A stretch of DNA of 44,950 nt from the NCBI GenBank assembly GCA_000708835.1, contig DF237213.1, positions 78,233 through 123,182 on the forward strand, given 5' to 3'. Shown here in pieces: positions 1 through 44,950 of this stretch. The stretch comes from Klebsormidium nitens. Taxonomy: Eukaryota > Plantae > Klebsormidiophyceae. Made by a program: the position numbers and the translations under genes. The notes beneath the pieces were generated by a model. That model worked only from the letters and a program-made list of their open reading frames with translations, ran no database searches and was not told where the DNA came from. Numbering within the stretch: the stretch's first letter is position 1; every line of letters starts with the position of its first letter.

Positions 1-217
1 CAGTGTGAGTCTGATATAGTACACGCTAGCATGGTACGTGCATTGTCATGCTTGTCAACATGCTAGCTGAAATAAAATAGTTCAACATAGACGACCCATA
101 TCATATAAGAGATCGACAAACAGAGTGACTGGACCGAGTGCAGTAATATCATAATTGGCAATTAGGGACGGTGTATGCAGATTCTTGACTGCTTATGAGG
201 CTTAATCGTATACGTAT

Positions 218-3200
218 TTACAGGTACAACGATGCAGCAAAGACAATATCCCGCTTTATCCTCTCTATTCCGCCTTGAAATTTGCTGGCAAGCTCTGTTT
301 CTCCTATGGACTTCGCAGCTGCACACAGTTGTCGCAGCAACTCTTCTATCCTCCGAAGCGCTCGGATGAGAGAGCCTTCAAAAATCTCGGTCATCTTCAT
401 GATCTGCAAACAGCATGACGGTCGTGAGTCCTCCTGCCACTGGCAGCTACAAAGGGAGCATCATAGCCAAGCAAGCTCCAAGCATGCCGAAGACAAGGTA
501 ACTAGCGAGTAAGCTGAGATGAGGATCAAAACTGAACGGCTCAAAACTGCACTCGGGCGCTCCGAGGAGGTGGCGCACAAACAGCTTCAACAGACCACTT
601 GTACAACCGCCGGGCAGGGAGTCCTTGTGTCGAGGACTACGGTCTTCAAGTCCATTTCGTAGTACCAGAAAGCAAGCCGAGAAGGGAAAGCTGCGCCCGG
701 TCGGCGTTACGCAGCGGCGGGCGCGCACCTCTGCGAACTTGGCGCCCCGGCACCAGGCGGCGACGAGCTCCATGATGTCGGGCCGGAACTTGGCGACGTA
801 CTCGTCCACGTCGATCTCCATCTTGCACTCCTCCGCCACCTTGCCCACCCGCCCCGCAATGTCGCGCAGCGCGCTCAGCGGACCCGCCAGCTCCTCCTTG
901 AGCCTGAACATGAAAACAAGCGTGAGACGATCGTGCTTAAAGATACCGCGGGCGCGGCAAAAGCGCAGTCACTAACGAGCAAACTCAGACCCCATAACCT
1001 CTATCTACCTTGTTTCGCAAATCAAGAAGAGAATTTCTGGTCTGCTCCAACGTTGCCTTCAGCAAGCCAGCCCCTGCTTCCATGAGCCTGCCTTCATTAC
1101 GACATCTTGCTCCGCTCCCCACTCGTCACAGCGCATGTTCTGGAAGCCTCACCTGGTGGCTGCGGCGCCCTTGTTCTGCACCTTCTCCTGCCACACGAAG
1201 CACGAGAGCAGCGCGGTGGCCTGCTCCACGGACAGGTCCTGGAAGGCGCCGCTGAAGATGAGCTCCGTCAGCACCAGCTCGTCCGCGCTGCTCACCTCCG
1301 CCGCCACGCGCCCCTTCACCTCCACCACGTCCTCCGCGGTCGCGTACCCCAGCCGCCGCAGCACGCGCCGCCGCGCCTTCAGCTCGTCCTGCCAGATCAA
1401 GTGACAGGGTGTGAGTGGGTCAGGTCCAGTCTGAATGAGGGCTGACCGCCGCGCCAAAACCTGTCAAGACGTGCATCTCGGCAGACCGGACCGACTTTTC
1501 CCGGCCCTGTGAAGCACGGCCCGAGCCTGAACGTCCAAACTCTCAAGGAGACGACATGCAAAGAAATGCCTCATATCGTAGCCTCCTACCCTTGGAATCC
1601 GTACACAAAAAGTAAGCGAGCAAGTGCTGCCACACCCCAAACCCTTCGACATACATGTCGCTCTCTATTGGTGAAAGAGGCACGCATGAGCGACATCCAG
1701 ATGGAAGCTACCTAACCGTTCAAAGTGCTTTCGGCGCTTCATGCTGACCTTGAGCACGACGGACTGCGCGGCCTTGGCTTGCTTGCGCATCGCCTTGAGC
1801 TGCGCGGCGAGCGCGTCTTTGCGCGCCAGGTCCTGTAGCCGCGGCCGGAGGCTCGGGCTGCGCGCGAGCGCATGGCCTTGTAGCAGCGCCTCCACCGTCT
1901 CCGCCTTGCGCATCACCTTGCGATACGCGCTGCCGTCCACCTGGCAGGATAACAACAAAAGGTTAACAAACCCCGAGAGCGTAGCGGCCATGTTTCATGA
2001 GACGGGTCCGCCTGACAATGAAGCGTCGTACCCAGCCTCCTTAGTCTACACACGCACAGACGATCTAGCGCAGACCTTCGGCGTGGGGTCCCGGTCACAG
2101 CGGATCGAGCTTGTCCTCGAGAGCTCCGCACAACGTAAATACTTCCGCACAACGTAAATACTCCCGCTCTCGTGAGTGCGACCAGCACAAACACCACTCA
2201 GTACACTCTGAACGGATGAACGCCATTTTGGTCGCAAGCCCGAGGTCGGCAAAGCCTGTGAGCGGCGCGCGCACCTGCATGTCGTCCTCGGGGTCCAGCG
2301 TGGGCACGCCGTCCGGGAAGCGGCGCAGCACCTCCGCCACGGCGCGCGCGGCGCGCTCGCGCGCCTCCAGTGGCCGCAGGTCCTTGGCGATGTACACGCG
2401 CACACTGCTCAGGTCGTCCACCTGCAGCAGCGGGCCAAAGGGAGGTGCTTCGGTAAGCGACCACTTGAGCCCGTTCTAAGCATCAACGTCTAGCTCTACG
2501 AGGGTGGCAACAACCAAAGGCATTCTGTACAAGGGAAATGTCATGCTCTTACCCTGAGCGCTTTTTGCCCCAGCAAAACACTCTTATCCCTAGCCCTACT
2601 GCACTCAACGTATTGGTAAATGGTCCAGCGTATTGAGGATCGGTCAGTAAATACAAGAAGAAATCCAGAGCAGCCATCCTCTGCTCTTTCAATACCGCAG
2701 GCAAAACTATAGCGCTCGCTCGTTTTTCAGCGCGCCGCACCTGGTCGAGCGGCAGCGCCACCACGGTGGGCTCCGCTCCCGGCGTGCCCTCCTCCACGGG
2801 GCGCATCACTTTCCTGCGGCCCAGCCCCGCCGTCTCGTCGGGCACGCACGGCGCGAGCACGTCCACCGTGTACTGCGGAAGACGCGGCCGGCCCTCCCCC
2901 GCGTCGCCCTTGGCTGTGTCCACTTTTTCGAAGTTGGTCACGATGCCCCACACCACGGCGGCGTCGGCTAGGGGGTCCGCCTACGAGTCATGGAGTAAAG
3001 TGTCAACGCCGAGACATCATTGAGCGGCCGAACAGAGTTGACACTCGAGGAAGAGCCCAGGACCAAAAAGCAGTAAGGAAGAAGGAACGGCACAGCAGAA
3101 ATGATAGCTCAGGGCTTCAAAGCTCGTGGAAGAGCCGTCTGGTGCATGTCACCAACGCAGAGAAGAAACCAAAAGGTAGTTGCCGTTGCACAAAGCAAGG

Positions 3201-6200
3201 CGGCCCAGGGGTCGACGCTCTGACAGCAGCCCAGGTTCCTAAAAGCTATGCATAAAATAAGGGGGCGCCGCCTCTTTCTGCCCACGCGGCGGCCCCACCT
3301 TGTCCTCGTCTGCTGGAGGACAGAGCACCCGGATGAGGCGCCCCGGCTGCAGGAAGGGCAGCACGTGCTGCGGCGCGGTGACGATCTTTCGGTGGTCGCG
3401 GTGCAGCTTGCGCAGCTGTTCCCGCAGCTCCGCGTACTCGCGCACCTCCGCCTCGCCCTCCACCGCCACGCCCGCATGCTCCGCCTCCACCTCAAGAATG
3501 CGCGCCTGCATTTGGGCAAGATGGCAGTGAGGAGCGTAGCTGGCCCGGCGAAAAGCGAACTCGCAACAGAGAAACAACTATCCCGTGTTCATGACTCGTC
3601 ATTTGTAGGGAACCCAACACTTGATGAGAACCCAGGTGCTAGCGGCGGTCCTTCGGACCTCCTCGATTCGTCAGACAGTGACCCATTGATCAGCACAAAG
3701 AGCTGCTGGGAGCCCCAAATTTGAACAGTTCACCGTCCCAGACGAGGCCATGGGTTTCTCAGCAGGAGGGCCTTGTGGGGCTGTCACCTGGAGGTCGGGC
3801 AGGGCCCTGTCTGCCTGGAACTGCTTGTAGCTGCGCTGGAGCAGGGCCTCGGGCGTGCTGTCGGGGCAGCGCATCTGGCTGAGCAGCAGGTTGTAGCTCA
3901 GGTGGAACGCGCTGTCCAAACTGTCCGCGCTTCCCTGCAGCATGCCCTTGGCCACCGCAGGCTCCATCTTCTCGTCCAGCATCAATATCACGATCCTGCG
4001 CGCATGGCACCGTGGCGAGGGCATTGAATGAAAGAGTCCGGCTCTCGAGCGGAGGAAACGATGCACGCGTCTGGTGCGGATCAATGGTGAAAGGCGAGGC
4101 TACCAAGGTAATCCAAAAACAAAGGGCCGAGCAACTCAACTCATAGCAGTCTTCAAGCGCCACCTTTACCTTGGGAAAGGCTCCCTGATTGGGTGTTCGC
4201 ACTTCATTTCCTGGAATTGTAGGATCCGACCAACCGAGCCTGATCGGGGCTCGGTTTTGACCCATACGTTCGCCGGTTACTTTCGAGTCCGAGCACCGTC
4301 GACTCGATCGTAGTCTTCGAGCCCAAGAGAATTGAGCCCGAGCCTGATCGGATAGATGTAGACTCGATTCAAAACCAATCAGGCTCGGGCTCGACATGTC
4401 AGGATCGAACTGGGTTTTGTCCAAAAGATGCCAAACGCGAATACCCAATGAGCAGAGGCATCGATCCCAGGATCAACTTAAGATCTTCAGGCAAACTGAA
4501 CGGACAAAGGAACAGGCGGCGGAGGCTCACCCGCGGTCGTCAAGGCCGCGGCGGCCGGCCCTGCCGCTCATTTGGATGTACTCCCCGGAGGAGATCCAGC
4601 GGAAGCGGTCGCCGTCCCACTTGCGCACGTTGGTGAAGACGACGGTCTTGGCAGGCATGTTGAGCCCGATGCTGAACGTCTCCGTGGCGAAGAGGCACTT
4701 GAGGAGGCCCTCCTGGAACAGGATCTCGATCACCTCACGCAAAATGGGCAGCAGCCCCGAGTGGTGGATGCCGATCCCGCGCCGCAGCATCGGCAGGATT
4801 GCGTTCACCTGCGGGTGGGTACAACGCGCATGTGAGACTGCGCCCAGGTCTCTCCGACGGTCGGAACTTTTATTAACTGTGGGCCGACGTCCTCTGACCG
4901 CCCCTCAGAATGTCGAAGTCGTCATATATCGCTCCTCGCACCTGATCGGCAACCAACGAGCATTGAAGTCTCGTTCCTTCGGGTCTGGTATGTCACTGAG
5001 AGCAACGTCGACCAATGTGGTATGACGAGGGAGGTACAATCATCTAATGGCACCGAGCAGCGACATTGACGTTCCCCCTACAACTACGAGGCGGTGACGG
5101 CGAGCTTACAGCGCTCTCGTCCAACTTACGGGACACAACCCACTTGCGAACCATATATCGCCTTGTCTGCGTAGTTATCCTTTCGCCCAAGTCGGAAGCA
5201 AAAAAGGGATGCCCCCAGGGAAGCAGCACGCGCGCACCTGCGGCAGTTTCTTGTCGTCCTCGGAGAGGCTGTCCATGGCGTTCCAGAACACCTCCTCGAC
5301 GGCCTTGCGGTGGTCCTCGTCGTTCAGGTCCAGCTTCATCATCTGACGCGCCAGCGCCTCGCAGTCTTGCCGGCTGAAGCTGAACACGATGACCGGATCA
5401 TATTGCCGCGTCATGACCATCTTTACGATCTTGAAAATGTCCGACGGGCCTGCGGGCGGCGCAGCCCCCTCGGCGCCTTTGGCCTTCTTGCGCGCCTCCT
5501 TCTTGGCGTCGGCGCCGGCCCCGACTGCATTGATGGCGGTCTGGAAGTTGTCCTCCCGAAAGTTGGAGCGCTCGTCGACCACGAGGTAGAGGCCCTCCCC
5601 GCCGGCCGGAAAAAGGTAGTGCTGGAGGGGGGTGGGGCGGAAGTCGGTGTACACAATGTGACATGGTTGGCAGTGCACCTGCAGAGAGGCGTCGGATCTC
5701 AGTGACTCGTTCAACTTGCTGCGACCGAAATACAACATTGAAACGGATGACTGGACTCAAGCTTCTCACTGGGCAGACGCACAAGAGACGAGATCAGTCA
5801 GCGACCCGGAGAAGGCACAGATCCTCAGCTTAGAAACAGGACAAGATTATCACAAGCAAGTTTTAACACCCCGAGATGTAGAATCTGGCCTTTCGACAAC
5901 AACAAACGGGCTTAAGGCGCATCAGTCAATGGGGCCTAACAGAATGACAGCGTAACATCCCCTGCATCCGAATCTGAAAATCGAAACAGTTAGAATACAC
6001 CGCACCTTGGCAACCCAGTCGGCAAACTCTCGAGCATTGGGGACGGTGGCGGACAGGAAGACGAAGCGCGCGTTCTTGGGCGCCATGACGATGCTCTCCT
6101 CCCACACGACGCCGCGCTCGCGGTCGCGCAGGTAGTGCACCTCGTCCATCACGATCCAGGCCACCTCGCGCATGACCTCGCTCCCCTTGTAGAACATGCT

Positions 6201-7334
6201 CCGCAAGATCTCGGTCGTCATCACCTGGACCAGCAGGGCGGCCATGTCGGCAGGGCGCAGGGGAAAACGTGCCCAATCAAAAGGTGATTGTCAAAGGTGG
6301 GGTTGCAAAGAATGATTGTCCACAGGGGGCCAGTCATGTTCCAGTCGTTTGCACCAAGTTCACCTGCCACGTTACTTCCAGCAATCCTCAAATCCCATGA
6401 CAAACTTTAGCAGTTGAAAGTAAAAGGGGGCTGTGAAGCTTGTTTTGAAGTCAAATTCCCGCTTCCTTCGCCCCATCAGATTTATGACACTGCTCGCTTT
6501 CTGGAACAGACCTGCGAAGCATCGAGACACAAAAAGGGCGCCTCGACCACCGCCATCAACCTTCAAGTTCAGTACAACCCCGGGACACACTGACCAGGCA
6601 GGAGGCCTCTGGCTTGATGGTGACGTCCCCCGTCATGAGGCCCACATCCCGGAACTCCTCCGCCAGCTCGCGGTACTTCTGGTTGCTCAGCGCCTTGATG
6701 GGGCTCGTGTACACCACGCGCTGCTTCTCGCGCAGCGCCATGGCGATCGCATACTCCGCCACCACCGTCTTGCCTGCGCTCGTGTGCGCCGACACCAGCA
6801 CCGACTCCCCCGCCTCCAAGCACTCAATTGCTTTGGCCTACATGACCAGCAGACCAAAACAGTTGGACCGCCCAGCCGCGACAAGAGCTGCCGCGCTGTC
6901 CAGTAAATCTGCTTCTTGATCAAATTGGCTTTCTTGCTGTGGCATTTTATCCCAAATGCTGCACCAGCACCATCAGAGTGAGTTTTCAGCTCCACCACCA
7001 TTACCAATTGTCTAAGAATACCGCTCAAAGCATTTGACTGCACTACTACGTCTGCCACGAAGCTCACCTGAAAGGGGTCCAACACAAAAGGGTACTCTTT
7101 GGCAGGCTTGCTGCCTGGCTTGGGGGCCTTTGGCTGGTGAACTGTGCCTTCAGGTAGAGCCACCTCGTGTATCACCGTGGCTGGAGGCCGGTCAGCCACC
7201 AGCAGCCCCGGTGCACCATTCTGTGCTGCCGGTGGGCCGTCTGCCTCGCTGGGTCGAGGGACCTTGGCTACTGCTTCATCACCTTCGTCCACTGGGCCAC
7301 CCTTTCTTTTTGTTGCGCCATGTCTGGAATCCAT
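218..7334 (-). CDS. MTR4: Ski2-like DExH RNA helicase, nuclear exosome cofactor MTR4; 13 exons, ~1012 aa
   Basis: Exons joined with GT-AG sites and consistent phase: 7334-7068, 6837-6595, 6224-6006, 5678-5238, 4808-4531, 3995-3788, 3505-3299, 2980-2741, 2421-2275, 1940-1749, 1388-1153, 903-729, 403-218 (3039 nt). Motifs: AHTSAGKT (Walker A), [28 protein letters not shown], arch/KOW region, C-terminal [36 protein letters not shown] matches my recollection of plant MTR4 rather than HEN2. Confidence 0.96.
2125..2162. repeat. 19-bp perfect tandem duplication in an MTR4 intron
   Basis: TCCGCACAACGTAAATACT twice, at 2125-2143 and 2144-2162. Confidence 0.9.
4232..4392. repeat. Intronic inverted-repeat cluster, MITE-like remnant
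   Basis: AACCGAGCC/GGCTCGGTT stem at 4232-4256. 15-bp perfect inverted repeat GAGCCCGAGCCTGAT (4334-4348) / ATCAGGCTCGGGCTC (4378-4392). CGAGCCTGATCGG direct repeat at 4235 and 4339. Confidence 0.7.
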
Positions 7335-8034
7335 GCTGCGGACATCAGATTGGAAAGCAGCCGTTCTTAATGTCTGGACTCCAGTGGAAATGGAGGTGTG
7401 AGGCAACCAGAGGAAAAAGACAACTTCAAGGTCCGGTCAATGCCATCATGCACACAGCTGCATCATACATGTGCAAGGAGCCGCGCCAGGGTGATCACCC
7501 CAAACCCTAATGGGTGTCCAAAATTCATATCAATACAAAGTTTCACGCTTCTGGAGCCGCACGATTGTCCTAAATTGTCATGAGATGGCGCATCGAACGG
7601 ATCAAGTTGGTCAGAAAAGTTCACAATCTTGCATAGCCTCGCGCCCCTAGTTCATCAAGCAACCGCCAAATGCACACTGCACGGCGAGAGCTGCGCAGCA
7701 GAGAGATTCGAGAACTGCAGGTGTGCTGTTCTGCGCAGTCCTGAGCCGGAGCCGCCGGTCCCTGCATTTTCGGATTGATTTGAGGTCTGTGCTAAAGCAG
7801 TGTGGAAGCCGAGCTGTCTTGTCAATCTTTCGGAGGCAAGGAGCTCTTCTGGTGCAAGGATTGTGCATCTCGGATTGTGTTTGGCTTGTAAGTTGTACTG
7901 GTTGAGGCTGTGCCTTTGTCAGCACTCTCTTTTCTGGCACGCTGGCGTCGGAGGAGGGATCGTCAGCGGACGGACCGCGGCGCAGCGGAGCACCCCTAAA
8001 CATTCCAAGGCCGCGGCAACCCCGCGCTTCACCC
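7335..8034. promoter_or_regulatory. Short divergent MTR4/URGT intergenic region with a telobox
   Basis: 700 bp between head-to-head start codons. AAACCCTAA at 7502-7510, 168 nt upstream of the MTR4 ATG. Function is inferred. Confidence 0.5.
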
Positions 8035-11033
8035 ATGAAGGCAGATCTGCCTGTGCAGCAGGAAGCCGAGAAGTTGAAGCATAAGAAGTTGTATGAAGAC
8101 ATTGGAGCATGGTGAGTGCCTTGTTAGTGGTCAATGGACGACAGCTTGGACATCAGGGGAGCCTGCCAAGGGTTGCTTTGGAGGTTTCGTCTTATTCAAG
8201 CAATCTGAGTACGCAGAGACTGTCGTTTGGTTAATCCCATGCCCTAACTGTACCACTAGTCATTGAAAGTACTTCATTCCATGCAGGCTCTTCAATGTCA
8301 GCAGCTCTGTGGGCATCATCATGATCAACAAATCAGTGATGAAAGTGTATGGCTTCAACTTCGGTGAGCATAACCTGATTGAGAGACTTTGCTCATCCCT
8401 AAGCCGCAATTAAGTCAGCAGTCATAAGGTCCTCCGTCGCCAAGATGAGAGAGACAGATTTGCATTCCGCCACTGAGCAACTTCTCGTGATGATCAGACC
8501 TGAGCTCTGCAAAAATGCGAATGCACCACCTATGTGGTGCTTGTAGGCTAGTAATCATGATTCGGTGTACAAGTTGTGGTTCAAAAGCACAGCCACTGCT
8601 GGATGAGAACACCTGAATGTGTGCTGGAAACTCTTTGCTACATTATGCACCAGCTGAAGACAAGCCATGCATTGCCTGGTTGCCGTCTTCTGGCCAGCCA
8701 AACCCTGTGTAATGTGACACTAGACCTTTTGTTGGAGATGTCAGGTGCTGGCCACTGACTCGATTGCCGTTCTTCACAAGCCCCCTTAAAATTGTATCTA
8801 GGCTCTGAGAAGTATTGGCCTGAAGTAGTGGCCTGGAATTGTGTACGACCACTTCCATCATGTGATAAAGTTGGGGTCAGATCCTCCATGTGGCAAGCCC
8901 ATCTCAACCAAAGTACTCAGAATTGTAGAGAACATTGTGTTTCACCTTGCGGTCAAGTCTCAGACAATCCCAGGAACTCATGATGTCTCCCGCTGTTGTG
9001 CAGCTACAACGCTAACGGGATGCCATTTCTTGATGACAACGTTCCTGTCCTACATTCTCCGGTGGAACGGGTTCATCAAGGACACGCACCTGCCCCTCTT
9101 GGAGTTGCTCAACTTCTCCCTCGCCGCTAACTTTTCCGTCGTTGGCATGAATGTGTCGCTGATGTGGAACTCTGTAGGCTTCTATCAGGTATGTCTCGCC
9201 AACCTTGCAGTCATGGTCTCCATATTGTTGCTGCTCTGGCAAACAATTGTCCCCTCTCAGTGCCGACGCTGACATGTTTACGCATATTCGTTTTCCTTTG
9301 TTGTGTCAATCAGAACCTTGTCTGTGTGCAGAACCATTGACGGGAAGTATGATGCCCCCTCTCAAAGCGTTTCACTTCCTGCAGATTGCCAAGCTCAGCA
9401 TGATTCCTGTGTCCTGCCTGCTTGAGGTCGTCTTTGACAACGTGCGGTACAGCCGGGATGTCAAGCTGAGCATCCTGGTTGTGCTGCTCGGGGTGGGCAT
9501 CACTACTGTCAGTGATGTCAGCGTCAACTTCAAAGGGTTTGTAGCTGCAGCGGTTGCTGTGTGGTCGACGGCCCTGCAACAATACGTGAGCCCCACTTTC
9601 TGTCCACCCAATACTTTCAATCTAGAGCCCGAGTATGAGTGCCATAGTAGGACGATGGGGCTAAGAGATTACAGAATGTTGACACAACATCGTCAGTGTT
9701 GGCGAGCCGCATTATTCCCCAACTTCCCTGAATTGGAGGATTCAAGCTGTGGTGGGCCATCGCAACTAGAGGCTGAGAAGCAACCGGGTTGTTGAGCACA
9801 AAATAGGAAAGAGAATGGGGACCCTCATCAGCAAGTGACCCCTCGTCCGGCTTTCAGAATAGACTGAAGTGCCGTGGTGACCGAACAGGCTACTGCATGA
9901 GAGCCAGCCTAGCCCTTTGATGCTGCTCGTTCCCCTCCGTTGTGTCCAGTACGTCCACTCGCTCCAGAAGAAGTACAGCCTGGGGTCCTTTGACCTGCTC
10001 GGTCACACAGCCCCCGTGCAAGCTGCGACCCTCCTGGTCAGTGGGCCTCTCGTTGACTACTGGCTCAGCGGCCTCAACCTTCTCAAGTACGACTTCTCCA
10101 CGGCCGCCGTGGTGAGACCCTACCCGATGATAATGCATGTTGCACTAGTGGCTGCTCTACGTCTGGGTTCCTCGTGGGAAGTATTATCAGGGACATTCTG
10201 CCCTCTGCGCGGATGAATGAACCAGAATGCAGACTGCCGTGTATTGTCTGGCGAATGTCGTTGATCTGCGAAACAGGCACGGAAATTGCGAGCGAGAAGG
10301 CTGGGACATGCTGTGACCGGCTGTCAGAACCGGAGTTGTCAAGCACAACGGTAGATTACTGTTGGCTGGTCGCATCTCAAAGTAGAAAAGGAGCTCTCAG
10401 AAGGGGTCGGAAGGATGGACTCTTTTGGTCCGTACGGCAGTGTTCGAACACCATGGGGGTCTAATTTCTGCGCCGCTTGTGTGTGCTGTGCAGTTCTTCA
10501 TCACCCTGTCCTGCATTGTGGCCGTTGGTGTGAATGCGAGCCAGTTCATCTGCATCGGCCGCTTCTCCGCGGTGACCTTCCAAGTGTTGGGCCACATGAA
10601 GACCATCCTGGTCCTCATCCTGGGCTTCCTCTTCTTCAACGACAGCACCAGCACCCAGGTGACTGCGCAGCGCTCTGCATCCCGCATGTGCACACGTTGT
10701 CCACGGCTGTACGTCTTCGCTTGCTTTGATTGCGCCATTTCCGGCTACAGCGTCAATCTGTGCAATGAGCTTCCTCGCAGCAGTCTCTACTCTGCTTGTT
10801 GAGCCTTGCCTTTGTCAGCAACTCCGGTTGGTCCAGATTGATCCATCAACTGACATGTCCAGCACCCGTTCTTGCAGAAAATTCTTGGCATGACACTCGC
10901 GATTTGTGGGATGGTTTGGTATGGGAACGCGACATCCAAGCCTGGTGCCAAGACCGTGCTACCCAAGTCAACAGGGCCCGTGTACACTGAGGTTACGAAA
11001 GTTGTCGAAGATGAAGATGATGGTACTGTATGA
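8035..11033 (+). CDS. URGT: Golgi nucleotide-sugar transporter, UDP-rhamnose/UDP-galactose transporter family; 7 exons, 340 aa
   Basis: Exons 8035-8111, 8287-8363, 9004-9188, 9385-9585, 9950-10111, 10494-10658, 10878-11033, all GT-AG and in phase. Motifs [73 protein letters not shown] match the URGT4-6-like clade as I recall it. Confidence 0.93.
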
Positions 11034-12358
11034 CAGCCTCCGCTCTCCCTACTGGCCCTTCCGTTGTCTGACGTAATCAAAACTGAAACTGAAACCATTG
11101 TTGACAAGCCTTGGAGACCGCGCTTCCTTCTCCTGAATCGAGATTCCTGAATGGCAGACAGCATGCTGGGCTGCGTTTGTCAATCCACTTCTCCAAGTGC
11201 AGATTGCCTTGAGCTACGGATGGTAGTACCAGGGCTATGGTACTCCAGATTGTATACTCCTTCGATCTAAGTTTATTATGGTGGAAATGCTGCCCCGCGT
11301 CACCAGTTCAAGCACATGGTGCGGTCTTGTAAAGGACAAGCATTATGCCAGCTGGGCATACATCCTAATCATATTGCATTATATTGGCACGCAGTATGGG
11401 TGCAAGTTGAATGCCAGCAGGTCCTGGGCCTGCGCATGCATGCTGGCCGGATTGGACTGGCAATTATAGCAAACGCGAATTCAGCGATCCCTGAATGGCG
11501 GCGCCGCCACCGTCCCACATGGCGCGCGCGGCACTGGAATGCACTGGCATTTCAAGTTCTTCGGCTAGCTAGGCCAGCTTCGACACACCCATAATCCAGC
11601 AATTTTCATTCAAGTCATGCATGAATTATGCACATGTCACTCAATCCAGTGTTTAATACACATATTTAATTCAAGCAGGTGTTATGACATGCATGCTATA
11701 AGAACGTGGCCACGGCGCACTGATTGAAAGTCTGAAAGCTATATACTCAATATATGATCCAATGATGGTGCATGGCGGCCGCCAGCTCCGGCCGGCCCGC
11801 CGCCCGCCGCGCGCGCACGCAATGAATGCACATATGATATGGCATATCCATATATACAGGCTCGGGCCCCATGAGTGCATGATCATGCGAGGGCCGGCAG
11901 CAGCTATCGCGGCGGCGCGCAACCGCGATCGTTGCTAGCCTGCATGCTCAATATCAGCTGGCAATATTCATGCGTATATGTGTGCTTGAGTCAATCTTGG
12001 ATTGTGCATGATAAAAGAACCCGGTACCGGCCATTGTATATGCTACGCAGCTAGTTGCACACTGGACTCGACATGTGACATGGTTTAGTATTGAACCAGT
12101 TAATCGATCATGCATAAGTCTGTTGGTTCTGGTCACGATCAGTGCACGGCCGCTCAGTGTGGCTCACTGAGACCGAATTGAATTGAGCGGACAACAGAAA
12201 GTACATGAAGTTGCCCATATTTTTTGCTTTAGGACAGCGCCCATGCATCTAACGTTCGGAGACTGGCGGAGAGAGTATACTCAAGGATACCCATGAAAGG
12301 GTTGACAATGCGAGAATCGACGCAGCGTTTCGAGCCTTCATATCTGTGTTAAGTCTAC

Positions 12359-15300
12359 CTAGTGAGGCACTCGCAACCCTTTCGTTTGTAGCACCCTTAG
12401 ATAGGCCTCTTTCAGATCGTGGAACTTGCTTTGCGCCTCTCCCGAAGCTAGCAACAATGCGTCACTCCCCTTCGAAGTGCGGCACCCGTCTCGCTTTCCC
12501 TTTTCTGCGTAGGCTGCGTCCTTCGTTTGAGGAGCCTTCACAGCACGTGACGTCACTGGTGCCCAGGCCCAAGGTTTGGGAGGGCCGTCGAGGCTGCTGT
12601 CGCTACTGCTCAGACTCTGATGCGGAACACCCGCTTTCAGCGACGCCGTCGCCTGTACTTCCCCTTTTTCTGGAACGCCCGTCTGCCTTTCTCCAGCCCC
12701 AACTGGAACCCTCGCCTCCGCTCTCCCCTCGTTTGACGTCAGCGGCTCCGCGAAACTGATGCTCCGAGCAGTGGGCGCTCCCGCGTACCCGGGCCTCGCC
12801 TTGCCCGCCTGCGAACCCTCAGGCCCCCAGTCGCTTGCTTGTTCCTGCTTGTCTGGAGAGGTGTCCGGACTGGGCGTCAAGAACGACACACTGTCTTCGT
12901 CCGTTTCCTGTTCCAAGCACGACTCCGCCCCCGCACGCTGCCTCCCCACCCCGCCTTCTTGACCCCGCAAACCGTGCTCAGAACCTCGAACCAACCCCTG
13001 CGCTCTTGCAACAGGGCGACACCTGTCCGTAGGCGATTGGCCAGCCTCCCTCGTTCGAAGCCTGGTCTGTAGCGTCTCAAGCTCCCTCGTTAGTTGCAGC
13101 ACCTGAAAACGGCAATCTTCGTACTCGGCTTGCGCAGTCTCCCGCTGCGCGCGCTCTTGCTCCGCGCTGCTCTCAGCTTCGGTCAGCCGTTTTCGAAGTG
13201 CCACCACTTCTGCCTGGCACCGCACCTGCAAAGTAAGTGGACTCAGTAAAATGGAACTCGCTTCAGCTATCAAGTTTTTGCTGGATGCTTCAAAGGGTGA
13301 ATCAGAGTCGAGACAGGAGGGAAGCCCGGCATGGTGCAACGGACCTGTACTTAGCTTTAGTCTGACGGGCCAGAGGGCTTCGCCGCTCCTTTCTCGTTGT
13401 TTCGTTTGGATGGGATGTCTAACGAAGGTGCTTGCTAGAAGTAGGCATCTCTGGCCGCGTCAATATCCAGAACGCAAACTTCCAACACGGACAGAGATTG
13501 AAGTGAGACGACACAAAGGCCTCCAATGTGCGAGGTCGATTGCAAGAGCAGCCCCATGTGCACCGTAGAAACGACCCGGGAAAGGTCGTCTGCTCTCCTT
13601 CGAGAAAATCTTTAGGAACGGCCAGCAACCGCACCACACGGCTGCACTCCACAACAATCACACGCAATCTTGCACAGGCAACAACTCGTTGCACAAAGCG
13701 CGGTTCGCACCTGGGCCGCCTCGGCTGCCTTGGCCGCTGCCTTGGCCTCCGCCAGCTCCCTCCTCATCCGCGCCCCCGCCTCCCGGGCCCTCTCCCCGCC
13801 CGCTTTCTCCGCCTCCCTCTCCCCCGCTAGCTCGTCCGCTCGCGCACGCAGGGCCTTCGCCTCCCTCCGCGCCGATTCGAGCAGCGCCGCACTGTCTTTG
13901 GCAGCGGTCTGGGCGGTCTCCAGGTTGCGTGCAAGGGCCTCGTTCTCTGCCTTCTGGAACTTGACACGTTGCAGCTGCAAGGGAAATGACGGCTCAGCCC
14001 CAGGTTCTCATGAACCAGCAACTGCAGAGAGGAACCAGGGAAACGTCTCGATGCACTCGACAAAAATAGCTACGATATCGTCTGACTGTATACTTCGCCC
14101 TTGAAGACCGTTCTTCGATGGCGACAGTTAAAAGGTTAGATCCAGGCGACATATGATCCAAGAGCCCGAACGACTCTCGACAGCTTCGTGAATGCGTCGA
14201 CTGCTGTTTGAGCCCGGACAAGGAGAATGGTTCGTTTGGCGACCCTGAGCTGCCCTGGGCCCGGGGGCTGTTAGAAGGTGCCTTTATGGCTCGGAGTCAA
14301 CTTTACCGGAAGACACGCTTTGCTTGTGTCAAAGACCATGCTCATCAAGACAAAGAGACTCACATAACACAAAGCAAGATGGAATGCCCCAGTAGGTCCC
14401 CTCCGAGTTCAGACCTAGCCAAACCCGCGAAGCCTGACCCAAAACCATTGGGGCCGATGAGGAGCTGCGCACCGTTCGATGGTCAAAAAGTGTGCATCTG
14501 ATGGCTGTGACCTTGCCATCTGACCACGTGGAGCTCTGGTCAAACTGCATACGTCAGGAAAGGCACCATCACACGCTCACTGCACACAGAAACAGGTTTT
14601 GAGATGCTCAAATATGTATTTGAAGGCTAAGCAACAGCCCCCAGGCGCAGGGTCCCCAAAAAAACTACTCTCCTTGTCGGCCCTCTGTTGTCAATGGAAA
14701 GTGGGCCAGGCATTAATTGCCGTTGCTTTCGGATTTACATACCCTATGTTACCGAAAAGAGACAAGAACCAAACGCCCACCAGCGCCTTGTTGGTCTCCT
14801 GCAGCCTGGCCTCCCTGCGCCGCGCCTCTCTCAGCTGCTCCTCTCCTTGCGCCGCCCCCTCCCGGAGCGCCCTTTCCGCGACCAGCACTCGACTCTCGAA
14901 CACCACACTAGCAGCGCCCGCCTCTTTCTTAGCCTGGTCCCTTAGTGCCGCTATTTCGGTCTCGAAGTCGGCTTCCAGGTGTTGGAGCACGCGGGCATGC
15001 TCCGCTTGCTGCTGCTCCAATCTGACCGCTAGTGATGTCGCTGCCCTGTCCTTCTCGGAGACTTCTGCCTCCAAAGCCTGCAGCGGAGAACAGCATTGCA
15101 GCTCAGAATCGCACCGCGCAGAATTGGAAGTGCTGCGGAAGCCGAGGGTAACGACCTGTCAAGGACGCATGACCAGATCGACTGTACTCCAGCAGGTACG
15201 TTGCTCGGAGAACATAAAGAAGGCGAGTAAAGCGGAAATCGCCTGAACAAGTCACCATTTCAGACAAGGTTACTTGCTAATACATGCCACAGCTCCCAGC

Positions 15301-16873
15301 CTGCAGACTCAAATGAGCGAGTGGTCAAAGAGTGCACTCTAGCTATGAGCATGAGCACGTTGTTTTTGAAGAATATTGCGAGCCAGGTAAGGTGGCCTCT
15401 TATCTGTAGAGAGACCCAAGCGCTGCACCTACTTTCACCCTGTACTGCCCACTGGCTGCTCACTGTTGGTCCAGTACTGACCTGCACGCGTGTGCGCAGT
15501 TGCTGGACCTCCCCAGTCTTTTCCTCCACTTCTCGCGTTAGCCTCGATATTGAGTCCTCCCAACGAATCTCCCCCCCGCTGCTTCTCTCCCGAGCAGTCA
15601 GTGGCACTTCGTCACCACTTCCGGTGTTTCTTGCCCCCTCTTCCGTCCTCGAGCTCGGGTGTCCCGTCTGCTCGCTTCGCACTCGCTTCTCTTCCACTTT
15701 TCCGATCCCGTCCCGCTCACTGCCCAATCCCGGGTCACCTGCTGGGCGTTCCACAACAGTGCTGCTCAATGTGAGGTTGTTTTCGACCTCTTCCCCCGTA
15801 ACTGCTTCGGCCCTGGCGCTCGGCACCTTGAAAGCTACTTCAGAGCCCTTCCCGTCACGAGAAGCCTCTCGAGGCGCAGCCGGACCTTCCTTGATTCGCT
15901 CCTCAGAAGGGGCCACTTGATGTATCTCTGGATCTTTTCTTGGTAGCATGAGTTGGACAATCGGCTCTACAGGACTCAAGCTTTCCACTTCCTCGTATCT
16001 GGGCGCAGGTTCATGCTTCCAACTCCCAACACCAACAGGTGTGTCTCCTCCGTGGCCCGCTCCCAACCCAGCCAAGCTGCGCTCCAGCAGCGCTGCCAGG
16101 GACTGCCACTCAGACTCCAGCTGGCCCCCGGCAGGCTGAACCCCCGCTTGCCGAGCCCCCTTCCATTCGCCATCACCACCAGCAACAGAGTCCAGGTAGT
16201 CCAGGTCGGGTATGCCAGGAAAGGCACTCGCGTCTTCGCCAAGAAGCGAGTCCTCCAGAGCAATTGCCTGCAAGAACGGGTCGTCGGCAACAGGCTCGGA
16301 AACTCCCGTTGTGTCCGTCCAGCGAAGCGGGTCCAATTTACCGAATGCACGTTGCAACGGGTCGGGAGGCACTTCCCTGGAGGAGCCCCCTGGAGCTCCT
16401 CCCTGCCCTTGCTTCTCCCCTCGCCCGCTTTCCCCCCTCCACCTGCGCGTGCGCCCCCTGCTCTCCTTCCGTACCCGCCGCTCAGCCCTGAGCTGCTGCA
16501 CCAGCTTGTCCGACTCCGTCAAACTCCTGAGCACCGCCATCTGTTCCTTGACTTCGTCAGAGCTGCCGCCAGGCTTCCGCGACCTGGGGGGGTCTCTCTC
16601 CGGAGGGGAAAAGCTGTAGCCTACGTGCCCTCCCCAAGCTCGCCCCTCCCGGCTGGCCTCAATTCCATCCTGAGGATTGATACTGGACCAGGAGGCAGTC
16701 CGAAGGGCTGTGGTAAATCCTTTACGAGGTTGCTTCTGTGGTTCAGCTGCGCCGGGGTTTGGCATGGGCGACGGGAGACTGCTGCTCGAGGTCTGCTCCT
16801 CGCTGTTGAGAATCTCCACCAGCTCGGTGACGTCAAACTCCCTGGCTGACCGCACCCGCATCCTTCCGCCCAT
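12359..16873 (-). CDS. Large coiled-coil / low-complexity protein of unknown function; ~4 exons, ~940 aa
   Basis: Exons 16873-15482, 15077-14781, 13974-13711, 13225-12359 join in phase 0 with GT-AG sites. Central exons are E/A/R/Q-rich heptads; termini are S/P/G-rich. No domain recognised. The 5' start and possible extra exons are uncertain. Confidence 0.7.
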
Positions 16874-16953
16874 TATCCACCTTTTATCGCCCTACATTTG
16901 CTTCAGTCTAGGAAGATAACCAACTTGAAGGAACAGCCCCCTGGATTTCTGGC

Positions 16954-17665
16954 TCACCTCTTGGCCTCTGCATACCCCGCCTCCTGCAGTTCCCTGACTG
17001 CTTCCCGCTTCATGCGCACCCACAGCTTGGCGGCCTCCCTCTCCACCTTCTCCTGCTGCAGCTGCCCCGACTTGTTGTCGACGCGCGTCGATAGCCGGGT
17101 CTTCAGATTGGCCCCCCTGGGGCCACCTGTCTCCAGAAACTTCTCCACAGCCTCCTTGTCCCCCGGGTACGGATACTCAATGTGCTCATAGCGGTGGGCG
17201 AGAGCTTTCTCCTCCTGCACAAATGCCATAGCGATACATTTCCTTTTTGGACCTACCTAGACTTGGCCCCATTGGCACAGTGGACAAGTCGTCAAGCAAG
17301 AGCGGCGACCTCGATACATATCTGCAAGAATCTCCTTGCATACGAAGAAGTCTATGAATTGTGTGCACTGTAACTCTGCTGCGACACACAGGAATGTTGG
17401 TAAGAAAACGTTAGCTAAGCAACAAGTGAAAGCAGGATCAGTGATCATCAAGTGCAGAAGCCAGATGCCAGATATCAAGCCAGATCGAAGCAGAAGCAAT
17501 TGAGCTGAGTCTATGCAATTCGAGGCGACTCGCCTTAGTGCGCCCCTTCAGATTGAACCATCCCAGGGGTGAGTATCGATCAAATGCCCACACGGCTGCG
17601 ACAAGCGCATACGTGATGCCAGCACCCTTGATGAGGGGCCAGATGCCGGAGGAAGCACCACTCAT
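16954..17665 (-). CDS. Small (~130-135 aa) putative membrane protein with an N-terminal hydrophobic helix and a YPYPGDKEAVEKF motif
   Basis: Exon 17665-17534 (MSGASSGIWPLIKGAGITYALVAAVWAFDRYSPLGWFNLKGRTK) joins exon 17214-16958 (EEKALAHRYEHIEYPYPGDKEAVEKFL...EAAKLWVRMKREAVRELQEAGY) in phase 0 through a GC-AG intron. It ends at TGA 16956-16954 if unspliced, or at TAA 16875-16873 if the GTGAG donor at 16957 is used. It resembles a small conserved land-plant protein from memory; not verified by search. Confidence 0.72.
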
Positions 17666-17812
17666 GTTCAGCAACACGCCAACGACCACCTCTATAGGTA
17701 CAGGGCTGTGCAAAATGGCTCTAGAGCTGGATCAGAAGCACCATGCACTGCAAATTGCGATGAACCAAGGCTAGTCATACCGTAACCCAGTCCTACACTG
17801 CCAGTGCTAGTA

Positions 17813-18629
17813 CCGTAGTACAAGGTAATGAATCCGAATAATTAAATGATTAACTGCGTTCGGACAGTCAGAATTTCGAATTTCCCGTTCGGAAAGTGGA
17901 AATTCGGAAAGGTTAAATAATTCTGGAATGGTCCTCGGAAGCCCCAAAACGGCCAAAAAAGCCCTAAAAATCCTCTTCTAAGTGAGAACATAGGGCATTC
18001 GGATTTGTGTCGGAATCAGCATAAATAAATCCGCTTTCCTGGTCGGATTCAGTGTTTCCACTGGGGGCCCGCCACCAGCCATTATCGCCCCCAATGGCCG
18101 ATATCGTCCCCCAATAGGAGGGGCTTGGGGGCCCAACGGGCCCCCAATGCTCGAGTCAAGGGGGCCCGACGGGCCTCCAAAGAGCATCGTTGAGGGGCCC
18201 TGTTGCCCCCATACTTCACTGTGAGGGGGCCCAACATTACGAGTTATTCTAAGCTTATATGTAACTTGCGATTAATATTGCGTGTACAACTGTGTTTAAA
18301 TATCGACAATTCGTCTATTAGGGGGGTTCTTTAGGAAGACCGACCCTGAGTACCCCTGCTTATGGAATTGAGCGTTAATTTTGTCTCATACGACCTAGCA
18401 GGGGGCAGTTTCGCGCAGATTGTGGGCCCCCAATCAGTGACTGGAGGGGGCCCTTAGGCCCCCGATTGAGCGGCTGAGGGGGCCCACCGGGCCCCCGAAG
18501 AACGGGCCCAGGGGGCCCGGGGGCCACCAATTGAAAAAGTTAGCGGAAAGCCGGAAACACTGGTCGGATTGTCGGAAAATAATTCGAAATAAAATTGTTC
18601 GGAATTATCACGTTGGACCAAGTCTACGG
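17813..18629. mobile_element. Probable degenerate non-autonomous DNA transposon (TA-flanked CCGTAG...CTACGG, possibly pogo/Tc1-mariner-like) hosting a nested MITE
   Basis: GTGCTAGTACCGTAG (17804-17818) is a 14/15 inverted match to CTACGGTACTAGTAC (18624-18638). About 12 TCGGA/TTCGAA-type motifs continue on both sides of the nested insert. Confidence 0.45.
18050..18562. mobile_element. hAT-type MITE, 513 bp
   Basis: 10-bp TIR CAGTGTTTCC (18050-18059) / GGAAACACTG (18553-18562). Perfect 8-bp TSD GTCGGATT at 18042-18049 and 18563-18570. Many GGGCCC-type subterminal repeats. No ORF. Confidence 0.88.
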
Positions 18630-18763
18630 TACTAGTACTACAGAATCCAAGTCACACACACACAGTCTCAGATGCACAGTCTCATGCAGCCAGATCCAGG
18701 AGGGCGCGCGCCGCGCGCGATATATCATGATGATGCACATTGCATGCAATAATGGACTAGTAA

Positions 18764-19192
18764 GGGTACCGTCACTTTGAAGTGGCACCCCCTTAGGTAT
18801 TCTGTTGGGGGGGGGGGCTTGGGTTGCTTCAGCCAACCAGAGGCGGGGAGGGGGGGGGCGCTTTGAGGCCTTTGGCTTGGGGCGAAGCCCCAGCCGGATT
18901 TCAGCTGGAATACATGCTTTTTCATGCTGAAATAGATCATCTTTTAGCCCACGGGTAAGAGATGGTAGACCATGGATGTATCAAAGAAGCACTTTTCAAC
19001 CTTTAAAAGGGGCGAATTTATGCATACGACAGTGCTTATGTCCAAAAAGTTTGCTCGGGTGGTGCCCTATGTGGACCGGGGCCTTGACCTTTTCTGTGAA
19101 GGCAAGGCCGGGAGGGGGGGGGGGCTTGAGACCCTCCAGCCAAAGTGCCTCTAAAATACCTAACCGGGTGCCACTTCAAAGTGACGGTACCC
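18764..19192. mobile_element. PIF/Harbinger (Tourist-like) MITE, 429 bp
   Basis: 27-bp perfect TIR GGGTACCGTCACTTTGAAGTGGCACCC, extending further with few mismatches (TTAGGTATT). 3-bp TSD TAA at 18761-18763 and 19193-19195. Confidence 0.9.
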
Positions 19193-20245
19193 TAATGCCG
19201 ATCCTGGATTGCTTTCAAATGGGAATATTGCGAAATTCTCCGAGTATGACGATACTTCAAGCTATGTACCGGTAGTTGCAGTGTTAAGACTCAATCGCCT
19301 TTCAGATACACAATAACAGACCACAGGCTTCCCTCAAAATCTGACACCGCACTGATACGCTGAAACTGATGTCATCATAGCATGTCAGGCGGCAGTTTTT
19401 GTCAGGCTTCGTGAATCCGCATCATGATCATGGTCATGCAAATCTTGAAGGCGGCATGGCCGATGATGGTTTTACCGTATTGCATGCGCGTTCTTCAGCT
19501 TCCTGGCATTGCACTGCATGGCACTCTTCGCCCTCTACGTAGCTCTCTAGACGGTCCATCCTGCAGGTATTTCAGGTAGCTGCATTTGCTGCCAAAGCCA
19601 ACTGACTGCAGCCTGCTGCTGCCGCTCATTCTGCTTGCAGAGGGGTCAACCGGCGCGAAGCCGCCAAGAGTGCGGTGGGGGCCGTTTCGGCGACCGTCGG
19701 ACAGCTGTTGGTCCGCTTGGCATCTTGCGATGCTGAAAGCTTGGGGCATGAGTTCACTTGCAGCGCCCCGTGTGGCAGGCTGCTGAACTGTTTTGAGAGA
19801 AGGTGAAGAGAAGGTGAGGGCTCTTGTTTCTGGATCCTTGCATGTCTTCTATTGGTACGGTCCGAGTCAAAGCTGCATCAGATGCCTGTGCAGTATCGGA
19901 AGCAGCAAGGGCGGCCTTGTAAGTGGGTATTGCTGGCTCCGATGGAACGCATATACAAGTGAACATGCTTCAGCAAGCCTTCTGTCAAGAGCTTTCCAGC
20001 TTCTGTTTAGGTGTCCATCTTCCCCACTCGACACGGGAAGGCATGCCAGCATAGGCGCTGCTTCCATGAATTCAATGCTGAGTTCGGCAAAGTTGACTGG
20101 TGACAGTCTTGTTTACCATTGAGATCCCTGTCACTTTAGTTCCTGGTGCCGTTGACTATGGCAGTTGAACATGAGGCTGTACTCAGAGCTGTTGCTTACC
20201 TCTGTCTGCTCTTTTGTGCAACAGACTTGTAGCCCACTCTTTTTC

Positions 20246-23200
20246 ATGGGATCATATAAGGATGGGGCGGAAGAAGTGGTACTTGCAAAGAGGAAGGGCA
20301 GCCCAGCAGAGGGGGTGGGCCTTCTTAACGTAGCGGATGATCGGGTGGACCTACAGATCAAACCATCTGAACTCAAGGGCGCGCGAGCAGAGCTCTCTGG
20401 AGTACGTGCCCAGTCTAGTAGCACAGACCAGGCCCGGCCGTACGAGAGGCATGCCTTCAGCGGCTACTTCAACAATCCCGTGCCTTCCACTTCACAAAAC
20501 TTGTCCCAAAGTAGTCCCCAGGTCGAGCAGCCCCCTAGCCAAGTTTCCTCCGGCCATCCCCTGAAGTGCCCCAAGGTGGACTGTGCAGGGCCCTCAGGCA
20601 CTGCACCGTTTGTTTCAGAACCTGCCGCCTCTAGTTGGGAGCAGGCTAGGCCGGCCCCCAGCCCATCGTGCCCCCCCTCCACGTCGAATGCTGCCACTCA
20701 TTCCGCAGTGAAGAAAATGTACGAGATTGATTGTCCAAGTAGCCGGGCGGCGCCTGCTGGCCGTGGCGCTGGCGTAGAGCGGCGCAGCATTGTCCAAACG
20801 GGGAGGGGCTTGGCCGCTCCTTCCGGCCCCCCATGGCAGTGGTTCCCGCCACGGGCCGCTCAAGCAAACGGCCCTCTAGTGCCGGAGCCTCCTCCCCTCC
20901 CTGCGGAGCTTCTGGAAGAGGAGGGGCTATCCGCATGTCTAGAAGCAGCAACGTGCGCCCCCAGCGCAGTGGAGCAGCTCGGATCTCCCTCTTTAGCTTC
21001 GTCGGATCTGTTGGGTTGGGTAGGCCACGGCAAAGCGGAGGAGGGCGATGCCGCGCTCAGCCTGGAGGACCTGCCGCGAGTGCTTCTGGTGGCGGTGCTG
21101 GCGCACCTCCCGCTGCCGCGCGATGTCGTGGCATTTGGCGCCACCAGCAGGGCTGCAAGGGAGGTTGCCAGCGACGCGGCACTCTGGAAGGCGCTTTTCG
21201 CAAGCAGGTGAGCTAACAAGTCTGTTCCAGCAATAGAGGCCCAGAGAGGTCAATCGGCCCGCTCGCTTCCTTCCCGCCATCCTCTCTGTACATTTAATTT
21301 TCCGTTGCCACGTGTCCTCATTCCAAGCCCCAAAGCTATCGCTTTTGATTACCATCTTTAGCGCATCGTTGATCAATAGGCAACGTGTCTGTACAAGCGG
21401 TCTGTGTGACATGTTGCACTGTGCTGCAGGTGGGGGCTCCCTGCTGCCCTGTCCGCCCAGCACAACTCGGAAGTGAGCCTGCAGCAAGAGTATGCATCCC
21501 GAGAGCGCTTTCTACGGGAGCTGCGGTCGAGCCCTCTCCTGGTAGGGGCGCTTACGGAGCTTGAAGCAATGCAGGTGTGCCGCCACCTGTCGGGGGCGCT
21601 GGATTTGCTCACAGTCGACTCCCTGGCAGTCTGCCAAGCCCACGCAGCCATACTGCTCAAGGTGAGGTGCCTTTGCGTTGTGCGTCCACTGGGTTTGGGG
21701 TTTGGTCGGATTTAGGCAAATTTGAGGGCCTTTTGCGAGGAGGTTACCCTGGGGTTCCACTGCTCAACATGAGGGAAGAGCTGTTTGATCTGTGTTCTCC
21801 TGACATTCATTCCCGAAATCGACTTCGCAATTTGTTGTATCATCAAAATTTCTGTACACAGCTGCACGGTCAGGGTCATACCTCGCCCCAGTCACCTCCG
21901 GCTAACATTTCCCTTGTTCTGCTTCAAAGATTCAGCCGTGGGCTTACAGGATTGCACGTGGGTCTGATTGTGTCCTGTTAGGACACTCTTTTCAGTAATA
22001 CTGGATATTTTAATGTTCAAAAATACCCACCCCCCACTTCTCTCTGCAGGAGGTGGATCTCTTCCTGGGCCTTCTGCACATCTTCCGCCGATCACCGTCC
22101 CCGGAAGATGATCCTGCATACGCTGAGGCGTACAACCTGGCCTGTGCAGTCTACGGGACCCTCGTGAGGCGCTGTCAAAAATTGGCGGGAGCACGGTTGC
22201 TGAGGTGCAGCGCTCCGACTTTTACTTCTTAGTTCGGACTCAAGAATACAACTCCAGGCACACGGTCTGGCCACACTTAATACAGGCATCCTGCTGAGCT
22301 TGCTTGTATCTTTACACAGATTCTACTAGATCCTTTCATATTACATTCCTTTACTTTTCCCCGTACTCCTGCCTTTCCCTCTGCGGGCGGCTGGATGTGT
22401 TTGCCCCTGATAGCGCCTTACGGGGCTCTCCTTCCATTGCAGGCGTGAGGACGGGCGGTCCCCTCGGCTGCAGGGCTCGAGCACTCCGCAGTGCCGCTTC
22501 TCGTGCGAGAGCATTTTCGCGCACTTCGTCCAAAACCTGAAGAAGCCCAGCATGTATGCGGGGCCGCTCGCGCTGCCGGACCCTGCCGGGCCGCCGTCGG
22601 TGGTGTGTCTCGAGATGTGCGAGGCGCTGCTGCCGCACATGTACCTGCTGCCCGTGCAGATCTGGGATCTCTCCACGCCCATCGCCGACTGGAACGGAGT
22701 GGTGAGTGAGCAGGAAGGTCGTCGCCATCCTCGTGTCGATTGGGCAGATATGCTTTGTTTCTGAGCAGAAGCCTGAAGCACTTCGGGATCCGTACGTAGA
22801 CCCAGCGCTTTGGACCGGGGCTGCTGAACCAATGCGACAAGGGGTTCATGTTGAACTTAATTGGGAGCAGAAACGGTTCTTCTTTTCACTAGCGCCAGTG
22901 CATCGGGTTGAGTGCTGGGCTCTTGGTCCTTTGGACAAAGTCAGTGCCCCGACTTGGAACGAGAACTCATCGAGCCGGGCAGTGACTAGATTGCACATGC
23001 CAAATCTTCTCCTTCTGCTGTCCCAGAAGGTCCGCAGTAGGGCAGTAGGCCGAGCCCGCTTCTCCGTCTCCTTTCTCCTTCTGACTGCCCGTCCCCACAG
23101 GAGTGGCCCCGCTTCAGCGAGGAGCCGTTCCGGCGGTGGCTCCTCCCGGACTGGCGCGCGCAATTTCCCGGACTGTGGCACGGCTACTACATGTTTCGCA

Positions 23201-23774
23201 ACCAGGGCCAGCTGGGGGCGCCCGACCCCGCCATGCACCTCACGCTCGCGCTTGAGGGTGTCGCGCCCGAGGAGGACGGCGCAGACTGGATGTACGTGCT
23301 GCGCGGAAGCGGGGACGACGGAATGGGGCCATTCTCGATAGAGGGAACAATCCGCCCGGTGAGAGAGGGCTGTCAAAGTGGGTTTTGCTGGTCGACGTTG
23401 GGTTTTGCTGACAACGTGCAAGGTCGTGCATCCTTTTTGGAGCATGTTGACCTCGGAGCATGTTGACCTTTGAGCAGCCTTTGTCCAGTTTCTCCTTCGC
23501 AAAGATCTGCCGCATCTTTCGTGACACGGCTCTTCTCTGCCAGGTGCCTCCACCGGCGGTCCCTTCCTCGCGCACTGTGTTTGGGGGAGTCGAGTTCTCG
23601 AAGGCATACGATGAGGCTTTGGAAGAGGACGGCCTGCTGTATTTTGTGGGGCACCTCACGGCTCTAGGCATGACAGGTATATGGGGCAACAAGCTGACGG
23701 AAAACGTCAAAGGGACGTGGGCGATGACGCCAGTCTCCGCATTTCCCGATAACGCGCGCGGTTCGCTTTGCTAG
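20246..23774 (+). CDS. F-box protein with a long S/P-rich N-terminus and a C-terminal beta-rich domain; ~6 exons, ~675 aa
   Basis: F-box LEDLPRVLLVAVLAHLPLPRDVVAFGATSRAAREVASDAALWKALF. Exons 20246-21207, 21430-21661, 22050-22163, 22474-22701, 23101-23358, 23544-23774. The start could be 20165, and the exon 3/4 junction is uncertain. Confidence 0.78.
23439..23469. repeat. Short tandem duplication in an F-box gene intron
   Basis: GGAGCATGTTGACCT at 23439-23453 and 23455-23469. Confidence 0.85.
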
Positions 23775-24430
23775 GCAGAGACACGATATAAATTACAGTA
23801 GAAAAGAGTAGGGACAGCAAACAATTGAGGAGCTCCTATCATGCTGAGTTATTGCGGAAGTAGTATCGGAAGCTGTGATTCTTGCATTTATATTGACGTT
23901 GTACCATTAAGGCCTTCGGCTTCGCCACAAACATGCGTACGTAGATCCACACGACTGATCAGGATCATTCACCTGCCAAATAGTTTACCAGTTTCCCACA
24001 GCATGCTCTTCATTGATTGCTGAGACTGTACGGGGGTCACGGACCCGAGGTTTGAAGCTCAGTGAAGCTTCGGAACTTTGGAAGCTTCAGCAGACTCGCT
24101 TATACCTTCAATGACGCGTTGGATCATTTATTGAACGCTCTTGATGCCACATGCAATGTCTCATGACTCAGACATAAATTGACCTATACACCATCCGAGG
24201 CATATATGTCCAAAGATGTTCGATCTCTTTTCAAAACGCCGTAGCCACATGGCCGCCATCTAGGCTTCCGACGATGGCATATTTGGAAATCAACATTTGG
24301 AATTTGGACACCTAGCTACCCTTAGTACGTACCGAATCTCCATCAGTGTGCTATACAATAGTCCTTAATTACTACGGTAGCTAGCTCCTGGCAACCGCTA
24401 TTTATGATCCAACTGAGACTGCGTACCCTT

Positions 24431-24877
24431 GGGCCTATGCACACCTGGGAGGGGGGTTTTTGCCCAAAAACGGGGTTTTGCTGACGTTTGTCGGAGACCC
24501 GAGATCCAAGCTCGGGAGCAACCCCGAGACCCTATGCACACCGGGTTGCGGGATGTCGGGTTTCCGCTCCTCAACGCGTTGTGTACCTAACCGTGTACAG
24601 TTTGTGTACGTACCGATCGAAGCCCGCAAAAGTACGTTTGGCGCGTCCATCGTTCCCCCGTGACGTGCATCACCGAGACCCCGACTTTCGATCGAAACCC
24701 CGCCAAAGGGCCGGGTCTCGGATTTTGGAAAATTTCCGAGACCCGGGTCTCCGACACGTCGGCGAGACCCCGACTAGTGTGCATAGCCCGAAAGGGGTGC
24801 CGGATGTCGATTTCGAGACCCGGGTCTCCATTTTACCAGAGAAACCCCGACACCCCCCTCCAGGTGTGCATAGCCCC
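24431..24877. mobile_element. MITE with GGG-initiated TIRs and a 3-bp TSD (Harbinger-like), 447 bp
   Basis: Left end GGGCCTATGCACACCTGGGAGGGGG versus reverse complement of right end GGGGCTATGCACACCTGGAGGGGGG. TSD CTT at 24428-24430 and 24878-24880. Repeated GAGACCC/GGGTCTC motifs and two internal CTATGCACAC copies. Confidence 0.8.
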
Positions 24878-26047
24878 CTTGTGCTAGCAAGAAATTGATT
24901 GCATAAAGTCCGAATGATCAGCCCGCGGGACTACGGGCAAATTACAGTATATAAGCTGGAATTATGATCAGTATTCCGAGTGCCGCTTATATCATGATTA
25001 TATATTTGCTATAAGCGGCCGTGACATGCAGTATGGTCACTTCTTTTTATACACGCTTAGGCACCGGCCTGGGCCCATGGCGCAAAAACAAGCAATTTCG
25101 GAGTTCGGGCTTCATTAAAAAATGTTTCTTTAGGTAGTTACCAAGCAGTTACTAACAACAAAGCAACATGGGACAGCCATGCATGACTAACATATGACAT
25201 GCTACCTCATCGTGGCGTAACTACTGGGTATCAAAGTCACTTAGCAATACCAATCGGAGTATCGCACATGCAGATATTGAATCGATCATGTTTACTCAGT
25301 GATGCATGATGATCGATCTCCATGGCGGGCGGCGGCGCCTCTAACCCGATGATCCAATCGGAGGATTTCTCTCGCGATCGCGGACGATCGATAAATCCGA
25401 AGTATAGGCCTGACCAGGGGCCAGTGCATGAACCCCGGGCAAGTTTAGTCGAGGACTCAACTTCATTTGCCAGCCTGCCATGGGACACATGGCCGCCGCA
25501 ATCAATTGCAGATACTCAGTATACACATACGCTCGTAGCTGATCAGTTAAGATCATGGTGACAGTTGCTAGCGCTTGCGTTTATGGTCAGTCTCACATGG
25601 CAGCTATATACGGTCCACGGTCACGATTGAGCCTGGTCAAACCCGGCATCTACAAGTAACTTGATTATCCGATCACAATCCAATTGCGTCGACAAAAAAT
25701 GTTCAAATATCCCCGAGTCCTGGCAGCTACAATGATGAAAAGTGTGTCACTAGCATTGACAAAGATGCGACTCTTCATATCGTACTCAAAGCTTTCAAAG
25801 TACCCGAAAACTTACAACTCAATCCTGAAAGTAATCAACCTTAGCTGACTGTACAACAATTGTGATTTACAACTCAAGGATCGTTTCGACCCTGTCGAAA
25901 AGAATCCAAGCTCAATCAGACAACCTCTCATATCCACCCTCTTATCAAAATGAAACCTTTGTTTGGAGGACAGGGCCTCGTATCAATGAAACAGTTATTG
26001 CAAAATCCTTGCATATACTCAAATAAGCACAACACTCGTGTCCCGTT

Positions 26048-29000
26048 CTAGCTGGACCCGCAGCTGCTCCCACAACTGCTGCCCCCCCCGCAGCTACTCC
26101 CTCCCGAGCAGCTGCTTCCCCCCCCGCCACAGCTGCTCCCCCCTCCGCCACAGCTGCTCCCCCCTCCCCCACAGCTGCTCCCCCCTCCTCCGCAGCTGCT
26201 TCCCCCCCCACACGAACTGCCCCCCCCGCCAAGTTCCCGCAGAGGCCCCGCACGACCCGCTGGCCCCACATGCGCTCGCCGCACAGCCCGCCCCCGCCGA
26301 GCCACAGAGGCCCGCCGCGGTGCTGCACGCGCCCGCGCCATGGTTGTGGTGGTGCTCCACCGAGCCGCAGCCTCCCCCTACACAGCACACCGCTCATTCC
26401 GCTTAGCCACATGCCCATCCAGAAAGCACAGCCACAGCGTCCGGAATACCCGGACCTCAGACTTTTCCCCAAGGGCTTTCTAGACACTGCAGAACGGGAC
26501 GACGCAACGCAACAGCTGTAAGAAGGTCAGGCCTTAGCCAACAGACTAACTCGTAGCTTAGACGGGATTTTAAACGGGGGACTCACCTGACGACGTGTCT
26601 ATGAGGAGCGGCGTCATGTACCAGAGCGGGAGGGAGTTATCGGTGCCGCCGCTTGACGAGGACGACGTCTGCCGGGTAGTGGTCCCTCCGTGGGGCCTGG
26701 AGTACGCCACCGAACCTGATCAAAGGAAACAGGCAGACGTGAGCAGGAGCGGGTCAGGTGAGAGAAGCCCCATGAGAACCCCAACATCTGGCTGAAGTTG
26801 CGTCCGTCGGAAAAGGGGTTTGATCTCGAACAAAGTGGACCGACAACGAGGGACCAGTAAGAACACCCCAGCAAAAGGGCACAGGATCTCCTGAAGGTTT
26901 GCCGCTGCTCACCCCACTCATCCACCGGGCGGCCGCCCCTCTTCTTGGCCGCCTTTTCGGCTGCTCGCTGCGCCTTGAGTACGCGCAGTTTTGTGCGACG
27001 GTCCGGAGCGGCGGGCGGCGTCAGGTCCTGCGCGGCCTGGGCAAGGCACGTGCCCAGGAGGGCCACCAGCGGAATCCGCTCCGTGGGCTGGACCTGTGGA
27101 GCGGAATCGGAGATGGTTGTAGGTACTGGCACGCTTGGAAGATAAGGTGGCGCCTCCGTCGTTCTCTCCGCTCGATGCAGAAGAAACCCCAGCGTGTTTT
27201 TTGGCTCGTCAATCAGAACGGGAAGAGTAGGCTGTTGACACCTGTTACGGCTGTGTTGCACACAGATTCAGGAGTAGTACGTGACAGAGAGTCAAACAAC
27301 AGAGTTCTGTCAGGACTGCACGAACGGCAAGAGAAGAGGCAGCTCGCAGCCAGCAGGGCGCGCCTGACCTCCATGATGCCCCGGGTCCAGTTGAGCAGTG
27401 CGGTGGCCTTCCCCCGGGGGTGCTCCGCAGTGTAGCGCACCAGGGTGAAGAAGCCGGCCTCCTGGGCGGGGGACGCCCCGGGCACCGCGTACTCCAGCTG
27501 GCGGCCCTCGATCAAAGCCACCTGCAAACGCACCGGAGAGGAGCACATCACTCGCCGCAATGCTGCACGCTGATGTCACACACTGGGAAGAGACTCACGG
27601 ACAGATAGTCAATGGTCAGAGTTGCACCAAAGAACCATAAGAGTGGACATATTGACACAACTCCTCCGTTTTGTTTTTAAAGCAAGAGGCACAAACGGGC
27701 ACGCATGACAAAGTTGTCGCATTCAAGGCTGAAAGAGGGCAACCAGACTGTGGAGACCTGGCGTATCAACTAAATATGCATTACTTACCGGGGGGCTTTG
27801 CAGGGGCTGCTTGCGCGCCCACGTGGCGACCTTCGGTGTGAGCGCTGCGGTGAGGGCCCTCTCCCCGGACGCCTTGAGCCGCACCGTCAGCTCGTACGTC
27901 ACGCTCGAGTCATCCGTCAGGCTGATGTCAGCAACGTACGAGGCTGCCTCGCCGTAGGGGGTGCCGTACAAAGTCCCGGGGGGGAGGAGCTCCTGGGCCT
28001 TCCCTACGACGACACCTGGCAGAGCAGAGACAGCGAGAGTGGTCAGAAGAAGCGAAGACTGACGTAACGAGAACCCGAACGCACAGACCCATCTGCAGAT
28101 TTCCGACGTGATAATGGGCATGTTAAGTTGTCGGCTTTGTGGAAAATGGTGAAACAACCCGAGCGGCGACGCACCGGGCGTGTTCGACGCGGCCAGGTTG
28201 TGCAGCTGGTGGAGGCGCTGCCCGGGGGAGACTGCAACTGGGGACTCTTGGGTCTTCCTGTCTTTTCGGCCCGTCTTGGCTCTGAAGAGAAAAGGTGCGA
28301 AGTGTTTAGAATCAGCAGGGATTGCAAAGCCGATCCAAGTCTCGTGCCCAGACCTGCCATCGTTGGCACAAGCTAGGAGACGGGCAACGTAGGTCCCAGG
28401 CAACTGCCAAGGCATTTCTGAAGGTCTTGTCCTAGCAAGATTGGCAGAAACAAACGATGCAACCTGTGTCTGCTGTGCAAGGACAAAGTCGAAAGAGATT
28501 GCATATCTGAAAGCAACTCAGAGAACAAGAAGATATCGCAACCACTCACAGTGTGCGCATCACTGCCACGTCAGCCCCCGTGTGGTCCTTGACTGCGCGC
28601 GTGACCCATCTCCCGGTGCTCTCCGCGCCAACGGGCTCTCCGTTATCGTCAGTCAGCGTAGCCCGCGGCCACGTTCTCAGCAAATACGGACCCTGCTCCG
28701 GGGGGGTGATCGACAGCGCCACTCGCAGCGAGGGGGGCTTCTCCCCGTGCTTGAACTTGCCCGTCGGGCTGAGCAGCAACATTCTCTCGAGCACATACCC
28801 CGGCTGTTCCAAGACCTCCGGCCACGTCACCTGAGCCGCCGCCAGCAGCTTGTCCGATTTGAGCCCGGAAAGAATTCCGGCGGGGCGATCCCACACCTCG
28901 AATACGAGCCCCCCCGTGCTCATCTCCACCTGGAACGACGCCGCCTCGCGAGGCCACCCGCTTGCAGCCCCCGCCAGTGCGCCCGACGTCTGCATGCAGG

Positions 29001-31381
29001 GCTTGGAGAGCTTGGCCAGCGGGCGCGCCTTGACGTGGATCACCCCCTTGTGGCGCTCCAGGTTCTTGGCTTCCGTAACCACGACGCAAACCTGGCAGAC
29101 TGACCGGTTGGTAAGGGCGGCCTGTAGGGCTCCGTTATGGTGGGAAGCGTGGGCTGCTTTTGCCAAGGGGGGGATGGGGAATGGTGCGGGAACTGGGAGG
29201 GGAGGTGGGGCTTCGCCCAGGTACAAGGTGCCGGCCCGCTCGTACGGGACTCCGTAGAGCGCAAGCCAGGTGTCGGCGGTGGACTGGAAGGACGTGTCCA
29301 GCTTGGCGCCCGTGCTGCGGTCCTGGTCGCTGCAGCAGCAGGGACGTTTCTGATTTTAGTTTATGGCCTCAAGAATGAGTGCACGAAAAAGTCCGCAGTC
29401 AGGTCAAGAGGTTGCTGCTACCTTAAATCAGAACCAACTACCAGAAAGCAGATTCGGGACACCAGATGGCAGTGGATCAAACCCAGGCAGTGCGCATGAT
29501 CTGAGCCACAAAGCATGTGCCTGATATCAGCAAAACGGCAGCCGAAGCATTCTCAACTTCCAGCCGTTAGCATTTCGAAGTCTTTGAAACGATTTCTCTA
29601 AGGTGCGACCTGTGCATCAATGCCCATCCTCACTCACGTGTCATCGTGGTCTATTAGCTTGCCCATGACGTTCTGACAGTCTTCCGCGTATGCGAGGGGG
29701 CACAGCTGATGGGCATGCCACATCAGATCCACGTCGTACGTGGGCACACAGAACAGCCCGCTGCCGCGCGTGCGCCGCATCAGGTGCAGAAACATGCGGT
29801 ACCGCGCCAGGCTGCCCTCCAAATAGCGCAAGTCCTGCAAGTGAAGATGGGGAAAGACTGTGTCCCGCTGGCGAGAACGGCAATAAGATGGACAGTGGTT
29901 GAGAGAGAAGGACTGCCTGCAATTGGTAACACTGGCAGGCAGGGTGATGTTCAGGCGGTCGCAAATCCGGATATCACCCCCGTTCACCCCAATTTTGCAT
30001 TACAAGCCTGTTGCTGAGAGGATATCTACATGTCTCCTCCATCCTTCACATGCCCTAGTTCTGACAGGCTCCGTTTGGAGGGACGGGTTCCCTGATGCCC
30101 TCGGATACCCAACAGGAAACAACCCCTTCCCCTCCCAGTCAATCACAAAGCCAATTTGCAGAATATACAACAAATTTGATTCAGGAGGGCACATTCACTT
30201 GCACACTTACCAAAAAGCCTGGGCGGTTGACCTGGTAGAAGAAGGACGTTTGCCGCCCCATGGCCGCCACCAGCTTCAGCTCAATGCTGCCCACCTCCGC
30301 TGGCTCTGCGCTCCCCGGAACAGGGTCCCACGGCTCATTGGGGCACTCCGATGCCCACAACGACATAGCGGTGCCGAAAGCGAGGGTGTCGTCGGAGATG
30401 AGGGGGTGGTCCAGTGTGCGCCCAAGGAGGCGCCCGCAGTCCTGGGCGTACATCACCTGGAGGGAGGGAGTAAGGAGAACATGAGGGCAGGCGGGAATGG
30501 AACACAGGAAAAGTAGACAGCTTGGAGGGAGGGTGCAACAAGTTGGACTTGCGGCTCAGCCTTTGGGAGTATGTGTGTTTCTGCTTGTTGACAACTGCAG
30601 ATTCAGGATGCTCACACATAGGGCTCACACATAGGCAGAGCAACTGGTTGTTGGAAACACTGGCATTGGACAACTGGAATAAGTAAGGTAGAAGTTGGCT
30701 TACTGGGTTGAGCATATGGCAGTGCCAGGCCCAGTGCACGTCCAGGGGGGGCAGCAACTGAGCGCCCGGCCCCTGCTTGGCCAGGAGGGGGAGCCAGCAA
30801 TGGCGGTACCTGCGCAAAGTCGCAATCTTTGAGGCTAAGGGTCCGTATAGGCAGGACAGAACGGCCCACATTCACTGTCACCAACGTTGATTGCCGGGGG
30901 CATGCGCAATGATAGAGGGTCTATCCAGGACACAATGCTCCCTACTTGTTTATGCACTCAAGGACAAGAGGTAAAAGCAAAGCCCTTGATGGGTAGGACT
31001 GGGATTACCAAAGGGGCTGCATAGAAAGGCCCCTGCCAAACTGTGGACTTCAAACTCTGTTCACTGCCTATACACGTAAACAAAATGACTCTCTTACATT
31101 CCAATAATTGGGCACTCATATCTACATTTACCACAAAAGAATTCCTTCCATTGGGACTATGCAAACCCGCAGAGTGCGTCTATGGAGGCCTCATCCTCCA
31201 GGATTGTGCCCAGGTCTCACCTCCTTGCCGCCTGTTGCGCTCCTGCAGGAGTGTGCAGCTCGGGCGCATTGTCCACTGCAGACAGCATTGCCACCTGGCA
31301 CCGTGCTGCTGTCAGCAGGTCGGCCGATAGCGGGATGGCCTGAGCTGCCGCCCCTTCCCGCTGCTGATCATCAGTGCCCAT
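26048..31381 (-). CDS. GRDP: Glycine-rich domain-containing protein (GRDP / DUF1399 family); 11 exons, ~870 aa, with an apparent 1-nt frameshift in the last exon
   Basis: Exons 31381-31221, 30809-30704, 30456-30211, 29834-29638, 29329-28550, 28281-28175, 28015-27789, 27521-27369, 27093-26913, 26715-26587, 26377-26048. Motifs RYRHCWLPLL, PPLDVHWAWHCHMLNP, RQTSFFYQV, CVPTYDVDLMWHAHQL, DHDDT, GRQLEY..FFTLVRY..HPRGKATALLN. The GGGGSSC tail is out of frame by 1 nt at a G8 run. Confidence 0.9.
26060..26232 (-). repeat. Coding minisatellite of ~18-21 nt units encoding (GGGGSSC)n
   Basis: Plus-strand units resemble CAGCTGCTCCCCCCTCCGCCA, about 8 imperfect copies. Confidence 0.9.
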
Positions 31382-33628
31382 ACTTACTTACCTCCTGGTC
31401 CGCAATCAAGTAAGGTGGAGCGATTGCAGGCGTGCCTTGCGAAACAATGGCATAAGATGGCGATCTAAGGCGATTATATGCAGCGGCTTCTGGATAGCGG
31501 TAAGCAAAGCTCTTGAGGAAGTCCGTAATCCAGGACGAGCTCCCTTACTGTTGCAGAGAACAAGCAATTACCCAGTGTGGAACTGTGGAAAACAAAGCCT
31601 ACAAAATTGCTGCTGACCGCAGCTCGTCTAAAGTTGCCCTTCACTACGAAGAATGGTAGAAGACAGCTCAAAGAAACTTTGAAGAAGCATCAATCTTGCG
31701 GCTGTTGGACGGGCACTGCTAACAAAGAGACGTGCTACGGTACCCACCCTGCTTCTCCAATATGCTCGGCTTTCTCTGCCCGTTTCTCTGCTGCCTGAGG
31801 CTGCAATGCTGCATCTAGGCTACCCAGTTTCAGTACTGGTAGTTCCAACTCTGCGCGCGCGAGGACCCCGCCAAGTCACTCTGGTCAAAGTTGGTCGTGA
31901 TCCATGTTTCTTGCTCCGAGCAGGCTGTTCAATGTAGTGTCAATGCCTTATGTTTATGGCCTGCAATATCGCTTGAACACTCACATTGACTCACATGAAC
32001 GGGTTGCTCGGTCGCCGTACATGTCATCGGACTCGAGCAATCGAGTCAAGGGGGACCCCCCGACATGCCCGCTTTCAAGTTTCGACCCTCGATGAAAATC
32101 GGATCAACTTTGAACGGTTGTATTGGCACTGTCCTCAGTAGCTGCCGATAATGGTTTCGATAGGTGAAATTAGAGTAACGAATGCATCCCACACTGGCCA
32201 ATTCTAGTTGCTCTAGCAACTGCTTGTTGCAATGAAGCGCGCCAACCTCCGCATCAATTCAGGCCAGCGGCCAGCCTGACAATTGGCAACGTGAAGGCTG
32301 ACACAGACAGCAGCAGGGACCAGGAGCGGCTGTGCATTGATCCAGCTGATAGGTCTAGCTTGATTTCACTTTGCCAATACCTGGCGGCCTCAGGATTTAT
32401 GTATCGTAGGCGTGCATTACGGAGATTCCAATTTGTCTTTAGCGGGTTGTGTCAGGAGCTGTCTGGCGGCGGACAATTGTACGCTAGGAAAGGGGCGTCA
32501 TGAACGCGCCATGGTGGGATGCACTGAGGAGACATTGGGCAGAGAAGGTAAGCTGAAAAGGCGTGGTTTCTGGGCCTCAAACAGAGGGGCCGTAAGGAAA
32601 GTGGACCATGTCTGAAGGCTGAGCCGCCAACGCTCTCCCCTTGGAGTCTAAGTAGCATGGCAATTACCAGCTGCTGCGTAAGGACTGGGGCCTGAAGCAA
32701 TCAAGCGTAGTTGGGCGGCTGGGAAGGGGCAATTGGGATGCTGCAATCAGTGGAAACGGTTGGCCACGTCCTGGCGTTCCGTACTCCGTTGCTTACCCAG
32801 AGTCTCTGGCAGCCTGAATATTTTGCGTACATTTGGTTTGGAAAGCCCAAGTGTCGCTTCGTTTGCAAGCTGCTCTCACAAAGGGCACTGGATCTGGTTG
32901 AAAAGTGACCCCAAGAAACCATTTGTTCAGCATAGAACATCTTCAAGCTGCTGTCTCCCTTTTGACCTTTTGCACTTGGGACACAATGCACAGGGGCACT
33001 CAAAGGTCTCCGGAAACTTTTGGAACGACCTAAGAATTGTGTCAGCTGCATTTAAAACCGGTTCCGCACCTCGTGCTTATGATCAAGCTGATCGGCCGCA
33101 GTCCCATTGTGGCACTGTCACTGCTCGCGTCATGCAGCTTACAAGTGCTCCCAAAGGCCCACATTGGCACCCGAAAGGCTTGACCACCAGTTATCAGGCC
33201 CTTAACATCCAGGGGTGGTATGACTTTGACTATAAAGGTTGGGAATATCACGGATCCTCGCTGCCAGTAGTGACATCAAACCGATCGGAAGGTTCCAAAG
33301 ACCGCTTAAAATGTGCTCCCAAAGGGCTCTGACTTCCTAGTTAGAAGCGGCACACAATTGATGGGTGAATGACAGTCCCTAACTAGTATCATTTGTACAA
33401 TAAGACGATTTCTGATTTGACATGCCTCAGGTTAATCCAAGGCGTGGGGTATCTGTCAAGTCTGACTATCAGGGACTTCACATTGTGAGTTTACTTGCGC
33501 GCGATGTTCACACGCTTCAATCCTTAACAAATCTACCAAAATACATCAGGGGACACTTTTTCTTGAGGGCCAGTTTTCACGGCCATACCCGGCATCTCCT
33601 CTGAACCCCCACCCGCTGGCCCACTCAG

Positions 33629-36600
33629 GTGCTGGAGCTCCGCAGCAACTTGCACAGTGGTGGCCCCCTCTCCCCCGTCACAGAGAGGGCCTCCAGTCTT
33701 GACATTCCGCCCGCTCTCGTCCACTCCGAAACCATGCCGCCGCTAGCGTCAGTCACATTCACCCCCCCGAGAGAGCCAGAGCGGGCGGCAGCAGAAGCCC
33801 CCAGTAAGAAGTATGCGGTGAAGACGGGGGACTGCTTGTACGGCATCAGCCGCGAGTTTGGCGTGGACGTCAAGTGAGTGGGATTGTCGAAGTGACGCTT
33901 CAAAGGGGGTTGTAGCGGGTCGGGCTGGTAGAAGGTGGATGGGCAGAAGATTGCGCAGGCTTTCTGTCACATCCAGCTTGTGAAGAGCCCTGGTAATAAG
34001 ATCACTTTTGGGAACATAGGCAGGTACACCATGGGAGCTCATTGCCAAGGGTCACCCTTGACTTCTGTACTTTGCATGATTCCACTGGCCTCCAATTTCT
34101 CTTCAAACACATAGTAGTAGCTTCCAGTCCTGGACCATGCTGCAAGCGAACTGCCTTGCTCATGTCGCCTAACCGTAATGTACCAGAGTGAGCCCCCCAA
34201 GATTGAGCTGCCAGAACACGTCTTTGTCTCCTGCCTCTCCATCCTCGTTCACTATTCGCGCCCCTCACTCCTCTCATCTCGCAGGACGCTCCTGGCCTCA
34301 AACCCGCACCTGTCCAACCCCGACAGCCTGCCCCTTGGCCTCACGCTCTGCGTGCCCCTCCACTTCACCCCTGGAGTCCCCAACTCCAGCAAGCTCGCGC
34401 GCATCTCCCTCCCTAGCCCCACGCCCCTCCCGCGCCCCGCCCGCCCACAGATCAACTCCGCCAAGGTGTTGCCGCAGAGTGCCCAGCAGGCAGGGGCCGC
34501 TCGAGCGCTGCAGATGCGCGTGGCGGCGGTTGCGTTTGCAGTGTGCGGGAAGCTGTTGCTGGGCAGCGGCAGCGTAGGGGTGCACAAATACAAGGTGGCA
34601 AGGGGGGACACGCTCGCCAAGATTGCGGCGCGGCACAAGACCAGCGTGGCAGCCATCAAGCAGGCCAACAAGCTCAAGAACGACGTCATCATCCCCGGCA
34701 GGTAGGCTTTGGTGCGAGCTCGTCTTTGGAGTTTGAAACACCCGGGATGAGGCAGAAATCCGTTTTCGTTCTGGGCTATAATTCGCGAATGAGGTCACTT
34801 TTCGCATTGACGGGTTTGCACATGGTTGCTATTTAAGCCCCAAAGTTTCGTGAGCAGCCCCCACAGCCCAACGGCGATGCCGTTCTCCTCAGACATTGTA
34901 GCAGAAGCCCTCACACTTTTGCGTAGTGCAGAAAGGCAACCACTCCCAAGGTTTCATGTCTCGAGCATGCTCCTTCCTCCACCTGGGCCTTTTCCTTACC
35001 CTCTCGCGTCTTCTGCAGGACGCTGACGATTCCGTCCTCCGCCCCACGGGCGACTCTCCAAAAGGCGTCGTTGGCGGAGCGCGAGGCGGCCATGTACGGG
35101 CTGCGGCAGCAGAGCAAGGAAATTTTGGCGCCCATCTCGCCCAACCCGGTGTTCCAGAAGCACGCGCCGCAGCGCCGCGTCGTGGTCCGCCCGGGGGACA
35201 CGCTCTCCGAGATCGCCAAGACGCACAGGTGAGGGCGCTAGGAGGACTATTAAACGACTAACCCGGGACAATTTCAAAGCGCCTCGCTTAGTGGGTTGGC
35301 GGGGCTGGCTTGGAGTCCCTGCTCGAAAGGGGCACTCGACAAAACGTGGCTTACAAGACGGAGAAGCTCTACCTTTTACTCCGAGCTCTTGCTGTGCTCA
35401 GTCCCCCACTCCATATCTCCGTGCAGAATGAGCGTCCAGGAGCTGATGCGGCTGAACAACCTCAAGGGCTTCGGCATCTGCGCGGGCGACATCCTGGCGC
35501 TCAGTCCAGGTAAGCCCCAGCAGCGCTCCGAGGGACCGCACCCGCTTTCATGATACGTCCCTTCGACGCATCTGGCTGCAGCCATGAGGAGGCAATTATA
35601 TACTTGGCCCTTCTGCATGAACCAAATCTCGATCTCCGCCTCGGTTGCTGGAAAGTCTTCTTCGAACTTAGAAGACGTCCATGAGAGTAGAGAAGAGAAC
35701 GTCAGTTCCCGTAAACTCTGGGCTGCATCACACTGACTGTGATTTCCTGGTGGCGCAGCTCCGCGCATGCCCATTGAGTCGATCCGGAAGGGCCCCCGCC
35801 GCTCGCGGATGTACCTCTTCTCGCGAGGCTGGGACGTGTGCACGGCGCAGAGGAAGCCTGGCGTGGGAGGCGGCATCGTCAAGCAAGGTGAGTTTCACTC
35901 AAGAGCCGGCTCAAGGGGGCAGCGACCTTCGTTGCCCTTCAGCCGGATGTGAAAGAACTCTTTGATGAGCACAGCTCTATGTTCTTTTCTTGCACAATCG
36001 GTGAGTCGTTGTGATTACCCAAGTCGCGCAGCTCCATCTTCCGCTCTGTGAAAATTTTGAATTGTCTCCGTTGTGCCTCACGTTCGTCAAGCTCGTTCTT
36101 AAAAATGCTGCGTTTCGCCCAGACGTTTCGGTTAAGGGCTCTCTTATTGATTTGGGATTTGGAACGTTGCTTGCTCGCAGCCCGCTGGAAGCAGCGCAAG
36201 ACCAAGCCCTTCAACGACTGCTGGCGCTTCAACTGCCCCCTACAGAGCGGGTGAGCCGCCAGTAACCCGCACCCGTTCCCTATCGGTTGTGCCGTTTTTG
36301 CCAGTTTCACGATCTATTTGAAAGCGAGCAAAGCTGCTAACACCCCAAAAGTCGATGTTGCTTCGACAGGCCGACCAGCAATATCTTCTTTGGGCTGCAC
36401 CACATGACAGTAGCTTGGCATCCATGTCGACCACCCTTCAGCCCGATCCACTTCGATCGCGTTCAATCCCAAACGGCATCGAACAATGGTCAGGCGCTTT
36501 TCCAACCTTGCCCTTCCGCTGTCGACTGCGTCCGCTGAGCGCCTTGGTTCATTGCTGCCGCAGGTTCATCTCGAGCCCGTACGGTCCGCGCAAGCTGGCG

Positions 36601-37625
36601 GGCCAGCGGCGGAGCATCCACTACGGGGTGGACATCGCGGCCGACACGGGCACGCCCATCCTGGCCGCGGACCGGGGCGTCATCGCCAAGGTCGCGCGCC
36701 ACTTCTGGGACACCGACGGGTGCGCGCGCGTTCACCTTTTCTGACTGACTGCCACGTGACAGCCCGCTCGAGGCTCGAAGAGTTCTGTTCTTCCGGTGTC
36801 TTTTAGGAGAACCTCCGCCAAAAAGTGGTTCTTAATTAGGCGCCAGGGCTATTTTGAACCATCGAAGGCTGGGTTCAAAGGTCTGCTTGCGGCTATGAGA
36901 GACAGGGTGGGAGACAGCGCTGCTTCTCGCAGTCAACAGCCCATCTCAACAGCCCAGCTGCCCGCCGCCTGTGCGTGTCTCATTTCGTGCGCCTGTGCGG
37001 GCAGGTACGGCAACTACGTGGACATCATGCACTCGGGCAACTTCCTGACGCGGTACGCGCACTGCCAGTCGCTGCTTGTGCGTGAGGGCCAGGTGAGCGG
37101 CCCCTCTGTCCACCGAGCGCCCCGTCGACTCGTGCTTCGAGCAGGACTGGAGCAATCGTTGGAGTCCGCAACCGATGCCTTGTTTCGTCCCTAGAGTTAG
37201 ACTCTGGGTTATCTGTTTCGCTCAAGTAGTCCCCGCTCGTGTGGTGCAGCGAGTTTCGAGGGGCCAGGAGATCGCCACAGTGGGAGCCACCGGGAATGCT
37301 CAAGGACCACACCTCCATTTTGAAGGTAACGCGCAGTCTCTCTCGATTCCAAGTTGTGAAGAATTGGATGTGTATGACAGTGCCCAGGCCGTGTGTTGGA
37401 AGCATCACCGATGACCTGAATAGCAGTTCCTTGCCCCGGCAATCTGCATAACAAGCAGCAATATCTCCAGAAGTCAATGACGTCAATACAAGCTGGAGAG
37501 AAGGAGAAATTCAGATTTTGGGGGTTTCCCCAGCCGGTGCTGACAGCGGTGTCGGTGAATCTGTGTTGGCAGTGCGCAAGGAGGGCAAGACGGTGAACCC
37601 CGCGCACTACACCCGCCTGTGCTGA
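33629..37625 (+). CDS. DipM: 3xLysM + peptidase M23 (LytM) protein, DipM/NlpD-like putative plastid peptidoglycan hydrolase; at least 10 exons, at least 508 aa, 5' end unresolved
   Basis: Exons 33629-33873, 34285-34701, 35019-35228, 35427-35509, 35759-35887, 36181-36250, 36564-36719, 37005-37092, 37250-37325, 37573-37625, all GT-AG and in phase. LysM1 YAVKTGDCLYGISREFGVDVKTLLASNP...LTLCVP; LysM2 YKVARGDTLAKIAARHKTSVAAIKQANKL; LysM3 VVRPGDTLSEIAKTHRMSVQELMRLNNL. M23: ISSPYGPR, HYGVD (HxxxD), GYGNYVDIMH, TRYAH, GPHLHFEVR (HxH), VNP. Orthology to DipM is inferred. Confidence 0.9.
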
Positions 37626-38826
37626 CCTCCACCACCCGGTGCCCCGTCCGCCCATTCTTTTCGGCTGCATTCAAAAGCTTGAGTCTGCCGGTAGCTGCTA
37701 GGATTATGTCCCGTGTCTGGTCCCAGGTCAAATGTGCGTCTCTCGGCAAAGATAGGGTGGATGTTGCTAGTCGTGCTGGTTAGGGCTCGTGTGGCTCCAA
37801 CGCCAGGTGGTCTTACAAGAAATAAACCCTACATATAGTCCGTTGTACTCTAGATAGTTGTAAGAGATCGAGGCCTTGCTTCTGTGCTGTGCCTGGTGGC
37901 GACTCTGCTTCCTTCAAGGCAGTCAAATCCGGAATAATCCAGCAGCGAGTGTCCCGTTGAAAAGCCAAGTGGCTCGAGAAAATGGTCAAGCGTTTGCTTG
38001 TGGGTCGTTGGGCCAACCCTTGAACTCAAGGCAAGGTTAGATTTGACTCTTATATGGTGCAACCTCCTAAGTAGTTAGTCGCTTGCAAAGGTCTTGACTC
38101 AAACAATACCATGAGTGCTTTCAATGGACGCATTATCAGCTTGTCGGATTAGCGATGCGTTCATGGGATAGTAAACATGCTCCGTGTTCAATGTGGTTAC
38201 GATCAAGTTTTCAAGCCGACCGATACTGTTTGCCGTGAAGCGCTATGCATGATACCATCTGTACTTCGCGGCATTGACGTCACCGTACCGGTGGCACATG
38301 GTCACATTGATCACGGAGAATTGCGGAGTTGCGGAGTCAAAAAACAAATTCCCGGCCGCGCCGGAGACCGTGCTCCACGGCCATGGTGGCTAAGGGCGTT
38401 AATAAATTGGAAGTTACCATCACATGGTGGCACTCATGCCATGACGTGATCATAGAGCGCGTGGGACCGTTCACACTCACGCGCAAACTTTGCAGGGCAT
38501 GCACATATTGATCTGGTTGAGAGTACACTGTATACCTTAGCATCATTATCAGCTGAAAGTTACCACAACGGATATCCTGCTAATGCATATGATGAGCCCG
38601 TTCTGGCGGATTGGCTCAACATCATCACATGGGCCTGGCGGCTGGTTGAGTTGCCTGGCGGCCGCCGGCCCGCACGCCGCGGCCGCTCTGCTGCCGCGGC
38701 TGTGGGGGGCCACGCACTAAAACTTTTCAGCAGTCAAGGCGTGCTGTAGCAACCCTTTTCGCCCGGGGGCTACTGGGAGAAGTCATCAGCAGATCGCCGG
38801 AAACTTAGAAAGTGCAAACATGCAAC

Positions 38827-38920
38827 TGGCGTCGCAGCCAGGATTTGAACCCGCGATCTATCGTGAGTCGATGTTCGCATGTACTTTAGGCTGTTTACAT
38901 GGAGACCACTGCCATAGACT
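38827..38920 (-). other. tRNA-like fragment (B-box, T-arm, CCA end), possibly SINE-derived
   Basis: Minus strand reads GCGGGTTCAAATCCTGGCTGCGACGCCA, with a degenerate A-box TGGCAGTGG ~55 nt upstream. No complete cloverleaf or acceptor stem. Confidence 0.35.
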
Positions 38921-39159
38921 CACGGTCACTCCAGAGGGCGCAGACGCCAGCCAAAATGTCGGCGCGAGCAGAATTGTATTAGCGGGCGGAATTATCATAT
39001 CCAAACTGCCCACAGGGTCAAAACGACTTGGCTAGGTCCCAAAACGTTCTCTACAAGTTTCCGCCATCGTTGGGCGTCATTTGCCCGGTCCATTTGAATG
39101 CCCAAAATTTGCATTTTAGTTGGGGAAGTACCTCCCCTCCTAGTACCTCCAAACTCTCC

Positions 39160-39432
39160 CAAATGCTGACGTCATAACTCCCAAAAGCGAAGAGATACGT
39201 CATCCTAAGCCCCGAGGTAATTCGACTACGATATTTTCGTACAAAACTTCCGGTTTTACAATCCGCAAAGTGACGTCATAAACCCTAATTTGCACTAACA
39301 AATGAGCAAATGAGCCCCTTCAACTGAGCTGTTGAGCTGTGTTGAGCTGTGCGCTTTCCGCTCCATTCTCACCTCTTCAAAACGAGTAGCTTAATTCCTC
39401 CTCTTCACTACGACCTTTCTACCTCTTCTTCA
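39160..39432 (+). promoter_or_regulatory. Promoter-like motif cluster
   Basis: TGACGTCATAA at 39167 and 39271, telobox AAACCCTAA at 39280-39288, then a pyrimidine-rich tract at ~39354-39432. Confidence 0.35.
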
Positions 39433-40188
39433 TGTGTGTGAACGTTTCTTGCAAAGAAGCGCCGCGGGGATGCGCCCCCAAAGTTGCGCCCCCGTTGCGC
39501 CCTGCTGCCCCCTTCTACCTCTCGCTTTGCTTGAAAAAGAAAGGAAAGCCCTAGGTCGCGGTCGCATGTCCTTCCTACGGTAGCTTGCACAGGCTGAGTG
39601 GCCAGGCTGCCATGCAGTTGTCCGAGTCACGGTCGACTCAGCGCATGATGCAAAATGGCAGGGGCCGAGTGACATCAGCGTTTGCAAGGACCCTGCATAC
39701 GTCATCATACCTTAAGCGAGAAATTCGGTCCCCCTTCGCCGTCAGCCCGATTCAAAATGGCTTGGTGTTTCGATTTGGCTCGATAGTTTGCGATACCCCC
39801 CAAGTCAGACATAGGTCCAACAGGTTCGAAATCTGCTGAGTACGAGCTAACAGATACTACAGATCGTCCAGCCGGTAGTGCTGTTCGACGCCCTCGCAAC
39901 CGCAGAGACGAGCCTCCGTCAAATCAGGCCCTACAAACGCCATCTGCGAGGAACCCCTGCTGTTCTGCTGATCAGCAAGGTCGTCCACCGCTTAGCAAGT
40001 TCGCGGCATCCCCCTGCAAGCTTCGAAATCTGCTTGGAGGGCAATTCAGCGAACCTGAGCTATTTGAGCTTCTCGCAAATGAGAGCAACGTCAAAGCCAA
40101 TCAATAATGCTCAGAAGGTTTTCTAACAAACTCGATGCGAGTCATGCGACTCATCACACCAGAATTCCACCTTGACATTGTGTTCCAA

Positions 40189-40388
40189 ACAACCGCAAAC
40201 CGCAACGCGATCCAAGAACTGCGGTCTGCGACCGCAAACGCAGTCCACAAACCGCAATCTGGGGGGTTCTAAACCGTGGTTTCCAGATTTCGGTCGTTGG
40301 GACCGCGAACCGGGCGGGCAACCCACACATGATGAACCGCAAACCGCACATCGCGACCGCCCAGTCCGAGTCCGCAGCCTTGCGGTCT
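40189..40388. repeat. ACCGC/AACCGCAA-rich repeat block, probable transposon subterminal region
   Basis: About 10 ACCGC(A)/TGCGGT motifs in 200 bp; no TIR identified. Confidence 0.55.
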
Positions 40389-41008
40389 TTATTCGGGGCG
40401 CCAGTCCCCGTCGGTTACCACCCGGCAGCCTTGACACTAGTAAATGGCTCCACCGGGTAACCCGAAAGTGGGTGGAAATGGTAGCCAACAGGCCATATAA
40501 GACGTCTGCAAAGTTTGGTGGACGCGCCCGCGGTGGCCCATACGGTCTGCTCGCTACTGGGCGCTACATATTTTGGCTGGGCGTCTGCGCCCCCGGGCTA
40601 GCCTAGCGGAGCATGCTTACGTCACCTCGCGTGCGCCGCCTTGCCACCTGGCGGTGTTACCGGTAGGGCGGTACCTAGCCGTCAATTACGGTCGCGAGTG
40701 CGTGTCTCGCAGTCTTACACTGGCGCAATTCTCAGCCGTCGTTTGGCGGACGAGAACTTATATTAGTTATACCTATTAGTTGAAGCAAGTCGGAGCCGTC
40801 GATCACATTCCTCGATTTGACCCCGCGACTTCGACTCGGCCTCAGTCTAGTTTGCAAGCAACCAACCGCCTGCCTGCCTGGCACCTGCGCGAAAGGAGGA
40901 GCAGCAATGCAGTACTAGTAGGCACCAGCACGGTGGCAGGGGCAGATTAGTTGTGAGGCGCTTGCTTCAATTGGCGCCATCGACATTTGAGCTAGAGGCC
41001 AAGACAAT

Positions 41009-44000
41009 ATGGCTGAGGCTACTGTAGCTGCGGATGCGCCCAGCACTGCCCCCGACGCTGCGCCAGAGGGGGATCACAAGGTGGCGAGCAAGGGGGAGCG
41101 GACGGAGCGTGTGAAGCGCCTGGACAGACCGAATCGTGCAGCTTTGGAGGAGGAAGTTGCGAAGCTGAACCAGACCGTTGACCAGCATCAGGCCAGAATT
41201 CAGGAGATCAAGGTTCTGATTGACAACAAGAAGGCGGGGAGGCAAGGTGTGTCTGGGGAGGTTGCAGAAGCTCGAAACAAGCTCAATGAGCTTGTGAATC
41301 ATTACAAGGCACTGATTGAGGAGAAGAACTCCATCAAGGAGGAGTTAAAGTACATCGACCAAGCTAGGGAGAAGGCCCGGGAGGAGGCCAAAAGCTTGAA
41401 GTCCAAACTGCCTTATGTCAGGTCAGCCGCTCTGGTTGCTTAGATAACCCCAATCTGTATGTTTGAATGTAGAAAGAGTTGCAATCACTCCTATTGGTCA
41501 AAGGCAATCAGAGCCTATCAGCTGGAGGTGGTCTTATGTGGTCTCGTTTTGCAGCACTCATGACGTAATTGTGGGCCAAACCTCCAATGTGTTCCTCTGA
41601 GTGTGTTGGTAAAGGTCAGCTCAGGAGACTCAGGCAGGAGTACCGCTGTTGATAGATCTAGCTTTGAGCGCCCTTCCTTGACGGATGGTCTGCTCGCATT
41701 GTCGCTCGCTTGCAAGCTTTCTTCGATTTTTAAGCATACAAAATCTTCATCAGAAGCTCTCTTGAAGTTAGCGGCGTCAGCACTCACGATGCGGAGGACA
41801 TACCTCTGGCAGAAGACTTTTCTTTGACGAAGAGGATTCTCCAGTCCCTTGGCTGTGCCGTTCTGGACATTATTCATCCTGCCACATTCAGGGAGATCTG
41901 ATTTGATCATCTACTTTATGTCTTTACAGCTCACAATGGATCAATGCACTGTTTTATGATTCTCCGTTGCCCATGGCTTTACGTGGCTCCCACCTGACCA
42001 CATTGTTAGATGAACTGAAAGTGCTGAAGCTGAGAGAAGGCAGTATCTTCGGCTTTCAATGTCGTCCACAATCCTGATTTGCTTTCTGCCAACAATTGTG
42101 AACCGAGTGTTGCTATTTGGTTTTGCCTGCTAGCCCTGAATTGCCTCCCAATTGTCGTAAAACCTGTGTGGAAGTCTCCGTACATTATCGTACGTTATCT
42201 AAGCATTGCCTTTCTGGCTGCCAGGGTTGAACAGATTGATGAGGAGGTCAAGAAGCTGGAGTACAAGATGCACCACACGTCGCTGACCATGGCCGAGGAG
42301 AAGCGGACCATCAGCCAGATCAACGAGCTGACCAAGTCACGCGAGTTTGTCAAAGTGTACAACGAGCGGATGGACAAGCTGTCGGGGGAGGAGTCGAGCA
42401 GGGGCGAGGTGCTGGAGCGCATTCGCCAGAAAGACGCGCAGATCAACGCGATCAAGGCGCAAGAGTCAGAGCAGAGGAGGCTGCTCAACTCCATCCGGGA
42501 CAAGGAGCAGTCACACACAGCTGATATTCCGGGCCTGCATCAGGTGGGACAGTATTCCCTGATCAGTTGCTCAATGTGAGCTGCACCAAGGGCTTGCTAA
42601 CAGGTGGTGCTCATGAACAGATTCAAAGGGATGGGGCAAGAGTGCGCTGTCAATAAAAAAAAGTGTGGCGCCTAACTCAACACATGAGCAGAAAGTGGCG
42701 CCTGGCTTGTCAATAGCAGTTTGGTCTGAGCTGTGTCCATTTGTTGCGGTGGAAAAAAGCCAAGTGAGCATAGCAATCCTGTCAGCTTGTTGGGAAGTGA
42801 TATCAGGTATGATGTTCGAATTGGCAGGAACGGAGTGAGCTGTACGACAAGATCAGTGAGCTGAAGAAGCAGGGTTACGAGTTGAGACAACAGTTCAGGG
42901 CCAAGGAGCAGGAATGGTGAGGACACAAACTTCCTGTCAGCACCAGTCAGGTTCCAAGTGCGTCTCGCCTGACATTTTCTGCAGCTGATAAGCAAAGGTT
43001 GAGCGCTATGTCCGAACTACTACTTCGCTGTAGTTCGGAAGGAAGGCTTCTCGATGGTTGTTGAATCCTAGACAAGGATGGTTTAGTTGCAAAGCAAACA
43101 GAAGGCGCTAGTGCAAGCGCCCAATGCCAGTTGGCGCATCATCACGTCTGGATTCATGTTGGAAAATGGGGCCTCACAGGTTCCACTTAAGGTCACCTTT
43201 CAGTGTTTGATTGTCAGGGGCCCTAGTGGTTGATCAATTTGGGATGGGCGACACTAGTACCCACTTGCATTCTTGTTGATGTGGGTTGGTAAAATGACAA
43301 CGGAAGGGGGTGCTGGCTGTGGCAGGTACGAGCGGGAGCAGGAGTGGCGCAAGCAGGAAGGGGAGCGGCGGAAGGCGCAGCGCGCGGTGTGGGACGCGGA
43401 GCGCAAGGTCAAGGAGGAGGCGTGGAAGGCGCGGCAGGCCGAGAACTTCGTGGAACCGTACACTGACGAGATCATCAAGTGCGATCAGCTGACCGCCATG
43501 CTGCAAAAGTATGCGCCTGCGCAGGCGGCCGCTGCCGCGGCCCCCAAGACCGAGATCAAGATGCCGGAGGGCGTCAGCATCTTGAAGAAGGATCGGGATG
43601 CAGGGATGGACGGCTGGTTCGGAGGGCTTGGGGGGGGGTCCAAGAAGGGCAAGAACAAGGGGGGGGGCGCAAAGGACAAGAGCACGGAGAAGCTGTCGCT
43701 GTCGCTCGACGCGCTGGCGTCACTGCAGAGCGTCTCGGTGGCAGCGCCGCTGACGGTGGGCGATGTGATGGGAGCGATTGAGAAGGTGAAGGAGAAGAAG
43801 GTGCACTATCAGGAGCTGCAGAAGGAGGAGCGGGTGAAGAGGGAGGCCAAGGCTGCGGCGGAGAAGGAGGGGGTGGTGGAGAAGGAGGAGACGGAAGGAA
43901 AGGCGGAAGGGGACAAAGAGGAGGATGAAAAGGAGACGAAGGAAGAGGACGAGGCAGATGCAAATGACGCCGAAGAAGAGACAGATGCCGCCAGCAAAGG

Positions 44001-44124
44001 GGAGACTAAAGCGCCTGAGGCCAAGAAGGTCGAGGCAAATGGGGTTGCGAAGGTAGAGAAAAAGGAGGATGCGGCAGAGGAGGCGGCGGAGGAGGCCGAG
44101 GAGGCCGAGGAGGCCAAGGAGTAA
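41009..44124 (+). CDS. Proton pump interactor (PPI) / Bfr1-like coiled-coil protein; 4 exons, 539 aa
   Basis: Exons 41009-41421, 42225-42543, 42828-42916, 43326-44124, GT-AG and in phase. VEQIDEEVKKLEYKMHHTSLTMAEEKRTISQINEL and EPYTDEIIKCDQL resemble the Bfr1/PPI family. Acidic E/A/K tail. Confidence 0.75.
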
Positions 44125-44950
44125 ACGAGCTTTGCGCCGCTTGATGGAATGCGGGTCCGTTTGCAGACCTGCAAGAGTCTCGTTCTCGTTCGAAAGGGGT
44201 GTTGCCCTTTTAAAGTCACGGGTAGACTACCGTACACAGTTCTCTTTAGAAGGCAAGCTTCAATCAGCGGGTGAATTACGCCCACTTTGGCGCCTACAGC
44301 TTCCCATCTTTACTCATTCCAATTTAGTACCGCGTTCGCAGAAAGTTTCTCTGCAAGTGTCATGAGGCACTGGTCCTGATTTTGAGCGACCTAGATACTA
44401 CTTTCTGGCTGGACGGCCCGCCCGCCCCCCGCGCCCGCCTGCCTGCTTTCAGTTATGCAATCCAATCCGGCCATCTGAATGATTGCCATTTCAACTCATG
44501 AATCTGCCGGAATCACGTCAGTCGTACGCGTTCAATCTATAACAAAGTTCGAGAAGCTTAATTCTCAATGAGTCTGCTTTGTCGTGCACCGTTAGCACCC
44601 CGTGACACATGTTTTCGACTCCATGCCCGTGGCCGGCATGATGCATGATTCAGTGACCATGAGTGGAATCGGAATATATTGTATGCCAGGCGGCCGCCAG
44701 CTGATCGAATCAGCTCATGCAGTCATTGTATAATATGAGTATTGTAAGTAATACAAGCTACCTATGGTGGGTGTCGGCGGTCTCGATCGCGCGACGGTAC
44801 CGTCACCAAATTGACTCACCAGTGTTACGCGTCGCGACATTTCATGTACACAGTACTGACGACCGTACTCGCCCGTACTTGAGAATCCGGTCCGAGTTCA
44901 TGAATTGGAAATTGTCTGACTTGTCGACGAACGGTAAACTCCGGAATATT

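Follow-up and report, generated by a model that had tools for sequence, protein, structure and literature searches.

A probable bicistronic mRNA for a small membrane-type protein and a coiled-coil protein in the streptophyte alga Klebsormidium nitens

Exclusively bicistronic nuclear loci have been described in the chlorophytes Chlamydomonas, Chromochloris and Auxenochlorella (Gallaher et al. 2021, PMC7896298; Duenas et al. 2024, PMC11291117), and nuclear mRNAs for two proteins are documented in chlorophyte algae and in a few land-plant genes. At the chlorophyte loci the first open reading frame (ORF1) has median lengths of 291-357 nt, the inter-ORF medians are 40-183 nt, and the observed/expected ratio of upstream ATGs has medians of 0.43-0.49 (PMC11291117). 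Further defining features of this class are full-length single molecules (Iso-Seq) across both ORFs, the absence of monocistronic forms, a weak Kozak-like context of the ORF1 start, and detection of both polypeptides by proteomics or in vitro translation. A further system, CDC26/TTM3 of land plants and green algae, combines a conserved small ORF upstream of a larger one on one nuclear mRNA with an interaction with nonsense-mediated decay (NMD), as described in the same source (PMC11291117).

The window analysed here comprises 44,950 nt of the nuclear scaffold DF237213.1 of Klebsormidium nitens; all coordinates below are positions in this window. Klebsormidium belongs to the algae that are closely related to land plants, and a literature search found no report of nuclear two-protein mRNAs in this genus. 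Two genes are annotated on the minus strand, KFL_002640210 (130 aa; ORF1) and KFL_002640200 (coiled coil; ORF2), and the pair probably represents a bicistronic mRNA such as those known in green algae. It resembles the chlorophyte loci in the dimensions of ORF1 (393 nt including the stop codon), of the spacer (80 nt) and of the 5′ UTR (at most about 129 nt), in a longer ORF2 that shares one spliced RNA with ORF1, in an ORF order conserved in related species, and in a small, possibly mitochondrial ORF1 protein. It differs in its streptophyte host, in an ATG observed/expected ratio of about 1 (versus about 0.45), in the A at position -3 of the ORF1 AUG and in the great length of ORF2 (939 codons); moreover, the K. 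nitens unit is known here from short-read contigs and sequence. The likeness to CDC26/TTM3 lies in the general arrangement, whereas the proteins are unrelated, the K. nitens ORF1 is twice as long and its pairing with ORF2 is confined to Klebsormidium-type algae.

RNA evidence was taken from contigs assembled from short reads of four public runs (four studies). A spliced contig was found to extend across both ORFs (about 17794>17534, 17214>15482 and 15077>14781). In runs X1, X2 and X9 a single contig of 2283-2291 nt covered ORF1, the spacer and ORF2 up to about 14781, and in run X11 a 951-nt contig was placed on about 17684-17533 and 17213-16415. By these alignments, the stretch from the ORF1 stop codon to the ORF2 ATG lies inside contigs that are spliced upstream in four runs and also downstream in three. 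Location of the two ORFs in one transcription unit is thus supported. Contig depths were similar along the unit; depth cannot rank the parts of a gene. The features are collected in Table 1.

Table 1. Features of the KFL_002640210/KFL_002640200 unit, in window positions.
Feature	Position	Strand	Evidence or remark
5′ UTR, shared transcript	17666..17794	-	5′ ends of spliced contigs at 17786-17794, three runs
ORF1 coding part 1, 44 codons, start ATG 17665	17534..17665	-	carries hydrophobic helix, residues ~9-31
Intron 1, 319 nt, GC..AG, phase 0	17215..17533	-	RNA contig joint
ORF1 coding part 2, 86 codons and stop TGA 16956-16954	16954..17214	-	contigs, database protein
Inter-ORF spacer, 80 nt, unspliced in RNA contigs	16874..16953	-	contigs
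ORF2 coding part 1, 464 codons, start ATG 16873	15482..16873	-	ATG conserved in both relatives
Intron 2, 404 nt, GT..AG, phase 0	15078..15481	-	contig joint
ORF2 coding part 2, 99 codons	14781..15077	-	contigs, open frame
Intron 3, 806 nt, GT..AG	13975..14780	-	contigs
ORF2 coding part 3, 88 codons	13711..13974	-	contigs, open frame
Intron 4, 485 nt, GT..AG, phase 0	13226..13710	-	joint seen in three of four runs
ORF2 coding part 4, 288 codons and stop 12361-12359	12359..13225	-	contigs, open frame
3′ UTR	12218..12358	-	contig ends at 12218-12222 (two runs) and 12343 (two runs)

The ORF1 product is identical to the database protein KFL_002640210, and the ORF2 frame is open across all of its codons in four coding parts; all four introns (319-806 nt) have standard ends. 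The position of intron 1 is kept in both relatives described below, with a GC donor in one (L001) and a GT donor in the other (L002/L004). An unspliced contig across intron 3 (13946-14810) was additionally present in all four runs. In the annotated model of KFL_002640200 the second ATG (16861) serves as the start codon, and 22 residues that the contigs keep are dropped; neither this start nor the predicted 22-residue gap is supported by RNA, and both annotation details are corrected here.

The tight pairing of ORF1 and ORF2 was found in two diverged relatives; the spacer measures 85 nt in L001 and 190-191 nt in L002/L004, and dS between the taxa is 0.43-1.8. In these three taxa both ORFs are under purifying selection (dN/dS 0.13-0.14 for ORF1 and 0.35-0.40 for ORF2), and the TGA stop codon of ORF1 is conserved throughout; conservation falls straight after this codon and returns at the ORF2 ATG, the spacer itself being poorly conserved. 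Two scans of JGI metagenome contigs for spliced RNA contigs of relatives gave no confirmed locus. Outside this group, the small protein also stands alone, as had been suggested as a check: in the mosses Physcomitrium and Ceratodon and in Closterium its gene has unrelated neighbours and the pairing is absent.

Two overlapping or abutting units might produce the same contigs. ORF2 would then have its own start in intron 1 or exon 2, and/or the small gene a poly(A) site in early ORF2, with the RNAs merged by the assembler or joined by rare read-through. A contig that spans two genes shows no single transcript, and starts, ends and molecules are not readable from contigs; the genome annotation gives two separate genes, and in moss the ORF1 orthologue forms a monocistronic gene whose 3′ UTR measures about 320 nt. 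Against such an arrangement, a gap of 80-85 nt is held in two taxa, and one of less than 200 nt in the third, over a dS of about 1, and the contigs of the four runs contain neither break nor branch within the spacer. A gap of 80 nt would also leave little room for a poly(A) site and a promoter. Two separate units are possible though rather unlikely. TGTAA, the poly(A) signal of the Chlamydomonas type, shows no enrichment in the window and does not occur between the ORFs on the minus strand; no conclusion is drawn from this. Folding of the spacer RNA was no better than that of shuffled sequences (z -0.06), a search of positions 12000-18300 against Rfam gave no matches, and no meaningful repeats were found.

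A sequence-only reading of this DNA had placed the small minus-strand ORF at ATG 17665 and the long ORF at ATG 16873, no more than 80 nt beyond the end of the first; both starts were confirmed in the sequence, and the TGA of ORF1 proved to lie exactly 80 nt before ATG 16873. The bicistronic unit that it proposed is supported as far as the shared spliced contig and the pairing in two relatives are concerned; the mechanism offered with it, termination-reinitiation at a TAATG, is not. According to this proposal, removal of a 66-nt intron (16957-16892) would bring a TAA into overlap with the ORF2 start, or the use of other acceptors would fuse the coiled coil to a membrane anchor. The motifs themselves, AG|GTGAG at 16959-16953, TAG at 16894-16892 and TAATG at 16875-16871, are all present in K. 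nitens, and a minor isoform is conceivable in that contigs drop rare variants, but the splice that was to join them has no support. No joint leaves the 16957 donor: the contigs of the four runs are colinear from about 17213 to 15481 and keep stop and start codons 80 nt apart. The supposed donor GT (16957-16956) straddles two codons, its G closing the final Arg codon and its T opening the TGA stop codon, and the corresponding site in L001 reads AGA TGA (AGATGAG), without a GT. In place of the TAATG, L001 has GACATGG and L004 has CCGATGG, L004 has no equivalent of the TAG acceptor, and the proposed 66 nt compare with 319 nt for the shortest real intron at the locus; the conserved TGA likewise speaks against the proposal. 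Joints for in-frame fusion isoforms were not seen either, and the TAG at 16894-16892 closes the ORF2 frame upstream of its ATG. Splice-dependent overlap or fusion is accordingly very improbable. Fusion of ORF1 and ORF2 by frameshifting was considered separately and ruled out by the same TAG; in L001 the ORF2 frame has a TAA 12 nt ahead of its ATG.

Termination-reinitiation at overlapping stop and start codons of the UAAUG or AUGA type occurs in some RNA viruses. The K. nitens locus has only the TAATG string in common with these: the observed stop is the TGA 80 nt upstream, and the overlap is not conserved.

The explanation that we prefer, with a probability of roughly 0.55, is a bicistronic mRNA from KFL_002640210 and KFL_002640200. 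Co-transcription of the two genes would yield a single mRNA with five exons and a length of about 3.56 kb, in which a 5′ UTR of about 129 nt is followed by ORF1 with its GC-AG intron, the unspliced spacer and ORF2, and both proteins would be made from this RNA. Ribosomes that bypass the AUG of ORF1 (leaky scanning) would arrive at ORF2 with low frequency, aided by re-initiation after short out-of-frame ORFs, none of which extends as far as ATG 16873; the stop-start overlap has no role in this scheme.

ATGs upstream of ORF2 show no depletion (9 observed and 9.5 expected in 602 nt). Seven are found from the start of ORF1 on, its own included, and two more in the 5′ UTR, where ATG 17778 opens an ORF of 28 codons and ATG 17744 one of 7 codons; the spacer contains an ATG-TAG at 16897-16892. 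Counted from the ORF1 ATG onward, the observed/expected numbers in the three taxa are 7/7.1, 7/7.6 and 8/9.6, and in these taxa the ORFs that begin at upstream ATGs all stop 17 nt or more short of the ORF2 ATG. The ORF1 start contexts (aacATGa, atcATGa and accATGa) have A at -3 throughout and, by this position, do not appear obviously weak. Judged by the ATG counts, the leaky-scanning signature of the chlorophytes is missing at this locus. Undepleted ATGs and an ORF1 AUG in an apparently good context weigh against the preferred explanation and would suit independent translation of each ORF from an RNA of its own.

Also against the preferred explanation, ribosomes that have translated as many as 130 codons generally re-initiate inefficiently (PMC11291117). 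A true bicistron that uses a route other than chlorophyte-type leaky scanning, be it internal entry or efficient re-initiation downstream of a long ORF, has a low probability in our estimate, and a similarly low one is given to an RNA that is bicistronic in structure but from which only ORF1 is translated. The ORF2 protein would in that case come from a minor shorter RNA or be made at trace level, and the arrangement would mainly regulate stability via NMD. The nine AUGs enumerated above are in keeping with ORF1-only translation, as are the three introns 3′ of the ORF1 stop codon, which by plant NMD rules would make the mRNA NMD-prone if ORF2 were rarely translated, a point that also counts against the preferred explanation; for the CDC26/TTM3 bicistron of plants, control by NMD is described (PMC11291117). 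Against it, the open frame of ORF2 over four coding parts and its purifying selection in three taxa argue that it is translated from some RNA, and no shorter RNA form was present among the contigs.

For protein analysis, the individual exons of ORF1 and ORF2 served as queries first and the database proteins after them. On sequence evidence, ORF1 is a single-helix membrane-type protein of an uncharacterised, streptophyte-wide family. Phmmer matched it to proteins of Ceratodon, Mesotaenium, Spirogloea and grasses (E 8.6e-29 to 4.4e-20), and alignments with family members were full-length at 41-50% identity (for example Physcomitrium patens A9TM45, 135 aa). It shares the invariant family motifs P-L-G-W, Y-P-x-P-x-D and E-A-x-K-L-W-x-R-M, and an N-terminal hydrophobic helix (residues 9-31) and a long C-terminal helix (90-122) are predicted for it as for the family. 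Some angiosperm records of the family carry the automatic name "Homeobox prospero protein". Pfam gave nothing above threshold for each exon translation, the database proteins or a ten-member family alignment. A PDB profile search with the ORF1 family returned chance matches only (E 0.011 or worse), so the protein would not be a chain of any solved complex. In the ESM Atlas it lies near unnamed clusters from streptophytes and near mitochondrial subunits with a single helix (NDUFB5, fungal 17.8 kDa, COX6A), a model-based lead by which the protein is possibly mitochondrial.

The ORF2 protein is largely disordered, has a coiled coil at its centre and is lineage-specific, being found only in Klebsormidium-type algae; the ESM Atlas placed it among generic centrosomal coiled coils, from which no consistent family emerged. 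On the low-probability reading of a bicistron with another route to ORF2, the pairing might also serve co-translational assembly of the membrane anchor with its coiled-coil partner.

KFL_002640210 is now placed in a conserved, unnamed streptophyte protein family. If long reads confirm the bicistronic mRNA, the locus would help to show that this arrangement spans the green lineage, and it would provide a test case that lacks the usual leaky-scanning signature.

The small gene KFL_002640210 (ORF1, 130 aa) was placed by exact look-up on the minus strand of scaffold DF237213.1 (assembly GCA_000708835.1), in the nuclear genome of Klebsormidium nitens, a streptophyte alga; KFL_002640200 (ORF2) is the gene downstream of it. 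Databases were searched with the exons singly, and with the proteins KFL_002640210 and KFL_002640200 in place of the full products. RNA evidence was taken from contigs of four public runs (four studies) over 12000-17950; the RNA label is a guess, with which contig sets of 33-43 Mb and the spliced form are consistent.

In three runs (X1, X2 and X9) one contig each, of 2283-2291 nt, covered 17794/17790/17786-17533, 17213-15481 and 15076-14781; the same path was covered by two contigs in the fourth (X11). The 3' ends of the contigs lay at 12218-12222 in two of the four runs and at 12343 in the other two. No joint was found at 16957 or within 17213-15481, and the RNA order is therefore 5' UTR, ORF1, spacer and ORF2 (see table; intron coordinates are given after correction for cut ambiguity). 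Co-transcription of ORF1 and ORF2 as one RNA would best explain these contigs, and the probability that a single RNA carries both is put at roughly 0.65. The main rival, in which two overlapping or abutting transcription units were joined by the assembler, is considered less likely; the contigs, which agree in path among four runs, carry no information on starts, ends, strand or the continuity of one molecule.

Transcript features of the ORF1-ORF2 locus (window positions)
Feature	Position	Strand	Remarks
5' UTR		-	at most ~129 nt; contigs
ORF1	17665-17534 + 17214-16957, then TGA	-	two parts; contigs
Intron 1	17533-17215	-	319 nt, GC..AG, phase 0
Inter-ORF spacer		-	80 nt; contigs, unspliced
ORF2	16873-15482, 15077-14781, 13974-13711, 13225-12362	-	four coding parts; contigs
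Intron 2	15481-15078	-	404 nt, GT..AG, phase 0
Intron 3	14780-13975	-	806 nt, GT..AG, phase 0
Intron 4	13710-13226	-	485 nt, GT..AG, phase 0

ORF2 as read from the contigs comprises 939 codons and a stop. The database model of KFL_002640200 (913 aa) takes the second ATG (16861) as its start and lacks 22 residues, corresponding to a 66-nt predicted intron (16376-16441, minus strand) that is retained in the RNA contigs; the first ATG (16873) is the one kept in both relatives. An 865-nt contig running through intron 3 (13946-14810, minus strand) was present in all four runs alongside the spliced joint, which suggests a sizeable retained or unprocessed RNA fraction; the frame of exon 3, extended into this intron, meets a stop after 29 codons. 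Upstream of the transcript, each of the four runs has contigs that match 17888-17920/17950 partially and then continue into unrelated sequence, indicating a short dispersed repeat immediately upstream (17888-17950). Farther upstream, 18050-18250 contains low-complexity repeats rich in GGGCCCCC, together with an inverted repeat of 21 nt (18125-18180).

The sequence-only reading had proposed that splicing from a donor at 16957 makes ORF1 end in a TAA that overlaps the ORF2 start as TAATG, or else fuses the two frames. The elements that it named are all present (ATG 17665, AG/GTGAG 16959-16953, TAG 16894-16892, TAATG 16875-16871 and ATG 16873). The stop-start overlap arises only on removal of 66 nt (16957-16892), not in the sequence itself; in the spliced RNA, ORF1 stops at TGA 16956-16954, exactly 80 nt upstream of ATG 16873. 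The proposed donor is unused in the contigs of the four runs, and the relative represented by contig L001 reads AGATGAG at this site, with no GT. TAATG is missing from L001 and from L004, a contig of a more distant relative, because their start contexts are GACATGG and CCGATGG. As TAG 16894-16892 closes the ORF2 frame upstream, neither frameshifting nor read-through can fuse ORF1 to ORF2. Splice-dependent TAATG and fusion forms are thus very improbable, and conceivable only as rare isoforms of the kind that contigs would drop.

Bicistronic nuclear mRNAs are established in Chlorophyta, and a CDC26/TTM3 case is known in land plants (PMC11291117); a literature search found none, nor any polycistronic nuclear mRNA, reported for Klebsormidium. 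In the size of ORF1 and the lengths of spacer and 5' UTR the K. nitens locus matches those of chlorophytes (PMC11291117; PMC7896298), but it differs in its very long, lineage-specific ORF2, in three introns 3' of the ORF1 stop and in the missing depletion of ATG. The published loci carry a leaky-scanning signature, with an observed/expected ATG ratio of 0.43-0.49 before ORF2 (PMC11291117), whereas 9 ATGs were observed here against 9.5 expected, and both relatives are similar. All three taxa have an A at position -3 relative to the ORF1 AUG. The ORFs opened by upstream ATGs are all 59 codons long or shorter and stop 17 nt or more ahead of the ORF2 start, again in all three; this permits scanning with re-initiation, and may also be of chance origin. 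The spacer showed no unusual fold and no Rfam match. It is for these reasons that the single RNA is rated no higher, and that the production of both proteins from it is judged only slightly better than an even chance; the weak point of the two-ORF reading lies in the translation of ORF2.

The ORF1 product matched no Pfam family, and none of the solved structures proved to be related. With phmmer run exhaustively, 37 matches were obtained, and all those with a nameable source were streptophyte: Ceratodon and Physcomitrium (135 aa), Mesotaenium, Spirogloea, Closterium and many angiosperms, certain records of which bear the automatic name "Homeobox prospero protein". The motifs P-L-G-W, Y-P-x-P-x-D and E-A-x-K-L-W-x-R-M are invariant in the family alignment. 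A low-confidence AlphaFold model (pLDDT 65.5) predicts an N-terminal helix of 23 residues (9-31) and, towards the C terminus, a long one (90-122). Since the highest 19-residue Kyte-Doolittle mean is 1.45, a membrane protein is plausible; language-model neighbours include single-helix mitochondrial subunits, a resemblance taken as a lead only. Homologues stand alone in Physcomitrium, Ceratodon and Closterium, and downstream neighbours, if any, are unrelated genes. The Physcomitrium gene is carried by an RNA contig of 978 nt and has a 3' UTR of its own (~320 nt), the next coding sequence being 714 nt off; this distance is ~2.3 kb in Ceratodon, and in Closterium the 6 kb downstream contain no called gene. 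The ORF2 product matched no Pfam family, and its search found relatives only of Klebsormidium type; the proteins that it resembles are generic long coiled coils of no consistent family.

Searching with the ORF1 exon-2 peptide identified two close relatives (90% and 81% identity). In L001, which is a DNA contig of 35 kb, the small ORF stops 85 nt upstream of an ORF starting MGGRMRVRSAREFDV; in L002, L003 and L004 (25.5 kb) the gap is 190-191 nt. This longer spacer contains in L004 (at 2785-2860) three short ATG-initiated ORFs and a candidate short GT..AG intron (AAG/GTAGGA ... TTGCAG), the donor of which reads GC in L002. The position of intron 1 (17215-17533; L001 984-1289; L004 2108-2463) is conserved, with GC donors in K. 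nitens (GCGAGT) and L001 (GCAAGC) and, at the corresponding phase-0 site, a GT donor in L002/L004. In the three-way alignment ORF1 is strongly conserved, with changes mainly at third positions, and its TGA is kept in all three taxa; immediately 3' of the TGA conservation is lost and indels appear, and it returns from the ORF2 ATG. By the Nei-Gojobori method, dS and dN/dS between K. nitens and L001 were 0.43 and 0.14 for ORF1 and 0.53 and 0.40 for the first part of ORF2; against L004 they were 0.93 and 0.13, and 1.8 and 0.35. Both are therefore genuine coding sequences, and their close order has persisted over about one substitution per synonymous site.

Follow-up and report, generated by a model that had tools for sequence, protein, structure and literature searches.

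A spliced nuclear gene of Klebsormidium nitens that probably encodes a DipM-type plastid peptidoglycan hydrolase

The DipM proteins of P. patens (DipM1 and DipM2) and Cyanophora paradoxa are encoded by nuclear genes, combine LysM repeats with a LytM domain and occur in lineages that have plastid peptidoglycan. The moss and Cyanophora homologues clear peptidoglycan in zymograms by themselves, Cyanophora DipM localizes to the peptidoglycan layer where division takes place, and a double knockout of the moss DipM genes leads to giant chloroplasts (PMC4015805). Moss DipM1 has no predicted transit peptide, yet it is located at the chloroplast surface (PMC4015805). In the same work, an EST of Klebsormidium flaccidum with LysM and LytM domains (GI:372624497) was listed as "DipM" (Miyagishima et al. 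2014; PMC4015805), and its closest match by BLAST was cyanobacterial DipM (PMC4015805). The listing went no further than the EST; neither the structure of the gene nor the complete protein, its residues or its function was described. Two further LysM-LytM genes of the moss (GI:168061355 and GI:168053993) are of non-cyanobacterial type (PMC4015805). For K. nitens, a toolkit for plastid peptidoglycan synthesis is reported (PMC13519894), as is labelled plastid peptidoglycan (Takano 2018).

Among bacteria, the DipM of Synechococcus elongatus and other LysM-M23 proteins start with a signal peptide, continue with LysM repeats and carry the M23 domain at the C terminus. A related architecture is seen in Caulobacter DipM, E. 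coli NlpD and EnvC, in which a targeting part made of LysM (or a coiled coil) is joined to a LytM fold that serves in the splitting of septal peptidoglycan; having lost zinc or catalytic residues, these factors work as activators (PMC10336132, PMC9662197). Active endopeptidases of the LytM type, such as ShyA and MepM (Vibrio/E. coli), LytM and lysostaphin, are recognized by an HxxxD motif, a histidine about 30 residues before HxH, and the HxH motif itself. The active members have accessory domains of other kinds and differ among themselves in the bonds they cleave.

The gene described here lies in a window of 44,950 nucleotides of K. nitens DNA, the whole stretch that was analysed. Between 33629 and 37625, ten coding exons with GT-AG borders, derived from the sequence and with their joints checked in RNA contigs, join into one open frame, and all nine predicted joints are carried exactly by RNA-derived contigs from four runs, each of a different study. 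The first-pass annotation, which had counted at least ten spliceosomal exons, is thus borne out on this point. Its placement of the gene start at 33629 has to be revised, because a tenth joint, 32547 to 33629, is present in RNA-type contigs of four of four runs; position 33629 is an exon acceptor, and the gene begins at least one exon farther upstream, with the exon that ends at 32547. The transcript in the RNA contigs has 11 exons and ten GT-AG introns (Table 1). The contigs extend to 38142-38147, one run having a loose A-run at 38142, and the poly(A) end lies near this position. The true 5' end is upstream of 32400, as one contig reaches about 154 nucleotides beyond.

Table 1. Mapped features of the LysM-M23 gene, in positions of the window
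Feature	Position	Strand	Content and evidence
First mapped exon	32400..32547	+	Joint 32547 to 33629 in all four runs; frame runs on into the next exon
uORF, 34 codons, 5' leader	32399..32503	+	Sequence; region under RNA contigs
Intron 1	32548..33628	+	1081 nt, GT..AG, phase 0; RNA contigs and sequence
Exon 2	33629..33873	+	N-terminal part of the protein with the alternative start at ATG 33734 and the first LysM1 half; sequence, Pfam, RNA contigs
Exon 3	34285..34701	+	Rest of LysM1, then a Pro-rich linker, the hydrophobic segment and the bulk of LysM2; sequence, Pfam, RNA contigs
Hydrophobic segment ALQMRVAAVAFAVCGKLLLGSGSVGV, aa 172-197	34505..34582	+	Directly before LysM2; Kyte-Doolittle mean 1.79 over 19 aa
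Exon 4	35019..35228	+	Closing part of LysM2, a linker and the beginning of LysM3; sequence, Pfam, RNA contigs
Exon 5	35427..35509	+	Remainder of LysM3; sequence, Pfam, RNA contigs
Exon 6	35759..35887	+	Basic linker with Cys residues; sequence, RNA contigs
Exon 7	36181..36250	+	Linker and start of M23 domain; sequence, RNA contigs, HMM
Exon 8	36564..36719	+	N-terminal part of M23, HYGVD (H420, D424); Pfam, solved M23 peptidases
Exon 9	37005..37092	+	Middle part of M23, catalytic His of RYAHC (H472); Pfam, ShyA alignment
Exon 10	37250..37325	+	M23 part with HLH (H503, H505); Pfam, PDB matches
Exon 11, coding part	37573..37625	+	End of M23 and stop TGA; sequence, RNA contigs
3' UTR	37626..38142	+	Ends at poly(A) site; RNA contigs

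The coding sequence has a GC3 of 0.86 against an intron GC of 0.53, so its coding bias is host-like, and this bias together with the ten introns argues that the gene has been in the nucleus for a long time. Bacterial contamination or a dead pseudogene, to which only the bacterial-type domains point, has a practically negligible probability: all ten GT-AG introns are spliced in RNA contigs, the transcript has a poly(A) end, the frame is open over 524 codons at the GC3 given above, and the catalytic motifs are intact. Both readings were rejected on the strength of the spliced, polyadenylated transcript, in keeping with the initial view of the locus as a eukaryotic nuclear gene rather than a contaminant.

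Two start codons can be considered. The spliced protein has 473 residues from ATG 33734 and 524 residues from the upstream candidate ATG 32500, which lies in the first mapped exon and leaves 16 codons there. GC3 is 0.77 in the part of exon 2 upstream of ATG 33734, which favours translation from ATG 32500. The uORF of the 5' leader ends on a TGA that overlaps this in-frame start codon (ATGA), and as a candidate element it could add translational control.

The domain architecture, three LysM domains followed by M23 as proposed in the first-pass annotation, was recovered both with Pfam on exon pieces and with HMMs on the spliced protein. Exon by exon, Pfam places halves of LysM (PF01476) on 33734-33871, 34286-34699, 35020-35226 and 35428-35508, of which 34286-34699 alone scores 58 bits (E 8.5e-16), and Peptidase_M23 (PF01551) on three successive exons, with model positions 2-28, 33-61 and 62-86 (E 1.6e-5, 8.1e-6 and 7.9e-8), the last of these on the exon 10 piece with 32.8 bits. 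On the spliced protein, HMMs built in this analysis from bacterial homologues detect three complete LysM domains at residues 77-122, 199-243 and 292-332 (iE 2e-10, 8e-25 and 9e-17) and a complete M23 domain at residues 396-520 (130 bits, iE 2e-42). The exon 6 linker gave no family match when searched in Pfam as an exon piece. Exon pieces also match solved M23 peptidases, namely ShyA, the Vibrio zinc peptidase 2gu1 and LytM, the exon 9 piece aligning to ShyA residues 297-324. The signal from the joined exons, domains and motifs is far above chance. Against the NCBIfam DipM equivalogs NF041208 and NF050804, exon pieces reached 14-23 bits, to be read beside whole-protein cut-offs of 740 and 900, since only pieces were scored.

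Both zinc motifs are intact, as had been noted earlier, and the third catalytic histidine is present as well. Read directly from the sequence, HYGVD lies at 36619-36633 and HLH at 37310-37318; the former aligns with its counterpart in M23 domains of bacteria. H472 lies at 37060-37062, 31 residues before HLH, an arrangement like that of ShyA, MepM, LytM and lysostaphin. All five residues are thus in place; following the published roles, H420, D424 and H505 are assigned as zinc ligands and H503 and H472 as catalytic (PMC9662197). These residues align without gaps to those of bacterial M23 enzymes across the exon junctions, and a small insertion, RHFWDTDG, is found in the same alignment at the junction of the exons ending at 36719 and starting at 37005.

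It could be proposed that the protein is mainly a LytM-type regulator, itself non-cutting, which would activate a second hydrolase, for example an Amidase_3 enzyme of the plastid. Activators of this kind, themselves without catalytic activity, are Caulobacter DipM, the namesake of the family, and E. coli NlpD (PMC10336132, PMC9662197). However, the five residues lost in such degenerate factors are all present in the alga, and the moss and Cyanophora homologues hydrolyse sacculi alone in zymograms (PMC4015805), which leaves a regulator without cutting activity very improbable. The contrast drawn at first pass with the many NlpD and EnvC proteins that lack the zinc ligands and only activate amidases stands for this copy. 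Because all five residues are present, the algal protein is, judged from its sequence, to be placed outside the degenerate LytM factors despite the shared name DipM, and catalytic capacity is expected in it by analogy with moss and Cyanophora DipM.

Compared with bacterial LysM-M23 proteins, the algal protein from residue 174 on repeats their layout (M-R, hydrophobic stretch, LysM, LysM, M23), and its M23 domain shares about 45-55% identity with many of the bacterial ones. In contrast to these proteins, it is longer at the N terminus by about 173 residues, a further LysM among them, and has ten introns, the RHFWDTDG insertion and a basic, Cys-containing linker. For its ancestry, homology searches were made with exon pieces. 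A phmmer search of 1.84 billion representatives with the 138-residue piece 34286-34699 returned a list filled by multi-LysM bacterial proteins, with no match covering the linker, so that neither an orthologue nor the protein of the window itself was among them; profile queries that combined bacterial scaffolds with exon pieces returned only relatives of the scaffolds (of Halanaerobium, Riflebacteria and Eremiobacterota types). The region of exon 36564-36719, searched in its stop-free ORF, returned no candidate, exact look-ups of exon and ORF translations and of one neighbouring ORF found no record, a metagenome scan with the piece 34286-34699 gave one unrelated LysM match, and the ESM Atlas gave only fragment clusters for a 51-residue piece. 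With exon pieces, no orthologue and no chromosomal cyanobacterial DipM was retrieved.

Scans of bacterial sequences returned M23 domains of broad origin. A bacterial genome scan with the piece 36565-36717 yielded 30 loci from many phyla, none cyanobacterial, but these were picked by exact 8-mers and form an arbitrary sample that is uninformative on origin. In a tblastn search of plasmids, the cyanobacterial plasmid M23 genes were not DipM-like and no closer than those of other bacteria. M23 domains from many bacterial phyla reach 85-117 bits, the top one being of Riflebacteria type (117) and a cyanobacterial plasmid M23 reaching 99.8, in biased samples that do not discriminate between sources.

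An alternative is that a LysM-M23 gene was acquired from non-cyanobacterial bacteria by horizontal transfer, as with the two additional moss genes, and that its product works elsewhere than in the plastid. It might, for instance, be secreted or anchored at the surface and serve against bacteria or in the scavenging of their walls. The existence of such genes in P. patens (PMC4015805) lends it some plausibility, as do the closest retrieved bacterial M23 domains, which are not cyanobacterial (with the sampling bias noted), and the internal hydrophobic segment, which could serve as a signal anchor. Nevertheless, no N-terminal signal peptide is found from either start codon (ATG 32500 or ATG 33734), the Klebsormidium EST reportedly matches cyanobacterial DipM best by BLAST (PMC4015805), and the alga has a substrate in its plastid. 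Altogether, a transferred gene with a role outside the plastid is considered unlikely, and a DipM-type enzyme of the plastid is the preferred reading.

The route by which a plastid DipM would reach its substrate is less obvious. The protein has no canonical N-terminal transit peptide, with nine acidic residues among its first 76, and shares the lack of a predicted transit peptide with moss DipM1. The hydrophobic segment is preceded by about 173 residues, made up of the leader, LysM1 and the Pro-rich linker. In alignments, bacterial homologues carry their signal peptide directly ahead of the first LysM, and by this resemblance the algal segment looks like a bacterial signal peptide that has come to be internal. 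It might be speculated that M-R-VAAVAFAVCGKLLLGSGSVGV (residues 174-197) is a retained ancestral bacterial signal peptide, the preceding residues being a eukaryotic addition, and that the relic acts as an internal export or anchor signal sorting the enzyme to the envelope intermembrane space; this full scenario is regarded as quite unlikely. If it were true, a relic signal peptide would be a sorting route to the intermembrane space, a compartment for which few signals are known.

The features of plastid DipM are found at this locus, namely a nuclear spliced gene, LysM repeats with LytM, and a lineage with plastid peptidoglycan, the last taken from the literature. Moss and Cyanophora DipM are backed by zymogram activity, location at the envelope or division site and the moss knockout phenotype, whereas the algal protein is known here from its gene and transcripts; its hydrolase activity, envelope location and role in plastid division would follow those of the published homologues. 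On this basis, the locus is probably the nuclear gene from which the alga makes its DipM-type plastid peptidoglycan hydrolase, an envelope endopeptidase. The 11-exon mRNA would be translated into a basic protein (about 57 kDa, predicted pI about 10), which would be delivered between the two chloroplast envelope membranes, to the thin layer of peptidoglycan that the alga keeps there. Its three LysM domains would bind glycan strands and the C-terminal zinc-dependent M23 (LytM-type) domain would cut peptide cross-links, so that the layer may be remodelled or split during chloroplast growth and division.

This role in plastid division, also proposed at first pass, agrees with the published interpretation of the EST from the same alga and of the moss and glaucophyte homologues (PMC4015805). 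The EST GI:372624497 has the same LysM and LytM/M23 content as the locus and is likely its transcript. The kind of gene is therefore already known and not a new case, and very probably this very gene is known too. What is added is a full RNA-supported gene model of a DipM-type hydrolase in a streptophyte alga with labelled plastid peptidoglycan, giving the 11 exons, the uORFs of the leader and both possible start codons, and locating the catalytic residues by their positions. The entry of such a protein into the intermembrane space, for which it has no canonical transit peptide, and the cyanobacterial or other bacterial origin of the gene both matter for understanding the way in which chloroplasts retained, and control, a wall of bacterial type.

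Exons of the LysM-M23 gene were called from GT..AG boundaries and frame continuity, judged by eye and then joined by script, and the ten coding exons form a single open frame of 473 codons ending at a TGA stop (37623-37625). Part of the window was detected in 20 public runs, 16 of which contain approximately 36-53% of its sampled words, about the share expected from exons alone. Contigs from four of these 16 runs, representing four studies, were mapped onto 32400-38300, and all nine predicted introns appear as GT..AG skips in every one of the four runs, while a further, tenth skip connects 32547 with 33629. RNA contigs end at 38142-38147, where one contig carries a loose poly(A) run. The locus is thus transcribed, spliced and polyadenylated. 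These skips bear out the exons of the intron-rich gene that the first-pass annotation had placed at 33629-37625, but not its start: 33629 is the splice acceptor at which the second mapped exon begins. Thin RNA contig cover is also present on five introns (contigs at 32520-33656, 33845-34314, 35910-36132, 36274-36518 and 37296-37600), and these low-depth contigs indicate minor intron retention or pre-mRNA. One retained intron (33874-34284) includes an ATG (34178) that shares its reading frame with the following exon.

Coordinates of the gene model, its leader and neighbouring reading frames
Feature	Position	Strand	Evidence or remark
Coding exons	33734-33873, 34285-34701, 35019-35228, 35427-35509, 35759-35887	+	GT..AG and frame
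Coding exons, continued	36181-36250, 36564-36719, 37005-37092, 37250-37325, 37573-37625	+	GT..AG and frame
uORF, 34 codons	32399-32503	+	Stop TGA 32501-32503 overlaps in-frame ATG 32500 (ATGA)
F-box-like ORF	20165-21208	+	E 6e-7
C2_GRDP ORF (C2 domain of glycine-rich-domain proteins)	28549-29226	-	E 2e-7

An ATG at 32500 in the upstream exon is in frame across the junction and would add 51 residues, giving a protein of 524 amino acids (57 kDa, pI 10.4), by which residues are numbered here. Because GC3 is 0.77 over the in-frame stretch 33629-33733, compared with 0.87 in the remaining coding sequence and approximately 0.55 in the leader, base composition favours translation from this upstream ATG, short of proof. 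The uORF, together with an out-of-frame leader ATG at 32511 in good to strong context, suggests translational control or leaky scanning.

As the spliced protein is without a reference entry, public libraries were queried exon by exon. Pfam placed LysM halves on four consecutive exons; its Peptidase_M23 profile matched three consecutive exons, at positions 2-28, 33-61 and 62-86. Weak NCBIfam matches to MepM, ShyA/ShyC, NlpD, ActS and DipM models all fell far under the whole-protein cut-offs, as expected for queries that are pieces. With HMMs built by script from bacterial homologues, the spliced protein showed three complete LysM domains (residues 77-122, 199-243 and 292-332) and one complete M23 domain (residues 396-520, 130 bits), so that the architecture of three LysM domains and M23 proposed at first reading is complete. 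Local alignment of the M23 domain with five bacterial M23 domains runs continuously over three exon junctions, which validates the splice model; it is gapped only once, where the algal domain has a short insertion at an exon junction (RHFWDTDG). Each LysM domain is split by an intron at a different domain position (junctions 33873/34285, 34701/35019 and 35228/35427; approximately profile positions 21, 38 and 16). Such differing sites are expected if introns entered an already repeated gene, and the pattern fits intron gain in an originally intron-less one. Its high GC3 and its ten introns show that the gene has resided in the nucleus for long, whether it arrived by endosymbiotic or by early horizontal transfer, which these features do not tell apart.

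In M23 enzymes, the HxxxD motif supplies two zinc ligands, its His and its Asp, and the latter His of HxH also binds the metal; catalysis falls to the leading His of HxH and to another His roughly 30 residues ahead of this motif (PMC9662197). The algal protein has H420-YGV-D424, H472 in RYAHC and H503-L-H505; the zinc motifs first reported as intact are therefore present, with H472 in addition. Its M23 exon pieces align with active enzymes such as ShyA and with further solved M23 peptidases. NlpD, EnvC and Caulobacter DipM, from which the name DipM derives, are regulators without catalytic activity (PMC9662197; PMC10336132), whereas the full residue set classes the algal protein as a competent endopeptidase rather than a degenerate LytM factor, its activity being predicted by this residue criterion. 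A partner-activating role alongside direct hydrolysis is possible.

A LysM plus LytM (M23) "DipM" homologue from K. flaccidum (EST GI:372624497) was listed by Miyagishima et al. 2014 (PMC4015805), the only paper in the open library searched that discusses DipM in Klebsormidium; the two others there with both terms mention them just in passing, one of them in its reference list. In the same study, recombinant Synechococcus, Cyanophora and Physcomitrium DipM cleared peptidoglycan in zymograms, the moss dipM1 dipM2 double mutant had few and large chloroplasts, and moss DipM1, which has no predicted transit peptide, was processed and found at the chloroplast surface (PMC4015805). For K. nitens, a peptidoglycan synthesis toolkit has been reported (PMC13519894), its MurE has been compared (PMC9434261), and plastid peptidoglycan labelling is attributed by later papers to Takano et al. 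2018. The DipM and plastid-division reading made at the outset is supported by its match to these homologues. Genes of this kind were known before, and this one has very probably been reported itself; given the 2014 listing, the finding is a correct rediscovery.

Moss also has two LysM-LytM genes of non-cyanobacterial type (PMC4015805), so cyanobacterial versus other bacterial affinity matters here. Searches with exon pieces returned only piece-sized or LysM-rich proteins, and profile queries on bacterial scaffolds returned relatives of those scaffolds. In a bacterial genome scan, loci were chosen by exact 8-mers. Against the algal M23 domain, domains of many phyla scored 85-117 bits and a cyanobacterial plasmid M23 99.8 bits, in a biased sampling. 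No usable alignment for phylogeny was obtainable by the 2014 authors (PMC4015805). On the Acaryochloris plasmids NZ_CP071720.1 and NZ_CP064924.1, genes annotated as VanY-type D-Ala-D-Ala carboxypeptidases also match the M23 N-terminal piece and may be VanY-M23 fusions.

Among the neighbouring ORFs scanned within the window, no link to plastid division was found; the F-box-like and C2_GRDP ORFs are probably exons of neighbouring genes. An ATG-started ORF of 537 codons (15263-16873, minus strand) matches no Pfam family, and the protein collection contains no identical entry for it. A C-rich tandem repeat at 26082-26227 (unit CAGCTGCTCCCCCCTCCGCCA, 21/42 nt) comprises approximately 5.7 copies of 21 nt or 3.6 of 42 nt.

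Most likely, the protein acts as a hydrolase in the intermembrane space, by a scheme drawn from its homologues from delivery onward. It would be delivered to the intermembrane space of the envelope, where the LysM repeats would anchor it on glycan strands and the M23 domain would cut peptide cross-links; the peptidoglycan layer would thereby be remodelled and split in chloroplast growth and division. Like moss DipM1, the algal protein is without a typical transit peptide, with nine acidic residues in its first 76. A hydrophobic stretch, MRVAAVAFAVCGKLLLGSGSVGV (residues 172-197, 34505-34582; Kyte-Doolittle 1.79 over 19 residues), starts with M-R and lies immediately ahead of LysM2, and bacterial LysM-M23 proteins carry a signal peptide at the same place, ahead of their first LysM. 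The stretch is possibly what remains of a signal peptide, put to use inside the protein for sorting or anchoring, or it may have no significance. The interest of the gene lies chiefly in its complete model and in how the protein is sorted.
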